This document shows positions 1-64,000 of a DNA stretch of 64,000 bases, piece by piece. The notes below the pieces were generated by a model. That model did no database searches and was not told where the DNA came from. It saw only the letters and a list, made by a program, of their open reading frames with translations. The position numbers and the translations under genes were made by a program. The stretch is taken from the NCBI RefSeq assembly GCF_054482595.1, contig NZ_CM137008.1. One strand, given 5' to 3'. How positions within the stretch are numbered: the stretch's first letter is position 1; each line of letters starts with the position of its first letter.

Positions 1-778
1 GCATATGGCGCAAACTCTCTGCCAGTTGCCCCATCTCATTAGAGCCATCCACCTCAATCGGTTTCACCAGATCGCCGCCTGCAATATGACGGATGCTGTC
101 AATCAGGCGATTCATTGGCGCTACCAGCGAGGCTTTAATACCGAACCAGACGGCGAAGATGACCGCCAGTACGACGATCATCACGCCCACCAGAATCCAC
201 ATCGCCTGGCTGTAGGAGGCATTGTTATCGCTGACGGCGATATCATAGAGCCGATCGTTTTGCTCCATGTAAGCCACATACTGCTTCTCGAAACCGTCTT
301 GATATCCCTGGGTCGGCTGATCAAAGAACTCGTTGATTTTGCCTGCACCTAACAGTTGGATCAGCTCCGCCAGCGCATTGTGATAAATATCGTAATTACG
401 TTTGATCTCTGCCGCTGCGGCGGTGCTCTGACGCGGGTCACGCGGCAACGCTTCGTAATCCGCCCAGTTTTTTTCCGCCTGTTTCAGCGAAATACTGGCA
501 CTCTGCATCAGCTCAGCAACGGTTGAACCGCTACCAATATTATTCTGATCCATCATGTAGCGGATACCCGCGCGGTTGAGGGTGTTACGCGTCTGCAACA
601 ACGCGACCCAGCTGCCATTCAGCGTGGATTGCTGCTGGCGAATGGTTTGTAAAACAGTGAAATTTTCTTTGTCATTCTTTAAGGCATTAAAGAACAGACC
701 GCCTGATGTCAGTTGTAAAAGGCCAAAAACGGCCAAAACCAGCAGTAAGCTGGTCACGATCTTGATACGTTTTAACAT
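1..778 (-). CDS. tsr: Serine chemoreceptor Tsr (methyl-accepting chemotaxis protein I), N-terminal ~259 codons; 3' part lies beyond the window start
   Basis: Minus-strand frame is open from the ATG (complement of 776-778) to the window edge. Translation [27 protein letters not shown] ... [19 protein letters not shown] matches the Tsr sensor/TM/HAMP region. Not in the supplied ORF track because no stop falls inside the window. Confidence 0.85.
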
Positions 779-1005
779 GGTTTCTCTTTCCTGTGGACCG
801 ATGCAAGATTTTCGGCCTGAAATGAGAAAACTTTATAGGTAGCGACTTGAAACTGGTTAATTTTACCTCACTTTTTTAATTTTTGTTCAAAAATACAATA
901 ACCACTTATTGATACATTTTCTTTTCTTATTTTTTTCACACGAATTGTATCTATTTTGAACGAAATATTTTATAGAGTGTGGAATTTTAAGAAAGGACAT
1001 CTGAA

Positions 1006-1395
1006 ATGTTAAACCGTGACTTCGATCATCTCTCAACGCTATTACATCTCTTTTTTGAACGTGAGGATATTTGCCAAAAGCTTAATATTATTGACCAAAA
1101 CAATATCACCGGTTGGGAAGTGTGGTTCCAGGTAGAGTTTGCTAATATGCTCTGCTCAACAGACCATGAATGGTGGCGTGAACAAGCACTTTCCTGTGAT
1201 ATGCGCAAAAAACCTGAGCGCCCGACACTACGCACAGATTTCTTACTACGTAAAAAAGGCTGGGCACAAGATAGCTATATCACGCTTGAAATAAAACAAA
1301 ACAGAGACGCGACCAGTTGTGTTAAAAATATGATCGCAGACTTAGAAAAAAGCGCAAAAATAAAACGTTCCGAACTCGATTTACGCAGTTTCTGA
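1006..1395 (+). CDS. Hypothetical protein (129 aa), AT-rich orphan ORF between tsr and btsT
   Basis: ORF-track ORF with a purine-rich SD-like element (aaagga) about 9 nt upstream of the ATG. Composition is AT-rich unlike the flanking core genes. No family recognised. Confidence 0.3.
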   Translation: MLNRDFDHLSTLLHLFFEREDICQKLNIIDQNNITGWEVWFQVEFANMLCSTDHEWWREQALSCDMRKKPERPTLRTDFLLRKKGWAQDSYITLEIKQNRDATSCVKNMIADLEKSAKIKRSELDLRSF

Positions 1396-1656
1396 ACCTT
1401 GGGTATCACCCCTATGATAGACAGGGAAAGGCTGGACTCTCTCATCGATTGCTATTTAGATGAGAAATTTTATCTTACTAAATCTCGTAAAAAACACGTT
1501 TTACTTAAAGAAATAAATAACACACCATATTGCTATATTGTTATTTAATATTTATAGCATGAATATAATTTTTAAATGAGTTACACAACCGAGGGCTAAA
1601 AATCGCTTCGGTTGTGATCATCATCACATAAATAACCTTCATAAACCTTGCTCAAA

Positions 1657-1705
1657 ACCGCTCAACCGCAAAACTGACCGCTTACGTCCCTAAAATAACC
1701 ACTCA
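1657..1705 (+). promoter_or_regulatory. Three direct repeats of ACC(G/A)CT(C/T)A (ACCGCTCA 1657-1664, ACCGCTTA 1677-1684, ACCACTCA 1698-1705), putative BtsR/YehT binding site in the btsT promoter
   Basis: Repeats read directly, with 12-nt and 13-nt spacers, about 140-180 bp upstream of btsT. The motif matches the published YehT direct-repeat consensus as I recall it. Confidence 0.55.
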
Positions 1706-1840
1706 GTTATTTACCTTACTTTACGCGCGCGTAACTCTGGCAGCATCACTGCAGGATAGCGGTCAATTTACCTCCTCAAACGCAACGCAAACCTAGAACG
1801 GCTTCGGCCAACTATTAATCAATACATGCCAGGTTTTACT

Positions 1841-3991
1841 ATGGATACGAAAAAACTATTCAAGCACATACCCTGGGTGATTCTCGGAATCATCGGTGCA
1901 TTCTGCCTCGCGGTAGTTGCATTACGTCGGGGGGAGCACGTCAGTGCCCTGTGGATCGTGGTCGCCTCTGTGTCGGTGTATCTGGTGGCGTATCGCTACT
2001 ACAGTCTGTACATCGCCCAGAAGGTGATGAAACTCGACCCTACGCGCGCGACGCCTGCGGTTATTAACAACGACGGTCTGAACTACGTTCCGACCAACCG
2101 TTACGTGTTGTTTGGTCACCACTTCGCCGCTATCGCCGGTGCCGGTCCGCTGGTCGGTCCGGTTCTCGCCGCACAGATGGGCTACCTGCCTGGCACGCTG
2201 TGGCTGCTGGCGGGGGTAGTACTGGCCGGTGCGGTTCAGGACTTTATGGTGCTGTTTATCTCCTCTCGCCGTAACGGCGCATCTCTCGGTGAGATGATCA
2301 AAGAAGAGATGGGACCAGTACCGGGGACTATCGCGCTGTTTGGCTGTTTCTTAATCATGATCATCATCCTCGCCGTTCTGGCGCTGATTGTGGTTAAAGC
2401 CCTGGCCGAAAGTCCGTGGGGTGTCTTCACCGTTTGCTCAACCGTACCGATTGCGCTGTTTATGGGTATCTACATGCGCTTTATCCGTCCGGGGCGTGTG
2501 GGTGAAGTCTCTGTTATTGGTATCGTGCTGCTGGTTGCCTCTATCTACTTCGGTGGCGTGATTGCTCACGATCCGTACTGGGGTCCGGCACTGACCTTTA
2601 AAGACACCACCATTACCTTCGCGCTGATTGGCTATGCGTTTGTTTCCGCACTGCTGCCGGTGTGGCTGATCCTCGCACCGCGCGACTATCTGGCAACCTT
2701 CCTGAAAATCGGCGTTATCGTCGGCCTGGCGCTGGGTATCGTGGTGCTGAACCCGGAACTGAAAATGCCAGCGATGACCCAGTACATTGACGGTACTGGC
2801 CCGCTGTGGAAAGGCGCTCTGTTCCCGTTCCTGTTCATCACCATCGCCTGTGGTGCGGTATCTGGCTTCCACGCGCTGATCTCTTCCGGTACGACGCCGA
2901 AACTGCTGGCTAACGAAACCGACGCGCGTTTCATTGGCTACGGCGCAATGCTGATGGAGTCCTTCGTGGCGATTATGGCGCTGGTTGCTGCGTCCATCAT
3001 CGAACCGGGTCTTTACTTCGCGATGAACACCCCACCTGCTGGCCTTGGCATCACCATGCCTAACCTGCATGAAATGGGTGGCGAGAATGCGCCGATCATC
3101 ATGGCGCAGCTGAAAGACGTTACCGCACACGCGGCGGCGACCGTCAGCTCCTGGGGCTTCGTGATTTCGCCAGAGCAGATCCTGCAAACCGCGAAAGACA
3201 TTGGAGAGCCTTCTGTCCTGAACCGTGCAGGTGGTGCGCCGACGCTGGCGGTAGGTATCGCTCATGTGTTCCACAAAGTGCTGCCGATGGCTGACATGGG
3301 CTTCTGGTATCACTTCGGTATTCTGTTCGAAGCCCTGTTCATCCTGACCGCGCTGGATGCTGGTACCCGTTCTGGCCGCTTTATGCTGCAAGACCTGCTG
3401 GGTAACTTCATCCCGTTCCTGAAAAAAACCGACTCTCTGGTTGCCGGTATCATCGGTACTGCGGGCTGTGTGGGTCTGTGGGGCTACCTGCTGTATCAGG
3501 GCGTGGTCGATCCGCTGGGCGGCGTTAAGAGCTTGTGGCCGCTGTTCGGTATCTCCAACCAGATGCTGGCAGCCGTGGCGCTGGTACTGGGCACCGTTGT
3601 GCTGATTAAGATGAAGCGCACCCAATACATCTGGGTAACTGTTGTTCCGGCCGTATGGCTGCTTATCTGCACCACCTGGGCGCTGGGCCTGAAACTGTTC
3701 AGCACCAACCCGCAGATGGAAGGCTTCTTCTACATGGCAAGCCAGTACAAAGAGAAGATTGCTAACGGTACTGACCTGACGGCGCAGCAGATTGCCAACA
3801 TGAACCACATCGTTGTGAACAACTACACCAACGCGGGCCTGAGTATTCTGTTCCTGATTGTGGTGTACAGCATCATCTTCTACGGTTTCAAAACCTGGCT
3901 TGCGGTGCGTAACAGCGACAAACGTACTGACAAAGAAACACCGTACGTTCCAATCCCGGAAGGCGGCGTGAAGATCTCTTCGCACCACTAA
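1841..3991 (+). CDS. btsT: Pyruvate/H+ symporter BtsT (CstA family; formerly YjiY), 716 aa
   Basis: ORF-track ORF 1826-3991 gives a CstA-family polytopic membrane protein. The start is taken at the ATG at 1841 (MDTKKLFKHIPWVILG...), which matches K-12 length; the ATG at 1826 lacks an SD. Confidence 0.9.
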   Translation: MDTKKLFKHIPWVILGIIGAFCLAVVALRRGEHVSALWIVVASVSVYLVAYRYYSLYIAQKVMKLDPTRATPAVINNDGLNYVPTNRYVLFGHHFAAIAGAGPLVGPVLAAQMGYLPGTLWLLAGVVLAGAVQDFMVLFISSRRNGASLGEMIKEEMGPVPGTIALFGCFLIMIIILAVLALIVVKALAESPWGVFTVCSTVPIALFMGIYMRFIRPGRVGEVSVIGIVLLVASIYFGGVIAHDPYWGPALTFKDTTITFALIGYAFVSALLPVWLILAPRDYLATFLKIGVIVGLALGIVVLNPELKMPAMTQYIDGTGPLWKGALFPFLFITIACGAVSGFHALISSGTTPKLLANETDARFIGYGAMLMESFVAIMALVAASIIEPGLYFAMNTPPAGLGITMPNLHEMGGENAPIIMAQLKDVTAHAAATVSSWGFVISPEQILQTAKDIGEPSVLNRAGGAPTLAVGIAHVFHKVLPMADMGFWYHFGILFEALFILTALDAGTRSGRFMLQDLLGNFIPFLKKTDSLVAGIIGTAGCVGLWGYLLYQGVVDPLGGVKSLWPLFGISNQMLAAVALVLGTVVLIKMKRTQYIWVTVVPAVWLLICTTWALGLKLFSTNPQMEGFFYMASQYKEKIANGTDLTAQQIANMNHIVVNNYTNAGLSILFLIVVYSIIFYGFKTWLAVRNSDKRTDKETPYVPIPEGGVKISSHH

Positions 3992-4000
3992 CCGTGTTTA

Positions 4001-4027
4001 GCCCCGCTTCGGCGGGGCTTTGTTCTT
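4001..4027 (+). terminator. GC-rich hairpin (gccccgc-ttcg-gcggggc) followed by a T-run, between btsT and yjiX
   Basis: Perfect 7-bp stem with a 4-nt loop followed by tttgttctt, read directly. Confidence 0.6.
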
Positions 4028-4040
4028 ATCAGAGTGAACT

Positions 4041-4244
4041 ATGTTTGGTAACTTAGGACAGGCAAAAAAATATCTCGGCCAGGCGGCGAAGATGTTGATT
4101 GGCATTCCAGACTACGACAACTACGTCGAGCATATGAAGACCAACCATCCCGACAAGCCGTACATGAGCTATGAAGAATTCTTCCGCGAACGCCAGAACG
4201 CGCGCTACGGCGGCGATGGTAAAGGCGGTATGCGCTGTTGTTAA
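4041..4244 (+). CDS. yjiX: YbdD/YjiX-family small protein (DUF466), 67 aa
   Basis: ORF-track ORF immediately downstream of btsT, the conserved CstA-family partner arrangement. Confidence 0.85.
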
Positions 4245-4254
4245 TGGAGAGAGC

Positions 4255-5211
4255 ATGAACCCGATTGCAGTTACCCTACTCACCGGTTTTTTAGGCGCGG
4301 GCAAAACCACCCTGCTGCGCCATATTCTTAATGAACAACACGGCTACAAGATTGCCGTGATTGAAAACGAATTCGGCGAAGTCTCCGTTGATGATCAACT
4401 GATTGGCGACCGCGCCACGCAGATCAAAACGCTGACCAACGGCTGCATCTGCTGTTCGCGCTCCAACGAGCTGGAAGACGCACTACTCGACCTGCTGGAT
4501 AATCTCGACAAGGGCAATATTCAGTTCGACCGTCTGGTCATTGAATGCACCGGCATGGCCGATCCCGGCCCGATTATTCAGACCTTTTTCTCCCATGAGA
4601 TTTTATGCCAGCGTTACCTGCTGGACGGCGTGATTGCGCTGGTGGATGCGGTACATGCCGATGAGCAGATGAACCAGTTCACCATCGCCCAGTCCCAGGT
4701 TGGCTACGCCGACCGTATTCTGCTGACTAAAACCGACGTCGCAGGCGAAGCAGAAAAACTGCGCGAACGCCTGGCGCGCATCAACGCCCGTGCACCGGTC
4801 TACACCGTTACCCACGGCGACATCGACCTGGGCCTGCTGTTCAACACCAACGGTTTTATGCTGGAAGAAAACGTCGTCAGCACCAAACCGCGTTTCCACT
4901 TTATCGCGGATAAACAAAACGATATTTCGTCGATTGTGGTAGAACTGGATTACCCGGTAGATATCAGCGAAGTTTCCCGGGTGATGGAAAACCTGCTGCT
5001 GGAATCGGCGGATAAACTACTGCGTTACAAAGGGATGCTATGGATTGACGGCGAACCTAACCGCCTGCTGTTCCAGGGCGTCCAGCGCCTCTACAGCGCC
5101 GACTGGGACCGCCCGTGGGGCGATGAAAAACCGCATAGCACGATGGTGTTTATCGGGATTCAGCTGCCGGAGGAAGAGATTCGGGCGGCGTTTGCGGGGT
5201 TGAGGAAGTAA
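4255..5211 (+). CDS. yjiA: CobW/COG0523-family P-loop GTPase YjiA, 318 aa
   Basis: ORF 4171-5211 contains a GxxGxGKT P-loop (LLTGFLGAGKTTLL) and a CxCC motif (GCICCS). Start is taken at the ATG at 4255, which is preceded by GGAG and sits just after the yjiX stop. Confidence 0.9.
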   Translation: MNPIAVTLLTGFLGAGKTTLLRHILNEQHGYKIAVIENEFGEVSVDDQLIGDRATQIKTLTNGCICCSRSNELEDALLDLLDNLDKGNIQFDRLVIECTGMADPGPIIQTFFSHEILCQRYLLDGVIALVDAVHADEQMNQFTIAQSQVGYADRILLTKTDVAGEAEKLRERLARINARAPVYTVTHGDIDLGLLFNTNGFMLEENVVSTKPRFHFIADKQNDISSIVVELDYPVDISEVSRVMENLLLESADKLLRYKGMLWIDGEPNRLLFQGVQRLYSADWDRPWGDEKPHSTMVFIGIQLPEEEIRAAFAGLRK

Positions 5212-5534
5212 TCACCTTAACCTACTCATACGAAGCGGACGAGGATAAAATCCTTTCATTTTCCGTTCGCTTCATTATTTTATTTTCTTTCCAATGCCCA
5301 TTCAAATTAAAAATATAATTCTGCCATAATTTCCTGAACACAGATGTAATTACATTGCCACCTCTCATACTTCCATATGACTAGTCGTCCTATTGGGGCG
5401 TGATAGATGTATTAATTTCCAAATATGCAAACATTCTGATACAGTCCCAAAAAGAAAATTATTACCAACCCAGACAATCAGCAAATAAATTAATAACAAT
5501 TGAATTATAATCAACACGAATACAAGAGATTAAC

Positions 5535-7385
5535 ATGGCAACAATAATCCCAACAATCAGTAGCTGCAACGATAAAATTACTGCCGGAGAGAAAAGGCTG
5601 GCAAGAATTCTGGAAAGAGGACTAGGCGAAGAGTGCTGCTGTTGGTATGACATTCCCACGGGTGATAAGCATCTTCACCCAGATTTTATGATACTTTCGC
5701 CAGAAAAAGGCATTATTTTTCTCGAGGTAAAAGATTGGTTTATTACAAAAATAAAAAAAGCCAACAAGTCTAATGTTTTGTATGAGACACAAAATGGCAT
5801 TCAATCTTTAAAGAATCCGATAGAACAAGTTAGGCGATATGCTTTCGAAGCTGTAAACCAGTTAAAAAAAGACCCCCTATTGTGCCAACAGGAAGATCGT
5901 TACAATGGCAATCTTCTTTTCCCCTATGGATATGGCGTCTACTTTAGTAATATTACACGAGAAGCATTAAATAATAAATTTACTCAAGAAGAGCTGCTCG
6001 GGATCTTCCCATCAGATCTTATCATCTGCAAAGACGAACTAAATGAATTCATGTCAAAAGGGGATGTTTCATCCAAAATACATTCGTTGATTAAATATGA
6101 CTTCAAATGTCATGCTACACAAGAACAGTTGAACAGGATTAGATGGCACTTATACCCCGATGTCAGAATAGAAAGGGAAAAGAGAAGTAAAAACTGTGAT
6201 GAATTTAGTGTCGATGCACCAACCATCATTTCTATCCTGGATACTCAACAGGAACAACTTGCCAGAAGTATGAGAGACGGCCACCGAATAATTCATGGTG
6301 TTGCAGGTTCAGGTAAGACATTGATCCTCTATCATCGCTGTCAGGAATTAGCGAAAAAAAATGACAGCGAAAAGCCAATACTTGTCATTTGCTACAATAT
6401 TACTTTAGCCAAAAAACTTCGGTCGATGTTCATCAATCATCCCTTTGAAGAGAAAATAAAGGTTAATAATTTTCATGCTTGGTGTTTCCAACAAATTAAA
6501 AAAAACAAGATCACCATTCCAGAAGGGGATAATATTTTTGAAAATATGGAGCAAGCGTTGACTGATGGTTTCAACACAGGAAAAATAAAACCAGAACAAT
6601 ACAGCGCTGTATTAATTGATGAAGGACATGATTTTAAGCCCGAATGGTTAAAAATCCTGGCAAAAATGACTGACTCTCAGGACGAGAATTTGCTATTTCT
6701 TTATGATGATGCTCAGTCAATTTATCAAAAAAAGAAAGCATTAGACTTTACACTGTCCAGCGTGGATATTAAAGCGACAGGACGCACAACTATTCTTAAT
6801 ATAAATTATAGAAACACACAACAAATTCTACACTTTGCCAGTTGCATTGCATTTAATTATCTTAATAGCCATATCGATAGTTCTTTAACCTATCATAAAC
6901 CTGCTGCGGGAGGAATGAATGGCGATTATCCCAAGCTTGAACATTTCGACACACAGGACGAAGAAATAGCAAGAGCAGTCAAATGGATTACAGAGCAAAA
7001 TGAACAAGGGATTCCGTGGTCTGAAATTGCTATACTTAGTCCTTCAACTCACATCCTTTCTAACTCTCTAAGTTCTGTACTTGAATCGAAAAATATCCCC
7101 TTTAATCTTATTGTAAGCTCTGCAGATAAAAAGTCCTGGACGCCAGAACAAGAGCGTATTTCTGTTATGCCATTACCCAGCAGCAAAGGACTTGAGTTTC
7201 ACTCAGTTGTCATTATTGATGCAGCGAGAACACGGGATAATAGTGATGATTTGAGTGAGGATATAAAGAGACTCTATGTAGGTTTTACCCGAGCACGTTG
7301 CAATCTCTTGGTAACCTTGCACGGTGAAGGTGCGTTAAATGAGCATCTACTAAGAACCTATAAGCAAAGCCCACAATATATGTAA
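5535..7385 (+). CDS. NERD-domain / SF1 (UvrD-like) helicase fusion protein, 616 aa; candidate single-gene nuclease-helicase defence protein
   Basis: N-terminal NERD-like motif (GEKRLARILERGL ... HPDFMILSPEKGIIFLEVKDW). Helicase motifs: Walker A HGVAGSGKT, motif II VLIDEGHDF, KGLEFHSVVI, and C-terminal LYVGFTRAR. The gene is strongly AT-rich. Confidence 0.7.
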   Translation: MATIIPTISSCNDKITAGEKRLARILERGLGEECCCWYDIPTGDKHLHPDFMILSPEKGIIFLEVKDWFITKIKKANKSNVLYETQNGIQSLKNPIEQVRRYAFEAVNQLKKDPLLCQQEDRYNGNLLFPYGYGVYFSNITREALNNKFTQEELLGIFPSDLIICKDELNEFMSKGDVSSKIHSLIKYDFKCHATQEQLNRIRWHLYPDVRIEREKRSKNCDEFSVDAPTIISILDTQQEQLARSMRDGHRIIHGVAGSGKTLILYHRCQELAKKNDSEKPILVICYNITLAKKLRSMFINHPFEEKIKVNNFHAWCFQQIKKNKITIPEGDNIFENMEQALTDGFNTGKIKPEQYSAVLIDEGHDFKPEWLKILAKMTDSQDENLLFLYDDAQSIYQKKKALDFTLSSVDIKATGRTTILNINYRNTQQILHFASCIAFNYLNSHIDSSLTYHKPAAGGMNGDYPKLEHFDTQDEEIARAVKWITEQNEQGIPWSEIAILSPSTHILSNSLSSVLESKNIPFNLIVSSADKKSWTPEQERISVMPLPSSKGLEFHSVVIIDAARTRDNSDDLSEDIKRLYVGFTRARCNLLVTLHGEGALNEHLLRTYKQSPQYM

Positions 7386-7403
7386 AAATGATAAATTATC
7401 TCC

Positions 7404-7437
7404 ATAACGCCCGGTAACGCTGTACCGGGCGTTATGA
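7404..7437 (+). terminator. Perfect 14-bp inverted repeat hairpin downstream of the NERD-helicase gene
   Basis: cataacgcccggta-acgctg-taccgggcgttatg read directly; no strong T-run follows. Confidence 0.4.
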
Positions 7438-7626
7438 ATGCATATCTAAGATATTAGTCACGCATGATAGCCGCCACCAAAAACACCATCATCTCCCTCG
7501 CCTCTTTGCGGTGATAAAAGCGTACCATTTTGCTGTTAAATTCCAGCGTTTTAGCCGCTGGAATTAACAAGATCAAACTTCCGGCAACGAAGATTCAGTT
7601 ATTACAAATAATTACTGGAAAAAGAG

Positions 7627-7824
7627 ATGAAAAGCGTGGTTGACAACACATCGAAATATCCTGACTGGAGTAAACGCGATGATATTAAAGCGAAACTGAA
7701 AGTTGAACTTATTCTGCTTCTACACAAGCATAAGTTCCCGCCAGTAGCGAATGATGATGTTTATATGGGTGTGCTGGCACAGGTAGAGAATTTTAAAGAA
7801 CATCATATGAGTGCTTTAAATTAA
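7627..7824 (+). pseudogene. 65-aa ORF, possible C-terminal remnant of a displaced restriction-system gene (hypothesis only)
   Basis: Short ORF upstream of symE in the position occupied by hsd genes in K-12. The motif KRDDIKAKLKVELILLLHKHKFPPV resembles my recollection of type I HsdR C-terminal tails. Unverified. Confidence 0.25.
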
Positions 7825-7943
7825 TCATGAAGGCTGGATACACTTTGTTATCCGGCCATTGTGAATTAATGTTAATTTTTCTTCCAAATCTTTCCAATAA
7901 CGCTTTTATTATTTTCTATTTTTAGCTGGACTTTCCCTGTATT

Positions 7944-7963
7944 TACTGATGATATATCCAGAT
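7944..7963 (+). promoter_or_regulatory. LexA (SOS) box-like CTG-N10-CAG element upstream of symE
   Basis: TACTGATGATATATCCAGAT read directly about 78 bp upstream of the symE ATG; symE is a known SOS-induced gene. Confidence 0.5.
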
Positions 7964-7984
7964 ATTTAGCGCGGTGCGGATGTG

Positions 7985-8065
7985 CGCCAACACACCCGCA
8001 CCGCTCATCACAATCACTATTTTCAAGGAATAGCAGTTATGACTGACACGCATTCTATTGCACAA
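7985..8065 (-). ncRNA. symR: Expected position of SymR antisense sRNA (type I antitoxin) overlapping the symE 5' end; approximate coordinates
   Basis: Placed from the known symE/SymR arrangement, not from detected promoter or terminator signals. A 9-bp inverted repeat GCGGTGCGG/CCGCACCGC lies at 7971-8004. Confidence 0.3.
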
Positions 8066-8380
8066 CCGTTCGAAGCAGAAGTCTCCCCGGCAAATAACCG
8101 TCAATTAACCGTGAGTTATGCGAGCCGCTACCCGGATTGCAGCCGTATTCCCGCCATCACCCTGAAAGGTCAGTGGCTGGAAGCCGCCGGTTTTGCCACC
8201 GGCACAGCGGTAGATGTCAAAGTGATGGAAGGCTGTATTGTCCTCACAGCCCAACCACCCGCCGCCGAAGAGAGCGAACTGATGCAGTCGCTGCGCCAGG
8301 TGTGCAAGCTGTCGGCGCGTAAACAAAAGCAGATACAGGAATTTATTGGGGTGATTGCGGGTAAACAAAAAGTTGCCTGA
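8039..8380 (+). CDS. symE: SOS-induced toxin SymE (type I toxin-antitoxin), 113 aa
   Basis: Internal ATG at 8039 of ORF 7982-8380 gives [33 protein letters not shown]..., matching SymE. Confidence 0.85.
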
Positions 8381-8388
8381 TACATTGA

Positions 8389-8419
8389 CCCGGTAGCACC
8401 AGTGCTACCGGGTATTATT
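8389..8419 (+). terminator. Hairpin plus T-rich tail between convergent symE and the GmrSD-like gene
   Basis: cccggtagca-ccag-tgctaccggg followed by tattatt, read directly. Confidence 0.5.
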
Positions 8420-8426
8420 CGCCGCG

Positions 8427-10520
8427 TTATACCAACGCGCTCTCCATCTGTTTTTCAAATGCCTGACGAATTAATCCCATAATGTAAGGAAGTTGTGCGA
8501 GGTCGCTGAAACAAATTTCCACATCACCATTGCCCCATCGCCCAACATTTGTCACATCTTTGGCAATACCTTTCGGATCGACCAGTTCATGAAACTGCAT
8601 ATTAAGCGACAATCGCAGTCGGCTTTTTTGCGGCACAACATCAACAAAATTCGTTTCAGCTTTAAACGCAATATATAGCTTCAATACTTCCTGCGTGATC
8701 CCTGCGTCCAGGCGCATAACTTCATCGCGAAGATGATCGAATAACACCCGGCTATGCGAACCATCAGCAAGAAAAGGATAATCACTCAGGCTGTAACTGG
8801 TTTTGTTTTCAGGCTGCCCCCGATAAACAGCTAAAACCTCTTCAGAAAGAGAAGGCGCTTGCCAGACCTGAATCGCGAGATCGGCCAGACGATCGGCTCG
8901 GGCGTGAATGGCGGCTTCATCCCATTTTTCGCACTGTCCAAGACCGATATTCAAATAGAGCGGGCTATGCTTAAAGCCGTCTTCAATATCGCGTTTTTCC
9001 GCGAAAGGTCTGTCACTGTAGCGGGAGTTATAGCGCGTTAATGTGAGATTCCCCAACGTATGCAACAGTTCTTTATGAATGCGTTGCCAGTCACTTCCCA
9101 GCTCTTCACGCCATTTAGCCGACAAATTTTCGTTCTGCGGCATAATATGCTCAATCGTAAACTCTTCCACGCGCTCTCTGCGTTTATCGTTTTCCAGTCG
9201 TCGTAACCAGTAGCTGCGACTACGGAAGTTATAGAGATCGCGAACTTTTAATTCCCGTTTAAATTCATCATCGTTGGGGAAACGACGATATGAAGGTAGA
9301 TTCAAAAAATGTACCTGAATACTTTCCAGATAATTTTCTTTATTAATAACTTTATAAAAAGTGGCAAATGTCTTGTTCAAAGAATTTGTCGGAATTGCAC
9401 ATACTGCACGGCGGAAAACATAAGATTCAATTAAACGAATTATGCTCAGAAAATCTTCGTGAGACAAAACGCCATTTTTATAGTCATGATAAAGCGCCAG
9501 TAAGAAAGGATACGCCACATCGACCTTTAACTCGCGCAAATCCTGAAAAGCCGTAGCAAGCGATTTGTCACTTTCTTTTCCCAATGCCATTGCACAGTAA
9601 TACTCCGCGTAGATATGAATATCTTCAACCAGCCGATCTACGCCTTTTTCAGCAACACTCTGGCTGCGGGCATGGAGTTTAAATGCCTCATAGACTTCAT
9701 CTGTCCGAGGGATCTCCCCCGTTTTTACCGTCAGATAATGACGCATAAAACTGTCAAAATATTCGCTGTAACCTTGCTGACCAAAGGCGACTTCCATTGG
9801 ACGCCAGTGATCTTCATACAATCGGGTTTGATGCTCTGGTTCGAGGCCCATCAGAATAAAATTGCGCACCAGATCGGCCTGACTTAACGCCTTACCGGTG
9901 GAGTTCATACTTTCAAAAATCAGTTGCGGATTATCCTGACCACGATTAAGCGCCACATCGACAATTAATAACTTTGCTAACCCACGACATAAGGGGATCA
10001 AGTCATCACCGAGTTTGGCAATTTGTTCATCAAAGAAAGTAAAGTTTTCCATTATTCGATGGGAATAGTTTTCTGGCATTGGTCTTTGTTTTATTAACGC
10101 CAGTAAACTGTCTTTATCAGTCTCGGTCAGCAGTAATTTAAAACCTTTCTCGCCGGACTCATAAGGATTGAGCAAATAATAATTACGCAATTTCATTGCC
10201 GAAAAGCCATCAAAAACTTCGTCTTCGCCAAGATGGCGCGATAAAGCCTCAATCAGCAACATTGCGGTCGTCAGCCGCTGCTGACCATCAATGACCAGCA
10301 ACGGAGAAATACCAGAAACCTGATACAATCCCTGCTCTATATAAACAACCGAACCGATAAAATGCGCTGATATATCGTCACGCTTTCCTGCACGAATGAT
10401 GTCGTCCCAAAGTTGCCGACATTGTTGTTCTGTCCATGAATAAGTCCGTTGATAAATGGGAATAACAAACTGCTGCGAACGTTTTAAAAAATCGAGTAAG
10501 CGAGCTTCTGTAGCTTTCAT
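8427..10520 (-). CDS. DUF262 + DUF1524 (GmrSD-family) putative Type IV modification-dependent restriction endonuclease, 697 aa
   Basis: N-terminal DUF262/ParB-like motifs IPIYQRTYSW and VIDGQQRLTT. C-terminal His-Me finger/DUF1524-like motifs FTIEHIMPQ, GNLTL and YNS. Confidence 0.7.
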   Translation of the reverse strand: MKATEARLLDFLKRSQQFVIPIYQRTYSWTEQQCRQLWDDIIRAGKRDDISAHFIGSVVYIEQGLYQVSGISPLLVIDGQQRLTTAMLLIEALSRHLGEDEVFDGFSAMKLRNYYLLNPYESGEKGFKLLLTETDKDSLLALIKQRPMPENYSHRIMENFTFFDEQIAKLGDDLIPLCRGLAKLLIVDVALNRGQDNPQLIFESMNSTGKALSQADLVRNFILMGLEPEHQTRLYEDHWRPMEVAFGQQGYSEYFDSFMRHYLTVKTGEIPRTDEVYEAFKLHARSQSVAEKGVDRLVEDIHIYAEYYCAMALGKESDKSLATAFQDLRELKVDVAYPFLLALYHDYKNGVLSHEDFLSIIRLIESYVFRRAVCAIPTNSLNKTFATFYKVINKENYLESIQVHFLNLPSYRRFPNDDEFKRELKVRDLYNFRSRSYWLRRLENDKRRERVEEFTIEHIMPQNENLSAKWREELGSDWQRIHKELLHTLGNLTLTRYNSRYSDRPFAEKRDIEDGFKHSPLYLNIGLGQCEKWDEAAIHARADRLADLAIQVWQAPSLSEEVLAVYRGQPENKTSYSLSDYPFLADGSHSRVLFDHLRDEVMRLDAGITQEVLKLYIAFKAETNFVDVVPQKSRLRLSLNMQFHELVDPKGIAKDVTNVGRWGNGDVEICFSDLAQLPYIMGLIRQAFEKQMESALV

Positions 10521-10616
10521 TCTGACGTCTTTCCGTGAAACGATGATTTCGCAATAATAACCACTTCCTTGTGGAGGTTATAGAGAAATCCTGTTTATCC
10601 GCGACGAACATACCCC

Positions 10617-10781
10617 TCACTCCACATCCTCCCTGCGTAACCCAATATCCCTCAACCGCTCATCACTCATCTGCTGTAACACTCGTCGGGTCTGCATTTG
10701 CCGCCGCCAACGCCTCACCGCCTGCCAGAGTTGCACAAGTCTGATAAACGGCGTTTTGGCTTTGTTTTCGTGAAATTCCAT
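10617..10781 (-). CDS. yjiS: DUF1127 small protein YjiS (54 aa), missed by the ORF track (below size cutoff)
   Basis: Minus-strand translation MEFHENKAKTPFIRLVQLWQAVRRWRRQMQTRRVLQQMSDERLRDIGLRREDVE, with GAGGAGG SD 5 nt upstream of the ATG at 10781. Confidence 0.7.
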   Translation of the reverse strand: MEFHENKAKTPFIRLVQLWQAVRRWRRQMQTRRVLQQMSDERLRDIGLRREDVE

Positions 10782-10957
10782 CTGCTGCCTCCTCATCTTT
10801 CAGAGGCTTCATCATCCGTCTTCTGGCAGTTCACAATACAGATGCAAATATTAGTTTTATTTAACATACAGACAGGTTAAAACAGCATCTGCATCCGGTT
10901 TTTTAGCCTCATCTGTACCGGTTTTTCTTTCTGTATGGTCCAAATAAGGAATACAGC

Positions 10958-12370
10958 ATGACGCGTTATCAACATCTGGCAACTCTGCTTGCCGAGCGGA
11001 TTGAGCAAGGGCTGTATCGTCACGGGGAGAAATTGCCGTCGGTGCGCAGCTTAAGTCAGGAGCACGGCGTCAGCATCAGCACCGTGCAGCAGGCGTATCA
11101 GACGCTGGAGACGATGAAGCTCATCACTCCGCAGCCGCGTTCGGGGTATTTTGTCGCACAACGTAAAGCCCAGCCGCCAGTGCCGCCGATGACGCGTCCG
11201 GTGCAGCGCCCGGTGGAAATTACCCAGTGGGATCAGGTACTGGATATGCTGGAGGCGCATAGCGACAGTTCCATTGTTCCGTTAAGCAAAAGCACGCCGG
11301 ATGTCGAAACGCCCAGCCTGAAACCGCTGTGGCGTGAGCTAAGCCGGGTGGTGCAGCATAATCTGCAAACCGTTCTCGGTTATGACTTGTTAGCCGGTCA
11401 GCGGGTATTGCGAGAGCAGATTGCCCGCCTGATGCTCGACAGCGGCTCGGTGGTCACCGCCGATGACATCATCATCACCAGCGGCTGCCATAACTCGATG
11501 TCGCTGGCGTTAATGGCGGTGTGTAAACCGGGCGATATTGTCGCGGTCGAATCTCCCTGTTATTACGGTTCGATGCAGATGCTGCGCGGCATGGGCGTGA
11601 AAGTGATTGAAATCCCAACCGATCCAGAAACTGGCATCAGCGTTGAAGCGCTGGAACTGGCGCTGGAACAGTGGCCGATTAAAGGCATCATTCTGGTGCC
11701 AAACTGTAATAATCCGCTGGGATTTATTATGCCGGACGCGCGCAAACGGGCCGTTCTCTCTCTCGCTCAGCGTCATGATATTGTGATTTTTGAAGATGAT
11801 GTCTACGGCGAACTGGCAACGGAGTATCCGCGCCCGCGGACCATTCATTCCTGGGATATCGACGGGCGAGTGCTGTTGTGCAGCTCGTTCAGTAAAAGTA
11901 TTGCTCCAGGCCTGCGCGTGGGTTGGGTCGCACCGGGGCGTTATCACGATAAACTGCTGCATATGAAATACGCCATCAGCAGCTTTAATGTGCCGTCCAC
12001 GCAAATGGCGGCGGCAACGTTTGTGCTGGAAGGTCACTATCATCGCCATATCCGGCGGATGCGGCAGATCTATCAGCGCAATTTGGCGCTTTATACCTGC
12101 TGGATACGGGAATATTTTCCCTGCGAAATCTGTATTACGCGCCCGAAAGGCGGATTTTTACTGTGGATAGAATTGCCTGAACAGGTCGATATGGTCTGCG
12201 TCGCGCGGCAGCTGTACCGCATGAAAATCCAGGTGGCGGCAGGCTCGATTTTCTCGGCTTCCGGCAAATACCGTAATTGTCTGCGCATCAACTGCGCTTT
12301 GCCGCTCAGCGAAACCTATCGCGAAGCACTGAAGCAAATTGGCGAGGCCGTGTATCGGGCAATAGAATAA
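10958..12370 (+). CDS. yjiR: MocR/GntR-family transcriptional regulator with PLP-dependent aminotransferase-like domain, 470 aa
   Basis: N-terminal GntR-type winged HTH (LPSVRSLSQEHGVSISTVQQAYQTLE) followed by an aminotransferase class I/II-like domain. Confidence 0.85.
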   Translation: MTRYQHLATLLAERIEQGLYRHGEKLPSVRSLSQEHGVSISTVQQAYQTLETMKLITPQPRSGYFVAQRKAQPPVPPMTRPVQRPVEITQWDQVLDMLEAHSDSSIVPLSKSTPDVETPSLKPLWRELSRVVQHNLQTVLGYDLLAGQRVLREQIARLMLDSGSVVTADDIIITSGCHNSMSLALMAVCKPGDIVAVESPCYYGSMQMLRGMGVKVIEIPTDPETGISVEALELALEQWPIKGIILVPNCNNPLGFIMPDARKRAVLSLAQRHDIVIFEDDVYGELATEYPRPRTIHSWDIDGRVLLCSSFSKSIAPGLRVGWVAPGRYHDKLLHMKYAISSFNVPSTQMAAATFVLEGHYHRHIRRMRQIYQRNLALYTCWIREYFPCEICITRPKGGFLLWIELPEQVDMVCVARQLYRMKIQVAAGSIFSASGKYRNCLRINCALPLSETYREALKQIGEAVYRAIE

Positions 12371-12487
12371 TTTCGAATTAGTGGCGAGGCCCCTGATTTC
12401 CTCTCACGAATCGCCTGTGACTCGTTTTATCTTTGCAGGGGCATCGCCACGTTCCAGCATGGCTTAGGCAAAGTGTGCTTTGTTCAT

Positions 12488-12518
12488 ACCGGATGCGGCG
12501 TGAACGCCTTATCCGGCT
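12488..12518. repeat. REP element (ccggatgcggcgtgaacgccttatccgg)
   Basis: Imperfect palindrome of the canonical E. coli REP type; a near-identical copy is at 36431-36465. Confidence 0.6.
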
Positions 12519-12554
12519 TACAAATCGCGCAAATTCAATAGATTGCAGAGGTAA

Positions 12555-12585
12555 TGTAGGTCTGATAAGCGTAGCACATCAGGCA
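12555..12585. repeat. REP element (tgtaggtctgataagcgtagcacatcaggca), second member of a BIME-like pair
   Basis: REP-type palindrome adjacent to the previous one between convergent yjiR and rpnD. Confidence 0.5.
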
Positions 12586-12611
12586 GCTTTGCGTTTGTCA
12601 TCAGTCTCTGA

Positions 12612-13556
12612 TTAGTACTCGATCCATGGATCGCGCTTGCTTTCAGGCAAGGGTTGCTCTAATGCCTGCATTTGCTCTGCCGAAAGTCCAGTATATCGTT
12701 GTATCCATTCAGGATCCGCACCGTTCTGCAAAAGCAATCTAAGGAGGCGTTGTTCCCCTTCTTCTTTCCCCTTTTCCATCCCTAACAGCCATCCATCATT
12801 ATGAATTCGCTCTGCAATCGTCATTATTCGCTCCCTGTGTTGTGGCATTCGACGGGTAAGTTCACTGATAAACTCATTAAAACGCGCTTCATCGCCAGTC
12901 AGTAAAATGTAATTTAACAGCGCGGTTATCTGGCTGTCATTAGCGCACCCTGTAACCAGTAATATTACCAGTTGATCAATAAGCCCCATTAGATCGCGCT
13001 GGCGAATATGCTTTTGGATCAACTCCAACAGGGCGACTCTGCGGTGCTGCACAATCTCGTCGTCTGGCACGACAGTGACATCCACCAGCGGGAACGCTGC
13101 AGTATAAACTTTCCGTGCAGTAGTCGGGTCGGCAAATTCGTCCAGCCAGCACAGGGACCAGGGATAAGGACTACGGCTACCGTGATAAAACAGCATCGGG
13201 ATGACCAGCGGTAGCAACCGGCGTTTATCATGCTCTATATGGCGCTGCATCACTGCCATGGTATAGCGCATCAGGCGAAAGGCCATATGAATATCCTCAC
13301 GGCTCTGATGTTCAATCACCACATAGATATAGCCATCGCCTTCCCGGGTCTTTACCGACCACAGAATATCGGAGTGTAGCGCCCGCAATTTTTCATCGAC
13401 AAAGCTGGCGGATTCCAGTTTTAAGCTGTCGAGATCGCACAGTTCACGTAAATCTTTGGGTAAGTGGATCTCCATAAAATCCCGCGCGGTGTCAGGGTGC
13501 ATGAGAAAAGATTTAAATAATGCGTCATGCGGCGTGCTGGTCGTGAAGTTTGTCAT
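12612..13556 (-). CDS. rpnD: Rpn-family recombination-promoting nuclease (YhgA-like PD-(D/E)XK), 314 aa, apparently intact
   Basis: [36 protein letters not shown]... is typical of the Rpn/YhgA family; single uninterrupted ORF. Confidence 0.75.
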
Positions 13557-14022
13557 GGCGATCCGTCACCTGTTGATAAGATGGCCCGACTTTAGCGACT
13601 AACAAAACCATTCTCACCCGGCAATTTCCCGTTCCCCGAGGCGCTTTCCAGGCTATTTTTGTTCGTCTGCAAACGATACATTTTTCCGGAAACAGGCTCG
13701 CGTTTTACATTTCCTGTACCCGGCAGATATTCCCCTTTCCACCGCGCTCTTTTGATTAACCGCAAATTTTAATTACACTTAAGGTGTATATTTTCTATGC
13801 AACCCATCAATTCAAGAGGTGTAATGTACTGATGACTATTTGTAATCGTTATACATTCTGACCCGAAGTCAGAAGGTATTTCTCTGTCTGTGTGTTCACA
13901 GGCAGTGTGGTTGATTACATGAAATTCAGTACATTTGTCCTTCTCGCCTGCCTTTCGTCATTACCGACGGTATTGAATTTCGTTTTCCCCGTTGGGGTTC
14001 TCCGGACAAGGAGTTGTTTGTT

Positions 14023-15255
14023 ATGCCACGTTTTTTTGCCCGCCATGCCGCCACGCTGTTTTTCCCGATGGCGTTGATTTTGTATGACTTTGCCGCCTAT
14101 CTTTCGACGGACCTGATCCAGCCAGGGATCATTAATGTGGTCCGTGATTTTAATGCCGATGTCAGTCTGGCCCCGGCTGCCGTCAGTCTCTATCTCGCTG
14201 GAGGCATGGCATTGCAGTGGCTGCTGGGGCCGCTTTCCGACAGGATTGGCCGCAGGCCAGTGCTGATTACCGGGGCGCTCATTTTTACCCTTGCCTGCGC
14301 CGCGACAATGTTCACAACGTCTATGACACAGTTTCTTATCGCGCGTGCAATTCAGGGCACCAGTATCTGTTTTATTGCTACCGTTGGTTATGTCACGGTG
14401 CAGGAGGCGTTCGGACAGACAAAAGGGATCAAGTTGATGGCGATTATCACCTCCATCGTACTGATTGCGCCGATTATTGGCCCGCTTTCCGGCGCAGCTC
14501 TGATGCACTTTGTGCACTGGAAAGTCCTTTTTGCCATCATTGCGGTTATGGGTTTTATCTCATTTGTTGGCTTACTGCTGGCGATGCCAGAGACGGTGAA
14601 GCGCGGCGCGGTTCCATTTAGCGCCAAAAGCGTCTTGCGCGATTTTCGTAATGTCTTTTGCAATCGGCTGTTCCTCTTTGGCGCAGCAACCATCTCTTTA
14701 AGCTATATCCCAATGATGAGTTGGGTGGCTGTCTCGCCGGTGATCCTGATTGACGCAGGCGGCTTAACGACCTCGCAGTTCGCCTGGACACAGGTTCCGG
14801 TGTTCGGCGCGGTGATTGTCGCGAATGCCATCGTGGCGCGTTTCGTTAAAGATCCGACCGAACCGCGCTTTATCTGGCGTGCCGTACCCATTCAACTGGT
14901 TGGCCTCGCGCTGTTGATTATCGGCAATCTGCTGTCACCGCACGTCTGGCTGTGGTCGGTGCTGGGCACCAGTTTGTATGCTTTCGGGATTGGTTTGATC
15001 TTCCCGACCTTATTCCGCTTTACGCTTTTTTCCAATAACTTACCGAAAGGGACCGTCTCCGCATCGCTGAATATGGTGATCCTGATGGTGATGTCTGTCT
15101 CGGTCGAAATCGGCCGCTGGCTGTGGTTTAACGGCGGTCGCTTGCCGTTTCATCTGTTAGCCGTCGTGGCGGGCGTTATCGTCGTTTTCACCCTGGCAGG
15201 ATTGCTCAATCGCGTGCGCCAACATCAGGCTGCCGAGCTGGCGGAGGAGCGGTGA
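14023..15255 (+). CDS. mdtM: MFS multidrug efflux transporter MdtM, 410 aa
   Basis: 12-TM MFS-like protein. Start is taken at the ATG at 14023, preceded by GGAG; the ORF track used an upstream TTG. Confidence 0.9.
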
Positions 15256-15295
15256 TTTTTGCGCGATCTTGCCGTCAGGCTCTATTCTTAACGTT

Positions 15296-16576
15296 ATGAA
15301 TAAACTCATTGAACTCAGACGCGCCAAAATGTTGGCGCTCTCTTTACTGCTTATCGCCGCTGCTACCTTTGTCGTTACGCTGTTTTTGCCGCCCAATTTT
15401 TGGGTGAGCGGTGTGAAGGCGATTGCCGAAGCAGCGATGGTCGGCGCGCTGGCGGACTGGTTTGCGGTGGTGGCGCTGTTTCGCCGCGTGCCGATTCCGA
15501 TCATTTCTCGTCATACAGCGATTATCCCGCGTAATAAAGACCGGATTGGCGAAAATCTCGGCCAGTTCGTGCAGGAAAAATTTCTTGATACTCAATCCCT
15601 GGTGGCATTGATTCGACGCCACGAACCGGCGTTGTTGATTGGCAACTGGTTTAGTCAGCCAGAAAACGCCCGCCGCGTTGGTCAGCATCTGTTGCAGATC
15701 ATGAGCGGTTTTCTCGAATTAACTGATGATGCGCGTATTCAGCGCCTGCTTAAGCGCGCGGTCCATCGGGCGATTGATAAGGTCGATCTTTCCGGCACCA
15801 GTGCGTTGATGCTGGAGAGTATGACCAAAAACGATCGTCATCAGGTGCTGCTGGATACGCTGATCGCACAGTTGATCGCCCTTCTCCAGCGCGATAAATC
15901 GCGCAAGTTTATCGCCCAGCAAATTGTTCGCTGGCTGGAGAGTGAGCATCCACTGAAAGCCAAAATTCTCCCCACCGAATGGCTGGGCGAACATAGCGCG
16001 GAGTTGGTTTCTGACGCGGTGAATTCTTTGCTTGATGATATCAGCCGCGATCGTGCGCATCAGATCCGCCATGCGTTTGATCGCGCCACTTTTGCCCTGA
16101 TCGACAAGCTGAAAAACGATCCGGAAATGGCAGCGCGAGCCGATGCCGTAAAAAGTTATCTGAAAGAAGATGAAGCTTTTAACCGCTATCTCAGTGAATT
16201 GTGGGGGGATTTACGGGAATGGCTGAAAGCGGATATCGACAGTGAAGATTCTCGTGTGAAAGAACGTATCGCGCGGGCGGGTCAATGGTTTGGCGAAACG
16301 TTAATTGCCGATGATGCCTTGCGGGCGTCGTTAAATGGTCATCTGGAACAAGCCGCGCACCGCGTCGCGCCTGAGTTTTCCGCATTCCTGACGCGCCACA
16401 TCAGCGATACGGTAAAAAGCTGGGATGCCCGGGATATGTCGCGGCAAATAGAGTTAAATATCGGCAAAGATCTGCAGTTTATTCGTGTCAACGGTACGCT
16501 GGTTGGCGGTTGTATTGGGCTAATTTTATATTTGCTGTCGCAGCTCCCGGCCTTGTTCCCCCTCGGCAATTTTTAG
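15296..16576 (+). CDS. yjiN: DUF445 inner membrane protein YjiN, 426 aa
   Basis: ORF 15269-16576; start taken at the internal ATG giving [22 protein letters not shown]... Confidence 0.8.
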
Positions 16577-16691
16577 AAATCCATGAAAAACTAAGTGGCT
16601 AACCGCGAGAGAGATCAAATAAACCATACTAAAAGAATGGTAATAATGTGGCCTCTTTTCATTATCTCCCGTGGTACGGGGAAGGAAAATC

Positions 16692-18616
<1,925 letters not shown>

Positions 18617-18620
<4 letters not shown>

Positions 18621-18883
18621 AAGAGTTTTTATTTTTATTTCACTCCACGGTCGGCGTCATACAAACCCGCAAGGCATTGCAGGCAGCGGGCATGACTTTT
18701 CGCGTCAGCGATATTCCCCGTGATTTACGCGGCGGCTGCGGGTTATGCATTTGGCTGACCTGTCCCCCCGGCGAGGAAATACAATGGGTGATCCCTGGGC
18801 AAACCGAAGCGATATATTGCCAGCAGGGCAGCGACTGGCAGTGCGTGGTGCATTACGATGCAGAAGCGTCAACCAGGCAATAG
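18617..18883 (+). CDS. Small conserved hypothetical protein (88 aa), translationally coupled to yjiL
   Basis: ATG overlaps the yjiL stop (ATGA), suggesting an operon. The DUF3343-like assignment is tentative. Confidence 0.5.
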
Positions 18884-19195
18884 GATCTTTAAATATACCA
18901 ACCGGATAATTGGCTGCGCATAATCCTGCATGAAGGAAGTTGTATTAAATATCTCACCTGCCATGAAATATTTCCCATCCACAAAATGAGCGATTTTTGA
19001 TAGCACCTTACTATTTTACGTCTAAAATACAAAATACATTTTATTATACTTAAACCCATAATTATGCATAGAGAAATAAAATGATTACCGGGTGAGATAA
19101 TGATAAAAGATAAGTTTCTGTGCGAAGCTTATCTTTACCCATCCCCCTGATTATTTTAGATTTAGAAGAACATTTCACAATTCAAGGATAGAAAT

Positions 19196-30288: not shown

Positions 30289-30972
30289 ATGACACAACAA
30301 GGGGATGCTGTAGCCGGGGAGCTGGCGACAGAAAAAGTGGGCATTAAAGGGTATCTGGCTTTTTTTCTCACCATAATCTTTTTTTCCGGTGTTTTTTCCG
30401 GAACAGACAGCTGGTGGCGCGTTTTTGATTTTTCCGTTCTGAACGGATCGTTTGGGCAACTGCCTGGTGCGAACGGAGCCACCACCTCATTTCGCGGCGC
30501 GGGTGGTGCGGGGGCTAAAGATGGCTTTCTCTTTGCGCTGGAGCTGGCACCGTCAGTCATTCTCTCTCTGGGGATTATTTCAATTACCGATGGTCTTGGT
30601 GGATTACGCGCCGCGCAGCAGTTAATGACACCTGTGCTAAAACCGTTGTTGGGTATTCCAGGGATCTGTTCGCTGGCGCTGATCGCTAACTTGCAAAACA
30701 CTGATGCCGCCGCCGGTATGACCAAAGAGCTGGCGCAGGAAGGTGAAATTACCGAACGCGATAAAGTGATTTTCGCCGCATATCAAACCAGCGGTAGCGC
30801 CATCATCACCAACTACTTCTCTTCCGGCGTCGCGGTGTTCGCCTTTCTGGGTACGTCCGTAATCGTACCTTTAGCCGTCATCCTGGTGTTTAAATTTGTC
30901 GGAGCCAACATTTTGCGCGTCTGGCTTAACTTCGAAGAACGTCGCAACCCAACGCAAGGAGCGCAAGCATGA
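30289..30972 (+). CDS. yjiH: Inner membrane protein YjiH (nucleoside-recognition-domain family), ~227 aa
   Basis: ORF 30277-30972; start probably at the ATG at 30289 (MTQQGDAV...), preceded by GGGGA. Confidence 0.8.
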   Translation: MTQQGDAVAGELATEKVGIKGYLAFFLTIIFFSGVFSGTDSWWRVFDFSVLNGSFGQLPGANGATTSFRGAGGAGAKDGFLFALELAPSVILSLGIISITDGLGGLRAAQQLMTPVLKPLLGIPGICSLALIANLQNTDAAAGMTKELAQEGEITERDKVIFAAYQTSGSAIITNYFSSGVAVFAFLGTSVIVPLAVILVFKFVGANILRVWLNFEERRNPTQGAQA

Positions 30973-31430
30973 CAACTCAGGTCCGCAAAAACGTCATGGA
31001 TATGTTTATCGATGGCGCGCGCCGTGGCTTTACTATCGCCACGACCAACCTGCTGCCAAACGTGGTGATGGCGTTTGTCATCATTCAGGCGCTGAAAATA
31101 ACCGGCCTGCTCGACTGGGTGGGGCATATCTGTGAACCCGTAATGGCGCTGTGGGGATTACCCGGTGAAGCGGCAACCGTCCTTTTAGCCGCATTAATGA
31201 GTATGGGCGGCGCAGTCGGTGTTGCCGCCAGTCTGGCAACCGCTGGCGCATTAACCGGTCACGATGTCACCGTTTTACTGCCCGCGATGTATTTAATGGG
31301 CAACCCGGTGCAAAATGTCGGTCGCTGCCTGGGGACAGCCGAAGTGAATGCCAAATATTACCCGCATATCATTACGGTCTGCGTGATTAACGCATTGCTG
31401 TCGATCTGGGTTATGCAGCTTATTGTTTAA
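30969..31430 (+). CDS. yjiG: Inner membrane protein YjiG (SpmB-like), 153 aa
   Basis: Overlaps the yjiH stop by 4 bp (ATGA), indicating translational coupling. Confidence 0.8.
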   Translation: MTTQVRKNVMDMFIDGARRGFTIATTNLLPNVVMAFVIIQALKITGLLDWVGHICEPVMALWGLPGEAATVLLAALMSMGGAVGVAASLATAGALTGHDVTVLLPAMYLMGNPVQNVGRCLGTAEVNAKYYPHIITVCVINALLSIWVMQLIV

Positions 31431-31442
31431 CAAGGAGTTACC

Positions 31443-32615
31443 ATGATTGATTATACCGCAGCCGGTTTTACCCTGCTGCAGGGAGCGCATTTGTATGCGC
31501 CGGAAGATCGGGGAATTTGCGATGTCCTCGTCGCTAACGGCAAAATTATCGCCGTTGCCAGCAATATCCCTTCTGACATTGTACCGGACTGCACGGTTGT
31601 CGATCTCAGCGGGCAGATCCTCTGCCCAGGTTTTATTGATCAACACGTCCATTTGATTGGCGGTGGCGGCGAAGCAGGTCCCACGACGCGCACGCCGGAA
31701 GTGGCGCTAAGTCGCCTGACGGAAGCGGGCGTCACGTCAGTGGTTGGTCTGCTGGGCACCGACTCTATCTCTCGCCACCCGGAATCCCTGCTCGCCAAGA
31801 CCCGTGCGCTCAATGAAGAAGGCATCAGCGCCTGGATGCTGACCGGCGCTTATCATGTCCCTTCCCGCACTATTACGGGTTCCGTGGAAAAAGACGTGGC
31901 GATTATCGATCGTGTGATTGGTGTGAAATGCGCCATCTCTGATCACCGTTCTGCCGCACCGGACGTTTATCACCTGGCTAATATGGCGGCAGAATCCCGC
32001 GTTGGCGGTTTGCTCGGCAGTAAACCTGGCGTCACCGTGTTCCACATGGGCGACAGTAAAAAGGCGTTACAGCCTATCTATGACCTGCTGGAAAACTGCG
32101 ATGTGCCGATCAGCAAGCTGCTGCCGACCCACGTTAACCGCAACGTACCGTTGTTTGAGCAGGCGCTGGAGTTCGCGCGCAAAGGCGGCACCATCGATAT
32201 CACCAGCAGCATTGACGAACCGGTCGCCCCTGCCGAAGGTATTGCCCGCGCCGTTCAGGCGGGTATTCCGCTGGCACGCGTCACCCTCAGCTCCGACGGC
32301 AACGGTAGCCAGCCGTTCTTCGATGATGAAGGGAATTTAACCCATATCGGCGTTGCAGGTTTTGAAACGTTGCTGGAAACCGTGCAGGTGCTGGTTAAAG
32401 ACTATGATTTCAGTATCAGCGATGCCCTGCGCCCGCTCACCAGTAGCGTAGCCGGTTTCCTTAACCTGAGCGGGAAAGGCGAAATTCTGCCAGGCAATGA
32501 CGCAGACTTACTGGTCATGACGCCAGAATTGCGCATTGAGCAGGTATACGCTCGCGGCAAACTGATGGTCAAAGACGGCAAAGCCTGCGTGAAAGGAACG
32601 TTTGAAACGGCATAA
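31443..32615 (+). CDS. iadA: Isoaspartyl dipeptidase IadA, 390 aa
   Basis: Amidohydrolase-superfamily metal-binding HxH motif (FIDQHVHLIGGGGEAG); sequence recognised as IadA. Confidence 0.9.
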   Translation: MIDYTAAGFTLLQGAHLYAPEDRGICDVLVANGKIIAVASNIPSDIVPDCTVVDLSGQILCPGFIDQHVHLIGGGGEAGPTTRTPEVALSRLTEAGVTSVVGLLGTDSISRHPESLLAKTRALNEEGISAWMLTGAYHVPSRTITGSVEKDVAIIDRVIGVKCAISDHRSAAPDVYHLANMAAESRVGGLLGSKPGVTVFHMGDSKKALQPIYDLLENCDVPISKLLPTHVNRNVPLFEQALEFARKGGTIDITSSIDEPVAPAEGIARAVQAGIPLARVTLSSDGNGSQPFFDDEGNLTHIGVAGFETLLETVQVLVKDYDFSISDALRPLTSSVAGFLNLSGKGEILPGNDADLLVMTPELRIEQVYARGKLMVKDGKACVKGTFETA

Positions 32616-32620
32616 ACGGT

Positions 32621-32667
32621 TGTCAGCCGCCCTAATGGACGTAGAATGCCCGCAAGGGCGGCTGACA
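32621..32667. other. 13-bp perfect inverted repeat (tgtcagccgccct ... agggcggctgaca) between iadA and hypT; possible terminator
   Basis: Read directly; the 21-nt loop is larger than in a typical intrinsic terminator. Confidence 0.4.
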
Positions 32668-32679
32668 GAGTAAAACGTA

Positions 32680-33591
32680 ATGGATGACTGTGGTGCGGTT
32701 TTGCATAATATTGAAACTAAATGGCTTTATGATTTTCTGACCCTGGAAAAATGCCGCAATTTTTCCCAGGCGGCAGTTAGTCGCAACGTCTCGCAACCGG
32801 CATTCAGCCGCCGCATCCGTGCACTGGAACAGGCGATTGGCGTTGAATTGTTTAACCGCCAGGTGACGCCGCTGCAACTCTCAGAACAAGGGAAAATCTT
32901 CCATTCGCAGATCCGCCATCTGTTGCAACAGTTAGAAAGTAACCTTGCAGAGCTGCGTGGCGGCAGCGATTACGCGCAACGTAAAATCAAGATAGCCGCT
33001 GCACACTCTCTTTCCCTCGGTCTGTTACCGTCCATTATCAGCCAGATGCCGCCGCTCTTTACCTGGGCGATTGAAGCTATTGATGTCGATGAAGCAGTCG
33101 ATAAACTGCGCGAAGGGCAAAGTGACTGTATTTTTTCCTTTCACGACGAAGATTTGCTGGAAGCGCCGTTTGACCACATTCGCTTATTTGAATCTCAATT
33201 GTTCCCCGTTTGCGCCAGTGACGAACACGGAGAAGCACTTTTTAACCTCGCGCAGCCACACTTTCCGTTACTGAATTACAGCCGCAACTCCTACATGGGG
33301 CGATTGATTAATCGCACCCTGACGCGCCACAGTGAGTTAAGTTTCAGCACCTTTTTTGTCTCTTCGATGAGCGAGCTTTTAAAGCAGGTTGCCCTCGACG
33401 GCTGTGGGATTGCCTGGCTGCCGGAATACGCCATCCAACAAGAAATTCGCAGCGGGCAGCTCGTTGTACTGAATCGGGACGAACTGGTGATCCCGATTCA
33501 GGCCTATGCATACCGGATGAATACCCGCATGAATCCCGTTGCCGAACGCTTCTGGCGTGAACTGCGCGAGCTGGAGATTGTGCTTAGCTGA
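32680..33591 (+). CDS. hypT: LysR-family transcriptional regulator HypT (YjiE), 303 aa
   Basis: N-terminal LysR-type HTH ([29 protein letters not shown]); sequence recognised. Confidence 0.85.
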
Positions 33592-33976
33592 CATTCTCAA
33601 GCGTCGCACTGCGCCAACCGCCATTATCCCAGACCAGATCAAACGTTAGCGGTTCATCGTCGTGGTACAGCATTATCTCAAGGCTGATCGCCAGCGTGTG
33701 GCAGTACGCTTCTTTCAAATTAACCTGCAACGCCGCAATCCGTGGCTCATGAAATAACAGTGCAGAACGCAGCTGACGGCAATACCAGCTCTGGAGATGT
33801 TTGTCGCTCTGGTTATGCAGTTGCCACTCGGGCATGCCTGAAACAAGTAATGACGGTAATGCCGAATGAGGAGAATTAAAAAGTGTGAGGAGATCGCTGC
33901 ATACCGATTTACGCAGCGATGACGTTTTATTGCCTGAAATTTCAGGTAAAACAGCCTGAAGTGATTGGCGCATCAT
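33584..33976 (-). CDS. iraD: Anti-adaptor protein IraD (RssB inhibitor), 130 aa
   Basis: Translation from the internal ATG: [23 protein letters not shown]...; its 3' end overlaps the hypT 3' end by 8 bp (convergent). Confidence 0.8.
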
Positions 33977-34648
33977 TTTGCGCACTCCTGACGTTTAGCA
34001 ACATATGCGGCTTGCCCTGAACACCGGGCACCACTGTATTGATGCTCATTTTCCATAGCCATTCCCTTTTGTTCATTACATCCATGTCAGTCTGAGACAG
34101 GCCTGAATCCTGTCAGCAAAGTATAAAACCTTACTTGCCTATGAATATCTACTGACTTTTCAGGAAAAAAGTCATGATTTGATAAAAATCATCAAACTCA
34201 AAAAAAAACCGCTAGTATATTCTGAATATTCCGAATAGTTACGTAGATGAAAATACTTGTCACCGCTGCTACTTAATTCCGGTGGGAAATTATTTATTTC
34301 CGCATAATCATCTATGTATTATTTGAAACAATTAGTTTGTAAATAATATAAATTAATAACATATCAAATACATCAAAAATACCATTCACAGGCATTATTA
34401 ATATAGACCTCAACATAGCAACATCAAATTCCAATTAGTAATAAGATATGCTTTTAAATTGCATGCAAATAATTTTAAATGAGCGTTTTTTGATACTTTA
34501 GAGTGTTTCCCACCCTTTAATATCACTGTGTAGAGTTGATATCACTACAACAGAAACATGCATGTCATTTGTTTACTTCTCTTTTTACTACAGAAAAATT
34601 TATCTATTTTTCTAAACATCAGTGAAATACTCATAAAAGGTAACTATT

Positions 34649-35479
34649 ATGTCTATGCCATTAAGCAATACCCTTCAGAGTCAAATTATTACAGATAATC
34701 ACTTCCTTCATCACCCAAAAGTCGACAATGAGTTAACACGTCGATATGAATATGCACGCCTGGATACGGAAAATATCTATCTTCTGCCTCTTGCTCGTGG
34801 CAATAACCATAATTACGATGGAAAAAGCGTTGTCGAAATTAGAAAACTTAATATTGGCAAACAGTCCTGGCCATTTAATTATGTGACAGATACATGCAGA
34901 GAATTCAATGGTATTACAACAACAGGACGTATGCTCTATCGAAACTTGAAAATCACCTCAGCTTTAGACGAAATATATGGTGGTATATGTAAAAAGGCGC
35001 ATGCTGCTACAGAGTTAGCAGAAGGTTTACGGCTAAATTTATTTATGAAGAGCCCTTTCGATCCTGTTGAGGACTATACAGTTCATGAAATAACATTAGG
35101 CCCTGGTTGCAATGTTCCTGGTTACGCCGGAACCACGATAGGATATATTTCAACCCTTCCAGTTTCTCAGGCAAAAAGATGGACCAATGAGCAGCCAAGA
35201 ATTGATATCTATATTGATCAGATAATAACTGTCTCAGGGGTAGCAAATTCTTCCGGATTCGCCCTTGCCGCATTACTTAATGCTAATATTGAGATGGGAA
35301 ATGACCCAATCATTGGTATAGAAGCCTATCCTGGTACCGCGGAGATCCATGCAAAAATGGGATATAAAGTTATCCCCGGTGATGAAGATGCGCCACTCAA
35401 ACGCATGACTCTGCAACCGTCATCTCTTCCAGAACTGTTTGAATTAAAAAATGGTGAATGGAATTATATTGGTAAATAG
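34649..35479 (+). CDS. yjiC: Uncharacterised protein YjiC, 276 aa
   Basis: ORF-track ORF downstream of a ~660-bp AT-rich intergenic region. Confidence 0.65.
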   Translation: MSMPLSNTLQSQIITDNHFLHHPKVDNELTRRYEYARLDTENIYLLPLARGNNHNYDGKSVVEIRKLNIGKQSWPFNYVTDTCREFNGITTTGRMLYRNLKITSALDEIYGGICKKAHAATELAEGLRLNLFMKSPFDPVEDYTVHEITLGPGCNVPGYAGTTIGYISTLPVSQAKRWTNEQPRIDIYIDQIITVSGVANSSGFALAALLNANIEMGNDPIIGIEAYPGTAEIHAKMGYKVIPGDEDAPLKRMTLQPSSLPELFELKNGEWNYIGK

Positions 35480-35580
35480 CCACTGAGAAGAATGAGTACT
35501 AATATTCAGGTTATATAGATATTTAAACAATACCCTGCAATTTACAAAGTAATACTCATTGCGACTTCTTAATTTAAGAA

Positions 35581-35607
35581 AGCGCAAGGAACGTTTACCC
35601 TTGCGCT
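35581..35607. terminator. Hairpin (agcgcaagg-aacgtttac-ccttgcgct) between convergent yjiC and uxuR
   Basis: Read directly. Confidence 0.5.
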
Positions 35608-35619
35608 TATTATAATAAG

Positions 35620-36393
35620 TCAGGCGTCGACTTTATCCAGCGGCCATGAATCAAACAGATAGCCGTCAAAATAAATATCGTCAACGTTCGAGAATTCCAG
35701 CAGACGTTGCTTAACGTTTTCCAGATGCTGCCACATTGCCAGCTTCGCCGCTCGGGCATCTTTTTTGATTAACGCGGCGAGGATCTGTTTGTGATCGCCC
35801 AACCACTCTTTGCGATACAGGCTGTCATCCAGATGGCTGTGCAACTGGATCCACATTGGATTGTTTTCCCGCCACTGCCAGGACTGACGGAATAACTCCA
35901 CCAGCATGCTGTTATGCGTTGCTTCGGCAATGGCGAGATGGAACTGCATATCACCGCTTTCGCTGCTACCCGGCGCGCTGGAAGCCAGTTCACGCTCTTC
36001 CAGTTGCAATGCCTGACGCATTTTGACGATATCTTCGCGGGTAGCCTGCAGGGCGGCAAACTCGGCGATGTTACTTTCCAGTAACTGACGCGCCTGTAAC
36101 AGCTCAAAAGGACCCGCATCATTGCAGACGTTGGCATCCGGACTGTCTGTGTTGTGGCTGCCTGAGCTATCAAGAACATAGATACCGGCACCCCGGCGCA
36201 CTTCCACCAGCCCTTTGATCTCCAGCATGATCAGCGCTTCACGTACCACCGTCCGCGTGACATCAAGCATTTCTGCAATTTCACGCTCCGGCGGCAGCCG
36301 TTCGCCAGGATTGTACGGCGTCTTTATGATCAGATCGCGGATCATCGCCCCGACTTCCTGGTAAGGTCTTTGCGCAGAGGTGGCAGATTTCAT
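35620..36393 (-). CDS. uxuR: GntR/FadR-family repressor UxuR, 257 aa
   Basis: Sequence recognised; N-terminal winged-helix motif. Confidence 0.9.
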   Translation of the reverse strand: MKSATSAQRPYQEVGAMIRDLIIKTPYNPGERLPPEREIAEMLDVTRTVVREALIMLEIKGLVEVRRGAGIYVLDSSGSHNTDSPDANVCNDAGPFELLQARQLLESNIAEFAALQATREDIVKMRQALQLEERELASSAPGSSESGDMQFHLAIAEATHNSMLVELFRQSWQWRENNPMWIQLHSHLDDSLYRKEWLGDHKQILAALIKKDARAAKLAMWQHLENVKQRLLEFSNVDDIYFDGYLFDSWPLDKVDA

Positions 36394-36430
36394 GGTGTTG
36401 TGTCCGTTAGGTGCGGTTAATCAAATTTTT

Positions 36431-36465
36431 GCCGGATGCGGCGTGAACGCCTTATCCGGCCTACA
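36431..36465. repeat. REP element in the uxuB-uxuR intergenic region
   Basis: gccggatgcggcgtgaacgccttatccggcctaca, near-identical to the copy at 12488. Confidence 0.6.
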
Positions 36466-36607
36466 ACGGGCAATTTTACGGCCCCCATTAATCTCAAACT
36501 ATACCATTAGCACTGGAAGTTGGCACGTACAGGTGGGCAAAAAAACGAAAACTGGTCAACCAAATATCAGTTTGATTGACCAGTAAGTCTGTAGGGTAAT
36601 CAGTTAG

Positions 36608-38068
36608 TTACAGCGCAGCCACACACTCGCGCGCACCGCGTTCGCACAGCTGCTGATATGCCGCAGTCACCGCGCCAACAAAGTCGGCATTCTGCGGCAG
36701 ATCATCGGCAAAAATACCGCTCAGGCCCAGCAGCGCTTTCACGCGGTCTGCGCCCTGATACTGCGCGTTAATCTTCTGGAACTCGGCCAGCATCGGGTCG
36801 ACCACGTCAATGGCATTACCCTGCTCATCCACGCCCTGGGTGTAACGCATCCAGCCAGCCACGCCCAGCGCCAGGTGACGCCAGCTGCCGCCGTTTTGCA
36901 GGTGCAGACGCACCGGATCCAACAGACGCTGCGGTAACTTCTGGCTGCCGTCCATCGCAATCTGCCAGGTACGGTGACGCAGAGACGGGTTGCTGAAACG
37001 CTCGATCAGCAGCGTCGCATAGGCGTTCAGGTCCGTACCTTCCGGCATCGACAGCGTTGGCGCTTGTTCCTGCATCATCAGGGCAAAGGCCGCTTTGCGA
37101 TAATCCGGGTTAGTCATGGTGTCGGCAATAGTTTCATAGCCGCCGAGGTAACCGAGGTATGCCAGGAAAGAGTGGCTGCCGTTCAGCATACGCAGTTTCA
37201 TCATTTCGAACGGCACAACGTCTGCAACGAACTGTGCGCCCACTTTATCCCAGTCCGGACGACCATTAACGAAGTTATCTTCAATCACCCACTGACGGAA
37301 CGGTTCGCAGGCAATGGCGCACGGGTCGTAAACACCCAGCTGGTCAGCAATTTCCTGTAAGGTTTCTGGCGTCGCCGCCGGAACGATGCGGTCAACCATG
37401 GTGCACGGGAAGGTGACGTTCTCTTCAATCCATGCCGCCAGCTGCGGATCACGCGCCTGAGCCAGCCCCAGAACCGCGACCTTTGCCACATGACCGTTCT
37501 CACGCACGTTGTCGCAGGACATGACAGTAAACGCTTTCAGCCCTTTTTCACGACGCAGACGCAAGGCTTCGACGATGTAACCAATCGCGGACTTCGGCGC
37601 AGTCGGGTTTTCCAGATCGTGCTTGATCAGCGGGTTATTGAGATCCAGTTGACCGCTTGCCGCATCAGCGCAGTAGCCTTTTTCCGTGACCGTTAGAGAG
37701 ACAATCGCCGTTTGCGGACGCGCCATCGCGTTGAGAATACCTTCGCAGCCGTCGATTTCCGGATGCAGCGCTTCTTTCATCGAACCGATAATTTTCAGCT
37801 CGGTGCTTTCCGCGCCTTTTTCCGCCACGGTGTACAGCAGTTGCTGTTTTTTCAGGTTTTCGATCAGCACGCGGTCGTTGCCTGGCATCAGGTTAACTTC
37901 GCAGATGCCCCAGTCGCTGTCGGTGCTTTCCAGCAGATGATGGGTATACAGCGCCTGGTGCGCGCGGTGAAACGCCCCGCAACCGAGATGCACAATGCGT
38001 GATTCCAGACGAGAATGATCCCATGACGGGCGGGCAACCGGCAGATTGCTGTCAACAATAGTAGTCAT
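36608..38068 (-). CDS. uxuB: D-mannonate oxidoreductase UxuB, 486 aa
   Basis: Sequence recognised; Rossmann-type N-terminus (VHLGCGAFHRAHQ). Confidence 0.9.
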   Translation of the reverse strand: MTTIVDSNLPVARPSWDHSRLESRIVHLGCGAFHRAHQALYTHHLLESTDSDWGICEVNLMPGNDRVLIENLKKQQLLYTVAEKGAESTELKIIGSMKEALHPEIDGCEGILNAMARPQTAIVSLTVTEKGYCADAASGQLDLNNPLIKHDLENPTAPKSAIGYIVEALRLRREKGLKAFTVMSCDNVRENGHVAKVAVLGLAQARDPQLAAWIEENVTFPCTMVDRIVPAATPETLQEIADQLGVYDPCAIACEPFRQWVIEDNFVNGRPDWDKVGAQFVADVVPFEMMKLRMLNGSHSFLAYLGYLGGYETIADTMTNPDYRKAAFALMMQEQAPTLSMPEGTDLNAYATLLIERFSNPSLRHRTWQIAMDGSQKLPQRLLDPVRLHLQNGGSWRHLALGVAGWMRYTQGVDEQGNAIDVVDPMLAEFQKINAQYQGADRVKALLGLSGIFADDLPQNADFVGAVTAAYQQLCERGARECVAAL

Positions 38069-38148
38069 CGTAAACTCCAGAATCCGTCTTCAGAGAGTGA
38101 CGGCAAGGAAGAAGGAACCGGCACGGCGCGCAGCCATGCCGGTGGGTA

Positions 38149-39333
38149 TTAACGGCTAAAGAAAGCGCGCTGGATCGCCAGTTCGACACCGCGAACTTCG
38201 GCCAGGCCTTTCAGACGACCAATTGCGGAGTAACCAGGGTTGGTTTTCTTCTTCAGGTCGTCCAGCATCTGATGACCGTGGTCCGGACGCATCGGGATCA
38301 GGTCTTCTTTGCCTTCCGCTTTACGACGGTGTTCTTCTTCAACAATCGCTTTCACCACTTCGTACATATCAACGTCACCGTTCAGGTGCGCCGCTTCGTG
38401 GAAGGTTTTCGGGTTATCTTCACGCATGGTGGAGCGCAGATGGGTGAAATAAATACGCGGACCGAACTGCTTGATCATATCAACCAGATCGTTGTCAGCA
38501 CGCACGCCGTAGGAACCGGTGCACATGGTGAAACCGTTCGCCATGCTGTTTACGGTATCAACCATCCACTGCATATCTTCAATGGTGGAAACAATGCGCG
38601 GCAGGCCGAGGATCGGGCGCGGCGGATCGTCCGGGTGAACCGCCATACGCACGCCAACTTCTTCAGCAACTGGAATAATCGCTTTCAGGAAGACAGCAAA
38701 GTTTTCGCGCAGTTTGGCTTTGTCGATATCTTTGTACAGCTCCAGGTGCTTACGGAACTGGTCGAGGGTATACCCTTCTTCCGCGCCCGGCAGACCGGCA
38801 ATGATGTTACGCGTCAGACGCGCTTTGTCTTCGTCGCTCATAGTGGCGAAGCGTTCAGCTGCCTGAGCAATTTCTTCTTCGGTGTAATCCGCTTCCGCGC
38901 CTGGACGTTTCAGGATATGCATTTCGAATGCAGCGAATTCGATCTGGTCGAAGCGCAGAGCTTTGGAGCCGTCTGGCAGCACGTATTCGAGGTCAGTACG
39001 GGTCCAGTCGAGCACCGGCATGAAGTTGTAGCACACGGTGCGAATGCCGCACTGCGCCAGGTTGCGCAGAGTCTGCTGATAGTTAGCGATCCACTGCTCA
39101 TAGTTGCCAGTGTGGGTTTTGATATCTTCGTGAATTGGTACGCTTTCTACGACAGACCACACCAGGCCTGCGTCTTCAACGATCGCCTTGCGTTTGAGGA
39201 TCTCTTCTACGGACCATACTTCGCCGTTCGGGATATGGTGCAGCGCGGTAACCACGCCAGTTGCGCCCGCCTGACGGACATCAGCTAAAGAAACCGGATC
39301 GTTTGGGCCGTACCAGCGCCAGGTCTGTTCCAT
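38149..39333 (-). CDS. uxuA: Mannonate dehydratase UxuA, 394 aa
   Basis: Translation from the internal ATG ([23 protein letters not shown]...) with AGAGGA SD. The ORF-track extension to 39369 is rejected. Confidence 0.9.
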
Positions 39334-39495
39334 GATTTTTCCTCTTTCACATAGTGGGTTCCACAGCAAAGAGACGCGGAACCCTGGAGTTGTTTAGGTA
39401 TCCGGATGAACAACCAGACCGCAGCCGTGGCGTTGCATCGGATGAGATGGCGTATAAGTTCTACCTTTTGGTAAGACATGTCAACCCGAATTCTA

Positions 39496-39509
39496 AAATT
39501 GGTTAACCA
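39496..39509. promoter_or_regulatory. Palindromic TGGT-N-ACCA operator-like site (AAATTGGTTAACCA) in the uxuA-gntP divergent control region
   Basis: Matches the FadR-subfamily GntR operator pattern used by UxuR/ExuR; read directly. Confidence 0.45.
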
Positions 39510-39603
39510 CATCACAAGAATTTCACTCTCATGGTTGTTGCTGCAAATTGCAGCAAAGGGTAATCGATGGTTATTGATCAGAGGATGTGACATTCATCGC
39601 AAC

Positions 39604-39619
39604 AATGGTTGACCAATTT
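39604..39619. promoter_or_regulatory. Second operator-like palindrome (AATGGTTGACCAATTT) upstream of gntP
   Basis: Same half-site pattern; read directly. Confidence 0.45.
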
Positions 39620-39672
39620 ACATAACATGTCGCCCAAAATAACAACGGTTCAACCAGGTAAGGTAAAACGTT

Positions 39673-41016
39673 ATGCATGTGCTTAACATTCTCTGGGTGG
39701 TATTCGGCATTGGTCTGATGCTGGTACTGAATTTGAAGTTCAAAATCAATTCAATGGTGGCTTTGTTGGTGGCGGCGCTGTCCGTCGGGATGCTGGCGGG
39801 CATGGATTTGATGTCGCTGCTGCACACCATGAAAGCGGGCTTCGGCAACACGCTGGGGGAACTGGCTATCATCGTGGTGTTCGGTGCGGTCATCGGTAAA
39901 TTGATGGTCGACTCCGGCGCGGCTCACCAGATAGCGCATACGCTGCTGGCGCGTCTCGGTCTGCGCTATGTACAGCTGTCAGTGATTATCATCGGCCTGA
40001 TTTTTGGTCTGGCGATGTTCTATGAAGTGGCCTTTATCATGTTAGCGCCGCTGGTTATTGTCATTGCCGCCGAAGCTAAAATTCCGTTCCTGAAACTGGC
40101 GATCCCGGCAGTAGCAGCTGCCACTACCGCACATTCACTGTTCCCACCGCAGCCGGGTCCGGTGGCGCTGGTGAATGCTTATGGCGCAGATATGGGGATG
40201 GTTTATATCTATGGCGTACTGGTGACGATCCCAAGTGTAATCTGCGCAGGTCTGATCCTGCCGAAGTTCCTCGGCAATCTTGAGCGCCCAACGCCATCAT
40301 TCCTGAAAGCAGATCAACCGGTAGATATGAACAATCTGCCCTCTTTCGGCGTTTCGATTCTGGTGCCGCTGATCCCGGCGATCATTATGATCTCTACCAC
40401 CATCGCCAATATCTGGCTGGTAAAAGATACCCCTGCCTGGGAAGTGGTTAACTTTATTGGTTCCTCGCCGATTGCGATGTTTATTGCGATGGTGGTTGCA
40501 TTCGTACTCTTTGGCACCGCACGTGGTCATGACATGCAGTGGGTGATGAACGCTTTTGAAAGTGCGGTGAAAAGCATTGCAATGGTGATTCTGATCATCG
40601 GTGCGGGTGGCGTGCTGAAGCAAACTATCATCGACACCGGCATTGGCGACACCATCGGCATGTTGATGTCCCACGGCAATATCTCGCCCTACATTATGGC
40701 ATGGCTGATCACTGTGCTAATTCGTCTGGCGACGGGTCAGGGTGTCGTTTCGGCGATGACCGCCGCCGGGATTATCAGTGCTGCAATCCTTGATCCAGCA
40801 ACTGGTCAGCTGGTTGGCGTGAATCCGGCGTTGCTGGTGCTGGCGACGGCTGCGGGTTCCAACACCCTCACGCACATTAACGATGCATCTTTCTGGTTGT
40901 TCAAAGGTTACTTTGACCTGTCGGTAAAAGACACGTTGAAAACCTGGGGACTGCTGGAGCTGGTCAACTCCGTGGTTGGGCTGATTATTGTGTTGATTAT
41001 TAGCATGGTAGCGTAA
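39673..41016 (+). CDS. gntP: Fructuronate/gluconate transporter GntP, 447 aa
   Basis: Sequence recognised; GntP-family permease. Confidence 0.9.
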
Positions 41017-41025
41017 AAGAACACC

Positions 41026-41051
41026 AGAGCCTGCCAATGGCAGGCTCTGTT
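41026..41051. terminator. Bidirectional hairpin terminator between convergent gntP and fimH
   Basis: cagagcctgcc-aatg-ggcaggctctg read directly. Confidence 0.6.
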
Positions 41052-41079
41052 CGGATTGTCGGCAAAGTGCGCTTTGTTT

Positions 41080-41122
41080 ATGCCAGATGCGACGCTGACG
41101 CGTCTTATCTGGCCTACAAAGG
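41080..41122. repeat. REP-like palindrome (atgccagatgcgacgctgacgcgtcttatctggcctacaaagg)
   Basis: Read directly. Confidence 0.5.
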
Positions 41123-41190
41123 GCTAACGTGCAGGTTTTTAGCTTCAGGTAATATTTGCGTACCTGCATTAGCAATGCCCTGTGATTTCT

Positions 41191-42093
41191 TTATTGATAA
41201 ACAAAAGTCACGCCAATAATCGATTGCACATTCCCTGCAGTCACCTGCCCTCCGGTACGTGCGTAATTTGCCGTTAATCCCAGACTTACCGCCGAAGTTC
41301 CTACTGCTCCTAACGATACCGTGTTATTCGCTGGAATAATCGTACCGTTGCGCGTCAACTGTACGCCGACGCCCTGCGCTGGTGAAAACGACGCTGTATT
41401 GGTGAAAATCGAGTTGCCCGCATCTGCGGTTGTGCCGGAGAGGTAATACCCCAGGTTTTGGCTTTTCGCACAATAAACGGTAAGAGGAATTGGCACTGAA
41501 CCAGGGTAGTCCGGCAGAGTAACGGTGACATCACGGGCAGAAACATCGCAGCCGCCAGTAGGCACCACCACATCATTATTGGCGTAAATATTCCACACAA
41601 ACTGGAAATCATCGCTGTTATAGTTGTTGGTCTGTCGCAAAATAAGCACGGCAATTAATGAGCCAGCTTTAATCGCCACCCCGCCCGCACTGCTCACAGG
41701 CGTCAAATAAAGCGCCACCGGCCACGGCTTATCCGTTCTCGAATTATAAACAACCCGCGGCGTTTCGCTGGTGGTCGGAAATGGATAGCTACTGCCACTA
41801 TATTTTACGGTCCCGGAAAAATTAGATAACACGCCGCCATAAGCCGAGCCTCGTTGCAGTGTGACATAGTCTGTAATGGTTTCCGGATAATCGTTATGGC
41901 AAAAGATTTGCGTCGAAAGATCTACGACCAGGTTTTGCCCCACATTCACGGCAGGCGCAAGGTTTACATAAACATTAGCGCTGCCACCGCCAATAGGGAT
42001 AGCGGTACCATTGGCGGTTTTACAGGCGAATGACCAGGCATTTACCGACCAGCCCATCAGCAGTACAGCAAACAGGGTAATAACTCGTTTCAT
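41191..42093 (-). CDS. fimH: Type 1 fimbrial tip adhesin FimH (mannose-binding), 300 aa
   Basis: MKRVITLFAVLLMGWSVNAWSFACKTANGTAIPIGGGSANVYVNLAP... from the internal ATG. Confidence 0.9.
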   Translation of the reverse strand: MKRVITLFAVLLMGWSVNAWSFACKTANGTAIPIGGGSANVYVNLAPAVNVGQNLVVDLSTQIFCHNDYPETITDYVTLQRGSAYGGVLSNFSGTVKYSGSSYPFPTTSETPRVVYNSRTDKPWPVALYLTPVSSAGGVAIKAGSLIAVLILRQTNNYNSDDFQFVWNIYANNDVVVPTGGCDVSARDVTVTLPDYPGSVPIPLTVYCAKSQNLGYYLSGTTADAGNSIFTNTASFSPAQGVGVQLTRNGTIIPANNTVSLGAVGTSAVSLGLTANYARTGGQVTAGNVQSIIGVTFVYQ

Positions 42094-42112
42094 TACAATC
42101 ATCTCTTCGGGT

Positions 42113-42616
42113 TCAGCTGTAGGTATAGGTGATGCTAATCACTGCCTGAATGGTTCCCTGAGTGGCTCCGCCATTTACCGTCAATGCTCTGACCTGTAAC
42201 GGGAAGTGCGCTGATTGTGAGGAATCATCCACCTGAACTGTTTTGGTTGCGCCAGTATTCAATGTGTTGCCACTGTCATCCTGTAGCTCTAACTGGATGT
42301 TTTGCGCGGTCCCCTGGTTTTTATAATATCCGGTACTGTCGGCTGCCCCGCTGAAGCTGGCAGTGACCCTCGACGTTCCCACCGGACAATTAGTCAACTC
42401 AAGCGCAACATCATGCCAGGCCGATGCCGCCCCGGCAGACATCAGACTGAAAGAATAAAGATCGCCGAGATCAACCGTGGCATTGGTGGTGGAAACTGTG
42501 CACGGTTTGGCGACGACCTTACCGTTCACCGTGATGGTGACATCGGCTGCCTGTATCGTCGCACTTGCGAGCGCCAATATTGCCGCCAATAAATACCCAC
42601 GTTTGCGCCATTTCAT
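42113..42616 (-). CDS. fimG: Type 1 fimbrial minor subunit FimG
   Basis: Sequence recognised; internal ATG start. Confidence 0.9.
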   Translation of the reverse strand: MKWRKRGYLLAAILALASATIQAADVTITVNGKVVAKPCTVSTTNATVDLGDLYSFSLMSAGAASAWHDVALELTNCPVGTSRVTASFSGAADSTGYYKNQGTAQNIQLELQDDSGNTLNTGATKTVQVDDSSQSAHFPLQVRALTVNGGATQGTIQAVISITYTYS

Positions 42617-42628
42617 GAGCATCTCCAG

Positions 42629-43159
42629 TTACTGATATTCAAGAGTGAAGGTAGCCGTGGCATTGATATGCCCCGCAGTGACAGGCACCTGTGTCGCCAT
42701 TAGCCGGGCGTAAAAATTCAACGTATTTGGTTTACCCGGCGTCAGGGTCGTCCACGAAATCGCGGACGATGGAGCATTAAGGGGTATTTGATTTTGCTGC
42801 TCATTCAGAAGCTGTATTCCCAATCCCGAAGCCGCTGACACCGTATTTTCAAGTGCAAGCAGGTTGGTATTGTGGCTATCTGCAACGCCGGTAAACCCAA
42901 CCTTTACGGCAGAAACGGCGTTACCACAGGGTGACAGCAAAATACGAAATGGAACGACAGGAGTCGTCGCGCCAATGTTGTTAAATTGCTTCGCCGCGTT
43001 TTCCATCAAATCAACAGTAAAATTGGTTGATTCAGCGGCCACACTACAGCCGTTATCTCTGACATAGCCGCGGATAGTAATCGTGCTATCCGCAGCCAAA
43101 GCGTGACTCACCGCCAGCCACAAAAAAGCGCACAGAAGATAAAAAGGTTTGTTTCTCAT
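42629..43159 (-). CDS. fimF: Type 1 fimbrial minor subunit FimF
   Basis: Sequence recognised. Confidence 0.9.
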
Positions 43160-43168
43160 CACGCCCCC

Positions 43169-45805
43169 TTAACGACATTCAGCTGATAGCTGGGTTAATA
43201 ACTGCTGCTGACTCTCTGGTGGCAGTTGATAATTGGCGACACAGTGAGCATTTTCCTCTTCTCCCCATTTCACCTGAACTTTTCCCGCTAGAGGCATTCC
43301 GCTGAGGTAAACCTGACCATTATCCGCAACAATGCCGCTACTCTGGCTACTCTCTGATGTCACCATCGCCCCAAACGGCAGCGGCTTATTATTGTGGGTT
43401 AGCGTCATGAGCAGTTTTATCCCAACGCGCGCTTTAAACTCTGCTCGCACGATCGCCCCACGAGTGGGAACAACGTTAGCGACCGCGTTATCTAAATCGA
43501 CGTTATCAGCCAGGGTATTGGTATCCAGCGCCACTCTGTTTTCCCGATATTCAGTGGCATAAGGCAGCACGGCATAACCACGCCAGTCGGTACGCACCCC
43601 CGTCTGGTTTTCGACTTTTGCATCTTTTGCGCCAGGCGCTTTAACAAGCACCACCGTATCGTTTAACGGCTGCCCCAGCGTTACGCCATTGGCATGAGCC
43701 AGTACCCCACCGCTGACTCCGTAATAGAGCTGCTTAATATCATCGCTATGGCTGTAACCGATATTGGCATTGCCGTAACCACCGCGATAATTCAGCGTGG
43801 CGTAGCCTGTGCTTCCGCTATTACCATCGCCTCCCCCGGCATAGCCGGTTTGCACGCTATAACTGAGGTTGTTGTCTTCTAGCAACGTACCGTATACACC
43901 AGCCAGATTGGTCATCCGACCGTTGAGATCGTGTGACATGCTGTAGCTGGCACTGGCATGTCGCCACTGAGATTTACTGTCAGAACGCAGCCAGTGGCTG
44001 AAAGGAATATTGACGTTAAGCGCTAACATCTGATCCCGTCCTTTTTGCCAGGCGTTTTTCGTCAGGCTATAGCTGAGCGTCCAGTTGATATCTTCGAACG
44101 CAGTATTTAATCCAGCCTGGAATTGCTCATCGACATTACTCGTTCCCCAATAAGTTTGATGGCTACCACTCAAATACAGTGTTGATGTGCGCCCGAGTTG
44201 CTGAGTAACGGTGAGCTGTAATTTCCCGCGTTTGTTATAAGCGAGGTTGTAATAGTCGGTGAATTTCGGCTTAACCTGAATAACTCCATCCTGTGTTTCG
44301 ATGTTGTAGCCATTCATTCGACTGTATGTTGTATCAGCGAAATTAAAATATCCGCTGGTCGAATAACGGTAACCCACTAACTGAATATTCGTGCCTGACT
44401 CATTGAGCGATTTGTTATAGAGAAAACGCACCGATTGTCCGTCATGCTGACTGTCATCGGGAAGTGTGGAATTAGCCTGAGTCATATCCACAGACAGAGC
44501 GCCTAGTGCCCCCATATTTTTCCCGATACCAAAATTAAAAGCACGATAACGATCTGCCAGTTGCGTTCCACCATATATTGTCCAGCCAGCCGGAAGGCCG
44601 TGGAGTAATGTACTCTGGAAAAAGCGGGGTTTTTCCTGTTGCGCATTTCCACTACGGTATTCTCCTGCCGTAATGGAATAACGAGTATGCCCTTCACGTT
44701 GCAAAAGCGGGACTGACGAATAGGGTACGGTAAAAATCTGCGTGCTGCCGTCAGCCTCTTTAATCGTTACCTGCAAGTCACCACTATTACCTGCGGCATA
44801 GATATCGTTGATGGTAAAAGGCCCCGGTGGCACCGTACTATTATAAATGTCATACCCATTTTGTTTAATAGTGACCTGTGCAGTACCACGAGCAATACCG
44901 TGGATCACCGGGGCAAATCCTCTTTGGCTATCGGGTAACATATTGTCATCTGAGGCCAATTGTGCGCCGCGAAAGTTAATACCATCGAAAATATCGCCCT
45001 GAGTATAACCATCACCCAGCGTCAGCCGGGAACGTAACGGTATTATGTCTCGCTCAAGCCAGGTATTGATATGCTGCCATTTATTTTTGCTACCTGATGA
45101 ACTGTCGCTACTGTTATAACTCCAGGTGGTATTGTCGCGTAAACGCCACGCACCAATATTTAACCCACTCTGTAGGTTTAAATATGCATAATGGCTGTTA
45201 CCCCCAATCCGATTCTGTACACTATTTCCGCTGAAATTATAATTGAGCAATCCGGCATTAATACCGGGATCCCATAGCTCAGGAGGAATATAACCACGCG
45301 CGCGATTACTCATAAATGCCTGAGGGATCGTCAGGTTCAGTCGCTGCTGACCAACATCCAGATGCGCAGTAGCGTCATGGATCATTGAGGTTAATGGCAC
45401 GCAGGCATCATCTGCCAGCAGATTCATACCGGAGACAGAAGCCGCATTCAGCCCCATACTGGCAAGTTGCGCGCGTGTCAGGCAGGGAACAATCCCTTGT
45501 TCGCTGTCGCCCGTATTAAATGTGACATCACGCGTTGCCATATAACCATTATTCAAATAGATATCGACGCGATACGTCCCTGGCGGTAATTCTTGCCCAT
45601 TTTCAAAACGCGATAAATCGGCCACAGCCTGGGGATCATCCGCTAAAAAGCGCGGATTAAAATAGAGTTCGGCAGATGACAAAGGTGCCTGTGCGGCAAA
45701 AGCACAGGCGACAACGAGCCGGACAAAAAAACCAGCCAAACGATGCTTACGAATATGCAAGCATTGTGTGTTTCGCTGGTAAAGTCTTAAATTCAGATAT
45801 GACAT
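43169..45805 (-). CDS. fimD: Outer membrane usher FimD, 878 aa
   Basis: Sequence recognised. Confidence 0.9.
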   Translation of the reverse strand: MSYLNLRLYQRNTQCLHIRKHRLAGFFVRLVVACAFAAQAPLSSAELYFNPRFLADDPQAVADLSRFENGQELPPGTYRVDIYLNNGYMATRDVTFNTGDSEQGIVPCLTRAQLASMGLNAASVSGMNLLADDACVPLTSMIHDATAHLDVGQQRLNLTIPQAFMSNRARGYIPPELWDPGINAGLLNYNFSGNSVQNRIGGNSHYAYLNLQSGLNIGAWRLRDNTTWSYNSSDSSSGSKNKWQHINTWLERDIIPLRSRLTLGDGYTQGDIFDGINFRGAQLASDDNMLPDSQRGFAPVIHGIARGTAQVTIKQNGYDIYNSTVPPGPFTINDIYAAGNSGDLQVTIKEADGSTQIFTVPYSSVPLLQREGHTRYSITAGEYRSGNAQQEKPRFFQSTLLHGLPAGWTIYGGTQLADRYRAFNFGIGKNMGALGALSVDMTQANSTLPDDSQHDGQSVRFLYNKSLNESGTNIQLVGYRYSTSGYFNFADTTYSRMNGYNIETQDGVIQVKPKFTDYYNLAYNKRGKLQLTVTQQLGRTSTLYLSGSHQTYWGTSNVDEQFQAGLNTAFEDINWTLSYSLTKNAWQKGRDQMLALNVNIPFSHWLRSDSKSQWRHASASYSMSHDLNGRMTNLAGVYGTLLEDNNLSYSVQTGYAGGGDGNSGSTGYATLNYRGGYGNANIGYSHSDDIKQLYYGVSGGVLAHANGVTLGQPLNDTVVLVKAPGAKDAKVENQTGVRTDWRGYAVLPYATEYRENRVALDTNTLADNVDLDNAVANVVPTRGAIVRAEFKARVGIKLLMTLTHNNKPLPFGAMVTSESSQSSGIVADNGQVYLSGMPLAGKVQVKWGEEENAHCVANYQLPPESQQQLLTQLSAECR

Positions 45806-45871
45806 TATTCCTCCGGTTTAAAATCACCCGGCAGTCAATTCTTTTTATTCAGGCGAAAAATTCCCCCTGCG

Positions 45872-46597
45872 TTATTCCATTACGCCCGTCATTTTTGGGG
45901 TAAGTGCACCATAATCATTTATTGTTCGGTAAGTAATATTGCTTCCTGCATCAGAAGGCAATTTAACCGTGCTTTCGCCCATTGGAGGCACCAATGCATT
46001 TTCAAGAACCCGGGTTCCGGCATTCAACTCTGTTACCGTCAGGTAATAGGGTGTCGGGTTAATCAGCGTCAGAGAATTCGCGCTACGACGAAATCTTAAT
46101 TTTTCTGCGGCCTGATCGGGTGGCAACGCTAATTTAGCCGGACGATAGTACAGTTTAATGCGGCTGATAATTGCGAGCTGTAGCGTATTCTCAGTCAATT
46201 TTGATTTATCCATTGACGGAATCGCTTTAACGTTCATCCAGAATAAACTTTCCCGGTCCTGTGGCAAGTGGTTATTTGTTGCATCAAGAATACGTAAGGT
46301 ATTCTCTTTTTTTCCCTTCATCGCAAACAGAGGAGGCGTCACGATAAAACGACCATCCTTTACACCATCGGCATTTTCCACCCATGATTGAATTAAATAG
46401 GTACTATTTTCATCATTATTTGTCACGGCAAGTTGCACTTGTTTTTGCCCTGCCGGATAAATTACGCGAGTCGCACCTAAGGCCACTCCCGCTTCAGCGC
46501 GTCCGGCAACCATCATTGCCATGAACATCAGGATACCTGCCAGCAAGCAGAATGTTATTTCCTGCGATTTCCTTACATTGACGTTTTTATTACTCAC
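45872..46597 (-). CDS. fimC: Periplasmic chaperone FimC, 241 aa
   Basis: Sequence recognised. Confidence 0.9.
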   Translation of the reverse strand: MSNKNVNVRKSQEITFCLLAGILMFMAMMVAGRAEAGVALGATRVIYPAGQKQVQLAVTNNDENSTYLIQSWVENADGVKDGRFIVTPPLFAMKGKKENTLRILDATNNHLPQDRESLFWMNVKAIPSMDKSKLTENTLQLAIISRIKLYYRPAKLALPPDQAAEKLRFRRSANSLTLINPTPYYLTVTELNAGTRVLENALVPPMGESTVKLPSDAGSNITYRTINDYGALTPKMTGVME

Positions 46598-46633
46598 TGT
46601 CCTGTTCCTGTTATCACATTATCTGCTGAACAA

Positions 46634-47173
46634 TTACTGATAGGTTAAAGAGAACCAGGCCTGTGCATTGGCGATGCCGCCAGTAACCCGACGCCCGGTA
46701 GCACGATATTTGGCGATGAAATGTAGCGAAGTAGAGCCTGAGTAAAGCCGTTTCCAGTTTACTGGAGGACGATTAATCGGTACGAGGTTTCCTTCATCAT
46801 CAAACAACGCTACGCCAATATTGGTGGCTATCCCTGGCCCCTCTCCCACGGAAAGCACATCCGGATTTTTACCATCCGCGACACCGTGAAACGCCACACC
46901 TACACGTTCACTCACCACCGTGCTACATTCCCGTAAATGAATAACAAAAGGCACCGGTGCGCTATCTTCCCCTACCGCATGAAACCGGTTACTGCTGATT
47001 TGCCCCATATTGACCGTCATTTGTTTATCACCGGCTTCAATCCGGCAAGTTTCCGCAATAATGACGCCCTGAAATTGCATATTTCCGCCGGGCAACGTGG
47101 TATTCCATTTATTTCCGGCCAGAGCAAACATTGGCAGCAACGACGCTAATAGAAATAATCTCTTCCTTTTCAT
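46634..47173 (-). CDS. fimI: Fimbrin-like protein FimI, 179 aa from the ATG at 47173; start position uncertain
   Basis: [30 protein letters not shown]...; the ORF track's longer 5' extension overlaps fimA. Confidence 0.8.
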
Positions 47174-47237
47174 CGTTATTTTTATCGCACAAGGGTGGGC
47201 ATCCCTGCCCGTAATAACGTCCCTGAACCTGGGTAGG

Positions 47238-47786
47238 TTATTGATACTGAACCTTGAAGGTCGCATCCGCATTAGCTGCGCCAGGGGTTGCGACACCGGT
47301 TGCATAATAACGCGCCTGGAACGGAATGGTGTTAGTACCGTTATTCAGGGTTGTTTGCTCACTGAATGTCGCACCATCCAGCGTCAGCGCAGCACCCGTT
47401 CTGTCCAGGATCTGCACACCAACGTTTGTTGCGCTACCCGCAGCTGAACTCTGCAGAGCCAGAACGTTGGTATGACCCGCATCAATCGCCGTACCTAAAA
47501 AGGCAACAGCGGCTTTAGATGCAACATTGGTATCGCAATCATTCAGCTGAATGTTAAAACCGACAGCAGAACTGGTTGCTCCTTCCTGTGCCAGCGATGC
47601 GGTACGAACCTGTCCTAACTGAACGGTTTGATCAACAGAGCCTGCATCAACTGCGCAAGCGGCGTTAACAACTTCCCCTTTAAAGTGAACGGTCCCACCA
47701 TTAACCGTCGTGGCAGCGGCCAGAGCCGCTGTAGAACTGAGGGACAGAGCCGACAGAACAACGATTGCCAGAGTTTTAATTTTCAT
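47238..47786 (-). CDS. fimA: Major type 1 fimbrial subunit FimA, 182 aa
   Basis: Sequence recognised. Confidence 0.9.
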
Positions 47787-47905
47787 GCTGCTTTCCTTTC
47801 AAAAAACTATTTCTAAATCGACATGGGCAGTCGTTCTGTACACTTTGTTTTGTCAACGAGTTTGACTGCCAACACTGCACAGTTTTCCCCCAAAAGATGA
47901 AACAT

Positions 47906-48219
47906 TTGGGGCCATTTTGACTCATAGAGGAAAGCATCGCGCACAAACTTTTTCAGTTTATTTGTTGGCTTAATATTCTATTGTTATCTTTATTTATAGA
48001 TTTTTATATTGCATGAGGTGGTTTTTGGAGAGAAGAATGAGGACGATGCGTCGAGTCACAGAAACGTTAGCTTTACATATAGTGGAGGTGATGTGAAATT
48101 AATTTACAAGAGAAATAATTTACATATCAAACAGTTAGGTGCTTTTTGTCGTTTTTTAATATTTTTATGCTTGAGAAAAAATACGTAACTTATTTATGAT
48201 ATGGACAGTTTGGCCCCAA
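47906..48219. promoter_or_regulatory. fimS: fim switch (fimS): 314-bp invertible element bounded by 9-bp inverted repeats TTGGGGCCA (47906-47914) and TGGCCCCAA (48211-48219); appears phase-OFF
   Basis: Both inverted repeats read directly and the length is exactly 314 bp. The best promoter inside the element points away from fimA. Confidence 0.8.
48171..48201 (+). promoter_or_regulatory. Sigma70-like promoter inside fimS (TTGAGA-18 bp-TATGATA) reading rightward toward fimE, away from fimA
   Basis: Hexamers read directly on the + strand next to the fimE-proximal inverted repeat. Confidence 0.5.
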
Positions 48220-48266
48220 TTGTCTTGTATTTATTTATTTTTTAACTTTATTATCAATAAGTTAAA

Positions 48267-48863
48267 TCAAACCTCTTCTCTTTTTAATTTTTCGTTTATG
48301 AGATTATTTCTTTCCCATAATCCGGCAAAACGAGCAGCATTACTGGCGGTATAACGCACAGTATGGCGAATATTTCGATGCCCGAGATAATCCTGAATTA
48401 AACGGGTATCTGCACCACGCTCCGCCAGTTCATAACCGCAAGCATGCCTTAACATATGAGGATGAGTCTGCGTTACGGTTCCAGCTTCAATACCGGCATC
48501 GCGAATAATGCGATAGGCCTGCTGGCGAGAAAGCCGACTCCCGCGGCGAGAAATAAATATAGCGTCGGTCCGGTCAGCGCCTTTCCAGTTAGCACGTTCC
48601 TGGGTCCAGCGTTCCACAGCTTCACGCTCATCAAAACGTAACGGGTGAACGGTAGAAAATCCGTTCTTCAGTCGGCGAATATTTATTCGACCTTCATTAA
48701 GGTCAAGATCCTGATAATGCAGATCAAGCAGTTCACTAATACGCATCCCATGCCGATATGCCAACAGAATAAGACAATAATCTCTGGCTCCCGTTGCCCC
48801 GTAACAAACCGCCTGCATCATGGCCTGAACTTCTTTACCGGTAAGATAACGACGTTTACTCAC
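48267..48863 (-). CDS. fimE: Tyrosine recombinase FimE (ON-to-OFF switching), 198 aa
   Basis: Sequence recognised; C-terminal R..H..R..Y recombinase motifs (HPHMLRHACGYELA ... LGHRNIRHTVRYT). Confidence 0.9.
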   Translation of the reverse strand: MSKRRYLTGKEVQAMMQAVCYGATGARDYCLILLAYRHGMRISELLDLHYQDLDLNEGRINIRRLKNGFSTVHPLRFDEREAVERWTQERANWKGADRTDAIFISRRGSRLSRQQAYRIIRDAGIEAGTVTQTHPHMLRHACGYELAERGADTRLIQDYLGHRNIRHTVRYTASNAARFAGLWERNNLINEKLKREEV

Positions 48864-49340
48864 AATAGTACTACTCCTAACTGAGATATATTTGAATGAA
48901 TACCTATAGGAAACCTCAATCGGTCAAAATTAGCCCAATAGATAAAAAGATAACCACACACGAAGTGATGTGGCTATCAGTCAATTACATTAAATATCAT
49001 ACAAAAATAAAATATCACTGACGTGACAACATCTATTTTCATTGATTTGATTCAATATAACAATAGATTGCAGTGGATTAACTTCCAGTTGCTTAAAAAA
49101 TAAAGAAAAAAGTGCGAAAACAGGAGAATTTAAGTGATGTGTAAATTTATGAATGATTTTGTTTATTTATTTTGAAGAACATAAACCATTGTATTTTGTA
49201 TGGATATGGTTAACTTAATGTTTATTATAATAATTAAGAATTATACTTACAATAACATCAATTAATAAATGGTTAATCATTTTTGATATATCGTAAGAAT
49301 AATGTAGTTTTTAACACCATCCCTGGTATCTCAACTATCT

Positions 49341-49943
49341 CTATAAAACAGCGTGACGCTGTCGTCCTCTGGCTCTATCCCAGATGCCGTAAAAACGCCC
49401 TGCATTGCTGGCGGTATACCAGACAGTATGACGAATATTGCGATGCCCAAGATAATCCTGGATAAGTCGCGTATCTATTCCCATATTCGCCAAAGCAAAA
49501 CCACACGAATGGCGTAACATGTGCGGATGAATCTCCAGTGACAACCCAGCATTACCACCGGAAGTCGAGATAATATGGTAAAATTGTTGCCGAGAAAGCG
49601 GATTCCCCTTACGCGACAAAAATACCCACTCGCTCTCAGCATGCGGATAAGAAGTACGGATACTCAACCAGTTTTTTAAAGCCTGAACTTCTTTGTTCAA
49701 TAGCGGGTGCGTTGTTGAAAAGCCTTTTTTTAATCGATGGATATATATACACTTTGCCTTAAGATCAATATCCGAAATCCTCAATCGACAAATTTCACTC
49801 GCCCGGAAACCATGAATAAAACAAAGCAAAGTCAGACAATAATTACGTGCTGCATGAGGCCCGGTATTTGCTGCTTTAAGGAGTGATTCGATTTCACTAT
49901 GGGTCAGGAAGTTCCTTTTTTTGTTATCAGCCTTATTCTTCAT
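49341..49943 (-). CDS. fimB: Tyrosine recombinase FimB, 200 aa
   Basis: Translation from the internal ATG: MKNKADNKKRNFLTHSEIESLLKAANTGPHAARNY... Confidence 0.9.
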   Translation of the reverse strand: MKNKADNKKRNFLTHSEIESLLKAANTGPHAARNYCLTLLCFIHGFRASEICRLRISDIDLKAKCIYIHRLKKGFSTTHPLLNKEVQALKNWLSIRTSYPHAESEWVFLSRKGNPLSRQQFYHIISTSGGNAGLSLEIHPHMLRHSCGFALANMGIDTRLIQDYLGHRNIRHTVWYTASNAGRFYGIWDRARGRQRHAVL

Positions 49944-50632
49944 CGTTTTTCCCTTATAATTACAGACGCGCACTAGCTGTGCTGGGTTAGTAATAATCCA
50001 ACATTTTTATCCTGATTATGTTTATAAAAGCGAACGTTTGCTTAATAACTAACGTAAGTGGACCAGTTCTTCTAAGTGAACTTAAATGGAGTAGCAACAG
50101 TTAATTATAATAACGTTGCCATACAAACGCTATGCTCTTGCATGCTATGTACCTTTATATATTTATCAATCGGATACGAATCTAATAATAACCCTCATCA
50201 TTAATGCAACTAATCTTATCTATATATCATGTGATATGTTCTGTAACAAGTAAAATCAACATAAAAAATTCAGCAAAATTTAATATTCGTTCAACTAGCC
50301 GTCTCACATATGACATTATTAGTCAACTCCATTTGCCACAAAATGGCTATTTCATGGAGCGCAGTAATTTCTTAGTGGCTATTATCATGCTAATTCTTAG
50401 GTCCCTAGCGATTATTCCTGGCTGGTTCGTCAGCTTACGCCATGAGATTGTTACATTCCTTTTTATCCTGGAGATATGGGGGAACGCAGGAGATGATTTT
50501 TTCATCTACATTCGTTGGTAAATATAGCTTTGGTCACTACGTAGACTGGCCCCCTGAATCTCCAGACAACCAATATCACTTATTTAAGTGATAGTCTTAA
50601 TACTAGTTTTTAGACTAGTCATTGGAGAGCAG

Positions 50633-50998
50633 ATGATTGATGTCTTAGGACCGGAGAAACGCAGACGGCGTACTACACAGGAAAAGATCGCTATTGTTCA
50701 GCAGAGTTTTGAACCGGGAATGACAGTCTCCCTTGTTGCCCGGCAACACGGTGTGGCAGCCAGCCAGTTATTTCTCTGGCGCAAGCAATACCAGGAGGGA
50801 AGTCTTACTGCTGTGGCCGCAGGAGAACAGGTCGTTCCTGCCTCTGAACTTGCTGCCGCCATGAAGCAGATTAAAGAACTCCAGCGCCTGCTCGGCAAAA
50901 AAACGATGGAAAATGAACTCCTTAAAGAAGCCGTTGAATACGGGCGTGCAAAAAAGTGGATAGCGCACGCGCCCTTATTGCCCGGGGATGGGGAGTAA
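50633..50998 (+). CDS. insC: IS2 transposase OrfA (InsC), 121 aa
   Basis: [29 protein letters not shown]...; A-AAA-AAG slippery heptamer at 50950-50956 for programmed -1 frameshifting into orfB. Confidence 0.85.
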
Positions 50999-51861
50999 GC
51001 TTAGTCAGCCGTTGTCTCCGGGTGTCGCGTGCGCAGTTGCACGTCATTCTCAGACGAACCGATGACTGGAAAGATGGTCGCCGCAGCCGTCACTCAGATG
51101 ATACGGATGTGCTTCTCCGTATACACCATGTTATCGGAGAGCTGCCCACATATGGTTATCGTCGGGTATGGGCGCTGCTTCGCAGACAGGCCGAACTTGA
51201 TGGTATGCCTGCGATCAATGCCAAACGTATTTACCGGATCATGCGCCAGAATGCGCTGTTGCTTGAGCGAAAACCCGCTGTACCGCCATCGAAACGGGCA
51301 CATACCGGCAGAGTGGCTGTGAAAGAAAGTAATCAGCGATGGTGCTCTGACGGGTTCGAGTTCCGCTGTGATAACGGAGAAAAACTGCGAGTCACGTTCG
51401 CGCTGGACTGCTGTGACCGTGAGGCACTGCACTGGGCGGTCACTACGGGCGGCTTCAACAGTGAAACAGTACAGGACGTCATGCTGGGAGCGGTGGAACG
51501 CCGTTTCGGCAACGAGCTTCCGGCGTCTCCAGTAGAGTGGCTGACGGATAATGGTTCATGCTACCGGGCTAATGAAACACGGCAGTTTGCCCGGATGTTG
51601 GGGCTTGAACCGAAGAACACGGCGGTGCGGAGTCCGGAGAGTAACGGCATAGCAGAGAGCTTCGTGAAAACGATAAAGCGTGACTACATCAGTGTCATGC
51701 CCAAACCAGACGGGTTAACGGCAGCAAAGAACCTTGCAGAGGCATTCGAGCATTATAACGAATGGCATCCGCATAGTGCACTGGGTTATCGCTCGCCACG
51801 GGAATATCTACGGCAGCAAGCCAGTAATGGGTTAAGTGATAACAGGTGTCTGGAAATATAG
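50956..51861 (+). CDS. insD: IS2 transposase OrfB (InsD), DDE catalytic domain, 301 aa
   Basis: ORF-track ORF overlapping insC in the -1 frame; sequence recognised. Confidence 0.85.
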
Positions 51862-52294
51862 GGGCAAATCCACTACGACTTAAACCTTCCTCAATCACAG
51901 CCATTCGCCGGGCGATACGGCAAACAAACTAAGTGAAACATCATCCTGAAAACACCAACATCAACAAGCCTCTCCAGATCGACTTCAGAAGTGACCAGTT
52001 ACAAGCCACAAACCAGGAAACATATTTCATGATGAGAATTATGCTCAGCCTGATGGCGGGTAAACACTGATTTTCACCAAGCTCACTGAGTTAGCTTGCA
52101 AAGCTTCCCTTGTTTAGACTCTAAATAAATTATTTATAAAACAAATAGTTAAACAAAAATCTTTAGTTTTTGAAGACCACTGCAAGTGTTCGTCTGGCTT
52201 CACATGGCATCTTCCTCTTAGAAAAAGATCGACATATTTTGTGACACGAATTGCAAATCTGGTTTTGTTGTATGGATTGCGTGATTTTTGATCT

Positions 52295-52317
52295 GGTATA
52301 ACAGGTATAAAGGTGCA
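52295..52317. promoter_or_regulatory. NanR operator-like GGTATA repeats (GGTATAACAGGTATAAAGGTGCA) upstream of nanC
   Basis: Two perfect and one degenerate GGTATA hexamers read directly, about 420 bp upstream of the nanC start. Confidence 0.5.
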
Positions 52318-52734
52318 CCAAGATAGTCAATGAGACAGGGCATCTCGCAATCTATGGCAAACATCACTTCAGTTCTTTCTCATCGGGTGATGAAAACGCA
52401 CTTCAGTCTGAAAGGAATATGAAAATGAGATCAACAGACACTCTATTTTATGACTCTGGGTAAAATGGATTGAGTAAGTGATATAGCTTACGAAAATTCA
52501 AATCAATTAAACATCAGCAGAGATTTTATACTCAGGTATTTAATCTGGCTCTCTGTTTATTTAAATAATGTGAAAAGAGATTTTTCACAGGAGACCTTAT
52601 ACAAAAAATATAAAATACAGCTACCGGTTGCCAAAGACACTATAAGCCTGGCAAAAAAATATTACACAACATAAATGCTAATTGTTTATGCGGGCTTTGT
52701 ATTGCTTTCTGTATCCTACAAATGAGTGAAATTT

Positions 52735-53451
52735 ATGAAAAAGGCTAAAATACTTTCTGGCGTATTATTACTGTGCTTTTCGTCACCATTAATTTCTCAG
52801 GCTGCGACACTTGACGTGCGTGGTGGATATCGTAGTGGAAGCCACGCCTATGAGACTCGACTCAAAGTCAGTGAGGGATGGCAAAATGGATGGTGGGCAA
52901 GTATGGAAAGTAATACCTGGAATACCATTCATGATAATAAAAAGGAAAATGCCGCACTCAATGATGTTCAGGTTGAAGTTAATTACGCGATTAAACTTGA
53001 TGATCAATGGACGGTGCGCCCGGGAATGTTAACGCATTTTAGCAGCAACGGCACACGCTACGGACCCTACGTAAAACTGTCCTGGGACGCGACAAAAGAT
53101 CTTAATTTTGGCATTCGCTATCGTTACGACTGGAAAGCTTACCGACAACAAGACTTATCCGGTGATATGTCTCGTGATAACGTTCATCGTTGGGATGGAT
53201 ATGTCACTTACCATATTAATAGTGATTTCACCTTCGCATGGCAAACGACGCTATACAGCAAACAGAACGATTATCGCTATGCAAACCATAAGAAATGGGC
53301 TACGGAAAATGCATTTGTTCTACAATACCATATGACGCCCGATATTACGCCATACATAGAATATGACTACCTGGACCGTCAGGGTGTTTACAACGGCAGA
53401 GATAATTTATCGGAAAACAGTTATCGCATTGGTGTGTCATTTAAACTGTAG
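52735..53451 (+). CDS. nanC: N-acetylneuraminic acid outer membrane channel NanC (KdgM family), 238 aa
   Basis: MKKAKILSGVLLLCFSSPLISQAATLDVRGGYR...; beta-barrel porin pattern. Confidence 0.85.
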   Translation: MKKAKILSGVLLLCFSSPLISQAATLDVRGGYRSGSHAYETRLKVSEGWQNGWWASMESNTWNTIHDNKKENAALNDVQVEVNYAIKLDDQWTVRPGMLTHFSSNGTRYGPYVKLSWDATKDLNFGIRYRYDWKAYRQQDLSGDMSRDNVHRWDGYVTYHINSDFTFAWQTTLYSKQNDYRYANHKKWATENAFVLQYHMTPDITPYIEYDYLDRQGVYNGRDNLSENSYRIGVSFKL

Positions 53452-53470
53452 TAGACAGGAGACAGTCACA

Positions 53471-54577
53471 ATGAATAAAACAATAACGGCGCTTGCTATC
53501 ATGATGGCTTCATTTGCCGCAAACGCGTCTGTATTACCGGAAACTCCTGTGCCATTTAAAAGTGGTACCGGAGCAATTGATAACGACACTGTCTACATTG
53601 GTTTAGGTAGCGCAGGTACGGCATGGTACAAGCTGGATACACAGGCCAAAGATAAAAAATGGACAGCGTTAGCTGCATTCCCTGGTGGACCAAGAGATCA
53701 AGCAACCTCTGCATTTATTGATGGCAATCTGTATGTGTTTGGCGGCATTGGCAAAAACAGCGAGGGCTTGACTCAGGTATTTAATGACGTACACAAATAC
53801 AACCCCAAAACCAATAGCTGGGTTAAATTGATGTCGCACGCGCCGATGGGCATGGCGGGCCATGTGACTTTTGTACACAACGGCAAGGCTTATGTTACTG
53901 GCGGTGTTAACCAGAATATCTTCAATGGCTATTTTGAAGATCTCAACGAAACTGGAAAAGATTCAACCGCTATAGATAAAATCAATGCCTACTATTTTGA
54001 CAAAAAAGCAGAAGATTATTTCTTCAATAAGTTTCTGTTGTCTTTTGATCCCTCAACACAGCAATGGAGTTACGCTGGCGAATCGCCCTGGTACGGAACG
54101 GCTGGTGCGGCGGTTGTGAATAAAGGTGATAAAACCTGGCTTATTAATGGCGAAGCCAAACCCGGATTGCGAACGGATGCCGTATTTGAACTTGATTTCA
54201 CCGGTAATAATTTAAAATGGAATAAGCTTGCTCCCGTCTCATCACCAGATGGCGTCGCTGGCGGTTTTGCGGGGATAAGCAATGATTCTCTTATATTTGC
54301 CGGAGGGGCCGGATTCAAAGGTTCACGAGAAAATTACCAGAACGGTAAGAACTATGCGCATGAAGGCCTGAAAAAATCATATAGCACTGATATTCATCTT
54401 TGGCATAACGGGAAATGGGATAAATCTGGTGAATTATCGCAAGGTCGGGCCTACGGAGTATCATTGCCCTGGAATAATAGTCTATTGATTATTGGCGGTG
54501 AATCTGCAGGCGGCAAAGCGGTGACGGATTCAGTTTTGATCTCTGTGAAGGATAATAAAGTTACAGTACAAAACTAA
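53471..54577 (+). CDS. nanM: N-acetylneuraminate mutarotase NanM (Kelch-repeat beta-propeller), 368 aa
   Basis: Translation from the internal ATG at 53471 (AGGAGA SD): MNKTITALAIMMASFAANASV... Confidence 0.85.
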   Translation: MNKTITALAIMMASFAANASVLPETPVPFKSGTGAIDNDTVYIGLGSAGTAWYKLDTQAKDKKWTALAAFPGGPRDQATSAFIDGNLYVFGGIGKNSEGLTQVFNDVHKYNPKTNSWVKLMSHAPMGMAGHVTFVHNGKAYVTGGVNQNIFNGYFEDLNETGKDSTAIDKINAYYFDKKAEDYFFNKFLLSFDPSTQQWSYAGESPWYGTAGAAVVNKGDKTWLINGEAKPGLRTDAVFELDFTGNNLKWNKLAPVSSPDGVAGGFAGISNDSLIFAGGAGFKGSRENYQNGKNYAHEGLKKSYSTDIHLWHNGKWDKSGELSQGRAYGVSLPWNNSLLIIGGESAGGKAVTDSVLISVKDNKVTVQN

Positions 54578-54640
54578 CGCTTCAGGGCCCCAGTAAAGGG
54601 CCCTGCTATCAATTTATCATTTCAATTACGCGAAAATTAT

Positions 54641-55621
54641 ATGGACGCAATAATATCGCCCGATTATTACTATGTTCTTACCGTTGCTGGTCAGTCTAAT
54701 GCCATGGCGTATGGCGAAGGACTGCCATTACCGGACAGGGAAGATGCGCCTCATCCCAGAATTAAACAATTAGCGAGATTTGCGCATACGCATCCCGGAG
54801 GCCCGTCATGTCACTTTAACGACATTATTCCACTGACTCACTGCCCACACGATGTTCAGGATATGCAGGGTTATCACCATCCTCTGGCAACGAATCATCA
54901 AACACAGTACGGCACCATTGGCCAGGCACTGCATATTGCACGGAAATTACTGCCCTTTATTCCTGATAACGCAGGGGTTCTCATCGTTCCATGTTGCCGT
55001 GGCGGATCGGCTTTTACCGCGGGCAGCGAGGGGACATATTCAGAACGGCACGGAGCCAGCCATGATGCTTGTCGTTGGGGAACGGATACTCCGCTATACC
55101 AGGATTTAGTCAGCAGAACGCGAGCCGCATTGGCAAAAAATCCGCAGAACAAATTCCTCGGCGTATGCTGGATGCAAGGCGAATTTGACTTAATGACCAG
55201 TGACTACGCGTCACACCCTCAACACTTTAATCATATGGTTGAAGCCTTTCGTAGGGATCTAAAACAATACCATTCTCAGCTTAATAATATTACTGATGCG
55301 CCCTGGTTCTGCGGCGATACCACCTGGTACTGGAAAGAAAATTTCCCTCATGCGTATGAAGCTATTTATGGCAATTATCAAAATAATATTTTAGCTAATA
55401 TTATTTTCGTCGACTTCCAGCAACAAGGTGCAAGAGGACTGACGAACGCGCCTGATGAAGATCCGGACGATTTAAGCACGGGATATTACGGTTCAGCGTA
55501 CCGGTCACCGGAGAACTGGACGACGGCACTGCGAAGCAGTCATTTCAGCGCGGCAGCCCGTCGGGGGATTATTTCTGACAAGTTTGTAGAAGCAATTTTG
55601 CAGTTTTGGCGCGAAAGGTGA
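54641..55621 (+). CDS. nanS: 9-O-acetyl-N-acetylneuraminate esterase NanS, 326 aa
   Basis: Sequence recognised (YjhS/NanS). Confidence 0.8.
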   Translation: MDAIISPDYYYVLTVAGQSNAMAYGEGLPLPDREDAPHPRIKQLARFAHTHPGGPSCHFNDIIPLTHCPHDVQDMQGYHHPLATNHQTQYGTIGQALHIARKLLPFIPDNAGVLIVPCCRGGSAFTAGSEGTYSERHGASHDACRWGTDTPLYQDLVSRTRAALAKNPQNKFLGVCWMQGEFDLMTSDYASHPQHFNHMVEAFRRDLKQYHSQLNNITDAPWFCGDTTWYWKENFPHAYEAIYGNYQNNILANIIFVDFQQQGARGLTNAPDEDPDDLSTGYYGSAYRSPENWTTALRSSHFSAAARRGIISDKFVEAILQFWRER

Positions 55622-55775
55622 GCGTTCATTAATTTGATTTATTCGCATCCATCAGCGCTTTTAACTCCTCCGGCGTAAACGGTGGTTTGCGTAGGTGCAA
55701 CATCGCATGGCAATTAGGGCACACAGGCAGCAAAAAAACAAATGAGATCAAAGTAATATATCTTCACTTGCAGGC

Positions 55776-56705
55776 TTGAACAGCAGAAAATTTGCGAGCA
55801 TGATCGCAATTATTTCACTGCCAGGGATATCAATGGCTTCCAGTAAATCGCTACAGCAGGCAATTGCCAATATAAAAATCTGGCATAAGGGTGAACAGCG
55901 CGCACCGCATAAACCATTGTTATTGCTATACGTATTAGCGGGATACCTGAATGGACATCCACGCCTTTTCGATTATGGATCGGAAATCTACGAACCTCTG
56001 CACAGTTTACTGGAACGTTTTGGGCCACAGCGTTCACAGTACCGACCTGATATGCCGTTCTGGCGATTACAAGGCGACGGATTCTGGCAATTACACAATG
56101 CCGAGCTTTGCTCAACAGCAGGGAGCAGCCGACAACCGCCAGTGAAGGAACTGAACGAATACCACGTTGCAGGCGGTTTCGATGAACAGCACTACGCCTT
56201 GGTAACCGGCAATAAAAAACTCATCAATACTCTGGCGCAACAGATACTCGAAGCGCACTTCACCGAGAGTATTCAGGAAGAAATTGCTGACGAGCTGGGT
56301 TTTGATCTCCAGCAAATCCGTAAACAGTGCGACCCGTTATTTCGCAAAAATGTATTACGCGCTTATAAATACCAGTGCGCGATATGTGGCTTTAATATGC
56401 GCCACGACGACACCACCGTCGCGCTGGAAGCGGCGCATATAAAATGGAAACAGCACGGCGGTCCTTGTGAAATTCCTAATGGCCTGGCGCTTTGCGCAAT
56501 TCACCATAAAGCCTTTGATAAAGGATCGATTGGCCTGGACGAAAATATGCGGGTACTGGTATCAGATGCGGTAAACGGCGGAGGGATCGTTGAGAGATTA
56601 TTCTGGGATTTTGACGGGAAAACTATTGCGTTGCCGCAGGTGCGTAAAAATTACCCTTATGAGGTGTTTGTAGAGTGGCATCGGAAAGAGGTTTTTAGGG
56701 GGTGA
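55776..56705 (+). CDS. HNH endonuclease with an N-terminal putative modified-DNA reader domain; candidate Type IV restriction enzyme, 309 aa
   Basis: C-terminal HNH motif CAICGF ... LEAAHIKWKQHGGPCEIPNGLALCAIHHKAFDKG. The N-terminal domain (APHKPLLLLYVL ... MPFWRLQGDGFWQL) has no catalytic motif recognised. An alternative start is the ATG at 55833. Confidence 0.6.
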   Translation: MNSRKFASMIAIISLPGISMASSKSLQQAIANIKIWHKGEQRAPHKPLLLLYVLAGYLNGHPRLFDYGSEIYEPLHSLLERFGPQRSQYRPDMPFWRLQGDGFWQLHNAELCSTAGSSRQPPVKELNEYHVAGGFDEQHYALVTGNKKLINTLAQQILEAHFTESIQEEIADELGFDLQQIRKQCDPLFRKNVLRAYKYQCAICGFNMRHDDTTVALEAAHIKWKQHGGPCEIPNGLALCAIHHKAFDKGSIGLDENMRVLVSDAVNGGGIVERLFWDFDGKTIALPQVRKNYPYEVFVEWHRKEVFRG

Positions 56706-57017
56706 GGTAGCCATTATATATCTTTCACCTAGGATTTTAAATGTAATAGATAAAGTATTTTCTGACACCGAAAGTAGTATTTATGAGTACATAGCCACAA
56801 ATCAATTTTAAAATCTCAATATAAAATACGTTTACAAATATTCTAGTCAGAGTAAATATATATTCATTATAAGAGAATCCAATTATTAACCAATCGAAAT
56901 TACAAATTAAAAAACAATTGGCATGTTGAATTGTACACTAATTTATATACATAGTAAATTTACATCTATTCATGATATAATTATCGTGATATCAATTCAT
57001 TAATCAGGAAAATCATA

Positions 57018-57320
57018 ATGGAATTGTTAAATACTTATGATGATAAAGAAACAGCTGAAATATTTTTTGAAAAAATAGACGGAGAGAAAAGATTAGCAAG
57101 TGAGAGAGATGCTACAGAAACAGTCTATAACCTCTTCGGGCAACCAACATGGAAAAACTTTTATCTTCTTGATATGTTTAACCTAAAAGAGTTACAAGGG
57201 ATTATAGAGTGTAGAAAAAATGGACAGCCGTTCGACCAGGAACGACACAGGGAAATAATAAAAATGCTTGAATATGCAGCAAAATCGTTTGACCTAATTA
57301 TTCCTGCACATTGGCGATAA
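57018..57320 (+). CDS. Hypothetical protein, 100 aa, AT-rich, convergent with the Res-like gene
   Basis: ORF-track ORF preceded by aggaaaatcata; no family recognised. Confidence 0.35.
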   Translation: MELLNTYDDKETAEIFFEKIDGEKRLASERDATETVYNLFGQPTWKNFYLLDMFNLKELQGIIECRKNGQPFDQERHREIIKMLEYAAKSFDLIIPAHWR

Positions 57321-57322
57321 TA

Positions 57323-57355
57323 TCTGTTCCATATCTCACAGAGATATGGAACAGA
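57323..57355. terminator. Bidirectional hairpin between the 100-aa ORF and the Res-like gene
   Basis: tctgttccatatctc-acag-agatatggaacaga read directly. Confidence 0.55.
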
Positions 57356-57366
57356 ATCATAATTAT

Positions 57367-60300
57367 TTACTCGCTAACCATCTTACTGAATAACTTCTCC
57401 AGATAAACGGGGCCTGTATCCTCAATAAAAAGCACATTTCTGGCTTCCAGATTTTCTTTTGAGTCAGGTACGTTTACTAAGTCAACATAACAAGTTTCAG
57501 AAACAATAAATGCACTTAATGATAAGTTATCATCCGATAATTTATGTTCAAGATTCTTAATTTCTTTATATAATCCGAACTTCGGATCATCAAGATTAAG
57601 ATTGCGAATGCCTTTTGGATCAATAAGACTTAGCCATTGTTTACCACTTTTATCATCGACTAACCACAATAAGAAATCCGGATAAAAATTACCCGCAGTA
57701 GCAAAGCCCAGGCCTTTATTTTTAGAATCCGCATTTCTTAGCAGATATAAACTTTTATCACCAATAATTTTCTGCCCTTTTGTCGAATCAACAAAAGACT
57801 GAAGATCCTGAACAAAAGTAATCTCGCTTGGCGCACCAAGTGCTGCCGGTCGCATTTTTAGCGGTATATTGGCATTTTTTTCAATCGAAAGAAGCGGGTA
57901 ATAGAGATGTTTATCAAAGGTAATAGCAACCATCCCGGATGCACTCCAGGATTTTGCTTTACCGATTTCGCCGTCGATGACCAATTGTTGTAATTGTTCC
58001 AGCCGACTGGCATAAGCCAACCCATCATCAGTTTCTTCGATCTCGAAATGGTACATTTTGATCATACCAGGATCATCTTCTTTCACCTGCGTGACTTCAT
58101 AAAACTGACCTTCATAAGCATTTTTCAAGGTGTTGTAAAAGCGATCAGTATAATCAGTCAGCAGACGAAGCATAATATCTTCCTGCTTAGCAATATCTGC
58201 ATATTGCTTAATCTCAAGCTCTGAAGCTGGAATCAAAAGGGTATACCAACTATTTCCGATCTTTGTCTTACCGGTACAAAAGTCGATCAAACGTTGTTTA
58301 TCCACACGTAAATTTGACCAGCCGCGTTGTAGTTTATAATTCTGAATGGCGAGATAAAGCCGATCAAAATCAAATGCACTAATGATTTTATAATCTAACT
58401 TCGCTTCATTGCGCACGTTAACCGGAGTATTGTCCCCTTTTCTGCTGGTATCAATCGACTCAAGTTTCGGGTATAAGTCCAGCTTAATATGCGGCTGCTT
58501 AATTTTCCCCTGAAAATCAGCAGGAACTTCATACAATTCAGGAAAATAGACACGTTTAAAGCCGAGTCTTTGATTATCTTTATAACCATCTTTAAGCTTA
58601 AGTGTTTTAAGCCTGGTTGCTGGCATATTTGGCCGAGTTTCAAAATTCAGCTCAAGGATCTCGTCACTTGGCGTAATCCCTTCATCTTCCAGGTATTGTT
58701 TAAAGGTTGCCATGTAATCGGCACGTACACCGAATACATTCAGTGTCTCTAATTTTTCCAGATGCAACCCTTTCGGACGCTCACCGGGTGTACTGCGTTT
58801 CAAAGAATAATTGCGACCTTTAAGGCGTACGCCACGACCAAATAACTGAATGATCTGTGAACCTTCTCCACGGCCCATATTGAGCAATCCCATCGTTGAG
58901 ACGCGCCAACTGCTCCAGCCTTCAGTAAATTTTCGCGAGCCGATCAAAATATGTAGTCGCGAGTCTTTGTCATTTAACGTATGAAAGAGTGACTTTGCAA
59001 AATCATCTCTCTGATAATCAAATGTCGTATCCTCTTCACACATTTTGTAAAGAGACGGTGCATCACCAATATTGATAAGGCCAAACGGTTCGGCCTCACC
59101 AACCTGTAATGCCAGTTCACCTTTACTGCCTATTAAATTCAGAACTCGCAGTCGCTGACCAGAGTGAGTGGTGTTAAACAAGCGAGAAAGAATATCTGCG
59201 TAGATATCTTCCGGAGCGTTCATTAGTGCAGTAAAGCGATTTTCAAAAATGTTACGCTCTTTGGTATCGAGGATTCGCGCTTTATTTTTAATGAGATCGT
59301 TAATCCACGCTTTTGCCTGCGTTTCGTGGTTTAAAAACCATGCTAAAAAACGCAATACTGCGTGAATGTCTGAATCTTCACCACTTACCGTATTACCGAC
59401 AAAAACCCACAGCGGTTTTTCGATATTAAATTCACTTAATTTTTCTTTATTCTTATTGAATAAATATTGTTGCTGATAAAAGCTGAGCAAACACGCGGTA
59501 AAATACTCATACCGACGCTCATCTTTTTTATCCTCTTCAGGATTAAGGTTAAGAATCAGTGATTCTTTACCATAACCATCCTCATAGAAGAATTTATAGG
59601 AGTAATCGAACAGAATCGATTTTCCATAGACCTCTCGCGTCGCCTGAATACGCGCATCTCGTTTTTCTTCGCTGGTTAATGCTATTTGCGCTAACTCTTC
59701 TTCGTTCAGTTTACCTAAGGCCGTTGTTTCAAAAAGCAGCTTTGCTTTTTTCTTCTGAATTTCTGTTTCAACTGCCTCAACATTATTGCCACCGGCTACT
59801 GCCTGGCCAAAAGTTGCTGAATATTCAAACGCAAATCCGTCACGTGTTAATTTGTCACGACGGCGCATCCAGGCACCAGCAGCACTTCCGGTGCCTTTAT
59901 GCCCTTCATCAATCAGAACCAGATTGTTGCCTTCAAATGCCTCAACGGCAACAGTTTTGTCACCCATTTCATCGGCAAGTTTATTGATATCAATAACTTC
60001 AATCGTGCCTTTGAAGGGCGCAGATTTACTCTTATCGAATAACTGGTATTGGGTAAATCCTGAGTTTTCCAGCTCATCTAAATGTTGCTTCGACAGGCGT
60101 TCATCCGGAGTAAGCAGGATGATTTTGTCGGGGTAATGGTGGGTATTACCGTTCTGGAAATAATGTAAGTATTGCAAAATATTGACATGCAATAGCAGTG
60201 TCTTACCAGAACCAGTAGCATTCCAGTATGCCAGTTTATTCAAATCATCCAGAATATATGATTTGAACTGATTAGCCCGGTCTTTTGCTGTTTTATCATT

Positions 60301-60747
60301 TTCAGCATTGTATGCTGCCAGCTCGTTATTTAGCCCATCGAGTAATTGCTGTTTACGATTGAAGTACCAGTCCAGGTAGATCTCGGTAAACAAAAGCGAC
60401 AAGTACTGAAAATATTTCATGTTCAGCACAGTGTCTTCTTTGCGATTACGGTGCTCAGTTATCTGCTGCCAGTGCTGCACGATATTGAGATCGTAACGAC
60501 GCAGTTCATCGAGATCGATAAGATCGACCTCGAATAAATAGTTACTCAGCTCATGGAAGAACAAACTTTGGCCATCCTCATGGATGCCTTCAAAGCGATC
60601 TTCACCTAACCGATTCTTCAGACCTTGCAATGTGCCATCTTTAAAAAAATGGAACATAAAGCGGTTCAAAACCAGTTGCTTATGAAAGCTCAGTTTGCTG
60701 TTTGTCTCTTTTTTAACAGCTTTACCGGTGGTCGGTTTTTTAGCCAT
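57367..60747 (-). CDS. Type III restriction Res-like subunit: SF2 helicase core with C-terminal PD-(D/E)XK nuclease motif, 1126 aa
   Basis: Motif I WNATGSGKT, motif II VLIDEGHKG, motif III SATFG, motif VI QLFGRGVRL; C-terminal YPDFLLWLVDD ... LIDPKG (PD ... DxK). Strong GGAGGAGG SD; start lies 2 nt after the Mod-like stop. Confidence 0.75.
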   Translation of the reverse strand: MAKKPTTGKAVKKETNSKLSFHKQLVLNRFMFHFFKDGTLQGLKNRLGEDRFEGIHEDGQSLFFHELSNYLFEVDLIDLDELRRYDLNIVQHWQQITEHRNRKEDTVLNMKYFQYLSLLFTEIYLDWYFNRKQQLLDGLNNELAAYNAENDKTAKDRANQFKSYILDDLNKLAYWNATGSGKTLLLHVNILQYLHYFQNGNTHHYPDKIILLTPDERLSKQHLDELENSGFTQYQLFDKSKSAPFKGTIEVIDINKLADEMGDKTVAVEAFEGNNLVLIDEGHKGTGSAAGAWMRRRDKLTRDGFAFEYSATFGQAVAGGNNVEAVETEIQKKKAKLLFETTALGKLNEEELAQIALTSEEKRDARIQATREVYGKSILFDYSYKFFYEDGYGKESLILNLNPEEDKKDERRYEYFTACLLSFYQQQYLFNKNKEKLSEFNIEKPLWVFVGNTVSGEDSDIHAVLRFLAWFLNHETQAKAWINDLIKNKARILDTKERNIFENRFTALMNAPEDIYADILSRLFNTTHSGQRLRVLNLIGSKGELALQVGEAEPFGLINIGDAPSLYKMCEEDTTFDYQRDDFAKSLFHTLNDKDSRLHILIGSRKFTEGWSSWRVSTMGLLNMGRGEGSQIIQLFGRGVRLKGRNYSLKRSTPGERPKGLHLEKLETLNVFGVRADYMATFKQYLEDEGITPSDEILELNFETRPNMPATRLKTLKLKDGYKDNQRLGFKRVYFPELYEVPADFQGKIKQPHIKLDLYPKLESIDTSRKGDNTPVNVRNEAKLDYKIISAFDFDRLYLAIQNYKLQRGWSNLRVDKQRLIDFCTGKTKIGNSWYTLLIPASELEIKQYADIAKQEDIMLRLLTDYTDRFYNTLKNAYEGQFYEVTQVKEDDPGMIKMYHFEIEETDDGLAYASRLEQLQQLVIDGEIGKAKSWSASGMVAITFDKHLYYPLLSIEKNANIPLKMRPAALGAPSEITFVQDLQSFVDSTKGQKIIGDKSLYLLRNADSKNKGLGFATAGNFYPDFLLWLVDDKSGKQWLSLIDPKGIRNLNLDDPKFGLYKEIKNLEHKLSDDNLSLSAFIVSETCYVDLVNVPDSKENLEARNVLFIEDTGPVYLEKLFSKMVSE

Positions 60748-60749
60748 TC

Positions 60750-63700
60750 TTAAACCTCCTCCGCAAACATCAGGTTCAAGAATTCAGGTTCGATCTGGCG
60801 GATTTTCAGGCTACGAACAATCTCGCCGTCTTCTTCATCAACGGTAAAGGCGGTAGGCAAGTTATGATCGCCATTGATATAGATAACGTCATACGTGTTT
60901 TCTTTTGCATACAAATCAAATCGGTTAGCATATTTATTCAATTCTTCATAACCGATCTTGTCGCAATCGCGCCACAGAATAAGGGTACGCTCGCCTGTTG
61001 GCAGCGTACCTTCAACACGCACATAGCCACGTTCGATATTGGATTCGATGGATTTCACATGTAATCCAATGAGATAGTTGAAAGTTTCAACTAAATCGAT
61101 GTTTTTACGCTCAGTGGCACCGGCGGAATCCGTCGCAATATCCATTTCGTAGTTAAATGGTTTTTTGAAATTATCGATTCCGAGAAAAGAATCTTTACTC
61201 TCATTTTTAATGAGATAATTTAATAGATAATCATTCCTCACATCTGAAGGCAATGTTTCGAAAAGATCTATGGGAGATTTTTTCAGTACTATATTATTTA
61301 AGCAATCTTCATAGCTTTCTAGTTTAATTGTTTTAAGAATATGTGATATACCGTTTTTATCCTGTGGATAACCTTTATTCCACTTATCGCTATAAACGGC
61401 TTTTACAATTCTAGCTTTTATAACTGAATCAGAATGTTCTCCCATTTCAACTAATATATATTTATGATCTTCAGATTTTTCTCTATTTCTATTAATAACA
61501 GCATGTGCGGTGGTTCCACTGCCGCCAAAAAGATCGACTATGGTTTCATTATTAGCACTATGCCATACTGAATCAATAACGCGTTCCATAGTACCTAAGG
61601 ATTTTGGATAAGAAAACAAACCTGCAGAGCCAAACATGGACGTTAATAAATTTGTGCCACCTATGGTAGCATTATATTGTGATCCTTGCCAAATACTAGG
61701 AAGCAGTAACCTTCTTGCGCTATCATGATATAATCTGTTTATGACAAATTTGTTTGAACTTACCAATTCACCTACTTCAATTGCTTTTTTAGCCCCTTCA
61801 TAAGAAAGCGACCAAACTCTTTCTTCCCCATTCTCACCAATGGGATAGACTCTTTTTAAACCTTCTTTGGTTTCACCTACCGGATAATTACCTTTTTCTA
61901 AAGGAACAGGTGGTGGTTCGACTCCTTTAACTTCAAATGTATCAGGGTCAACCAAAACTGCAAAAAAGCTTTCTGGACGACCAGGATTACCAATCCTAAA
62001 ATTATTATCTCCGGTACCAGCTCTTCTAAAACCTCTAGTTCGAATTCCATCCTCCACACTATCCCCTTTGAGAATATCCATTCCTTCTGGTATAGAAAAC
62101 AGACAATATTCATGTGTTCTCGAAACATTTGTTCTACCTGTCCCAGACCCAGGATAGTGCTCAACGATACATTGTAAAACCTCTCTTTCTGGATTGATAC
62201 TTTTTTCCAATTCTTTTAAAAGAGACATTTCTGTATCATCAATAGCATAACAAAAAACACCGTTATTATTTAATAGTTTTTTAGATAAAATGATTCTATC
62301 AGCCATTAATGTAGCCCATGAAGAATCCTTATATCCATTTTTATATAAGATAGGAGTTGCATCAGTATTATATGGTGGATCAAGATATATTATGCTTGTA
62401 CTTTTATCAAACTTAGTCTCAAGGATTTTTAGGGCTTGATAATTTTCAGAGTTGACCAATAGCCCATTAATCTCATTATCAATATTATCAATTGATCGAA
62501 TCAGTTCACATTTAAATTTAGAATCAAAAAAAGTAGTATCAACCATCAGATATGGTGAACTCTTGAGAAATTTCATATCCCGAGAGTTATGCTGTTGAAA
62601 TAGACCTAGCGTACTCCAATGTTTAAATTGTTTATCATTTACTAATATAGTTTGATAAAGAGCATCTGGAATTCTATCTAAAGTAATACAGTATTCCGTA
62701 GAAACAACAAACTTCTTCTTAGTCCAAAGTTTTTTCTGGAAATTCTCAATTTGTGCCAAAAATGTAATGAGTTCCAGTGCAACAGTACGCAAACATTGAA
62801 TCATGCGCAATTGTTTCTCAATATTGGCAAACACTTCTGCATTTTGCACATTATCGAGATTCATTACTTCATTTTTAATATAAAAATCCAGTTCGTTCGT
62901 TAAAAAACCACCGAGATCTTTATGGATAAAGTAGTCTGCTGTATTACGCTGGGTATAAGTTGTAAGGTGACGCTCCAACTCTGTACGTGACGGATTTTTT
63001 TCTGTTGGCGCACGTTTAGCAAGATCAACCCAATGCTGTTGAACTGTTTTATCTGCCAGAATTGTTGAAATAGCGGACTGTACTAAAGCATCCTGCTTAG
63101 TGCCCTTTTTCATTGCCTTATATTCGAAGTGAATAACTAACTCTTCTGTTTCAACGAGTTTACCGTCCACCACAGATGAGTTTTTCACCACTTCTACTGG
63201 CTTATATTCTTGTTCATACTCATCACCTTCTTCATCAATTTTGGTACGAACATGTGGCTCAATAAGTACAAAGCAGCGATCTAATTCATTATCCTTACGG
63301 TTATCTTTTGCTGTGTCCGCTGCGAGCAATTTAAAGCTAACTTTACGACCATCATCTAATTTAAATGAATAATTAGCAAAGTTTTCGCCACTTTTAATGT
63401 AGTACTGGTCCTTATTTGCCCAGTGCAACATCACTTCTTCGCCAGAATAAGGGATGGCGTAGGTATTACCTTTATAACGGCGTTTGCTGATAAAATCGCC
63501 GTTGTCATAATAACGAGAAAAGAAAGTGAGCAGATGGGAAAATACTGCATTTTCATGCTCATTTGCTCCGGATGCCATAGCCGCCAGTTGCTTTTTAAGC
63601 TCCTGTACTTTCGGGCTATCAGCAGGGTCCACACCCGCATCAGTTGCCGCTTTTATTGTCAGTTGCAACTGATGTTCTAATTCTGATTTATTGGCATTTC

Positions 63701-64000: not shown

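Follow-up and report, generated by a model that had tools for sequence, protein, structure and literature searches.

Relationship to described PD-(D/E)xK systems

Type II restriction enzymes come with a cognate methyltransferase and TnsA systems with TnsB-E partners, and the type IV enzymes Mrr and McrC are encoded in the Immigration Control Region of E. coli, next to the locus described here. Epona, Divona and Damona of Vibrio cholerae are single-gene antiphage systems in integron cassettes that contain Mrr/PD-(D/E)xK domains, as demonstrated experimentally (bioRxiv 10.1101/2024.07.02.601686). The locus analysed here lies in a stretch of 64,000 nucleotides of NZ_CM137008.1 (GCF_054482595.1), called the window, in the spacer between tsr and btsT. 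Our main reading, to which we give a probability of roughly 0.6, is that it holds a lineage-specific nonsense copy (W130*/A93T) of a conserved gene encoding a standalone 180-aa protein of the PD-(D/E)xK fold.

The closest solved folds were the nuclease domain of Wolbachia CinB (7esz_A), R.SwaI (5tgq_A), BglI (1dmu_A) and OkrAI (3odh_A). The identity of the family to solved structures was 7-12%, with Foldseek TM scores of about 0.3-0.4, and the combination of helices 2-17 and 20-31 with a GWExWxQxE motif, D112 and K115 marks this family only and not the other PD-(D/E)xK nucleases. In contrast to type II restriction enzymes, the family is without a cognate methyltransferase: the neighbours in the window are tsr and btsT, and no methyltransferase occurred among the 25 most frequent neighbour families listed within two genes on either side at 40 loci, which argues against a classical type II enzyme.

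All recurrent weak Pfam matches among 95 family members were to PD-(D/E)xK families, namely TnsA_N, PDDEXK_9 (3 members) and VRR_NUC (2 members). The best of them was the TnsA-like N-terminal domain (PF08722), which aligned with residues 56-108 including D78 and E95-x-K97; it scored 14.2 bits against a cut-off of 26.5 bits and thus stayed below the gathering threshold, and it was matched by 8 of the 95 members at E<=1 (best E 0.0054). One Pseudomonas member is named TnsA-like in UniRef. Unlike TnsA systems, the neighbourhoods of the family contained neither TnsB-E nor a transposition module, and the TnsA C-terminal domain was absent.

For Epona, Divona, Damona and Shedu (SduA), no sequence relationship to the family could be demonstrated; the first three carry extra domains (holin, DUF4365, crr6, DUF6602) that the 180-aa protein is without. 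No defence model of PADLOC-DB v2, Shedu included, was matched apart from a marginal hit to the orphan-methyltransferase profile oMTase (E 9e-4, 16 bits, residues 108-173), and in the published integron-cassette defence screens no described system was tied to the family. Compared with Mrr and McrC, the family is without a recognisable domain for reading DNA modification or binding DNA, without a GTPase partner and without a match to Mrr_cat of Pfam, and the core genes btsT, yjiX and yjiA separate its gene from the Immigration Control Region.

An interrupted reading frame between tsr and btsT

The window opens inside tsr (minus strand, ATG at 778), which is followed by a spacer of 1,060 bp (781-1840) and by btsT (PGAP start 1841), yjiX and yjiA. 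The earlier note had described an intergenic region of about 1 kb containing a 129-aa ORF with a plausible Shine-Dalgarno sequence and atypical composition, and each of these observations was borne out. The features of the frame were as follows.

1006..1395, plus strand: truncated ORF of 129 codons with an ATG start, the one of the earlier note (ORF listing and translation)
993..997, plus strand: Shine-Dalgarno-like AAGGA, 8 nt before the ATG (read from the sequence)
1006..1548, plus strand: very likely pseudogene; gene of 180 codons interrupted by a single internal stop, from an unnamed family with the PD-(D/E)xK nuclease fold (frame continuity, PGAP, intact orthologues)
1393..1395, plus strand: nonsense mutation TGG to TGA at codon 130, W130* (alignment with strain 116)
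1282..1284, plus strand: codon 93 ACG (Thr) in place of GCG (Ala), two residues before E95 and linked to the stop allele (allele comparison and probes)

The GC content was 38% in the ORF and 35% in the segment 837-1655; in 200-bp windows it was 52-61% over most of btsT and fell to 27-30% upstream of the ORF. In the spacer alignment, an A/G-rich AAGGA or AAAGGA was found at the same position in Citrobacter, Enterobacter and Phytobacter, and apart from this ribosome-binding site the upstream spacer was unconserved between genera.

Translation of 1006-1551 revealed that the frame runs on past the TGA for 50 further codons up to a TAA at 1546-1548, and the ORF listing contained this stretch as a separate 49-aa ORF in the same frame (1399-1548). 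The spacer of the window was 100% identical to that of EC1515, an E. coli strain of urinary origin isolated in Taiwan, in which PGAP labels 1006-1548 as "hypothetical protein, internal stop"; the same call was made in strain GF66.1. An intact protein of 180 aa (WP_000934391.1) was found in the cattle strain 116 and in O157:H7, O55:H7 and other strains, and the gene was also intact in Ec-RL2-1X, ET350 and O55:H7 DEC5B, the protein of the last being WP_000934392.1. Only two differences distinguished the window ORF from the intact allele, TGG to TGA at codon 130 and GCG to ACG at codon 93. W130 was invariant in close relatives, and in the wider family the position was occupied by W in 64 and by F in 16 of 95 sequences (W or F in 80/95). 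In the predicted structure it is an aromatic/hydrophobic core position midway along core strand 125-136.

The intact orthologues are under purifying selection, and compared with them the window copy has a stop within the frame; positions 1006-1548 are thus very likely a pseudogene of the PD-(D/E)xK-fold family. The ORF of the earlier note does exist, although it covers only the 5' 72% of the gene, whose 180 codons are interrupted by a nonsense mutation. What had looked like an orphan ORF is a pseudogene of recent origin, already flagged by RefSeq, and it does not point to a new functional element in the window strain. Judging from the structural model, the 129-aa product is very probably inactive, since it ends halfway along core strand beta4 and has neither the helix after it nor the two C-terminal strands. 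The catalytic residues all remain encoded in the 129-aa product, in a domain that is incomplete. Because tRNA-Trp misreads UGA, the leakiest of the stop codons in E. coli, occasional readthrough would restore the wild-type protein, and the W130* allele may be leaky rather than null.

Distribution of the alleles in E. coli

For a survey of 5,426 complete E. coli genomes, each of the two SNPs was placed at the centre of a 61-bp probe. The gene was carried by 356-359 of these genomes (about 7%), most of them O157:H7 or O55:H7, and it was intact in essentially all genomes of these two serotypes that were sampled. The stop-allele probe matched at 100% in exactly 25 of 356 carriers and the Thr93 probe at 100% in exactly 25; the remaining 331 carriers had at least one mismatch to the stop-allele probe, and those inspected were intact. 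Among the matches listed for both probes the strains were the same (EC1515, 88COLEC, GF66.1). Since 25 genomes matched each of the two SNP probes and the listed strains were the same, the haplotype of the window looks like a single, fairly recent loss-of-function event. Its sources were human, poultry, duck, pig, mink and river-water isolates.

Judging by gene numbering, the counterpart of the intact gene (WP_000934391.1) in O157:H7 Sakai is probably ECs5314. A look for signs of its expression in two transcriptome/proteome papers gave none: the available portions of PMC5098033 and PMC2241611, supplements included, mention the adjoining numbers ECs5313 (yjiY) and ECs5315 (tsr), and in those portions ECs5314 was not mentioned.

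Protein family and selection

The earlier note had called the ORF an orphan, a label that had to be abandoned, and had named the absence of the frame from related strains as what would speak against it; instead the frame was conserved at 180 aa in several genera. A word-indexed search retrieved 39 close relatives of 180 aa, with 73-80% identity in Citrobacter, Enterobacter and Serratia fonticola and about 40-46% in Pseudomonas and metagenomes. With HMMER, all of 1.84 billion representatives were scanned; 191 clusters at 50% identity were matched at E<=1e-3, 104 of them at E<=1e-10, which extends the family beyond E. coli, Citrobacter, Enterobacter and Serratia. Almost all members were standalone proteins of 170-195 aa, and the length of about 180 aa was kept across classes of bacteria, with a best homologue at E 1e-118. 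In this library of 1.8 billion proteins, no natural family member of 129 aa was found apart from fragments.

All database names were "hypothetical protein" and the relatives were without any precomputed Pfam domain. No NCBIfam model was matched, no Pfam model was matched above threshold, and the search of PHROGs gave nothing meaningful. The family is an unnamed, uncharacterised member of a very well-known superfamily. A 920-aa match that appeared to be a multi-domain relative was rejected as a low-complexity tandem-repeat artefact, and a 1367-aa match, with its many short matched stretches, looks like another; relatives of 240-295 aa look like over-extended gene calls and had no Pfam domains.

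Between genera, 85-105 synonymous differences were counted against about 115 synonymous sites by our estimate, a level of saturation, whereas dN was 0.10-0.15. The one pair with a computable dS gave a dN/dS of 0.05. As synonymous sites are saturated while dN is low, this comparison of sequences indicates that the frame is under strong purifying selection.

Predicted fold and putative active site

A structure was predicted by AlphaFold2 from the alignment of 95 sequences, and the residue counts given here were taken from the 95-member alignment A3. The model had a pLDDT of 93.4 and a pTM of 0.89. Its N-terminal part consists of helices 2-17, 20-31 and 38-50 and a hairpin (55-58/61-64); the remainder comprises strands 74-76, 79-82 and 90-98, helix 102-116, strand 125-136, helix 140-150 and strands 166-169 and 175-179. 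The model contains the alpha-beta-beta-beta-alpha-beta core of the restriction-endonuclease-like fold, and the catalytic signature of an acidic residue in the core helix, a D at the start of beta2 and (D/E)-x-K on beta3 was complete, all four residues being encoded in the window.

1135..1137, plus strand: codon of E44, invariant acidic residue of the putative active site (95/95; helix 38-50)
1237..1239, plus strand: codon of D78, the putative D of PD-(D/E)xK (94/95; directly before strand 79-82)
1288..1296, plus strand: codons of E95-I96-K97, the putative (D/E)xK (E 93/95, K 94/95; strand 90-98)

The earlier note had pointed to a D ... ExK-like pattern (TDFLL ... TLEIK) as weak evidence of a small nuclease-fold domain. 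Both motifs were present in the translation of the window, and with E44, D78, E95 and K97 conserved at 98-100% in the family and placed in a confident model, the suspicion proved well founded. Residues conserved specifically in this family were D5, F16, G36-W37-E38, W40, Q42, E59, D112, K115 and G133 (the last in 93/95).

Foldseek searches of the PDB and of viral libraries returned PD-(D/E)xK nucleases, RNA-cleaving cap-snatching endonucleases among them, and none of the matches to solved structures reached E<=1e-3. This similarity is low, and therefore no subfamily, and hence no substrate, was assigned. When the PDB was searched by sequence, neither the single protein nor the family profile gave anything meaningful (transthyretin and Potempin at E of about 1). 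The model together with the conserved E44/D78/E95-x-K97 constellation shows, at the level of prediction, a restriction-endonuclease-like PD-(D/E)xK fold.

Organization of the tsr-btsT spacer

The spacer of K-12-type genomes is 375 bp long and shares with the window at high identity only its first 56 and last 185 bp. The elements recognised around the gene were as follows.

809..835, minus strand: tsr promoter-like element TAAAGTTT-N11-GCCGAAAA (read from the sequence; conserved in all genera aligned)
837..1610, no strand: gene-bearing segment of about 35% GC, absent from K-12-type genomes (comparison with K-12)
1584..1616, plus strand: stable RNA hairpin 36 nt after the TAA, without a U tract, in the E. 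coli allele only (-22.1 kcal/mol, z -3.9)
1613..1628, no strand: CRP-like box TGTGATCATCATCACA of the btsT regulatory region, the first element common to all alleles
1657..1708, plus strand: BtsR (YehT) binding region of the btsT/yjiY promoter, ACCGCTCA ... ACCGCTTA (oligonucleotide match; conserved across alleles)

The variable segment starts directly upstream of the minus-strand element TAAAGTTT-N11-GCCGAAAA (835-809). This element matches the sigma-28 consensus and is probably the tsr promoter. At the other end, the box at 1613-1628 keeps the form TGTGAT-N6-ATCACA in the spacers of K-12, Citrobacter, Enterobacter and Phytobacter and, from its resemblance to the CRP consensus, is presumably a CRP site. 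The ACCGCTCA/ACCGCTTA boxes at 1657-1684 were common to all alleles. The oligonucleotide "yjiY YehT bs" printed in PMC4847170 matches the window at 1657-1708.

Divergence from K-12 was far higher in 1611-1655 than in 1656-1840, suggestive of a recombination breakpoint near 1656. As far as the sequence can tell, the gene module (about 837-1610) fits exactly between the regulatory regions of the two divergent core genes. The possibility that the K-12 spacer is a deletion relic was rejected, as local alignment of its specific 134 bp with 837-1660 was no better than that of shuffled sequences. A third allele class was found in other strains, in which an hpa catabolic cluster occupies the same tsr-btsT site.

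A scan for promoters and terminators found neither a convincing plus-strand sigma-70 promoter upstream of the gene nor an intrinsic terminator, and the hairpin at 1584-1616 was missing from the Citrobacter spacers. In 700-1900, no RNA family of Rfam was detected, and the search for flanking direct or inverted terminal repeats gave only short AT-rich chance matches; no transposase flanks the gene in the window.

Gene neighbourhoods, mobility and decay

The order tsr-gene-btsT also occurs in Citrobacter portucalensis, C. braakii, two other Citrobacter species, an Enterobacter and Phytobacter, while the copy of Serratia fonticola lies in an integrase-bearing island beside hsdR. Related loci were searched with alignment A2 as the query, and neighbours were compared at 48 loci from Gamma- and Betaproteobacteria and Campylobacterota by crude gene calls and all-against-all BLASTP. 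No conserved partner gene was found across the 48 loci, and synteny was local to lineages (tsr/btsT in 6-7 Enterobacteriaceae, an upstream aconitase gene in 5 Acinetobacter). Clustering of the neighbours revealed no recurrent toxin-antitoxin or immunity partner at position -1 or +1; the lack of a partner argues against a toxin-antitoxin or toxin-immunity pair. The genes within two positions on either side were mostly housekeeping genes. Among 149 neighbours, defence genes were sporadic in PADLOC (one SIR2-HerA locus and two mad3/mad8 matches), and so were transposase domains (IS110 in 2 of 149). Because the neighbours are mostly housekeeping genes and defence genes are sporadic, the "defence island" signal is weak. 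In the window, the hsd/GmrSD/DUF262 region is three core genes (btsT, yjiX, yjiA) away.

Copies in Vibrio, Photobacterium, Colwellia and Alteromonadaceae were bracketed by attC-like repeats of 86-130 bp that recur every 0.3-1 kb, starting with ...ATAACAA and ending with GCGTTAG/T. These are traits of attC sites in chromosomal integron arrays. With a cassette defined as one ORF between attC sites (imperfect palindromes with RYYYAAC ... GTTRRRY cores) in an array of such repeats, the homologues L034, L035, L043, L044, L046 and L031 had the features of integron cassettes. The repeats of Colwellia and Alteromonadaceae fold into long imperfect hairpins, with z of -4.7 in L034 and -3.3 in L035, whereas those of Vibrio fold no better than shuffled sequences. 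Around the window copy, no comparable attC-like repeats were found in 700-1900, and it was not classed as a cassette. The sequences of these loci thus show that in marine Gammaproteobacteria the family moves as an integron cassette of one gene, and a protein spread in this way would have to work on its own.

Of 51 species-level genomes, 8 carried a copy that had been broken independently: by a frameshift in four cases, by a nonsense mutation in two, and by an insertion of about 170 bp or a 3' truncation in one each. W130* of E. coli is one more case of a general tendency to decay.

Alternative explanations and putative role

That the 129-aa ORF encodes a functional small protein, an orphan mini nuclease domain, is very improbable. 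It keeps the ATG, the ribosome-binding site and all of E44, D78, E95 and K97, and the allele persists in 25 genomes of human, poultry, pig, mink and river-water origin; the stop nevertheless cuts strand 125-136, so that about 28% of a single compact domain is lost, G133 and two C-terminal strands with it. The 25 carriers share one haplotype, apparently from a single recent event, the 50 downstream codons are in frame and unchanged as in a young pseudogene, PGAP calls a pseudogene, and the library of 1.8 billion proteins holds fragments but no natural form of this length. Still harder to credit is that the frame is open by chance in a non-coding, AT-rich spacer, even though the site is intergenic and low in GC and no strong promoter or terminator was called. 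By our own arithmetic, a stop-free run of 129 codons in sequence of 38% GC has a chance of only about 1e-4 per start. Homologues with E values down to 1e-118 and the contrast of saturated synonymous sites with low dN place the ORF beyond chance; the 180-aa length kept across classes and the confident predicted fold argue in the same direction.

The intact protein is likely an active nuclease. That it is a structure-specific enzyme of DNA repair or recombination (Hjc, RecU, Vsr or MutH type), acting on branched or damaged host DNA, is unlikely: a patchy, strain-variable presence (7% of E. coli), carriage in integron cassettes, AT-richness and frequent independent pseudogenes are atypical of repair genes, and the neighbour survey revealed no linkage to repair operons. 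Somewhat less probable again is a silent toxic effector that is triggered, such as an abortive-infection RNase or DNase or an orphan toxin, since no conserved adjacent immunity or antitoxin ORF or sensor was found and 180 aa are too few for a sensor domain or one binding signalling nucleotides. A selfish homing-type endonuclease, which would cut empty sites and be copied in by repair, would account for a solitary nuclease gene at the same tsr-btsT site in Escherichia, Citrobacter, Enterobacter and Phytobacter, for the absence of a flanking transposase or terminal repeats from the window copy, and for patchy distribution with recurring degeneration, a pattern of invasion, decay and loss. We consider it slightly more improbable than a toxic effector, however, because the visible mobility is integron attC recombination, insertion sites differ wholly between lineages, and strong purifying selection across genera argues for a benefit to the host. 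In addition, the K-12 spacer has no significant relation to the occupied allele, and no target-site similarity was found.

A putative defence or anti-mobile-element role is our tentative assignment for the intact protein, ahead of the alternatives but less likely than not. It would be a divalent-metal-dependent phosphodiesterase in which E44, D78 and E95 hold the metal and K97 activates water. In other PD-(D/E)xK enzymes, acidic residues hold the metal and a lysine activates water in the same way. The protein would cut nucleic acid alone, with no methyltransferase, antitoxin or ATPase as a partner, and could serve as a self-sufficient accessory nuclease against foreign, modified or abnormal DNA, a minimal single-gene module for defence or against mobile elements. 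An accessory nuclease would fit best because of the patchy distribution, the cassette mobility, the AT-richness, the coexistence of decay with purifying selection and the closeness to hsd/GmrSD/DUF262. Its 180 aa contain no obvious extra domain for reading DNA modification or sequence.

A bolder and more doubtful proposal is that intact WP_000934391.1 founds a new class of minimal immune module, a single gene for a protein of about 180 aa that is partner-free and directed against phage or invading DNA. Such a module would have spread by integron cassettes in marine bacteria and settled in the tsr-btsT spacer near the enterobacterial Immigration Control Region, and the W130* lineage would represent a natural loss-of-function or leaky UGA-readthrough allele of it. 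If the protein is an autonomous defence or anti-mobile-element nuclease, it would be among the smallest restriction-like modules known, and the tsr-btsT spacer would be a small hotspot of accessory genes beside the classical hsd/mcr/mrr region. E. coli offers a natural series of alleles at this site (intact, W130*, empty as in K-12 and hpa-occupied), with which functional tests would be cheap and easy.

Alleles of the tsr-btsT spacer and the btsT regulatory region

The tsr-btsT spacer of E. coli was found to be polymorphic, with three states (window 781-1840; comparison loci L002 3001-3375 and L065 3404-4309, each in its own coordinates):
short K-12 type, 375 bp
hpa (4-hydroxyphenylacetate) cluster inside
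nuclease-fold gene inside, in approximately 7% of complete E. coli genomes

Downstream of the nuclease-fold pseudogene, the 45 bp past the CRP-like box of the btsT regulatory region (window 1611-1655) had diverged heavily from K-12, while approximately 97% identity was found throughout 1656-1840. As the change from diverged to nearly identical sequence is located at 1656, the alignment suggests that an old recombination breakpoint lies within the btsT regulatory region. The following structure was predicted here:
1584-1616, stable hairpin with an 11-bp stem, 36 nt 3' of the pseudogene TAA

The 95-nt region containing this hairpin folds at -22 kcal/mol (z -3.9). Its position is such that it runs into the beginning of the CRP-like box. 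The hairpin has no U tract, and the Citrobacter spacers lack it.

Disruption of the gene in other species

The gene was disrupted independently in 8 of the 51 species-representative genomes, at the following loci:
L022, L040, L045 and L059, frameshift
L048 and L055, nonsense mutation
L061 6001-6708, insertion
L060, 3' truncation

In the Moritella copy the codon for the conserved E59 was replaced by a stop, and the Affinibrenneria copy was split just ahead of the ExK motif by an insertion of approximately 170 bp, which may be a small mobile element.

Profile match of the C-terminal half

A marginal PADLOC match, with E 9e-4 and a score of 16 bits, was obtained between residues 108-173 in the C-terminal half of the protein (window 1327-1524) and positions 182-246 in an "orphan methyltransferase" profile of 444 positions. 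The match may reflect a nuclease-like segment fused within the family of that profile.

Genomic settings of homologues

Homologues were housed in arrays of attC-like repeats, with units of 86-130 bp, in Colwellia, Vibrio, Alteromonadaceae and Photobacterium:
L034 5054-11951
L044 136-4514
L031 5240-9898
L043 460-582 and 1153-1274
L035 5902-5975 and 6565-6639

The repeat ends were of the RYYYAAC...GTTRRRY type and, judged by sequence, the arrays around the marine homologues are chromosomal integron cassette arrays. Several Vibrio homologues were located on contigs just 0.5-2 kb long, as expected in places where assemblies are broken by repeats.

In Pseudomonas fontis (L006) the homologue (7232-7774, minus strand) formed a divergent pair with a second unannotated 180-aa ORF adjoining it (8001-8567). 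Its neighbours included very large unannotated proteins of 1296 aa and 563 aa and a pentapeptide-repeat protein.

Other accessory-looking genes in the window

Immediately past yjiA, an Immigration-Control-Region variant was located, separated from the pseudogene by only btsT, yjiX and yjiA. It contains a DUF262 protein, EcoAI-family type I hsdR/M/S, symE, a GmrSD-domain restriction endonuclease and a DUF262 pseudogene. This variant and three further accessory-looking genes were positioned as follows:
5280-15610, Immigration-Control-Region variant
17702-18646, Rpn-family recombination-promoting nuclease
24279-26528, pentapeptide-repeat protein, 749 aa
29097-34337, inverse autotransporter iatD

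The GC content of the whole window was 46.5%, which is below expectation for E. coli.

Follow-up and report, generated by a model that had tools for sequence, protein, structure and literature searches.

The BtsR operator upstream of btsT carries a conserved third in-phase repeat, a candidate auxiliary half-site

LytTR regulators recognize imperfect direct repeats, each 8-13 bp long (one source gives 9-11 nt), with 11-13 bp between them (PMC4847170, PMC4064291). Binding of one of them, YpdB, is sequential and cooperative, with monomers taking first a high-affinity and then a low-affinity site (PMC4847170). BtsR, also named YehT, has btsT (yjiY) as its single target gene (PMC5936718). In K-12 and Salmonella, BtsR binding has been found in vitro, and BtsS/BtsR are needed for btsT induction (PMC5936718 among sources). 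The dependence of btsT/yjiY on cAMP-CRP is published (PMC7730263; PMC5431176), as is its control by CsrA (PMC7730263, PMC5936718 and PMC5431176, cited for CRP and CsrA together). A citing paper describes the YehT site as a direct repeat with 13 bp between its halves (PMC4222967). Elsewhere, a 'known motif' of BtsR was scanned in eight species, in a text that gives no repeat count (PMC5552118). The K-12 oligonucleotide that the Jung laboratory designated 'yjiY YehT bs' is CCTTTGCCGCTCAACCGCAAAACTGACCGCTTACATCCCTAAAATAACCACTCAGTTA (PMC4847170). K-12 is the strain behind the published work. Kraxenberger et al. 2012 (J Bacteriol 194:4272) reportedly described three motifs, M1-M3, of which M2 and M3 were essential, and replacement of M1, the upstream motif, is said to have had little effect in K-12. 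The motif string ACC[G/A]CT[C/T]A reportedly stood in the abstract of that paper.

The window, which is the whole stretch of 64,000 nucleotides that was analysed, is E. coli DNA; over 1400-1900 it matches strain Combat11I9 at 100% identity. The gene downstream of the repeats is annotated as the pyruvate/proton symporter BtsT in this identical DNA (RefSeq annotation). An earlier note, made from the sequence alone, had reported three copies of ACC(G/A)CT(C/T)A at 1657-1705, about two helical turns apart and upstream of btsT. All of this holds: the coordinates are exact, a scan of the window returned all three copies as exact matches on the + strand upstream of the gene, the start-to-start distances are 20 bp from copy 1 to copy 2 and 21 bp from copy 2 to copy 3, and the gene's identity follows from the annotated E. 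coli DNA (Table 1). These distances leave spacers of 12 and 13 bp, the latter at 1685-1697. They correspond to a phasing of about 1.9-2.0 helical turns, which places the three copies on roughly the same face of the helix. We considered a tandem duplication and rejected it, since the two spacers are unrelated in sequence and the repeat is confined to the 8-bp cores.

Table 1. Features of the btsT upstream region, in positions of the window
Feature	Sequence	Position	Strand	Remarks
CRP-type site	TGTGATCATCATCACA	1613-1628		Perfect TGTGA-N6-TCACA match; starts 44 bp before copy 1
Copy 1 (upstream, 'third' repeat)	ACCGCTCA	1657-1664	+	Exact match; candidate auxiliary BtsR half-site
Copy 2	ACCGCTTA	1677-1684	+	Exact match; upstream member of the published YehT/BtsR direct repeat
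Copy 3	ACCACTCA	1698-1705	+	Exact match; promoter-proximal member of the published repeat
Candidate -35 region	TTTACC..ACTTTACG	1710-1725	+	Conserved block; conserved columns downstream of copy 3
Extended -10-like element (TGnCAnnAT)	TGgCAGCAT	1738-1746	+	Candidate from conservation
btsT (yjiY) CDS, pyruvate/H+ symporter		1841-3991	+	Annotated ATG at 1841

Only copies 2 and 3 are separated by 13 bp, so they fit the published YehT repeat, and they are the published, experimentally defined BtsR pair. The array is therefore the LytTR-class operator of btsT that is already known, not a new element. It lies directly upstream of a btsT orthologue and has the ACC[G/A]CT[C/T]A direct repeat of a BtsR operator, including its 13-bp spacer. 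The statement in the earlier note that the published site is a pair of such repeats is consistent with the 13-bp-spaced repeat described in the citing paper (PMC4222967), which copies 2 and 3 match exactly. All three positions are also contained in the K-12 'yjiY YehT bs' oligonucleotide (PMC4847170). Copies 2 and 3 have identical sequences in K-12 and in the window and are 13 bp apart in both. Copy 1 of K-12 is GCCGCTCA, a 7/8 match, both in the oligonucleotide and in the comparison with MG1655. Near-identity between the window and MG1655 starts exactly at 1658 (CCGCTCA...) and runs to the ATG. Upstream of 1658, the two are diverged alleles with roughly 50% identity in a gapless alignment, and both retain a perfect TGTGA-N6-TCACA site at the same distance. 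The allele breakpoint, 1657/1658, thus falls inside copy 1, leaving base 1657 on the strain-variable side.

With its 8-bp cores and its 12- and 13-bp spacers, the array has the form of a LytTR site. It departs from the rule of exactly two repeats per operator, in that three conserved in-phase copies were present in all 80 of the btsT promoters that we examined. These came from about 30 genera, among them Escherichia, Salmonella, Citrobacter, Klebsiella, Raoultella, Kluyvera, Enterobacter, Kosakonia, Leclercia, Lelliottia, Pluralibacter, Trabulsiella, Pantoea, Erwinia, Mixta, Rahnella and Leminorella. Redundancy reduction left 55 representatives sharing <85% identity. Every promoter with enough upstream sequence had a common layout, consisting of a CRP site followed by copies 1, 2 and 3. 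Measured from start to start, the CRP site and copy 1 were 44 bp apart in 71/80 promoters and copies 1 and 2 were 20 bp apart in 75/80, while copies 2 and 3 were 20, 21 or 22 bp apart in 53, 26 and 1 of the 80, respectively. The distance between copies 1 and 2 is, thus, more constant than that between the two published copies. The 13-bp spacer of the published repeat is a minority state (26/80, Escherichia included), most genera having 12 bp, Salmonella and Klebsiella among them.

Conservation was concentrated in the sites. Among the 55 representatives, information content and mean pairwise identity were 1.42 bits per column and 0.78 for the CRP site, 1.62 and 0.84 for copy 1, 1.79 and 0.92 for copy 2, and 1.63 and 0.85 for copy 3. 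The corresponding values were 0.31 bits per column and 0.34 for the 28-bp linker between the CRP site and copy 1, 0.42 and 0.38 for spacer 1, and 0.64 and 0.47 for spacer 2. Copy 2 is, thus, the most conserved of the three, and copy 1 is on a par with copy 3. The motif was perfect in 39/55 representatives at copy 1, 48/55 at copy 2 and 37/55 at copy 3, and copy 1 matched at 7/8 positions or more in 54/55. The flanks have come near to mutational saturation, so common descent cannot account for how well copy 1 is conserved. In addition, all three copies vary at the same positions, with R at 4, Y at 7 and A/G at 8; this agreement of copy 1 with the two proven repeats points to the same protein. 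Taken together, the comparative data indicate that copy 1 is ancestral to Enterobacterales, has been kept by selection and is part of the operator, most likely as a third genuine BtsR half-site. The earlier note's suggestion of a possible additional site at the third copy, thus, gains support: in the 55 non-redundant promoters, copies 1 and 3 are equally well conserved.

A weak fourth in-phase slot was observed 19-21 bp upstream of copy 1 (about 1636-1645 in the window). It matched at 6/8 positions or more in 33% of the 55 representatives, compared with a background of 5.9%, being perfect in Citrobacter sp. R56 and 6/8 in K-12 (GTCACTTA); in this window, the fourth copy is absent. A poor copy 1 was not offset by a better fourth copy (Spearman 0.09, p = 0.51). 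At the other end of the array, an extra ACCGCTSA-like copy was found 20 bp downstream of copy 3 in an Enterobacteriaceae MAG (L072), a Pantoea (L074) and an Erwinia (L078), and 27 bp downstream in a Rahnella (L081). These extra downstream copies overlap the position of the putative E. coli -35 region.

The first alternative is that copies 2 and 3 alone are functional and that copy 1 is a dispensable look-alike, either left over from an earlier register or acting as a weak decoy; we consider this unlikely. Its appeal lies in the published site, a repeat pair with a 13-bp spacer (PMC4222967), in the family norm of two repeats (PMC4847170, PMC4064291) and in the fact that BtsSR still induces btsT in K-12 (PMC5431176 among sources). 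The imperfect GCCGCTCA is found not only in K-12 but in no fewer than 2,683 complete E. coli genomes. Replacement of M1 in K-12 is also said to have had little effect. A neutral relic would, however, be expected to decay as the spacers and the linker have done, which are at 0.34-0.47 identity, whereas copy 1 is at 0.84. A dispensable copy would also hardly keep a distance to copy 2 (20 bp in 75/80 promoters) that is steadier than that between copies 2 and 3.

A second alternative, which we regard as less probable still, is that copy 1 is conserved by a different factor, namely YpdB/PyrR, LeuO or an architectural need of the CRP-BtsR complex. The expression of btsT is influenced by YpdA/YpdB, LeuO and CRP (PMC5936718), and copy 1 keeps a fixed distance of 44 bp to the CRP-site start. 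Nevertheless, the consensus and the variable positions of copy 1 are those of the two proven BtsR repeats, as would hardly be expected of a site for another protein. LeuO sites are AT-rich, unlike the GC-rich core of the repeat. As for YpdB, its motif is GGCATTTCAT, and YpdB-D53E did not bind a PyjiY fragment holding all three K-12 copies, which served as the no-binding reference DNA (PMC4847170).

Finally, a chance cluster of a short degenerate word can be dismissed for practical purposes: the 8-mer pattern is indeed short, and ACCRCTYA has 13 matches on both strands of the whole 64-kb window (6.0 expected from shuffles), but at this background rate only about 2e-7 same-strand triples spaced 19-22 bp are expected per window, and the arrangement recurs in 80/80 orthologous promoters. 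Besides the btsT array, no further in-phase pair was found in the 64 kb, even at 7/8 matches, and hence no second operator elsewhere in the window.

We, thus, favour a three-repeat BtsR operator, in which copy 1 would be a third BtsR half-site that aids cooperative occupancy alongside CRP. We judge this reading likely, given the sequence, geometry and conservation of the array and the identity of its gene, all of which were observed directly. In the mechanism that we propose, the BtsS kinase would sense external pyruvate and BtsR would thereby be activated. Direct ACCRCTYA repeats that recur every 20-21 bp along the same helical face, immediately ahead of a weak promoter core, would be filled by activated BtsR; for copies 2 and 3, such occupancy is published. 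We infer that BtsR also occupies copy 1, either as a three-protomer array or in two overlapping dimer registers (1+2 and 2+3). At its stereospecific upstream distance, cAMP-CRP would assist BtsR, and the two would activate the weak core promoter, switching on the gene of the pyruvate importer. Copy 1 probably adds a cooperative contact, which could set the occupancy, the threshold or the shape of the expression pulse.

As in cAMP-CRP co-activated promoters, a TGTGA-N6-TCACA site lies upstream at a conserved position. A scan of 1400-1900 for the sigma-70 consensus and for terminators found nothing; the lack of a consensus promoter would fit an activator-dependent promoter. Conservation provided the candidate core elements listed in Table 1, and 48/55 representatives had TGnCAnn[A/C]T at 38-40 bp downstream of the copy 3 start. 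Reading the promoter core off the TGnCAnnAT element would place the start site near 1753. With +1 at this position, the centres of the sites would be at about -51.5, -72.5 and -92.5 for the repeats and -132.5 for CRP.

Between the end of copy 3 and the btsT ATG lie 135 bp; a longer btsT ORF results from an in-frame ATG at 1826. At 1800-1809, about 30 nt ahead of the ATG at 1841, the putative 5' UTR contains GGCTTCGGCC, a short GC stem capped by a UUCG loop. This hairpin was also seen in the Escherichia, Citrobacter and Leminorella loci that we inspected, and a search of 1400-2000 against Rfam, at E-values up to 1, gave zero matches. A role in mRNA stability or in the published control by CsrA is conceivable. 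In some genomes, a repeat-like insertion of about 123 bp directly follows the hairpin in the btsT 5' UTR. The carriers are E. albertii, an Escherichia cryptic-clade genome and Citrobacter portucalensis, as well as some E. coli strains. In the first three, it spans about -155 to -30 relative to the btsT ATG. With the insertion, the three repeats come to lie at about -305. The inserted sequence may resemble an ERIC/IRU intergenic repeat.

Upstream of the operator, between tsr and btsT, the window contains a small hypothetical gene (1006-1548). Its product has 180 aa in Combat11I9 and 129 aa here, a shortening due to a TGG-to-TGA nonsense change that creates a stop codon at 1393-1395. The segment 1400-1900 takes in the 3' end of this gene together with the diverged upstream allele. 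Coverage of this segment reached at least 80% in only 362 of the 5,383 matching genomes.

We assessed the variation of copy 1 within the species in 5,426 complete E. coli genomes, using allele-specific searches with 43-44-mers and a census of coverage. The perfect ACCGCTCA occurred in two alleles: the window-type allele, which includes O157:H7, in 363 genomes, and a second allele in 2,054 genomes by exact match (2,251 in all). In the three genomes sampled for the second allele, the upstream neighbour of btsT was an hpa monooxygenase reductase gene, an amino acid deaminase gene or an oxidoreductase gene. GCCGCTCA was found in a tsr-adjacent allele of the K-12 type (2,021 exact matches) and in a second tsr-adjacent type (662 exact matches). 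By exact match, at least 2,417 complete E. coli genomes, thus, have A at position 1657 and with it the perfect repeat; the total may reach about 2,600. At least 2,683 exact matches, K-12 among them, have G at this position, which is about half. The G variant at position 1 of copy 1 also occurs in E. albertii, and in one sampled E. coli genome copy 1 was GCCACTCA. The presence of the G variant in about half of E. coli shows that Escherichia tolerates a weakened copy 1. On this evidence, the perfect triple is the ancestral and widespread state and the K-12 copy 1 is a derived, weakened form.

A more far-reaching version of our reading is that the native BtsR operator is a three-site, sometimes four-site, in-phase array ancestral to Enterobacterales, that the two-repeat picture arose from the mismatched K-12 promoter and that A or G at 1657 tunes lineages. 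We put this forward tentatively, holding it somewhat short of an even chance. If true, BtsR, and perhaps LytTR regulators generally, would work as assemblies of at least three protomers or in alternative dimer registers. The base at 1657 would then tune the threshold or the pulse of pyruvate-induced btsT expression between E. coli lineages, which would set O157-type and hpa-adjacent alleles apart from those of the K-12 type.

The BtsR operator of btsT was already known, and its recognition from the sequence in the earlier note was correct. What the present analysis adds is comparative: the upstream repeat, omitted from the two-repeat description, is as well conserved as the published pair across about 30 genera, and the laboratory strain K-12 carries a weakened version of it. 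Were the third site functional, models in which a dimer occupies a pair, as well as the sequential 'AB-BA' model, would need a third protomer or alternative registers, and natural E. coli lineages would differ in how sensitively the pyruvate-scavenging system is switched on. In that case, BtsSR-btsT biosensors built on the K-12 promoter might also gain from a restored perfect site.

Among the described systems, the operator of YpdB (PyrR) at yhjX, with its A and B sites and its 'AB-BA' mechanism (Behr et al. 2016, PMC4847170), offers a close parallel. YpdB is a paralogous E. coli LytTR regulator with a single transporter target gene and direct repeats 21 bp apart from start to start. It differs in its motif, GGCATTTCAT, in its 11-bp spacer and in the two sites that have been characterised. 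A degenerate third copy, GTCATTCAT, can also be made out by eye in the yhjX promoter oligonucleotide (PMC4847170), where it precedes the two GGCATTTCAT sites by about 20 bp. A weak upstream third repeat may, thus, be common to the YpdB and BtsR systems. The sites of AgrA, VirR, PlnC/PlnD, FsrA and ComE, the classical LytTR operators, resemble the BtsR operator in being imperfect direct repeats, 8-13 bp long with about 12 bp between them, upstream of activator-dependent promoters. They are, however, described as pairs and have an unrelated core, whereas the BtsR operator has three copies conserved across a bacterial order. A LytTR regulator with three sites at one promoter is known in AlgR, which has RB1, RB2 and RB3 at algD of Pseudomonas aeruginosa (PMC4064291). 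These are three distinct sites whose sequences have been mapped far upstream of algD (a region about 332 bp away), and the review does not present them as a contiguous array with a phasing of about 20 bp (PMC4064291).

The closest relative of the array remains the K-12 yjiY site of Kraxenberger et al. (2012), which has the same locus, gene, copies 2 and 3, 13-bp spacer and CRP distance. Copy 1 is GCCGCTCA there and the perfect ACCGCTCA in the window. The window further differs from K-12 in its diverged allele upstream of 1658 and in the extra small gene between tsr and btsT. The published K-12 description counts two repeats, whereas the comparative data presented here argue for three.

Follow-up and report, generated by a model that had tools for sequence, protein, structure and literature searches.

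Cassette-like variation of the immigration control region (ICR) of Escherichia coli has been published (Sibley and Raleigh 2004, as cited in the available text of PMC3874153 and PMC12707154). The K-12 ICR contains mrr, hsdRMS for EcoKI, symR/symE and mcrBC, plus yjiV and yjiT; the initial annotation of this DNA had given the K-12 order as mrr-hsdRMS-symE-mcrBC, which is correct, with yjiV and yjiT omitted. GmrSD homologues have been reported in the ICR (He et al. 2015, PMC4437046, section 17), and according to a 2025 EcoSal Plus review (PMC12707154) a GmrSD homologue replaces the McrBC locus in some E. coli ICRs, GmrSD being present in 12% of enterobacterial ICRs. Fusions of a NERD domain with a UvrD-like helicase are known from elsewhere: C3a187 is a candidate family defined by its proximity to Type III CRISPR loci (PMC6546367), and defence islands are reportedly enriched in NERD domains (PMC9226505). 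Such a NERD-helicase goes unmentioned in the available text of the ICR descriptions (‘NERD’ occurs 0 times in that of PMC12707154).

The interval at positions 5212-10616 of the window (the whole 64,000-nucleotide stretch of DNA analysed) is the long-known ICR of E. coli, also termed defence hotspot 36. It lies between yjiA (4256-5211, plus strand), which encodes a GTPase and is the left conserved anchor, and yjiS-yjiR, of which yjiS (10617-10781, minus strand; DUF1127) is the right conserved anchor; the outer anchors are btsT/tsr and mdtM/yjiN, based on the K-12 alignment and the annotation of XH990. The anchor positions come from this identical RefSeq record (0 mismatches to the window in 7,501 bases compared), for yjiS together with alignments. 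By BLASTN, homology to K-12 MG1655 covers 1658-5211, 7908-8376 and 10613 onward. The breakpoints are therefore the yjiA stop codon (5211), where homology is last seen, and the yjiS stop codon (10613), where it resumes; the non-K-12 interval is exactly 5212-10616, the symE block excepted. Sequences diverge right after the yjiA stop codon in every cassette sampled (junctions of five strains), and homology returns at the yjiS stop codon in every strain sampled (junctions and alignments). Pfam and NCBIfam searches located the NERD-helicase, symE and GmrSD-like genes between yjiA and yjiS where the initial annotation had placed them. Its description of the interval as AT-rich also holds: G+C content is 37.1% in the NERD cassette, 38.4% in the gene remnants and 43.6% in the GmrSD gene, compared to 54.6% in yjiA and 55.2% in yjiR.

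The interval is a composite of two halves, each of which is found separately in other strains. From yjiA to symE it is collinear with strain SCU-124 (97.1%), and from symE (7909) rightward it is collinear with O157:H7 strain EDL933 (96.7%); SCU-124 has only the left half and EDL933 only the right half. Since both collinear stretches reach symE, this gene is the shared segment at which the half-cassettes meet, in agreement with the earlier suggestion that symE is retained as an anchor. Across nine sampled ICRs, unrelated restriction and defence segments alternate at the same site between strains, and the same modules recur in differing combinations. The frequency of each component was determined in 5,426 complete E. 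coli genomes. This GmrSD gene is present in 1,360 of them, in the slot between symE and yjiS, while mcrBC is present in 582, of which 435 carry it at ≥99% identity to the K-12 sequence. The NERD-helicase is found in 100 genomes and the whole arrangement in 40. The allele is rare, but its content is an unremarkable combination of exchangeable defence genes. The initial annotation had proposed that the restriction genes on both sides of symE were replaced, and that another Type IV-like enzyme had taken the McrBC position. The cargo does differ from that of K-12, and the GmrSD gene sits where K-12 has mcrBC-yjiV-yjiT. However, with GmrSD in 1,360 genomes and mcrBC in 582, K-12 is not a reference state, and ‘replacement of McrBC’ is a comparison that implies no direction of change. 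Neither the AAA+ GTPase McrB nor the nuclease McrC is encoded in the interval, which has no DNA similarity to K-12 mcrBC by BLASTN and has different Pfam domains; the GmrSD gene is equivalent to McrBC only in position and enzyme class. Judging from its family, it may be a functional replacement of McrBC, as was suggested.

The block at the centre of the interval (7908-8376) is the sole stretch inside it that is shared with K-12, to which it is 92.5% identical. This is the symR/symE block, with symE (8039-8380, plus strand), which encodes a 113-amino acid SOS-induced toxin or nucleoid-associated protein and matches the NCBIfam equivalog PRK13605 over its full length at 226.3 bits (cut-off 132), and the antisense RNA antitoxin symR (7968-8044, minus strand), which matches the full Rfam model RF01809 (1-77) at 91.7 bits (gathering score 61). 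As symR overlaps the 5′ end of symE, the pair has the layout of the SymE/SymR type I toxin-antitoxin system, and, as in K-12, it has the hsd slot on one side and the Type IV slot on the other, with no notable difference. The last ∼8 codons of symE exist in two allelic forms, which, in a comparison of five strains carrying symE, track the state of the right slot. The symE and GmrSD genes converge on a G+C-rich inverted repeat, read from the sequence at 8389-8412, which may terminate transcription in both directions; it is absent from the terminator-scan output and no T run follows it.

The left half preserves scars of two earlier occupants, so that the ‘possible gene remnant’ noted in the initial annotation is genuine but comprises two separate remnants. 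The first (7475-7564, minus strand) consists of 30 codons of a Fic-family gene, corresponding to amino acids 210-239 of 244; by TBLASTN it is 83% identical (E 2.7e-14) to the Fic protein adjoining yjiA in strain E04, and a match was also obtained at the DNA level. The second (7563-7824, plus strand; BLASTN, TBLASTN and PADLOC) consists of two pieces and the stop codon of a type ID hsdR gene, the type with M-S-R gene order, with the hsdR of Nissle 1917 as the BLASTN reference. One piece encodes amino acids ∼903-917 (7563-7607) and the other the last 69 codons, amino acids 1019-1087 (7615-7821), with 95.7% identity by TBLASTN; ∼100 codons have been lost between them. This remnant matches positions 967-1027 of the 1029 in the PADLOC REase_I model and is a pseudogene in the RefSeq annotation. 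A complete Type I restriction-modification system is ruled out, as there are ∼84 hsdR codons in two pieces and neither hsdM nor hsdS; no functional Type I system is left in this allele. In its modules this allele resembles described ICRs, which draw on the same set (Type I hsd, Type IV enzymes, symE/symR, brnAT and rpn) and may also retain remnants, such as that of hsdR in the E. coli C ICR, but it differs in having no functional Type I system and in carrying a NERD-UvrD helicase in the yjiA-side slot.

The slot adjoining yjiS is filled by an intact GmrSD-family gene of 697 codons (8427-10520, minus strand), identified by Pfam, PADLOC and the length of its open reading frame. The N-terminal GmrSD_N/DUF262 domain (PF03235, E 9.4e-35, residues 9-222), a ParB-like NTPase domain, has the DGQQR motif at 78-82, and a helical linker joins it to the GmrSD_C/DUF1524 His-Me finger domain (PF07510, E 2.3e-26, residues 415-547), which has EHIMP at 457-461 and the downstream N491. 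The protein thus has both domains of the family with their signature motifs, DGQQR and (D/E)HxxP followed by Asn, and shares the single-chain arrangement of DUF262, helical linker and DUF1524 with Eco94GmrSD/EcoCT596GmrSD, BrxU, SspE and HEC-06. DGQQR, E457, H458, P461, N491 and GNLTL are invariant in 119 sequences. Of these, the His-Me finger residues E457, H458, P461 and N491 are the counterpart of D507-H508-N522, a site that has been mutated in Eco94GmrSD (PMC4437046). The best PADLOC model is Orf5 (2e-223, 741 bits), followed by HEC-06 (1.5e-67, 226 bits) and mREase_IV (4e-28). The protein differs from characterised GmrSD enzymes, to which it is distantly related, in an extra C-terminal DUF5655 (YdhG/YjbR-like; residues 591-690 by Pfam), which is not among the additional domains (DUF4268, DUF4357 and DNA_binding_1) in the available text of Machnicka et al. 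2015. In its full-length AlphaFold model, the catalytic domains are badly resolved (mean pLDDT 67). The nearest solved relative is 9jfl, an uncharacterised DUF262 protein (E 7e-13), SspE is matched only over the N-terminal domain (E 3e-6), and BrxU is not detected by sequence search; moreover, APECO1_2080, an ICR GmrSD homologue, is just 24% identical to Eco94GmrSD (He et al. 2015, PMC4437046). Given the distance of these relatives, substrate specificity cannot be transferred to this protein. HEC-06 is reported to have a pattern of phage defence unlike that of BrxU (10.1101/2024.01.29.577857). The gene resembles its family in its defence-island setting: GmrSD-DUF5655 homologues in other phyla are embedded in Type I restriction-modification operons, as has been reported for GmrSD-like genes (RloF, PMC4619093; 10.1101/2024.01.29.577857). 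Nearly all matches to the gene (1,489 of 1,490 places) are chromosomal.

The slot adjoining yjiA begins with a 37% G+C cassette (5212-7464, plus strand; collinear with SCU-124 at 97% identity), in which a spacer of 323 bp with a promoter-like site (5301-5330) precedes a 616-amino acid NERD-SF1 UvrD-like helicase gene (5535-7385, plus strand; Pfam and PADLOC), and a perfect 14-bp hairpin follows at 7403-7436 (inverted repeat search and terminator-like scan). Pfam identifies an N-terminal NERD domain of the PD-(D/E)xK type (17-110), AAA_19 and UvrD_C, and the top PADLOC model is C3a187, ‘NERD+UvrD’ (E 4.7e-141; residues 1-597 against model positions 1-545 of 559), a full-length match to a NERD domain fused to an SF1 core. 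Helicase motifs I-VI are conserved; among 116 homologues, conservation is ≥97% at D50, E64 and K66, at the Walker A K261, at D362/E363 and in the later helicase motifs. No cas genes were found in the interval, its flanks or next to the homologues examined. Further PADLOC similarities are to other nuclease-SF1 helicase defences. The protein is similar over its full length to RTasNERD-Hel (7.8e-23), but has no reverse transcriptase partner here; like staphylococcal Nhi, it joins a nuclease and an SF1 helicase in one polypeptide found in defence contexts. Identity with Nhi was rejected, as the match is weak and confined to the helicase core (residues 235-435 to positions 183-338 of the 470 in the model; E 4.6e-9), and Gabija was rejected because the GajB models match partially, over the helicase part (∼1e-20), and no GajA-like gene is adjacent. 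Homologues also occupy the ICR of Leclercia, Klebsiella aerogenes and Salmonella, with no conserved partner there, and all 1,032 places with matches are chromosomal.

We considered whether each gene might be something other than an active defence component. The GmrSD gene could be a decayed pseudogene and the locus a graveyard rather than an active defence island: the neighbouring Fic and hsdR sequences are true remnants, RefSeq/PGAP splits the gene into a 387-amino acid protein and a DUF262 pseudogene in XH990, 536 and EDL933, and O157:H7 EDL933 has a genuine 1-bp deletion at gene nucleotide 801, with approximately one-quarter of evenly sampled alleles likewise 1 bp shorter. However, the split annotations of XH990 and 536 are artefacts, since XH990 has the same DNA sequence as the window and the open reading frame of 536 is intact. 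The 697 codons are unbroken here, homologues across phyla have the matching length of 697-701 amino acids, the cluster that contains the exact 697-residue form has 3,852 members, and DGQQR, EHxxP and GNLTL are invariant; we therefore consider decay of this copy highly improbable. We also consider it very unlikely that the NERD-helicase serves DNA repair or replication in a housekeeping or stress capacity rather than defence. In favour of such a role, RefSeq names it ‘3′-5′ exonuclease’, its best NCBIfam similarities, to UvrD, PcrA, Rep and HelD, fall well short of the cut-offs, it has no partner gene, and the neighbours of the Vibrio coralliilyticus homologue are not obviously defence genes. 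Against such a role, it is present in just 100 of the 5,426 genomes, has a G+C content of 37%, and lies in the ICR of four genera amid restriction-modification, Type IV and toxin-antitoxin genes; Yersinia and Photobacterium homologues adjoin island or defence-type genes. Moreover, the family was picked out through its Type III CRISPR association (PMC6546367), and NERD enrichment in defence islands has been reported (PMC9226505).

The interval might also have arrived as a 5.4-kb unit brought in by a mobile element, instead of by homologous recombination. Its AT-richness relative to the flanks is typical of acquired DNA, a phage-type integrase lies near the Yersinia homologue of the NERD-helicase, and the otherwise identical strain THO-010 has IS1 and IS5 elements inside the region. 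These IS copies are secondary insertions that are missing from the window, and the interval encodes neither an integrase nor a transposase or recombinase (gene list and RefSeq annotation). Nor is it flanked by direct or inverted repeats longer than expected by chance. These results fit an exchange of cassettes by homologous recombination within the neighbouring genes. The boundaries are core-gene stop codons in all strains compared and the two halves occur independently in SCU-124 and EDL933, which makes a mobile origin very unlikely.

Reading the interval from its sequence, we think it probable that this is a mosaic ICR allele with two slots split by symR/symE, built by homologous recombination from parts with predicted defence functions. 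The yjiA-side slot holds a self-contained single-gene NERD-helicase cassette, followed by the scars of two earlier occupants, and the yjiS-side slot the intact GmrSD-DUF5655 gene. The mosaic structure suggests assembly through successive replacements by homologous recombination in yjiA, symE and yjiS, rather than by a mobile element. By analogy to its family, the GmrSD protein is predicted to be a Type IV, modification-dependent, NTP-stimulated endonuclease, of a family defined by cutting only DNA with a modified base (hmC, glc-hmC or 5mC), in which the ParB-like DUF262 domain would bind or hydrolyse nucleotide, the DUF1524 His-Me finger would cut DNA, and the YdhG/YjbR-like DUF5655 would probably provide extra DNA or target binding. 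For the NERD-helicase, the likeliest role is that of a nuclease-helicase acting alone in defence: broadly as Nhi does, it may engage foreign DNA or phage DNA under replication, move along it at the expense of ATP and break it down with its PD-(D/E)xK nuclease. The symE/symR genes would be an ordinary type I toxin-antitoxin pair under SOS control.

The initial reading of the locus is thus correct, but was already published (He et al. 2015; EcoSal Plus 2025). Three observations are modestly new: the annotation of an intact GmrSD gene as split in RefSeq, the YdhG/YjbR-like fold of its DUF5655, and the recurrence of the NERD-helicase as a single-gene occupant of the ICR across four enterobacterial genera.

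Homology between the window and K-12 MG1655 ends at 5211, the final base of the yjiA stop codon, and restarts at 10613, beside the yjiS stop codon; within the intervening immigration control region (ICR) only symR/symE (7908-8376, 92.5% identity) matches. The DNA itself is E. coli chromosome: the 7.5 kb around the region are 100% identical to several RefSeq genomes, with 0 mismatches over this stretch in strain XH990, and the annotated gene order is tsr, btsT, yjiX, yjiA, cargo, yjiS, yjiR, an rpn gene and mdtM. The interval is 5.4 kb in the window compared to ~16 kb in K-12, where it is occupied by mrr, hsdR, hsdM, hsdS, symR/symE, mcrB, mcrC, yjiV and yjiT. The G+C content of the yjiA-side cassette is 37% and that of the GmrSD gene is 44%, compared to 55% for yjiA and yjiR. 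Thus, the initial annotation is correct in its coordinates, in its gene list (each gene was found in the region by annotation and by Pfam and curated-model matches), in describing the interval as AT-rich and in its account of the K-12 content, which agrees with the annotated MG1655 interval. Its interpretation, that a GmrSD homologue sits where K-12 has McrBC, also holds, and the same point is already published (PMC4437046, in section 17; PMC12707154).

The window allele is a mosaic of two parts. Collinearity with strain SCU-124 extends over 1658-8356 of the window (97.1% identity) and takes in yjiA, the helicase gene, the remnants of two other genes and most of symE; in SCU-124, yjiS lies directly after symE. 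Collinearity with O157:H7 EDL933 (96.7% identity) runs from 7909 rightwards across symE, the GmrSD gene and yjiS and continues past them; to the left of symE, EDL933 has a type IB hsdRMS and a Type IV-like gene that differs from that of the window. Thus, the two halves occur independently and are joined in symE. At the outer junctions, the cassettes of the five strains compared diverge right after the yjiA stop codon, and homology of four strains aligned to the window restarts at the yjiS stop codon. On the right side of symE, the 3′ end of the gene (last ∼24 bases) exists in two forms among five symE-bearing sequences. The last ∼8 codons (window 8357-8380) encode ...AGKQKVA in the window, with which EDL933 is collinear, and in K-12, but ...SSKTPR in Nissle 1917 and SCU-124 (compared at L009 13093-13113 and in L008); in these strains, the form of the symE end tracked with whether the yjiS-side slot was filled or empty.

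Remnants of two genes lie between the helicase gene and symR. A Fic gene remnant (7475-7564, minus strand) corresponds to amino acids 210-239 of 244 with 83% identity; strain E04 has a complete Fic gene immediately beside yjiA. The Fic remnant abuts a type ID hsdR remnant that is internally deleted, leaving two plus-strand pieces, one for amino acids ∼903-917 (7563-7607) and one for the last 69 codons (7615-7824). The intact order in Nissle 1917 is brnAT, Mrr-like endonuclease, hsdM, hsdS, hsdR and symE. The abutting remnants and the internal hsdR deletion imply that several rounds of replacement and deletion preceded the present state. Both symR (7968-8044, minus strand) and symE (8039-8380, plus strand) are full matches to their curated models. 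We considered whether the classic ‘empty’ ICR of E. coli C, which also has an hsdR remnant, is the same arrangement, but ruled this out, as it has a 550-aa DUF262 gene and a 5′ hsdR remnant and symE is missing.

Neither the annotation nor a repeat scan of the region revealed an integrase, transposase, IS or bounding repeats. The most economical mechanism would be cassette exchange by recombination inside the conserved neighbour genes, and the ‘cassette-like variation’ of the ICR has long been described (PMC3874153, PMC12707154). A CobW_C fragment located just 3′ of the NERD-helicase gene on a Leclercia metagenome contig (L014, 9972-10442) resembles a duplicated yjiA 3′ end and may be a trace of recombination inside yjiA.

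A second variable spot, 3.5 kb to the left of the ICR between tsr and btsT (837-1657), is AT-rich and missing from K-12; its 543-bp hypothetical ORF (1006-1548) is interrupted by a stop codon in the window and intact in EDL933. E. coli C has an 11-kb hpa operon at this spot, and strain E04 has hydroxyproline-catabolism genes just upstream of btsT. Beside yjiR, a gene for an Rpn-family recombination-promoting nuclease (12612-13556, minus strand) is an intact ORF of 314 codons, while rpnD of K-12 is a pseudogene; the available text of one study ties the Rpn gene yjiP to RecA-independent replacements (PMC4498929). The G+C content of the 64-kb window (46.5%) is low for E. coli, which suggests more AT-rich acquired segments elsewhere in the 64 kb.

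The two halves of the allele differ substantially in frequency among 5,426 complete E. coli genomes, counted at ≥80% coverage of each query. The entire window arrangement is found in 40 genomes and the NERD-helicase cassette in 100, but the window GmrSD gene is found in 1,360. K-12-type mcrBC is present in 582 genomes (435 of these ≥99% identical to K-12), mrr in 944, brnAT with the Mrr-like gene in 880, the 550-aa DUF262 gene of E. coli C in 574 and the full Fic gene in 118. Thus, the GmrSD half is commonly found in natural strains and the K-12 state in a minority of them; the helicase half is the only rare half of the allele. In a published survey of enterobacterial ICRs (n = 8,424), GmrSD was found in 12% and McrBC in 6% (PMC12707154).

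The rare half (5535-7385, plus strand) codes for a protein of 616 aa in which, based on Pfam, a NERD domain at the N terminus is joined to an SF1 UvrD-like helicase core. The PD-(D/E)xK residues D50, E64 and K66, as well as Walker A (GSGK261T), the DEGHD box and the later helicase motifs, are at least 97% conserved among 116 aligned homologues. The gene looks like a self-contained transcription unit, since the 323-bp spacer 5′ of it contains a promoter-like site and a 14-bp perfect hairpin lies 3′ of it. The top library match is PADLOC C3a187 ‘NERD+UvrD’ (4.7e-141), a family whose only defining criterion is nearness to Type III CRISPR loci (PMC6546367). A paper on UG/Abi reverse transcriptases was ruled out as the source of C3a187, as the name is absent from it; the source is the survey of Type III CRISPR accessory genes. 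[quoted passage not shown]

We examined the gene context of homologues with 57-64% identity. The Leclercia homologue is immediately 3′ of yjiA, the Salmonella homologue is between yjiA-brnAT and an hsdS fragment, and the Klebsiella aerogenes homologue follows immediately after yjiR, without a conserved partner; the Yersinia and Photobacterium homologues adjoin large helicase or nuclease genes, an integrase or smpB. In Vibrionaceae, a divergent gene for a class I SAM methyltransferase of about 190-200 aa, on the strand opposite to the helicase gene, is immediately upstream at two different chromosomal loci (7076-7684 in L017/L018, Vibrio coralliilyticus; 7245-7820 in L025, Photobacterium damselae). 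This methyltransferase may be a conserved partner in Vibrionaceae that is missing from the enterobacterial cassette. The best reading of the NERD-helicase is a putative stand-alone nuclease-helicase defence protein; we favour a defence role because the distribution of the gene is sporadic (1.8% of E. coli genomes), its base composition is foreign and it turns up repeatedly in a defence hotspot.

The common half is an uninterrupted gene of 697 codons (8427-10520, minus strand) with GmrSD_N, GmrSD_C and DUF5655 domains in Pfam. The protein has both the two-domain architecture and the catalytic motifs that define the GmrSD family, with the DGQQR, EHxxP and GNLTL motifs invariant in 119 of 119 sequences. 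The characterised members of the family are only distant relatives; according to He et al. (PMC4437046), an ICR homologue and Eco94GmrSD share 24% identity. Relatives in Halomonas, Psychrobacter, Oceanimonas and Kiritimatiella are 70-74% identical to the window protein, and the GmrSD-DUF5655 proteins of Kiritimatiella (L019), Oceanimonas (L020) and Citrobacter (L021/L022) are 70-82% identical to the E. coli protein, which is unusually high across distant taxa for a defence gene. In Kiritimatiella and Oceanimonas, the gene is inside a Type I R-M operon in which stop and start codons overlap, and the Citrobacter gene adjoins a type I system within the ICR. RloF and the ‘embedded’ GmrSD-like genes have the same Type I R-M context in published descriptions (PMC4619093; 10.1101/2024.01.29.577857), and the related HEC-06, chosen as a candidate, is reported to have a phage-defence pattern unlike that of BrxU (10.1101/2024.01.29.577857). 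The enzyme of the window strain is uncoupled from any Type I system. By analogy with the family, its predicted mechanism is most likely NTP-stimulated, modification-dependent cleavage of incoming DNA. As the full-length AlphaFold model (mean pLDDT 67) was too poor in the catalytic domains for a fold search, modelling for this search was limited to the C-terminal domain (DUF5655), whose fold is YdhG/YjbR-like.

RefSeq/PGAP splits this gene into a 387-aa protein and a ‘DUF262 pseudogene, missing C-terminus’, even in E. coli 536 (L012), in which the ORF is uninterrupted, and in XH990 (L001), in which the DNA is identical to that of the window. A real frameshift splits the gene in EDL933 (L004, 14047-16139), where a run of five Gs at nucleotide 801 of the gene (window ∼9720) has lost one base, and the split annotation was probably propagated from this O157 allele. 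Of 40 rows sampled evenly from the 1,489 matching genomes, 11 (about a quarter) are 1 bp shorter, like EDL933. The mis-annotation is systematic and affects an intact Type IV-like gene present in 25% of genomes.

The window locus is an ordinary allele of a known system and mostly confirms known biology, since the ICR, its variability, its anchor genes and its remnants are already in the literature (PMC3874153, PMC12707154). The accessible literature yielded no description of the NERD-helicase as a recurrent ICR occupant, of a YdhG/YjbR-like fold for DUF5655 or of the GmrSD mis-annotation, and the main text of Hochhauser 2023 does not name yjiA, McrBC or NERD. We tentatively propose, at slightly less than an even chance for the whole, that NERD + UvrD is a putative one-gene defence against phages or plasmids and has colonised the ICR repeatedly (in Escherichia, Leclercia, Klebsiella and Salmonella), and that GmrSD + DUF5655, with 70-74% identity across phyla and usually inside Type I R-M operons, would form a distinct Type IV subfamily whose YdhG/YjbR-like C-terminal domain would give a specificity unlike that of the hmC, glc-hmC and 5mC enzymes.

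These results provide an exact map of the breakpoints in a mosaic allele that bears two layers of scars, together with the frequencies of the main slot occupants over the 5,426 genomes. Recombination in the core genes on either side reshuffles the cargo of the ICR, a textbook defence island, and the mrr-EcoKI-McrBC arrangement of K-12 is a minority allele. The NERD-helicase and the GmrSD-DUF5655 enzyme are cheap experimental targets present in natural E. coli, and both may influence host range in phage therapy and how readily wild strains can be transformed.

Follow-up and report, generated by a model that had tools for sequence, protein, structure and literature searches.

Bacterial defences that pair a nuclease with a helicase include Nhi, Gabija, Hachiman, Druantia DruE and DdmD. 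In Staphylococcus epidermidis, Nhi (SERP2475) protects as a single gene, and its product joins an N-terminal PD-(D/E)XK nuclease to an SF1 helicase (10.1101/776245). Nhi is a rare gene that has spread horizontally; some copies are carried on plasmids, and defence genes are often close by (10.1101/776245). The nuclease of Nhi is HsdR-like, an extra C-terminal Glyas_Bleomycin-R domain is present, and the motor is of the DUF2075 / SF1B-like type, as in Dda, Upf1 and Dna2 (10.1101/776245).

The NERD+UvrD family, represented in PADLOC by the profile C3a187, corresponds to cluster 187 of Shah et al. (2018, RNA Biol), which comprised three members with Dole_0738 as the representative (PMC6546367). 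The position of its copies beside cas genes led to the proposal of an accessory role in type III-A/B CRISPR-Cas systems (PMC6546367). A separate NERD-helicase family, cluster 485 of Mestre et al. (2022), is associated with UG34 reverse transcriptases, one of which is adjacent in 7 of 17 cases (PMC9226505); this family is likewise uncharacterised. In the literature searched, including the main text and supplements of the DefensePredictor study, we found no experimental test of the NERD+UvrD family. The gene described here is not among the E. coli systems validated in that study, whose 'NERD' system is a different protein of 532 aa.

The window analysed, a stretch of 64,000 nucleotides, belongs to an E. 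coli chromosome, and the gene lies in its immigration control region (ICR), directly 3' of yjiA. The features of the locus are the following:

5212..7907, no strand assigned: variable ICR cassette of 2.7 kb with no K-12 counterpart (blastn against MG1655, GC content)
5212..5534, + strand: AT-rich upstream intergenic region, 323 bp, 32.8% GC
5535..7385, + strand: coding sequence of the NERD-UvrD nuclease-helicase, 616 aa (RefSeq identity, Pfam, PADLOC C3a187)
5535..6158, + strand: N-terminal nuclease module, aa 1-208, a NERD / PD-(D/E)XK fold plus a conserved extension, ending in the conserved RIRWHLYP element (aa 201-208)
5682-5684, 5724-5726 and 5730-5732, + strand: putative catalytic codons D50, E64 and K66
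6159..6245, + strand: flexible linker between nuclease and helicase, aa 209-237 (pLDDT <50; alignment gapped or variable at columns 219-245)
6240..7334, + strand: UvrD-like SF1A helicase core, aa 236-600 (Pfam, invariant motifs, Foldseek)
6315-6317 and 6618-6623: helicase codons for the Walker A K261 and for D362-E363 of motif II
Residues 391-397, 424-428, 549-555 and 581-588: helicase motifs III (DDAQSIY), IV (NYRNT), V (SSKGLEF) and VI (YVGFTRAR)
7401..7438, no strand assigned: near-perfect inverted repeat with a 16-pair stem and a 6-nt loop, 16 nt past the stop codon
7627..7824, + strand: type I restriction subunit remnant, the C-terminal 65 codons of HsdR (PADLOC REase_I, RefSeq)
7968-8044, - strand: symR antitoxin RNA (Rfam RF01809, 91.7 bits)
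8039-8380, + strand: symE (NCBIfam SymE, E 7.4e-68)
8427..10520, - strand: intact GmrSD-type type IV restriction enzyme, 697 aa (PADLOC Orf5, E 2e-223; mREase_IV)

The earlier note had described an ORF that combines a NERD-type motif with a complete SF1 helicase motif set in a single 616-aa protein, and Pfam, the homologue alignments and the predicted model agree with this description. The ORF is intact and begins with an ATG, a start codon backed by homologue alignments that run from residue 1 (MAxxIP). RefSeq WP_021557503.1 is 100% identical at the DNA level to this coding sequence and is labelled '3'-5' exonuclease' or 'nuclease-related domain-containing DEAD/DEAH box helicase'. Both folds are confidently modelled; pLDDT is 79.9 over the full chain and reaches 89.7 for the N-terminal module, and the linker that separates them differs in length between homologues.

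In the nuclease part, the Pfam NERD profile (PF08378) matches aa 17-110 with an E-value of 3.8e-8, and precomputed annotation assigns this domain to nearly all homologues. The predicted NERD nuclease adopts a restriction-endonuclease-like alpha/beta fold. Alignments of 30 and 44 sequences show little or no variation at residues G18, E19, D50, E64, K66 and Q98, and the D...(D/E)xK triad formed by D50, E64 and K66 is invariant in both.

The helicase part carries the complete UvrD-type set of motifs I, Ia and II-VI. The motifs quoted in the earlier note (GSGKT, DEGH, KGLEF and VGFTRAR) were all found and are invariant in homologues, as are GVAGSGKT (residues 255-262, with GSGKT at 258-262), DEGH (362-365) and motifs III to VI as listed above; both predicted active sites of the protein are intact and invariant across phyla. 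Subdomain 1B is short and the 2B insertion is essentially absent. Pfam assigned this part to AAA_19 (E 1.9e-9), UvrD_C (9.6e-9) and UvrD-helicase (2.5e-6), with a further match to UvrD_C_2, while DUF2075 (PF09848) scored more weakly (E 2.2e-4) and motifs III-VI are UvrD-like. Foldseek searches with the predicted model placed UvrD, PcrA and Rep among the top solved structures (E about 1e-15), and phmmer against the PDB recovered PcrA at 1.5e-9. No close relative with a solved structure was found: by sequence the PDB holds only the distant UvrD, PcrA and HelD, and by fold only generic SF1 or SLFN matches. To judge from motif similarity, the motor would translocate 3'->5' and unwind DNA.

As to family, the earlier note had called for HMM and defence-profile searches, and these settled the membership: the PADLOC profile C3a187 (PDLC01087, "NERD+UvrD") aligned over positions 1-545 of 559 with aa 1-597 (E 4.7e-141). 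This full-length match, which covers the NERD and UvrD fusion common to both, indicates that the correct label is the uncharacterised NERD+UvrD family. The described C3a187 members lie beside type III cas genes, whereas cas genes are missing from the surroundings of the E. coli gene. The profile of the UG34-associated NERD-helicase (RTasNERD-Hel, PDLC03813) also gave a full-length alignment (aa 1-594 against positions 1-510 of 519), in keeping with the shared N-terminal NERD and C-terminal helicase, but the match is much weaker (E 7.8e-23), and the E. coli locus lacks the neighbouring reverse transcriptase of that family.

The likeness to nuclease-helicase immunity proteins proposed in the earlier note held for the layout and not for the family. 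As in Nhi, an N-terminal PD-(D/E)XK nuclease and a C-terminal SF1 helicase form one polypeptide, which here, too, probably acts alone. Nevertheless, the Nhi profile (PDLC02372, positions 183-338 of 470) matches only aa 235-435, within the motor part (E 4.6e-9). The nuclease is of the NERD type instead of HsdR-like, and the motor is SF1A UvrD-like instead of SF1B-like; membership in Nhi was rejected. GajB of Gabija is also a UvrD-like SF1A helicase that acts in defence, and its structure (8sm3_B) was among the Foldseek matches. A nuclease domain is lacking in GajB, whose partner GajA is a separate ATPase-TOPRIM nuclease. Several GajB profiles matched, but they cover helicase parts only (e.g., aa 355-525, with E-values down to 8.4e-21), and no GajA-like gene adjoins the E. 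coli gene, whose flanks are yjiA and the hsdR remnant; this assignment was also rejected. For AbiO, PD-T4, PD-Lambda and PD-T7, PADLOC gave partial helicase-domain matches or none, and membership in these was rejected too.

RecB and AddA likewise carry a UvrD-like SF1A motor and a PD-(D/E)XK nuclease in one chain and act on DNA ends. In these proteins of about 1,200 aa, the RecB-type nuclease is C-terminal, and they function in complexes with RecC/RecD or AddB; their NCBIfam models, with cut-offs of about 700, scored 26-30 bits here. The earlier note had named clear orthology to a housekeeping helicase as a finding that would refute a defence role, and NCBIfam gave no sign of it. All 19 matches fell far below the curated equivalog cut-offs, the best being UvrD with 57.2 bits against 965 and the top scores ranging over 38-57 bits against cut-offs of 419-1144; UvrD, PcrA, Rep, HelD, helicase IV, RecB, AddA and PriA were thereby rejected as identities.

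Based on blastn against MG1655, homology stops exactly at the yjiA stop codon (5211) and restarts at 7908, and K-12 holds mrr-hsdR-hsdM-hsdS where the cassette sits. The GC content of the cassette is 33-38%, versus about 55% in the flanks, and that of the gene is 37.7% (GC3 33.9%), versus 54.7% for yjiA and 56.1% for btsT, which bears out the strong AT-richness reported before. The location in a restriction hotspot was equally evident from the neighbours, namely yjiA, the hsdR C-terminal remnant, symE/symR, GmrSD, yjiS and yjiR. The HsdR remnant matches positions 967-1027 of 1029 of PADLOC REase_I (E 2.4e-22), is annotated in RefSeq as a partial pseudogene, and is a trace left at the site by a previous occupant. 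The GmrSD gene occupies the place of mcrBC; an ICR location has been described for Eco94GmrSD (PMC12707154). It is missing from the E2348/69 version of the locus and is therefore not tied to the helicase gene, which in that strain is the sole defence-like gene left in the ICR besides symE.

Upstream of the gene, a perfect -10-like TATAAT (5506-5511) and a purine-rich AAGAGA (5524-5529, 5 nt 5' of the ATG) are present as consensus matches only. The promoter scan of the region returned no more sites than shuffled sequence; the terminator scan gave the same outcome. No alignment was obtained between this intergenic region and the sequences that precede the orthologues of Leclercia, Enterobacter, Citrobacter and Salmonella. 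The region contains only short, unconserved ORFs, and symR was the sole significant Rfam match over 5000-8500. Downstream, the inverted repeat may form a transcript-end hairpin; a clear T-tract is absent after it on the + strand. The repeat is kept in the E2348/69 allele with substitutions (about 88% identity on the self-match). A mobile cassette bounded by repeats was considered and rejected: the hairpin arm (7403-7436) has no second good copy within the window, and the segment holds no integrase or transposase.

The gene is horizontally acquired, accessory and rare in E. coli. It occurs in 100 of 5,426 complete genomes (1.8%), including those of the reference EPEC strain E2348/69 and of SMS-3-5, as one chromosomal copy always located at the ICR. 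The dN/dS ratio between the two E. coli alleles is 0.20, which indicates purifying selection. This hotspot also harbours the orthologues of Leclercia, Enterobacter, Citrobacter and Salmonella, while a K. aerogenes copy lies at its other end. Homologues with 38-43% identity are found in cyanobacteria, Verrucomicrobia, Nitrospirae and Betaproteobacteria, and the family as a whole, spread over at least six phyla, forms 505 clusters at 50% identity (E<=1e-30), nearly all of about 600-630 aa and with the same architecture.

For the partner survey, ORFs up to four genes from the target at 84 loci from several phyla were grouped by all-against-all BLASTP clustering. No conserved partner gene was found across these loci, the largest neighbour family occurring at 7 of the 84 and in scattered positions, which fits the single-gene unit proposed at the outset. 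In the Vibrionaceae, the gene is usually accompanied by a small methyltransferase: in four of five species, a class-I enzyme of roughly 192 aa is located divergently upstream, next to a PLD-SNF2 type IV-like REase or an HNH protein. Single-gene status may therefore fail in some clades.

At 23 diverse loci, 8 of 38 immediate neighbours matched PADLOC models at E<1e-8, including Menshen NsnB, PD-Lambda-1, a type IV REase and a type III MTase, and none of the 38 matched Cas or reverse-transcriptase models. ORFs located 6-10 kb away, meant as a control, matched as often (7 of 40, including DISARM DrmB, Septu PtuA, a type IIG RM enzyme, MADS and HEC-01) and were taken as defence-island context, no genomic background rate standing behind either fraction. 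Within 10 kb of the sampled homologues, known defence genes occur often, in keeping with the candidate defence role proposed in the earlier note. Roughly half of the sampled loci had zero PADLOC matches among the four ORFs tested, and many homologues sit amid ordinary metabolic genes.

Considering these data together, we propose, with a probability of about 0.55, that the gene encodes a stand-alone NERD+UvrD nuclease-helicase that acts as an effector of innate defence against incoming DNA, i.e., phages and possibly plasmids; the gene is a credible candidate for a single-gene anti-phage or anti-plasmid defence. The protein would be self-contained and ATP-driven. Its UvrD-like SF1A motor would engage single-stranded DNA or DNA ends, whether free or branched, for example in phage replication and recombination intermediates, and would then translocate 3'->5', unwinding the DNA, while the PD-(D/E)XK site of the tethered NERD module would nick or degrade the displaced strand. 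The same logic has been demonstrated experimentally for Nhi, and by analogy it may operate here with a helicase of a different clade. Relatives of the same architecture beside type III CRISPR modules and beside UG34 reverse transcriptases likewise speak for a defence role. We infer the defence role, the DNA substrate, the polarity and the sparing of self; we saw no sequence feature that would account for the latter. A recently described NERD protein cleaves RNA, so that DNA as the substrate is uncertain.

An accessory repair or recombination enzyme acting on stalled forks, breaks or flaps of the host, in the manner of AddA/RecB, Dna2 or helicase IV, and not in immunity, is the foremost of the alternatives, albeit an unlikely one. 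Repair genes usually belong to the core genome and pass vertically, whereas this gene, with its low GC content and its place in a restriction hotspot, is present in just 1.8% of E. coli genomes, its distribution across phyla is patchy and extends to plasmids, and every repair-family score is at least 7-fold under its curated cut-off. Ranked next, and improbable as well, is an effector that depends on a partner and would be an inactive orphan in E. coli. The candidate partners are a type III CRISPR system, a UG34 reverse transcriptase, or a methyltransferase with a nuclease as in the Vibrionaceae, and each has its precedent in the definition of C3a187 from copies beside type III-A/B cas genes, in the family of the same architecture that accompanies UG34, and in the methyltransferase and REase or HNH genes of four of the five Vibrionaceae species. 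Nevertheless, C3a187 is based on three members only, the E. coli gene is flanked by no cas, reverse transcriptase or methyltransferase gene, and neither the 84 loci, without a conserved neighbour family, nor the 38 neighbours, without a Cas or reverse-transcriptase match, point to such a partner. An intact ORF with a dN/dS of 0.20 would also be unexpected for a useless orphan.

Group III Schlafens, such as human SLFN11 and SLFN14, are antiviral and combine an N-terminal nuclease with a C-terminal SF1 helicase-like domain, and SLFN11 was the best solved-structure match for both the whole model and the N-terminal module (9-11% identity, TM-score 0.39). By this precedent, the helicase would sense single-stranded nucleic acid of the phage and NERD would cut tRNA or other RNA, stopping translation as an abortive-infection RNase instead of degrading the phage DNA, a reading that we consider quite unlikely. 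By sequence, the Schlafen core had no Pfam match and only SLFN-g3_helicase was found, weakly (E 2.2e-4); the helicase motifs found here are UvrD-type and not DUF2075-type. On the predicted model, we regard the likeness as one of fold and layout that does not imply common descent. The least probable of the alternatives is a role in the competition or maintenance of mobile elements, in which a plasmid- or island-borne enzyme would process DNA ends during transfer or exclude rivals. Homologues do reside on conjugative and other plasmids (conjugative IncF and MOBF, Nostoc plasmids and a Ralstonia megaplasmid), some of them adjoining toxin-antitoxin, recombinase or relaxase genes, and one Vibrio copy abuts a P2-like prophage. 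Against this, all 100 E. coli copies are chromosomal and at one non-mobile hotspot, in a cassette that lacks an integrase or transposase, and tblastn against 50,697 phage records yielded two partial matches only, with 29% identity, by which a phage origin was also rejected. Defence genes are commonly plasmid-borne, so plasmid carriage does not separate this alternative from defence; carriage on conjugative plasmids argues, however, against indiscriminate anti-plasmid action by the defence effector that we propose.

A broader proposal, which we put forward with considerable reserve as rather unlikely, is that the NERD+UvrD family constitutes a widespread innate immune system whose single-protein effector is modular and has been plugged in repeatedly. 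The contexts would be type III CRISPR, UG34 reverse transcriptases, the methyltransferase-nuclease pairs of the Vibrionaceae, and, on its own, the enterobacterial restriction hotspot. The N-terminal nuclease, flexible tether and SF1 motor would then make up a bacterial counterpart of the Schlafen-11-type sensor-effector, by convergence or distant descent, in which the motor would read single-stranded replication intermediates of the phage and license the nuclease.

If the gene proved inert alone, attention would move to the partner-dependent readings, i.e., type III CRISPR, the reverse transcriptase and the Vibrio methyltransferase module. If it defends the cell by itself, it would represent a compact single-gene system of about 1.9 kb in which a UvrD-type motor is fused to a NERD nuclease, and a large family publicly labelled '3'-5' exonuclease', 'AAA family ATPase' or 'DNA helicase II' would gain a function. 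What occupies the classical ICR in strains without hsd, mrr and mcrBC would also be explained.

Positions 4000-9000 of the window are 100% identical to several complete Escherichia coli genomes; the window is E. coli chromosome. The annotation of one such genome gives the gene order btsT, yjiX, yjiA, the NERD-UvrD nuclease-helicase gene (WP_021557503.1, named '3'-5' exonuclease' in RefSeq), an hsdR C-terminal pseudogene fragment and symE, followed by a GmrSD-type enzyme, yjiS, yjiR and an Rpn nuclease. The restriction hotspot in which the earlier note had placed the gene is thus the immigration control region (ICR), where it sits between yjiA and the hsdR fragment/symE. The ICR was the earliest defence island described in E. 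coli and corresponds to 'hotspot 36' of a pangenome survey (PMC12707154). The features of this segment are as follows.

5506-5511: perfect TATAAT in the region upstream of the gene (consensus match only)
5 nt ahead of the ATG: purine-rich AAGAGA (consensus match only)
5535-7385, plus strand: NERD-UvrD gene, ATG start, 616 codons
7401-7438: inverted repeat with a 16-bp stem, 16 nt past the stop codon
7627-7824, plus strand: HsdR C-terminal remnant, 65 codons (PADLOC REase_I, E 2.4e-22)
7968-8044, minus strand: SymR antitoxin RNA (Rfam RF01809, 91.7 bits)
8039-8380, plus strand: symE, its 5' end overlapped by the SymR RNA
8427-10520, minus strand: GmrSD-type type IV restriction enzyme (DUF262 + DUF1524), intact, 697 aa

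Homology to K-12 runs precisely up to the yjiA stop codon (5211) and restarts at 7908, just ahead of symR/symE; therefore, a 2.7-kb low-GC segment stands in place of mrr-hsdR-hsdM-hsdS, which takes up about 7.9 kb at the same site in K-12, and the NERD-UvrD gene replaces this type I/type IV set in the hotspot. The HsdR remnant is a scar left by the previous occupant of the site. It lies directly upstream of symE, a position at which hsdS, not hsdR, abuts symE in K-12; the lost type I system was therefore perhaps differently organised, and its gene order or family may have differed from that of K-12. The SymR/symE toxin-antitoxin pair is the place where K-12 homology restarts. The strong AT-richness noticed from the sequence was confirmed: the gene has 37.7% GC (GC3 33.9%) vs 54.7% in yjiA and 56.1% in btsT, the adjacent core genes. 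The 323-bp upstream region has 32.8% GC, and a promoter-type scan of it performed no better than on shuffled sequence. At the inverted repeat, no clear T-tract was found on the plus strand.

The gene is rare and accessory, being present in 100 of 5,426 complete E. coli genomes, with one chromosomal copy each and the yjiA-gene-symE context common to all 100 carriers. These include the environmental strain SMS-3-5 and EPEC E2348/69, in whose ICR it is the only remaining defence-like gene besides symE. Two E. coli alleles, approximately 98% identical, differ by 21 synonymous and 17 non-synonymous changes (dN/dS 0.20), and none of the 17 residue changes falls at catalytic or helicase-motif residues; on both grounds, the gene is maintained by selection in E. 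coli. The E2348/69 allele (homologue locus L014:9001-10851) has D113A and P114R among its differences; D113 is otherwise invariant in an alignment of 30 sequences.

Further features of the window are as follows. The GmrSD-type enzyme probably corresponds to the Eco94GmrSD-like enzyme by which mcrBC is said to be replaced in some strains; a separate match to the PADLOC candidate PDC-S18 (E 1.2e-24) covers its last ~100 residues, and the annotation of strain XH990, otherwise identical over 4000-9000, splits it in two. At its far end the window takes in a second defence island, close to leuX ('hotspot 37'), where XH990 has an SNF2-related gene after the type III RM genes.

19196-21523, plus strand: 775-aa ORF between yjiL and yjiK, a pentapeptide-repeat protein according to a near-identical genome
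55776-56705, plus strand: HNH protein, a phosphorothioate-DNA-binding restriction endonuclease in a near-identical genome
57367-60747, minus strand: helicase-type restriction subunit, 1126 aa (PADLOC type III RM, E 0)
60750-63884, minus strand: methyltransferase, 1044 aa (PADLOC type III RM, E 0)

The 775-aa ORF lies in very AT-rich sequence (31-39% GC), had no PADLOC match and looks like another horizontally acquired insert.

Since homologues align from the first residues (MAxxIP...), the start codon of the NERD-UvrD gene is right. The NERD-type N-terminus and the complete SF1 motif set proposed from the sequence were both borne out. Pfam places a NERD domain at aa 17-110 (E 3.8e-8) and SF1 helicase profiles across aa 236-596: AAA_19 (E 1.9e-9), UvrD_C (E 9.6e-9 and 3.6e-8), UvrD-helicase (E 2.5e-6) and UvrD_C_2 (E 6.4e-5). 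The nuclease signature G18-E19, D50, E64-x-K66, Q98 is invariant in a family alignment of 30 members with 41-64% identity and in a further one, of 44 N-terminal regions from a wider choice of phyla. All four helicase strings quoted in the earlier note were found, and the motifs below are invariant across the 30 members.

Walker A: G255-T262, with K261
Motif II: D362-E363-G364-H365
Motif III: Y390-D-D-x-Q394
Motif IV: Y425-R426
Motif V: S549-S-K-G-L-E-F555
Motif VI: Y581-V-G-x-T-R-A587

An AlphaFold2 model built from the family alignment (mean pLDDT 79.9) has two confident modules separated by a disordered linker (aa 209-237), which is also a length-variable stretch of the alignment. A single chain thus carries two intact, conserved predicted catalytic centres joined by a flexible tether. 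The nuclease module reaches aa 208, further than Pfam draws the NERD domain, and closes with a strongly conserved element (Q198, R201, R203, W204, P208, R211; 'RIRWHLYPEIRI'; window 6126-6167, plus strand, aa 198-211) just ahead of the linker and outside Pfam NERD, which might bind DNA or dock on the helicase. The figures listed for this module are 8.2 and 7.3 for the type III CRISPR ancillary nucleases Can2 and Can1, 8.2 for NucS, 7.9 for BpuSI, 7.3 for Shedu SduA, 7.1 for McrC, 7.0 for Upx, 6.6 for an HsdR fragment and 5.6 for Hna. The C-terminal module is a compact UvrD-type core with a short 1B (about 70 residues separate motifs Ia and II) and, on our reading of the model's secondary structure, apparently no sizeable 2B insertion between motifs IV and V. 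In Foldseek searches, UvrD, PcrA, Rep and SLFN11 were among the top solved matches, all near E 1e-15, and Gabija GajB (8sm3_B) ranked 44; by sequence, no solved structure was closer than PcrA (E 1.5e-9).

The protein scored far below the cut-off of each curated NCBIfam helicase model: UvrD, 57 bits vs a cut-off of 965; PcrA, 55 vs 911; HelD, 54 vs 419; and RecB, 30 vs 696. Therefore, orthology to a housekeeping helicase, against which the earlier note had set its proposal, does not apply. The PADLOC profile search for a defence-system family, in turn, returned a full-length match to PDLC01087 'C3a187' ('NERD+UvrD', E 4.7e-141). This name derives from cluster 187 of Shah et al. 2018, with three members and Dole_0738 as representative, which adjoined type III-A/B cas modules and was annotated 'NERD+UvrD' without a reported experiment (PMC6546367). 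No cas genes occur at the E. coli locus, and no Cas-model match was found among sampled neighbours elsewhere; thus, the CRISPR association of the family is at best occasional. The next-best full-length match was the UG34 reverse transcriptase-associated NERD-helicase (E 7.8e-23), whereas the locus studied here has no reverse transcriptase. Profiles of GajB cover the motor in part (up to 8.4e-21); with this partial match and no GajA present, Gabija membership was rejected. The likeness to nuclease-helicase immunity proteins suggested earlier stands for layout and logic, which are shared with Nhi (SERP2475 of Staphylococcus epidermidis), but not for family, since the Nhi profile covers aa 235-435 only (E 4.6e-9). 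Nhi has an HsdR-like PD-(D/E)XK N-terminus, a DUF2075/SF1B-like helicase and an additional C-terminal domain; its isolated N-terminus nicks DNA and degrades it 3'-5', and the full-length protein is apparently autoinhibited (10.1101/776245). Among the validated E. coli systems of the DefensePredictor study, no mention of our protein was found; the 'NERD' entry there is a different, UpxA-like protein of 532 aa.

At 90% identity, the clusters that match the protein at E<=1e-10 number more than 7,000. Among representatives at 50% identity, 505 match at E<=1e-30, nearly all of them 590-650 aa long and aligning end to end, so the family is large and uniform. Within the Enterobacteriaceae, orthologues share about 57-64% identity and sit in this hotspot too. 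In Leclercia, Enterobacter, Citrobacter and Salmonella the gene comes straight after yjiA (in the last, with a brnTA pair before and hsdS fragments after); in Klebsiella aerogenes it comes after yjiR, at the opposite end of the region. Between genera only the coding region aligns, at about 65-70% nucleotide identity (yjiA, 83-86%). Immediately downstream of the gene in Leclercia, part of the yjiA 3' end recurs as a second copy (CobW_C; L002:9957-10235, L003:9972-10442), which looks like a trace of cassette insertion or exchange via recombination at yjiA. At 38-43% identity, homologues extend to other Gammaproteobacteria, Betaproteobacteria, cyanobacteria, Verrucomicrobia, Nitrospirae, Nitrospinae, Chloroflexi and others; horizontal transfer best explains this distribution. 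Plasmid homologues were found on conjugative IncF plasmids of E. coli (39% identity), a Vibrio harveyi MOBF plasmid, Nostoc plasmids and a Ralstonia megaplasmid; phage genomes essentially lack them.

Clustering all ORFs within four genes of the family member in 84 loci revealed no neighbour with a constant position or orientation; the commonest neighbour family occurs in 7 loci, at scattered positions. The gene has no conserved partner across the surveyed loci. The Vibrionaceae are an exception: in four of five species examined, a ~192-aa class-I SAM methyltransferase lies head-to-head (divergently upstream), accompanied by a PLD-SNF2 protein (type IV restriction models, E 2e-94) or HNH/HNH_2 proteins (L008:7245-7820, L010, L017:7076-7684, L018/L019, L104:1883-3583, L106:4190-4768). 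The methyltransferase is absent from the fifth species, and the wider context differs between species. In Aliivibrio, it is fused to an HNH domain. This arrangement may be a clade-specific multi-gene module; it does not occur at the E. coli gene and is absent in 81 of the 84 clustered loci.

In 23 taxonomically spread loci searched with PADLOC models (E<1e-8), 8 of 38 immediate neighbours matched, including Menshen NsnB (1.3e-67), PD-Lambda-1 (6.9e-86), a type IV REase (5e-112), a type III MTase fragment, a SIR2/pAgo-associated protein and PDC-S44. ORFs 6-10 kb away, meant as a control, matched as often (7 of 40), with DISARM DrmB (6e-79), Septu PtuA (5e-31), type IIG RM (1e-82), MADS mad3 (5e-53) and HEC-01B (1e-65). 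In bacteria generally, a few per cent of the genes serve defence. Against that general figure the neighbourhood looks enriched for defence genes, as at least 10 of the 23 loci had a convincing one among the four ORFs sampled per locus. About half of the loci had no defence match among the sampled ORFs, and several homologue copies lie amid metabolic genes.

We put the probability that the protein serves in defence, as a stand-alone nuclease-helicase effector, at roughly 0.55, a figure for the role itself; the details are less probable. By homology to UvrD-type motors and PD-(D/E)XK nucleases and by the Nhi precedent, the motor would load on single-stranded or branched DNA, which is abundant in phage replication/recombination intermediates or entering plasmid DNA, move 3'->5' and pass the DNA on to the NERD site, where it would be nicked or degraded; the nuclease might be restrained until the motor engages.

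Four other explanations were weighed against this one. That the protein is an accessory repair enzyme is unlikely, and marginally less likely still is a partner-dependent effector orphaned in E. coli, for which the Vibrionaceae loci speak and against which the neighbour survey speaks. A Schlafen-like abortive RNase, doubtful by a shade more, is suggested by SLFN11, which heads the structural matches of both the whole protein and the nuclease module, and by the RNA cleavage reported for a NERD protein. The least probable is a function in the maintenance or competition of mobile elements, the plasmid-borne homologues notwithstanding.

The family is already catalogued (C3a187), and another nuclease-helicase in a defence island will not surprise a specialist. 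Taken as a defence system, it would represent a new form of single-polypeptide nuclease-helicase immunity that combines a NERD nuclease with an SF1A UvrD motor in place of the Nhi parts. Still, this is a large family with a misleading public annotation, and in the ICR of a reference pathogen the gene stands alone.

What the first reader, a model, noticed from the sequence alone, without database searches (positions are those of the whole stretch)
6354..6505. Homopolymeric A tracts inside the NERD-helicase coding sequence
A8 runs at 6354-6361 and around 6498-6505 lie within the ORF. In an AT-rich gene these may be chance, but they are potential slipped-strand ON/OFF sites for a costly defence gene.
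Basis: seen in the sequence. Interest (0 to 1): 0.2.

Follow-up and report, generated by a model that had tools for sequence, protein, structure and literature searches.

The report
Two chance poly-A runs, no switch
The two runs of eight A's are real, but they are simply Lys-Lys-Asn codons in an AT-rich, horizontally acquired E. coli nuclease-helicase gene, and they behave like ordinary mutation-prone homopolymers rather than an evolved on/off switch.

Summary
Both A8 runs sit exactly where reported (6354-6361, 6498-6505). Each reads in frame as AAA AAA AAY (Lys-Lys-Asn) in a 616-aa NERD + UvrD-type helicase gene (5535-7385, +). The gene lies in the E. coli immigration control region, after yjiA.

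- **Chance:** the runs are no more than chance gives. With the protein and the gene's own codon usage kept, 1.5 such runs are expected, and P(two or more) = 0.50.
- **Conservation:** the runs are not conserved. Run 2 is AAAGAAAA in 81 of 99 complete E. coli genomes that carry the gene, and it arose from a recent G-to-A change. Orthologues at 63% identity encode neither Lys-Lys pair.
- **Length:** run 1 is A8 in 100 of 100 complete genomes. Across public assemblies, predicted slipped products (A7, A9) occur in 28 contigs against at least 1,909 intact copies (about 1.4% or less). Several of those 28 come from visibly error-prone assemblies.
- **Controls:** shorter A7 and A6 runs in the same gene vary too, at lower frequency. 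Most disrupted copies carry lesions elsewhere, including IS insertions.

Verdict: an ordinary homopolymer hot spot, not a contingency locus. Interest is low.

The parts
5535..7385 (+). 616-aa NERD + UvrD-type SF1 helicase gene that holds both runs. It is a single gene between yjiA and an hsdR remnant, at 37.7% G+C.
   Evidence: ORF and translation; Pfam; PADLOC PDLC01087 'NERD+UvrD' 4.7e-141 over residues 1-597; present once, on the chromosome, in 100 of 5426 complete E. coli genomes.
6354..6361 (+). Run 1: A8 = AAA AAA AA(T), K274-K275-N276. It starts 12 residues after the Walker A motif, in a variable stretch.
   Evidence: A8 in 100/100 complete genomes (45+47+8 exact haplotype matches). Residues are 10%/2%/6% identical across 118 homologues, against a mean of 50%. 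A7 in 23 public contigs and A9 in 3.
6498..6505 (+). Run 2: A8 = AAA AAA AA(C), K322-K323-N324. This state is specific to the window's allele.
   Evidence: It reads AAAGAAAA (K-E-N) in SMS-3-5, E2348/69, PAR, GDSC2227PM and others. A8 is found in only 18 of 99 complete genomes. A7 is found in 2 public contigs.
5583..5864 (+). NERD (PD-(D/E)xK-type nuclease) domain, residues 17-110. P49-D50 and E64-V65-K66 are invariant.
   Evidence: Pfam; D50, E64 and K66 are identical in 118/118 aligned homologues.
6228..7331 (+). SF1 helicase core, residues 232-599. The Walker A motif GVAGSGKT is at 6297-6320.
   Evidence: Pfam UvrD-helicase / AAA_19 / UvrD_C; Walker A is 99-100% conserved; PcrA/UvrD are the nearest solved structures, matching over parts only.
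5753..5759 (+). A7 run used as an internal control. The other control runs are A7 at 5864-5870 and 6727-6733, and A6 at 6411-6416.
   Evidence: Predicted +/-1 products of these shorter runs also occur in public assemblies, at lower counts: 3+3, 4, 1+1 and 1 contigs.

Best explanation
The two A8 runs are incidental by-products of coding. A Lys-Lys-Asn tripeptide written with the gene's preferred AAA Lys codon gives eight A's in a row, and this happens twice in an A-rich (35% A), low-G+C gene acquired by horizontal transfer. The runs have no regulatory role. Like any run of eight identical bases, they are the most indel-prone spots in the gene, so occasional A7 (and perhaps A9) null alleles arise there. 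These form part of the ordinary decay of a dispensable accessory gene, alongside frameshifts at other sites and IS insertions. Shown here: position, frame, chance expectation, lack of conservation, near-invariance among genomes, and the scaling of variants with run length. Inferred: that the rare clean A7 copies are real replication-slippage mutants rather than long-read sequencing errors, and that they carry no selected function.
For: (1) Chance: with the protein and codon usage kept, 1.5 runs of A>=8 are expected and P(>=2) = 0.50. The gene uses AAA for 35 of its 49 Lys codons and has 8 Lys-Lys positions. (2) No conservation: run 2 is AAAGAAAA in every other haplotype sequenced. That includes GDSC2227PM, which is 99.8% identical to the window, so the A8 state is a recent G->A (E323K) change. 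The nearest orthologues (Enterobacter, Leclercia, Salmonella; 63% identity) read N-N-I-(E/D) at run 1 and have no Lys-Lys at run 2. The K-K-N residues are 2-29% conserved, against 50% for the whole protein. (3) Length: run 1 is A8 in 100/100 complete genomes. No listed hit at run 2 has an indel (60 of 99 listed). (4) Rarity: exact look-ups find slipped products in 18+5 (run 1 A7), 3 (run 1 A9) and 2 (run 2 A7) contigs. (5) Generic behaviour: in the same gene, A7 runs give 6, 4 and 2 contigs, and the A6 run gives 1. This matches the known exponential rise of indel rate with run length in E. coli (PMC8510543). (6) Most disrupted copies are broken elsewhere: +T at 6004 (40 contigs and 2 complete genomes), a deletion in an A4 run at 5791 (9), delA at 6516 (6), +T at 6044 (3), IS903B, and IS1.
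Against: Length variants at both runs do exist. Four of them sit in otherwise clean contigs. L009 is identical to 27 complete genomes over 14.9 kb apart from A8->A7. L019 has 0 mismatches over 16.4 kb, L027 has 0 over 12.6 kb, and L021 has 2 over 6.1 kb. Run 1 A7 occurs on at least three haplotypes, so the site is hit repeatedly. Other long ORFs in the window carry no A/T>=8 run where shuffles expect 3.6 in total, so this gene escapes an avoidance seen elsewhere. No switching rate was measured and no read-level data could be examined.
Confidence: 0.86

Rival explanations
1. Contingency locus. Run 1 (and run 2 in the window's allele) would be a selected slipped-strand switch that turns a costly NERD-helicase defence gene off and on within lineages.
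For: The runs are in frame, and +/-1 truncates the protein just after the Walker A motif, to 276/290 aa. A7 alleles occur on at least three haplotypes, some in clean contigs. The gene lies in a defence hot spot (PMC12707154) and matches a PADLOC candidate model.
Against: There is no enrichment over the codon expectation. Run 2 is absent from 81 of 99 carrier genomes. The Lys-Lys pairs are absent from orthologues. Run 1 is A8 in 100/100 complete genomes, and variants make up about 1.4% or less of public copies. Variants are almost all A7, with no spread of lengths. All three A9 contigs are in assemblies with other indels nearby; two of them (L024, L026) are plainly error-ridden. Shorter runs behave the same way, in proportion to their length. 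From general knowledge rather than any test here: known homopolymer switches are usually longer than 8, and E. coli is mismatch-repair proficient and mainly uses inversion or Dam-based phase variation.
Confidence: 0.06
2. Programmed recoding. Transcriptional slippage or -1 ribosomal frameshifting on A AAA AAT would produce a second, truncated NERD-only product from the same gene.
For: A_AAA_AAT formally fits the X_XXY_YYZ slippery pattern. Slipped products would end 2-16 residues later, leaving the NERD domain plus the P-loop.
Against: The shifted frames hold no extended ORF. The run is absent from orthologues. Bacterial surveys of functional transcriptional slippage used runs of 9 A/T (PMC1088944), and this run has 8. 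No stimulatory element was sought or seen, and the downstream codon is Asn rather than the efficient AAG.
Confidence: 0.02
3. There is no true variation at all: every A7/A9 call in public assemblies is a homopolymer sequencing or assembly error.
For: L010, L020, L023 and L024-L026 carry other indels in nearby genes, for example a split btsT and a split yjiA. Two runs from one project (ERR15602711, ERR15602671) show A7 on two different alleles. The SMS-like A7 contigs share the commonest haplotype rather than a private one. A7 greatly outnumbers A9. None of the 100 complete RefSeq genomes has a variant.
Against: One A7 contig carries a 'k141_' name, a style I take from general knowledge to indicate a short-read MEGAHIT metagenome assembly (L022). 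It shares a rare haplotype with an independent run (L023). Several contigs are error-free over 6-16 kb, including at their other A7/A8 runs. Frameshifts at non-repeat sites in the same gene are clearly inherited (40, 9 and 6 contigs), so the gene does tolerate loss.
Confidence: 0.3

Closest known systems
Homopolymer contingency loci (slipped-strand phase variation, as described for Neisseria, Haemophilus, Campylobacter and Helicobacter genes; general knowledge)
   Same: There is a mononucleotide run inside an ORF, so a +/-1 change gives a truncated protein. The gene concerned is a plausible defence gene whose loss could be advantageous.
   Different: The run is only 8 bases long and no more frequent than codon usage predicts. 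It is not conserved between alleles or orthologues, and it is essentially fixed at one length in the population.
Generic homopolymer indel hot spots in E. coli (indel rate rises exponentially with run length; PMC8510543)
   Same: Variant counts in the same gene fall steeply from A8 (about 21 contigs on the SMS-like allele) to A7 (0-6 per run) to A6 (1).
   Different: Nothing distinguishes this case from the generic one. Whether each variant is a mutation or a sequencing error could not be settled.
PADLOC-DB model PDLC01087 'C3a187, NERD+UvrD' (candidate defence-associated protein family)
   Same: The match covers the full length: 4.7e-141, residues 1-597 against profile positions 1-545 of 559. 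The domain order is the same, the nuclease and Walker A motifs are invariant, and the gene sits in the immigration control region.
   Different: Which system the model belongs to, and whether any member has been tested against phage, could not be established from the papers held.
Nhi / Nhi-like nuclease-helicase immunity; GajB; NERD-helicases associated with defence reverse transcriptases
   Same: These combine a nuclease with an SF1 helicase. NERD is listed for Nhi-like and Mokosh type I (PMC10952713).
   Different: The matches are partial or weak: Nhi 4.6e-9 over residues 235-435, GajB 8e-21 over the helicase C-terminal half, RTasNERD-Hel 7.8e-23. No partner gene (GajA, a reverse transcriptase) lies next to it.

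Membership tests
Homopolymer contingency (phase-variable) locus | A repeat tract placed so that a +/-1 unit change switches the reading frame or promoter | tested here: met
   Both runs are in frame. A7/A9 give products of 290/276 aa (run 1) and 341/332 aa (run 2) instead of 616 aa.
Homopolymer contingency (phase-variable) locus | A tract longer or more frequent than composition and codon usage predict | tested here: not met
   Synonymous shuffles give a mean of 1.5 runs of A>=8, with P(>=2) = 0.50.
Homopolymer contingency (phase-variable) locus | Tract length polymorphic among isolates, with several lengths at appreciable frequency | tested here: not met
   Run 1 is A8 in 100/100 complete genomes. 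Variants are found in 28 contigs against >=1909 intact copies.
Homopolymer contingency (phase-variable) locus | Tract retained across alleles and orthologues while the flanks diverge | tested here: not met
   Run 2 is AAAGAAAA in 81 of 99 carrier genomes. Orthologues lack both Lys-Lys pairs, although the flanking Walker A and xWC motifs are invariant.
Homopolymer contingency (phase-variable) locus | High, reversible switching rate within a clone | not testable with these tools
   This needs fluctuation assays or read-level data. Only consensus assemblies were available.
NERD + UvrD helicase family (PADLOC PDLC01087) | N-terminal NERD nuclease domain with an intact PD...ExK motif | tested here: met
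   Pfam NERD 5.9e-10 over residues 17-110. D50, E64 and K66 are invariant in 118 sequences.
NERD + UvrD helicase family (PADLOC PDLC01087) | C-terminal SF1/UvrD helicase core and a full-length profile match | tested here: met
   UvrD-helicase, AAA_19 and UvrD_C hits. PDLC01087 scores 4.7e-141 over nearly the whole profile.
NERD + UvrD helicase family (PADLOC PDLC01087) | Protection against phage or plasmids | not testable with these tools
   No experimental report was found in the papers held.
Nhi (nuclease-helicase immunity) | A full-length match to the Nhi profile | tested here: not met
   PDLC02372 scores 4.6e-9 and covers only residues 235-435.
Programmed transcriptional slippage / ribosomal frameshift site | A slippery run (9 or more A/T in the bacterial survey) giving access to an extended alternative ORF, conserved among relatives | tested here: not met
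   The run has 8 bases. The shifted frames stop after 2-17 codons. The run is absent from orthologues. The survey criterion comes from PMC1088944.

The most novel reading that the evidence does not exclude
Run 1 could be a low-rate but real ON/OFF site. The roughly 1% of A7 copies, seen on at least three haplotypes, would be true and reversible OFF variants of a NERD-UvrD defence gene in the E. coli immigration control region. That would give E. coli a rare example of homopolymer-based phase variation of an anti-phage gene.
Probability: 0.05. Interest if true: 0.35.

Novelty: not a real feature. Interest (0 to 1): 0.08.

Why it matters
It matters little. The result removes a candidate phase-variation site from the list. 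It also gives a worked control: exact look-up of predicted slipped products at the suspect runs and at shorter runs in the same gene, for telling a contingency locus from an ordinary homopolymer. The host gene is the more interesting object. It is an untested single-gene NERD-UvrD candidate defence protein sitting where mrr-hsdRMS lies in K-12. It is carried by about 2% of complete E. coli genomes, including E2348/69 and SMS-3-5, and it has been lost repeatedly to frameshifts and IS insertions.

Tried and rejected
- **Short queries failed.** 56-bp queries centred on each run found nothing, probably because the low-complexity filter masks the run and leaves flanks under 28 bp. They were replaced by 90-bp queries.
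- **A suspected run-2 variant was something else.** P0129 (341 aa, 6 contigs) looked like a run-2 A7 variant. It is a single-base deletion at about 6516, outside any run, on an allele whose run 2 is already interrupted.
- **A lineage argument was dropped.** I considered that the 18 SMS-like A7 contigs form a clonal lineage, which would show a real inherited mutation, because they share one haplotype. That haplotype is the commonest one, and it carries A8 in about 27 complete genomes, so the argument does not hold.
- **The two frameshifted RefSeq pseudogenes are not at a run.** Strains A25 and DCE7 carry +T at GGGAT|CTTCC, about position 6004.
- **No rate figures could be quoted.** The key wild-type indel-rate paper was requested under a PMC id recalled from memory and was not found in the library, so no per-generation rates are given.
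- **The PADLOC label stayed unexplained.** The origin of 'C3a187' could not be traced in the papers held.
- **Curated resources added nothing closer.** NCBIfam and the PDB sequence search gave only sub-threshold or partial UvrD/PcrA/HelD matches.

Full report
**The observation.** They lie in ORF 5535-7385 (+), and each starts at codon position 1. They read AAA AAA AAT and AAA AAA AAC, which gives K274-K275-N276 and K322-K323-N324.

**The gene.**
- The product has an N-terminal NERD domain and a UvrD-type SF1 helicase core.
- It matches PADLOC model PDLC01087 ('NERD+UvrD') at 4.7e-141 over its full length.
- P49-D50, E64-V65-K66 and the Walker A motif GVAGSGKT are invariant across 118 homologues, so the protein looks functional.
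- Matches to Nhi, GajB and reverse-transcriptase-associated NERD-helicases are partial or weak.
- No curated NCBIfam family and no close solved structure applies.

**The setting.** The window is E. coli chromosome, with the order:
- btsT (1826-3991)
- yjiX
- yjiA (4171-5211)
- the NERD-helicase
- a 65-aa C-terminal remnant of a type I restriction subunit (7627-7824)
- symE (7982-8380)
- GmrSD (8427-10520, minus strand)
- yjiS and yjiR

. [quoted passage not shown] The gene is 37.7% G+C and its neighbours btsT and yjiA are about 55-56%. It is present once, on the chromosome, in 100 of 5426 complete E. coli genomes, including E2348/69 and SMS-3-5.

**Is it more than chance?** It is not.
- The gene is 35% A, uses AAA for 35 of its 49 Lys codons, and has eight Lys-Lys positions.
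- With the protein kept and synonymous codons permuted, 1.5 runs of A>=8 are expected, and P(two or more) = 0.50.
- Shuffling codon order gives P = 0.08. Shuffling single bases gives P = 0.03.
- The other ORFs of at least 250 aa in the window hold no A/T>=8 run where 3.6 are expected. So this gene does not show the mild avoidance seen elsewhere, but it shows no excess either.

**Are the runs conserved?** They are not.
- Run 2 reads AAAGAAAA (K-E-N) in SMS-3-5, E2348/69, PAR, 2022H048, A25 and DCE7.
- It also reads AAAGAAAA in GDSC2227PM, which is 99.8% identical to the window overall. The A8 state is therefore a recent G-to-A (E323K) change.
- A8 at run 2 is found in 18 of the 99 complete genomes that matched this segment.
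- Run 1 is shared by all E. coli alleles, but these are at least 98% identical to each other, so sharing says little.
- The nearest orthologues (63% identity; Enterobacter, Leclercia, Salmonella) read N-N-I-(E/D) at run 1 and have no Lys-Lys at run 2.
- The K-K-N residues are 2-29% conserved, against 50% for the protein as a whole, and they are flanked by invariant motifs.

All 100 complete genomes match exactly one of three 88-90-bp haplotypes around run 1, and each haplotype carries A8: 45 + 47 + 8. For run 2, all 60 of the 99 hits that were listed have equal query and subject spans.

**Does the length vary across public assemblies?** I predicted the truncated proteins that A7 or A9 would give on three alleles. 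I then looked up those exact sequences among about 15 billion public proteins.

| Predicted variant | Allele | Protein | Contigs |
|---|---|---|---|
| Run 1 A7 | SMS-like | P0122 | 18 |
| Run 1 A7 | window-like | P0124 | 5 |
| Run 1 A9 | SMS-like | P0123 | 3 |
| Run 2 A7 | window | P0125 | 2 |

Length variants are therefore about 1.4% of copies or less.

**Are those variants real?** The evidence is mixed.
- *Error-prone contigs.* All three A9 contigs carry other indels in their flanks, most plainly L024 and L026. L010, L020 and L023 do too, for example a split btsT at an A7 run and a split yjiA. Two runs from one project show A7 on two different alleles.
- *Clean contigs.* L009 is identical to 27 complete genomes over 14.9 kb apart from the missing A. 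L019 (GCA_974481765.1) has no mismatch to the window over 16.4 kb, and L027 has none over 12.6 kb. L022, whose 'k141_' name suggests a short-read metagenome assembly, shares a rare haplotype and the A7 with an independent run.

I conclude that some variants are probably true null alleles and some are artefacts. Only the raw reads can decide.

**Controls in the same gene.** Shorter runs vary as well:
- A7 at 5753: 3 contigs with A6 and 3 with A8.
- A7 at 5864: 4 contigs.
- A7 at 6727: 1 + 1 contigs.
- A6 at 6411: 1 contig.

. The counts fall steeply with run length, as expected for any homopolymer. Indel rates in E. coli are reported to rise exponentially with run length (PMC8510543).

**Where most disrupted copies are broken.** The lesions lie elsewhere:
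- +T at about 6004, not in a run: 40 contigs, plus the RefSeq pseudogenes of strains A25 and DCE7.
- A deletion in an A4 run at 5791: 9 contigs.
- delA at 6516: 6 gut-metagenome contigs.
- +T at 6044: 3 contigs.
- An IS903B insertion in strain LR-62-2.
- An IS1 insertion at the 3' end in strain THO-010.

.

**Interpretation.** The runs are Lys-Lys-Asn codons written in the gene's preferred codons. They are the most indel-prone sites in a dispensable accessory gene that is being lost piecemeal in some lineages. They lack the hallmarks of a contingency locus on four counts:
- no excess over expectation;
- no conservation;
- one dominant length;
- no spread of lengths.

Programmed slippage or frameshifting is also unlikely. 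The run has 8 bases, whereas the bacterial survey of functional slippage used 9 (PMC1088944). The shifted frames stop within 2-17 codons, and orthologues lack the run.

**What remains open.**
- The switching rate and reversibility were not measured.
- The platform behind each variant contig is unknown.
- One complete genome gave no match for the run-2 segment and was not identified.
- Only 40 of the 648 members of the main protein cluster could be read, so the list of lesions is partial.
- Neither the defence role of the gene nor its cost was tested.

Noticed in passing
window 19599 (inside ORF 19196-21523, +): There is a hexanucleotide repeat, (AAGATA)n, in a pentapeptide-repeat protein gene. 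The window has one more unit than strain XH990, which is otherwise identical apart from 2 SNPs over 27.4 kb. This is a true in-frame repeat-length polymorphism, unlike the A8 runs.
   Followed up: partly
window 8427-10520 (-): The GmrSD-type restriction gene is an intact 697-aa ORF (GmrSD_N, GmrSD_C, DUF5655). RefSeq annotates the identical sequence in XH990 as a 388-aa CDS plus a DUF262 pseudogene. About 28 complete genomes with the SMS-like helicase allele lack GmrSD altogether, with symE directly followed by yjiS.
   Followed up: partly
window 7627-7824 (+): A 65-aa ORF matches only the C-terminal end of a type I restriction R subunit (T1RH-like_C, 1.5e-14). It looks like the scar of an hsd system replaced by the NERD-helicase gene. 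It is annotated as a partial pseudogene in every relative examined.
   Followed up: partly
window 5535-7385 in relatives (L004, L005, L006, L007, L028-L033): The NERD-helicase has been inactivated independently several times: +T at about 6004, delA at about 6516, a deletion in A4 at 5791, an IS903B insertion, and an IS1 insertion at the 3' end. This suggests the gene is dispensable or counter-selected in some lineages.
   Followed up: partly
window 57367-63869 (-): Two large low-G+C ORFs lie back to back: 1039 aa with an N6_N4 DNA methylase domain, and 1126 aa with ResIII/DEAD helicase domains. This may be a second restriction or defence module near the end of the window.
   Followed up: no
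window 21763-21770 and 34200-34208: The window's only other long A runs are an A8 and an A9. Both lie in low-G+C stretches outside any ORF of at least 250 aa. Their position relative to promoters was not examined.
   Followed up: no
window 7401-7438: A 16-bp-stem G+C-rich inverted repeat lies 16 bases after the helicase stop codon. The scan flagged it as terminator-like on the minus strand. It may end the gene or be a REP-like element.
   Followed up: no

What the first reader, a model, noticed from the sequence alone, without database searches (positions are those of the whole stretch)
7627..7824. Possible ghost of a displaced restriction gene upstream of symE
A 65-aa ORF lies where hsd genes sit in K-12, and its sequence resembles what I recall of type I HsdR C-terminal tails. 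If correct it marks the deletion or replacement breakpoint that brought in the NERD-helicase gene.
Basis: inference. Interest (0 to 1): 0.3.

Follow-up and report, generated by a model that had tools for sequence, protein, structure and literature searches.

The report
Leftover tail of deleted restriction gene
The 65-codon reading frame upstream of symE is the leftover tail of a type I restriction enzyme gene (hsdR) that was mostly deleted from this E. coli defence island; public annotation already marks it as a pseudogene.

Summary
ORF 7627-7824 (+) exists. Its product matches the extreme C-terminus of Pfam T1RH-like_C (E=1.5e-14). It is 63/65 identical to the last 65 residues of an intact 1087-aa HsdR that sits directly upstream of symE in ST131-type E. 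coli.

The parent gene is not the K-12 EcoKI type. EcoKI HsdR and HsdS give no hit, the C-terminal domain differs, and the gene order is hsdM-hsdS-hsdR.

The ghost is larger than the ORF. Piece A (7561-7613) covers hsdR codons 902-919/920. Piece B (7614-7824) covers codons 1019-1087. An in-frame 297-bp deletion between imperfect 15-nt repeats joins them. This allele also has a +1 T insertion at 7609 that puts a stop before the internal Met.

The left breakpoint (7561-7564, 4-nt GAAT microhomology) joins hsdR to a second, unannotated ghost. This is the last 36 codons of a fic gene on the minus strand (7454-7564), not the NERD-helicase gene. The claim that this breakpoint brought in the NERD-helicase is therefore not established.

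The same scar occurs in 100 of 5426 complete E. coli genomes. RefSeq PGAP annotates it as an N-terminally truncated pseudogene. Frameshifted variants of the tail in other lineages argue against function. The finding is ordinary and of low interest.

The parts
7627..7824 (+). The flagged 65-aa ORF. It equals residues 1023-1087 plus the stop of the parent 1087-aa HsdR, and its ATG is an internal Met of that protein.
   Evidence: 194/198 nt and 63/65 aa identical to ST131 hsdR; Pfam T1RH-like_C E=1.5e-14
7614..7824 (+). hsdR remnant piece B (codons 1019-1087 plus stop). This is essentially the PGAP pseudogene (7615-7824).
   Evidence: blastn window 7614-8356 = L003 12350-13092, 94.2%; PGAP feature in XH990
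7561..7613 (+). hsdR remnant piece A (codons 902-919/920). A +1 T insertion at 7609 creates an in-frame TAA just before piece B.
   Evidence: blastn window 7561-7628 = L003 12001-12067, 95.6%; alignments; the T is absent in LR-62-2, SMS-3-5 and E2348/69
7614..7628 (+). Junction of the in-frame 297-bp (99-codon) internal hsdR deletion. It lies within imperfect direct repeats ACTGGAAAAAGCGAT / ACTGGCAAAAGAGAT of the intact gene.
   Evidence: overlapping blastn segments; sequences of both sites in L003
7561..7564 (.). GAAT microhomology at the fic|hsdR deletion junction.
   Evidence: fic homology runs to 7564 and hsdR homology starts at 7561
7454..7564 (-). Second gene ghost, unannotated: the last 36 codons plus stop of a Fic-family gene (…IPAAKTLEFNSKMVRFYHRKEAREMMVFLVAAIMRD*).
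   Evidence: 82-90% nt identity to the 3' end of intact fic genes in other ICR alleles; tblastn Fic residues 210-239, 83%, E=2e-11
7401..7438 (.). Long hairpin between the NERD-helicase stop and the fic stop. It is terminator-like on the minus strand.
   Evidence: 16-pair stem, T-run on the minus strand; dG -25.7 kcal/mol, z = -6.3
7825..7907 (+). 3' flank of the hsdR cassette. It is shared with ST131-type alleles but not with K-12, whose homology starts at 7907/7908. This is the retained right end of the displaced cassette.
   Evidence: L003 match is continuous through it; the K-12 match begins at 7908
5535..7385 (+). NERD + UvrD-like helicase gene (616 aa) occupying the yjiA-proximal end of the island. 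Context only, not part of the ghost.
   Evidence: Pfam NERD, UvrD-helicase, UvrD_C; PGAP '3'-5' exonuclease'
8039..8380 (+). symE, the conserved neighbour downstream. symR is antisense at 7968-8044.

Best explanation
The ORF is an inert relic: the 3' end of a type I restriction endonuclease gene (hsdR, 1087 aa, with a T1RH-like_C/DUF3387 tail). That gene once lay directly upstream of symE in an hsdM-hsdS-hsdR cassette of the E. coli immigration control region. An illegitimate deletion with 4-nt microhomology (GAAT) fused hsdR codon 902 to the 3' end of a convergently placed fic gene. It removed the rest of fic, everything between the two genes, and the first 901 codons of hsdR. A second deletion of 297 bp, between imperfect 15-nt direct repeats, removed codons ~920-1018. 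In this allele group a +1 T insertion then closed the frame, leaving an internal Met as the apparent start of a 65-codon ORF. Shown: the homology, both junctions, and that all five sequenced carriers examined share them. Inferred: the order of events, and that the fragment has no function and persists only because too little time has passed for it to erode.
For: Identity of the ghost: Pfam T1RH-like_C E=1.5e-14 at the very end of the profile. The ORF is 194/198 nt and 63/65 aa identical to the last 65 codons of intact ST131 hsdR, which lies directly upstream of symE. tblastn gives E=6e-36. Junctions. Single origin: the window, XH990, LR-62-2, SMS-3-5 and E2348/69 share both junctions, while the +1 T is found only in the window/XH990 group. 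The scar is present in 100 of 5426 complete genomes. The intact or near-intact 3' end is present in about 1047 genomes. No expression signals: no sigma-70-like promoter on the + strand in 7300-8450, and AAGAG directly abuts the ATG, a poor Shine-Dalgarno spacing (read from the sequence). No partners: no hsdM or hsdS anywhere in the 64-kb window. Decay elsewhere: the same tail occurs with frameshifted C-termini (P0013 on 90 contigs; P0004, P0016, P0032) and with other left junctions, including hsdM'-'hsdR fusions. PGAP annotates it as a pseudogene.
Against: The 198-nt ORF has no stop or frameshift in any of the five carriers examined. It shows 8 variable sites (5 synonymous, 3 non-synonymous) and lower diversity (4%) than its flanks (9-10%). 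This is a faint purifying-selection-like pattern. Recombination with the intact alleles carried by about 19% of genomes, or simple youth of the deletion, would give the same pattern, and n=8 sites is very small.
Confidence: 0.9

Rival explanations
1. The tail is a retained, expressed small protein. It would be an HsdR C-terminal module that binds type I methyltransferase cores, for example as a decoy that blocks assembly of incoming or resident restriction complexes of the same family.
For: The ORF is intact in all five carriers, with 5 synonymous to 3 non-synonymous changes and lower diversity than the flanks. Gene callers report it as a 65-97 aa 'DUF3387 domain-containing protein'. From general knowledge of EcoKI and EcoR124I, the C-terminal region of HsdR contributes to contacts with the methyltransferase; this was not tested here.
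Against: There is no promoter-like site and the SD spacing is poor. The two allele groups would make different products: 65 aa here, against a frame of about 101 codons that stays open upstream into fic-antisense sequence in the other group. Frameshifted tails are common in other lineages. No cognate hsdM or hsdS lies in the window. The fragment is only the last 56 of 329 domain positions, so it is unlikely to fold alone.
Confidence: 0.04
2. The ghost is the scar of the single replacement event that brought in the NERD-helicase gene.
For: In E. coli the NERD-helicase gene always occurs with this scar. 100 of the 103 genomes matching the NERD cassette query carry it in full, matching the 100 genomes that carry the junction region. 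The other 3 match only the fic part.
Against: A fic remnant and a hairpin lie between the NERD gene and the hsdR breakpoint. The hsdR junction is therefore fic|hsdR, which requires a genome that held both fic and hsdR. A NERD-helicase homologue sits next to yjiA in Huaxiibacter and Lelliottia without fic, hsdR or symE, so it is a separate, long-standing occupant of the yjiA-proximal slot. At least two events are needed.
Confidence: 0.15
3. The ghost derives from the K-12-type EcoKI (type IA) hsd genes that occupy this position in K-12.
For: Position only: K-12 has hsdR-hsdM-hsdS immediately upstream of symE in the same orientation.
Against: EcoKI HsdR, HsdM and HsdS give no tblastn hit in the window at E<=0.01. 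EcoKI HsdR ends in EcoEI_R_C, not T1RH-like_C. K-12 nucleotide homology begins only at 7908, downstream of the ghost.
Confidence: 0.01

Closest known systems
Intact hsdR of the hsdM-hsdS-hsdR cassette upstream of symE in E. coli ST131-type strains (e.g. WP_000058884.1, strain 5506)
   Same: The last 65 codons are 97% identical at protein level and 98% at nucleotide level. The 3' flank and the downstream symE are the same.
   Different: The window lacks codons 1-901 and ~920-1018, has a +1 frameshift in the retained piece A, and has no hsdM or hsdS.
   Same: Same chromosomal slot between yjiA and symE in the immigration control region, and same orientation relative to symE.
   Different: No detectable sequence similarity. 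The C-terminal domain differs (EcoEI_R_C), as does the gene order: R-M-S with hsdS next to symE.
Cassette-like variation of the E. coli immigration control region (Sibley & Raleigh 2004, cited in PMC8287963; reviewed in PMC12707154 and PMC3874165)
   Same: A hypervariable defence island bounded by yjiA and yjiS/yjiN. It holds alternative type I and type IV systems plus brnAT, symE/symR and rpn (PMC12707154). The window is one such allele: NERD-helicase, the ghosts, symE and GmrSD.
   Different: The review passages I retrieved by term search do not mention this scar, fic or the NERD-helicase occupant. I could not read Sibley & Raleigh 2004.
Other decayed forms of the same hsdR in E. coli (hsdM'-'hsdR fusion pseudogenes in T309.Ta3 and LWY24; 'DUF3387 domain-containing protein' fragments)
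   Same: The same 3' tail is retained next to symE, and it is annotated as an N-terminally truncated pseudogene.
   Different: The left junctions differ, these forms lack the 297-bp deletion, and some have frameshifted tails. These are independent decay events.

Membership tests
Type I restriction endonuclease subunit HsdR (as a fragment or pseudogene of one) | Significant sequence match to an HsdR-specific domain | tested here: met
   Pfam PF11867 T1RH-like_C, 54.5 bits against a cutoff of 26.8, E=1.5e-14, profile positions 273-328 of 329
Type I restriction endonuclease subunit HsdR (as a fragment or pseudogene of one) | Collinear with the 3' end of an intact hsdR that has the full domain set (HSDR_N nuclease, SWI2/SNF2 motor, T1R_D3, C-terminal domain) and adjacent hsdM and hsdS | tested here: met
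   ST131 hsdR (1087 aa) has all domains and lies after hsdM and hsdS. The window matches its last 211 nt plus 53 nt from further upstream
Functional HsdR | Nuclease (HSDR_N) and ATPase motor domains present; cognate HsdM and HsdS available | tested here: not met
   Only residues 902-919/920 and 1019-1087 remain. There is no hsdM or hsdS in the 64-kb window
Type IA (EcoKI) family | Sequence similarity to EcoKI HsdR; EcoEI_R_C C-terminal domain | tested here: not met
   No tblastn hit; different Pfam C-terminal domain
Type ID (StySBLI / EcoR9I / KpnAI) family as parent of the ghost | High identity of HsdR and HsdM to StySBLI, EcoR9I or KpnAI, or genetic complementation | not testable with these tools
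   No reference sequence for a type ID member was available. The review says the ICR holds types IA, IB and ID (PMC12707154), which would point to ID by elimination. However, SK1144 carries yet another HsdR family in the ICR (23.5% identity, no T1RH-like_C), so elimination is unsafe. The similar sizes of KpnAI subunits are recalled from memory only.
Type IC (EcoR124I) family as parent | Close similarity to EcoR124I HsdR | tested here: not met
   phmmer of ST131 HsdR against PDB matches EcoR124I HsdR only weakly (E~1e-24) and only over the motor region 142-510. The tail is not aligned
Fic family protein (second ghost, 7454-7564, minus strand) | Collinear similarity to an annotated intact fic gene; Fic motif present | tested here: inconclusive
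   Similarity to the last ~36 codons is clear. The Fic catalytic motif lies in the deleted part, so this is a fragment only.

The most novel reading that the evidence does not exclude
The retained HsdR tail, 65 aa here and up to about 97 aa in the other allele group, is translated and acts as a free C-terminal assembly module. It would bind type I methyltransferase cores of the ST131-type family and so modulate or block restriction, for example against incoming cassettes during island exchange.
Probability: 0.03. Interest if true: 0.5.

Novelty: already known. Interest (0 to 1): 0.1.

Why it matters
It matters little as biology. The ghost is a routine pseudogene fragment in a well-known hypervariable defence island, and RefSeq already flags it. 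Its modest value is as a historical marker. It shows that this island allele descends from one that carried an ST131-type hsdM-hsdS-hsdR cassette and a fic gene. It shows that the loss went through microhomology-mediated deletions rather than a clean cassette swap. The scar, shared by about 2% of complete E. coli genomes including E2348/69 and SMS-3-5, can serve as a lineage or recombination marker for this island. The unannotated fic fragment is a small annotation correction.

Tried and rejected
- **NCBIfam scan of the 65-aa peptide:** no hit. The models are built for full-length proteins.
- **Reading Sibley & Raleigh 2004 and Titheradge et al. 2001**, for cassette junctions and type ID gene order: neither paper is held.
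- **Assigning the parent to type ID by elimination:** abandoned as a firm claim after SK1144 showed another HsdR family in the island.
- **SK1144-like allele** (yjiA, brnA, fic, GmrSD, hsdMSR) as the direct progenitor: rejected. Its HsdR is only 23.5% identical to the ST131 type, it has no match to the ghost, and the allele lacks symE.
- **Searching for an ancestral arrangement** of yjiA, NERD-helicase, intact fic and hsd in other species (genome-contig scan). Only three loci were found, and the two from outside Escherichia (Huaxiibacter, Lelliottia) have neither fic nor hsdR. The third, Escherichia sp. E1V33, ends within the NERD-helicase gene, so its downstream content could not be read.
- **The inverted repeat ATTCCAGCG-N7-CGCTGGAAT at 7540-7564**, considered as a mobile-element end: rejected. 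It lies inside fic coding sequence, and intact fic genes have it in part.
- **A weak tblastn segment** (HsdR 847-917 against 7395-7607, 41%, E=0.002). I treated it as a spurious extension of piece A, because the nucleotides there match fic at 82-90% and not hsdR.
- **Target-site duplications or shared spacer halves flanking the NERD cassette:** none seen. All alleles diverge right at the yjiA stop codon.

Full report
**Observation**

The ORF exists as described: 7627..7824, + strand, ATG start, 65 aa. It lies 214 nt upstream of symE (8039-8380). The antisense RNA symR is at 7968-8044 on the minus strand (Rfam RF01809, 91.7 bits).

The window is the E. coli immigration control region (ICR). Its layout is btsT, yjiX, yjiA (ends 5211), a NERD + UvrD-like helicase gene (5535-7385), the ORF, symE, a GmrSD gene on the minus strand (8427-10520), yjiS and yjiR. 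This comes from the annotation of strain XH990, which is 100% identical over 7386-8040, and from Pfam.

In K-12, hsdR, hsdM, hsdS and symE are contiguous and co-oriented. The ORF therefore does lie where the hsd genes sit in K-12, although in K-12 hsdS rather than hsdR abuts symE.

**Is it more than chance?**

A 65-codon ORF alone means nothing, since 104 ORFs of 40 aa or more occur in the first 16 kb. The similarity is decisive:
- Pfam PF11867 (T1RH-like_C, the C-terminal domain of the type I HindI-like endonuclease subunit) scores 54.5 bits, E=1.5e-14. The match covers profile positions 273-328 of 329, the very end of the domain.
- About 1047 of 5426 complete E. coli genomes carry this DNA at 94-100% identity. 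In most it is the 3' end of a gene annotated 'type I restriction endonuclease subunit R'.
- In ST131 strain 5506 the island reads yjiA, brnAT, an Mrr-cat endonuclease, hsdM (539 aa), hsdS (434 aa), hsdR (1087 aa), symE.
- The ORF is 194/198 nt and 63/65 aa identical to the last 65 codons of that hsdR. tblastn gives E=6e-36.
- Its ATG is Met1023, an internal Met of HsdR.

**Anatomy of the scar**

blastn against the ST131 locus gives two pieces:
- Window 7561-7628 matches L003 12001-12067 (95.6%).
- Window 7614-8356 matches L003 12350-13092 (94.2%).

Piece A (7561-7613) is hsdR codons 902-919/920. Piece B (7614-7824) is codons 1019-1087 plus the stop. The 15-nt overlap reflects imperfect direct repeats in the intact gene, ACTGGAAAAAGCGAT and ACTGGCAAAAGAGAT. 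A 297-bp (99-codon, in-frame) deletion occurred between them.

In the window a T inserted at 7609 creates an in-frame TAA just upstream of the Met. LR-62-2, SMS-3-5 and E2348/69 lack this T. In them the frame stays open through piece A and beyond.

Left of 7561 the sequence is not hsdR. Window 7454-7564 on the minus strand matches the 3' end of Fic-family genes that sit next to yjiA in other ICR alleles:
- 90% nucleotide identity to strain E04 and 82% to SK1144.
- The translation …IPAAKTLEFNSKMVRFYHRKEAREMMVFLVAAIMRD* aligns with …IPAAKALEFNSKMVRFYHSKDATEMMAFLVECYQL*.
- tblastn gives E=2e-11.

fic homology runs to 7564 and hsdR homology starts at 7561. The junction therefore has 4 nt of microhomology (GAAT). 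PGAP annotates nothing over the fic fragment.

Between the NERD-helicase stop and the fic stop lies a 16-pair hairpin (7401-7438; dG -25.7 kcal/mol, z = -6.3). Its T-run is on the minus strand, so it reads as a fic-side terminator.

Downstream of the ghost, 7825-7907 is shared with the ST131-type allele but not with K-12, whose homology begins at 7908. So 7561-7907 is the retained right end of the displaced cassette.

**Population picture**

The NERD-helicase cassette occurs in full in 100 complete genomes, always on the chromosome, and 100 complete genomes cover at least 80% of the junction region 7386-8040.

There are two allele groups: 19 genomes at 99% identity or more to the window, and 81 at about 96%. 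All five representatives examined share both junctions, which points to a single origin. The representatives are the window, XH990, LR-62-2, SMS-3-5 and E2348/69.

The downstream GmrSD gene is present in some carriers and absent in others.

Independent decay forms of the same hsdR also exist:
- hsdM'-'hsdR fusion pseudogenes that retain 669 nt of the tail.
- In the protein database, tails with frameshifted C-termini (P0013 on 90 contigs; P0004, P0016, P0032) or other N-terminal junctions (P0001, P0007, P0009, P0020).
- Source annotations for such tail fragments (P0002, P0013) call them 'DUF3387 domain-containing protein' or 'hsdR-like'.

**Mechanism and explanation**

The best reading is an inert relic. 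Two microhomology or short-repeat deletions and one frameshift reduced a 1087-codon hsdR to 264 nt (7561-7824). The 65-codon ORF is the accident of an internal Met downstream of the new stop.

Several results support this:
- There is no sigma-70-like promoter on the + strand.
- The only purine-rich stretch directly abuts the ATG.
- There are no hsdM or hsdS genes in the window.
- The fragment is only the last sixth of its domain.

The one contrary hint is weak. Among the five carriers the ORF has 8 variable sites (5 synonymous, 3 non-synonymous), no disruption, and about 4% diversity against 9-10% in the flanks. The numbers are tiny. Recombination with the intact alleles carried by about a fifth of the species would import selection-filtered variation. 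Frameshifted tails elsewhere show that the tail is dispensable.

**The NERD-helicase corollary**

The hsdR breakpoint in fact abuts fic, not the NERD gene, so the deletion happened in a genome that held both fic and hsdR.

A 63%-identical NERD-helicase lies directly after yjiA in Huaxiibacter chinensis and Lelliottia sp. There it is followed by YfaZ, aldehyde dehydrogenase, AraC, LysE and yjiN, with no fic, hsdR or symE. It looks like a separate, long-standing occupant of the yjiA-proximal slot.

All alleles diverge exactly at the yjiA stop codon, and no insertion signature is visible. In E. coli the NERD gene and the scar always co-occur, so they have travelled together since. A single causal event is not shown and would need at least two steps.

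**Comparison with known systems**

The parent is a type I HsdR but not EcoKI (type IA). There is no similarity to EcoKI subunits, and the C-terminal domain differs (EcoEI_R_C in EcoKI). It is only distantly related to EcoR124I (type IC), with the motor region alone aligned.

A recent review states that the ICR hosts types IA, IB and ID (PMC12707154). That makes type ID the natural guess. I could not test it against StySBLI, EcoR9I or KpnAI. SK1144 carries yet another HsdR family in the island, so elimination is unsafe.

ICR cassette variation is well documented (PMC12707154, PMC3874165, PMC4437046).

**Verdict**

The core interpretation, an HsdR C-terminal ghost, is supported. The K-12 analogy and the breakpoint corollary need correction.

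The feature is already annotated as a pseudogene in RefSeq and is ordinary for this locus. The small additions here are the exact junctions, the internal 297-bp deletion, the allele-specific frameshift and the unannotated fic ghost. Interest is low.

Noticed in passing
window 7454-7564 (minus strand): An unannotated second gene ghost: the last 36 codons plus stop of a Fic-family gene, fused to the hsdR remnant through a 4-nt GAAT microhomology. PGAP lists no feature here.
   Followed up: yes
window 7401-7438: A 16-pair GC-rich hairpin (dG -25.7 kcal/mol, z = -6.3) between the convergent NERD-helicase stop and the fic-remnant stop. It looks like a terminator on the minus strand only.
   Followed up: partly
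window 5535-7385; L010 and L011 10001-11833: The NERD + UvrD-like helicase gene (PGAP: '3'-5' exonuclease') sits directly after yjiA in E. coli. A 63%-identical homologue holds the same position in Huaxiibacter chinensis and Lelliottia sp. WAP21. It is a conserved-position defence-island occupant of untested function. In some E. coli it is interrupted by IS903B (LR-62-2) or IS1 (THO-010).
   Followed up: partly
window 8427-10520 (minus strand): A GmrSD-family type IV restriction gene (GmrSD_N + GmrSD_C + DUF5655, 697 aa) is intact in the window. It is annotated as split or partly pseudogenised in XH990 and SMS-3-5, and is absent from E2348/69 and LR-62-2, which carry the same upstream scar.
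   Followed up: partly
L014 (E. coli SK1144 ICR), 3736-10648: A further type I system in the ICR: HsdM 781 aa, and HsdR 1087 aa that is only 23.5% identical to the ST131 type and lacks T1RH-like_C. It comes with fic and GmrSD, without symE. The island therefore holds more HsdR sequence families than K-12-type and ST131-type.
   Followed up: partly
L004 and L005, 8725-9560: An independent decay route of the same cassette. An hsdM N-terminal fragment is fused to the last 669 nt of hsdR, deleting most of hsdM, all of hsdS and most of hsdR. It is seen in T309.Ta3 and LWY24.
   Followed up: partly
window ~1006-1548 (by correspondence with XH990 locus 2621-3163): RefSeq annotates a 'hypothetical protein, internal stop' pseudogene between tsr and btsT in the near-identical strain XH990. 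The window has split ORFs there (1006-1395, 1399-1548).
   Followed up: no

Follow-up and report, generated by a model that had tools for sequence, protein, structure and literature searches.

Does a type I toxin-antitoxin module retain its controls when the restriction genes around it are exchanged? The question is raised by a symE gene within the 64-kb stretch of DNA analysed here (hereafter the window), for which a preliminary description, made from the letters alone, had proposed a LexA-type box upstream of the toxin gene, an antisense RNA, SymR, across its start, and persistence of the module amid altered restriction neighbours. The natural reference is the symE-symR locus of Escherichia coli K-12 (yjiW-ryjC; Kawano, Aravind and Storz 2007, PMC1891008), in which operator, leader, SymR, -10 element and open reading frame (ORF) are ordered and spaced as in the window; the two share 92.5-93% DNA identity over 469 common bases and an identical symR -10 element and 5' end. 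Judged on its sequence, the segment at 7944-8380 almost certainly represents the canonical type I toxin-antitoxin locus symE-symR of E. coli, with its SOS operator. For every sequence element of this symER locus, we document below that it is present and intact, where it lies and how far it is conserved.

The LexA-type operator and the predicted symE promoter

The 20-mer TACTGATGATATATCCAGAT at 7944-7963 (no strand assigned) is predicted by its sequence to be a LexA (SOS) operator, with CTG at 7946-7948 and CAG at 7959-7961, and ends 75 nt before the symE start codon at 8039. The LexA-type box claimed earlier, CTG-N10-CAG at 7946-7961, proved to be the positional counterpart of a box with published SOS control: the K-12 operator, TACTGATGATATATACAGGT, aligns with the window operator base for base with two differences, SOS control of K-12 symE (yjiW) has been reported (PMC1891008, Kawano 2007; PMC6590174), and the symE promoter is described as overlapping the LexA site (PMC3874152).

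The bare motif occurs 16 times in the 64-kb window against 11.2 expected, and 16 or more copies were reached in 7 of 100 shuffles. These counts would fit a reading in which the CTG-N10-CAG upstream of symE is a chance match devoid of LexA function, and in which the palindrome at 7971-8004, which can fold on either strand, is a structure of the symE leader and does not belong to an antisense RNA. Since the enrichment of the bare motif is not significant, the case for an operator rests on homology, on the extended motif and on cross-species conservation. The extended AT-rich form, TACTGWWNWWWWWWNCAGNW, is present in a single copy in the window, as compared to 0.22 expected.

For the cross-species comparison, 38 loci from about 15 genera were collected from one-genome-per-species contigs with a sequence pattern that did not include the operator; 37 of them were evaluable for the operator. 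In 34 of these 37 loci of other enterobacterial species, CTG-N10-CAG precedes the ATG by 93-99 nt, and both CTG and CAG are invariant in ten out of ten E. coli loci with different neighbours. Across species the spacer falls into clearly distinct types (for example TACTGGTTAGATTTACAGGT) with CTG-N10-CAG kept. A motif that stays at a fixed distance from the start codon in many genera while flanks and spacer vary, and that corresponds to a published SOS box, argues against a chance match. The three loci without the exact motif (L014, L017 and L046; Pantoea, Kosakonia) each differ from it by one base in one arm: CAG reads TAG in L014, and L017 and L046 have TTG in place of CTG. The symE ORF of L014 is also cut to 42 aa.

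We also scored all 20-mers of the 64 kb by heterology index (HI), using a matrix compiled from LexA boxes known from the literature, which is approximate and knowledge-based and does not represent a database result. By this approximate measure the window operator had the best HI of all, at ~10.6, as compared to 8.4 for K-12 symE and 2.0-11.7 for validated boxes. For the K-12 symE box, the literature gives an HI of 7.9 (PMC11228462).

The symE promoter region can be tentatively assigned to 7942-7969 on the plus strand, where a loose hexamer scan returned two candidates, both overlapped by the operator. Candidate A, suggested by the hexamer scan together with the conserved TATTTAGCG, is an extended -10 element, TGaTATATC, at 7950-7958; candidate B combines a putative -35 element, TTTACT (7942-7947), with a putative -10 element, TATTTA (7964-7969). 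A literature search for a mapped symE transcription start found none, and the promoter hexamers are thus predictions.

Of the two bases that distinguish the window operator from that of K-12, the A-to-C change at 7958 corresponds to the E. coli majority allele, while the G-to-A change at 7962 is lineage-specific. Position 7962 is A in the window (CAGAT) versus G (CAGGT) in nine out of nine other E. coli loci; in other-species operators, CAG is followed by GT in 30 of 34 cases and by GG in two, hence by G in 32 of 34. The exact 66-nt allele is rare, being found in 21 of 5426 complete E. coli genomes. On the approximate matrix, G7962A accounts for a rise in HI of ~1.5, from ~9.1 for the majority allele, so that LexA repression may be somewhat weaker. 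The same change turns GGTATT at 7961-7966 into the more -10-like GATATT, which matches the -10 consensus at four of six positions, including the key A2 and T6. These features are what would be expected if the operator were functionally weakened in this lineage, with lower LexA affinity and higher basal symE transcription, leaving SymR and Lon as the main brake. We consider such weakening improbable, as the CTG and CAG cores, their spacing and the AT-rich spacer are all intact, the HI still lies below that of the weakest accepted box (11.7, on the same approximate matrix), a search for a -35 element to match GATATT found none, and symE is intact in the lineage, giving no sign of toxic deregulation. 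The other-strand half-site of the window operator, ATCTG, also occurs in the validated uvrD box, which likewise counts against a weakened operator. G7962A is the sole unusual detail of an otherwise standard operator and locus, and a minor one; the rare CAGAT allele nonetheless offers a natural variant for work on LexA operator strength.

SymR and its promoter

The antisense RNA was located by a full-length match to Rfam family RF01809 (model positions 1-77 of 77; 91.7 bits versus a gathering score of 61; E = 1.2e-17) with the consensus structure kept, which puts symR, encoding the predicted 77-nt antitoxin RNA, at 7968-8044 on the minus strand. RF01809 was the sole Rfam family to reach its threshold in the 64-kb window. 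Matches to the speF leader at 7480-7563 (17.1 bits versus 37) and to the sR41 snoRNA at 10787-10819 (18.5 bits versus 54) were rejected as chance matches.

The 5' end of SymR, at 8044, coincides with base 6 of the symE ORF, and its first bases, AGUCAU, are the complement of symE codons 1-2. From there the RNA spans the start codon (8039-8041), the Shine-Dalgarno sequence AAGGA (8025-8029, plus strand; read from the sequence, 9 nt before the ATG) and the leader, in agreement with the earlier expectation of a minus-strand RNA overlapping the symE start. Its complementarity to the symE mRNA is complete across the 5' leader, the Shine-Dalgarno sequence, the start codon and codon 2. Encoded in cis, SymR keeps this complementarity automatically, including at the six loop positions at which it differs from K-12.

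SymR is predicted to fold into two hairpins with a free energy of -39.3 kcal/mol (z = -6.1), as compared to -37.8 kcal/mol for K-12 SymR. Hairpin 1 (8007-8043, minus strand), whose pairs are kept in 97-98% of alignment cells, has a loop, CCUUGAA, that is complementary to the Shine-Dalgarno region of symE and lies opposite AAGGA. Hairpin 2 (7971-8004, minus strand) is a 15-bp, G+C-rich 3' hairpin. Eight of the 77 bases differ from K-12 SymR: six belong to the hairpin 1 loop, one leaves the terminal pair of that hairpin open, and one, in hairpin 2, turns a K-12 A/C mismatch into a G-C pair.

Hairpin 2 has an unusual variant in E. coli p11A (locus L006, 2669-2745), in which the tip GTGCGCCAACAC, corresponding to about 7985-7990 of the window, is replaced by its exact reverse complement, GTGTTGGCGCAC (plus strand). 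With the stem kept and the loop flipped, this looks like a quasipalindrome template-switch inversion. The same flipped tip is seen in Enterobacter sp. Bisph1 (L012).

In K-12, a CATTCT-to-CACTCC change inside the symE ORF abolishes SymR (PMC1891008). The symR -10 element of the window, TAGAAT (8057..8052, minus strand; CATTCT on the plus strand, 8051-8056), is identical to the K-12 element defined by that mutation, and window and K-12 show zero differences across 8028-8103, a segment that includes both the start codon and the -10 element. Alignment with K-12 symR, which the preliminary description had suggested as a check, hence revealed no divergence that would abolish the promoter or terminator; the terminal hairpin is in fact better by one base pair. 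Across species, the -10 hexamer reads TAGAAT in 19 loci and TACAAT in 17. The probable -35 element, TTCTGC (8080..8075, minus strand), is the best available at a 17-nt spacer and a poor match to the consensus; the divergent JMF1 allele keeps TTCTG with a changed spacer.

Scanning 7600-8600 for consensus promoters and terminators returned neither a symR promoter nor a symR terminator. As K-12 has the same non-consensus elements, we did not take the blank scan as evidence of absence. The earlier reading had failed to recognize either element with confidence; the -10 element and the 3' hairpin could be placed through the Rfam match and the K-12 alignment. The difficulty arises from the poor -35 element (TTCTGC) and from the lack of a U-run after the hairpin, both of which apply to K-12 as well. 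Hairpin 2 is followed by GCU and then by AAAUAUCUGG, with no U-run and with the same architecture in K-12; a 3' end of this kind is a property of the family, and not a divergence of the window strain.

Structural conservation bears on which strand is selected. Among ten E. coli SymR sequences, 98.1% of alignment cells pair and six pairs show compensatory changes. Among the 38 cross-species sequences, 97.3% of cells pair and ten pairs (64 cells) have changed on both sides, with the observed values reached in none of 500 shuffles; when the partners are shifted by 1-3 columns, pairing in these 38 sequences falls to 25-52%. The collecting pattern fixed CAT, CTATT, AATAG, GA, TGA and AGCG, so that the invariance of helix 1 arises partly by construction. 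It left helix 2 unconstrained, and there 9 of 15 pairs covary through compensatory changes. Columns 2-38 and 6-34 form G-U pairs in all 38 sequences, as do columns 56-61 in 31 of 38. On the plus strand these would be A-C mismatches, implying that the selected structure belongs to the minus-strand RNA and not to a symE leader. The K-12 RNA, moreover, has been detected, and its loss upon -10 mutation (PMC1891008) likewise speaks against a mere leader palindrome. Together with the conserved position of the LexA motif, this leaves a combination of chance motif and leader structure extremely improbable, and we retain the assignment of 7968-8044 to SymR.

symE in a variable immigration control region

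The symE coding sequence (8039-8380, plus strand) is intact, encoding 113 aa in an uninterrupted ORF whose product matches Pfam SymE_toxin (PF08845) with 74.8 bits against a cut-off of 29; identical DNA is annotated as symE in RefSeq. The protein shares 107 of 113 residues with K-12 SymE, the changes from window to K-12 being Q22H, L23V, S26G, C34Y, I99V and E101A. Residue 34, Cys in the window versus Tyr in K-12, falls within the conserved domain. A PADLOC search with SymE gave no match, SymE not being among its defence proteins.

An intact gene in one strain could still be part of a decaying relic, in which symE or its control is nonfunctional and the locus is kept merely by sitting between recombining defence cassettes. 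Several observations would fit. In E. coli O22:H8 RM10809-3 (L007, 2634-2974), which otherwise has the closest regulatory region, with two mismatches across 7919-8205, symE is frameshifted, and this frameshifted allele shares Y34C with the window. In E. coli LST200A (L003, 3001-3185, equivalent to 7908-8072 of the window), an IS1 at the equivalent of 8072/8073 removes symE past codon 11 along with the symR -35 region, leaving the LexA box, SymR and its -10 element as an orphan antitoxin remnant; the downstream genes up to an Rpn gene are deleted. symE is shortened in several other-species loci, and its DNA is matched in 2872 of 5426 complete E. coli genomes, about half being without a match. 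In the window, however, the ORF, Shine-Dalgarno sequence, operator, SymR hairpins and -10 element are all intact, 32 of 37 other-species loci hold a symE ORF of at least 95 aa, and the compensatory changes in SymR indicate continuing selection. We therefore regard decay as very unlikely and treat symER as an intact module.

The neighbourhood of this module is variable. The locus lies between yjiA and yjiS/yjiR, within the immigration control region (ICR); over 17,420 bases the window matches E. coli XH990 (NZ_CP019359.1) with 100.000% identity. In K-12 the order is hsdR-hsdM-hsdS-symE-mcrB-mcrC, with hsdS upstream and mcrBC downstream of symE. Upstream of symE in the window, by contrast, a 616-aa NERD+UvrD helicase (5535-7385, plus strand; PADLOC candidate defence family "NERD+UvrD", 469 bits) occupies the place that hsdMS and most of hsdR take in other strains, followed by a C-terminal hsdR remnant of 70 codons (7614-7824, plus strand), at which homology to intact hsdR starts abruptly at 7614. 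Downstream, an uninterrupted ORF on the minus strand (8427-10520) encodes a 697-aa GmrSD-type enzyme with GmrSD_N, GmrSD_C and DUF5655 domains. The earlier suggestion that the toxin-antitoxin module persisted while its restriction neighbours changed was thus confirmed: helicase, hsdR remnant and GmrSD replace hsdRMS and mcrBC.

Some annotations of these neighbours deserve comment. RefSeq names the NERD+UvrD helicase a 3'-5' exonuclease. RefSeq/PGAP splits the GmrSD ORF of the identical XH990 DNA into a CDS of 387 aa and an N-terminal fragment labelled 'pseudogene', apparently an artefact of annotation; the annotation of O157 strain 9000 has two separate CDS for this gene. Just past the stop codon of the helicase gene, at about 7406-7437, lies a strong G+C-rich inverted repeat, AACGCCCGGTAACGCTGTACCGGGCGTT, which could be a terminator or a REP-like element. 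A second defence cluster is found at about 54,000-64,000 (L011, 37,000-47,676), beyond the fim and nan genes, and comprises genes for a restriction endonuclease that binds phosphorothioated DNA, an HNH remnant, a DEAD/DEAH helicase of 1126 aa, a DNA methyltransferase of 1039 aa and a protein related to SNF2; the cluster could represent a DISARM-like or other multi-gene system.

Cassette-like variability of the ICR (hotspot 36), including replacement of mcrBC by GmrSD homologues as in the window, and symE-symR as its resident toxin-antitoxin pair have been published (PMC12707154; PMC4437046; PMC1891008). Relative to the published region, the window haplotype has lost hsdMS and most of hsdR and carries the NERD+UvrD helicase. 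The haplotype is rare, its 621-nt query being matched at ≥99% identity in 18 of 5426 genomes. Homology between haplotypes ends on the left near 7908/7909 and on the right at 8356, at 8376 or further out, and the blastn boundaries delimit a conserved symER core at 7909-8356 (no strand assigned) that is common to all E. coli ICR haplotypes examined. Only symER stays constant across at least five neighbour arrangements: that of the window (NERD helicase/hsdR remnant-symER-GmrSD) and, in other E. coli, hsdS-symER-mcrBC, hsdS-symER-GmrSD, hsdR-symER-yjiS and the IS1-truncated form. Within symER the window hardly differs from the O22:H8 allele across 7919-8205 and diverges from it beyond; a recombination crossover inside symER was considered, but the mismatches form a mosaic from which no clean parent pair emerges.

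It is conceivable, and in our estimation doubtful, that symER is more than a passenger and is functionally coupled to the defence island, that its 448-bp core serves as a homology anchor for cassette exchange, or that G7962A retunes its SOS control. If coupling did apply, SOS-induced SymE, which is reported to condense the nucleoid, might respond to chromosome damage inflicted by neighbouring restriction enzymes, for example when specificity changes or methylation is lost.

The symER circuit in the light of K-12

Extrapolating from K-12 experiments by homology, we would expect LexA to bind, SymR to be expressed and to repress translation, Lon to exert its control and SymE to be toxic in this strain as well. 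LexA bound to the operator at 7944-7963, overlapping the symE promoter, would keep symE off until DNA damage triggers LexA self-cleavage. From the promoter inside the symE ORF (-10 at 8057..8052), constitutive transcription would yield a stable, 77-nt SymR (8044..7968) with two hairpins, whose pairing with the symE leader, Shine-Dalgarno sequence and start codon would block translation and modestly lower the mRNA level. SymE made nonetheless would be degraded by Lon, and overproduced SymE would be toxic.

Each of these steps has its precedent in K-12. There, SymR is stable, present in roughly 10-fold excess and acts chiefly by repressing translation, independently of RNase III, its effect being 7-fold on protein and about 3-fold on mRNA; Lon degrades SymE, and the controls by LexA, SymR and Lon are additive (PMC1891008; PMC4147584). 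As to the toxin itself, one source (PMC11894785) recounts that its toxicity was first ascribed to RNA cleavage, SymE having been proposed as an endoribonuclease, that this biochemical activity is disputed, and that a later study observed no RNA cleavage by SymE and instead attributed nucleoid compaction to its non-specific DNA binding.

The arrangement resembles tisB/istR-1 and dinQ/agrB, which likewise combine a LexA-repressed toxin promoter with a constitutive small RNA that blocks toxin translation (PMC4147584). In those two systems, however, the antitoxin RNA is divergent or encoded nearby and pairs over a short stretch, whereas the RNA of symER is strictly antisense to the 5' end of its target; and while the toxins of tisB/istR-1 and dinQ/agrB are small membrane peptides, SymE has 113 aa and an AbrB/MazE-like fold.

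The symE/symR/LexA circuit of the window is therefore already known: it is intact, its elements are in their usual places, and nothing about it is new. The circuit was characterized in 2007, SymR has its curated Rfam family, and the literature reviews how the island varies around its resident symER; the locus accordingly has little discovery value. Its practical value lies in annotation. No symR RNA feature is present in the RefSeq/PGAP record of XH990 (NZ_CP019359.1), which holds identical DNA, or in the K-12 record (NZ_CP132594.1), yet the exact position of SymR can be given, 7968-8044 on the minus strand, and symR illustrates why scans for consensus promoters and terminators miss such an RNA.
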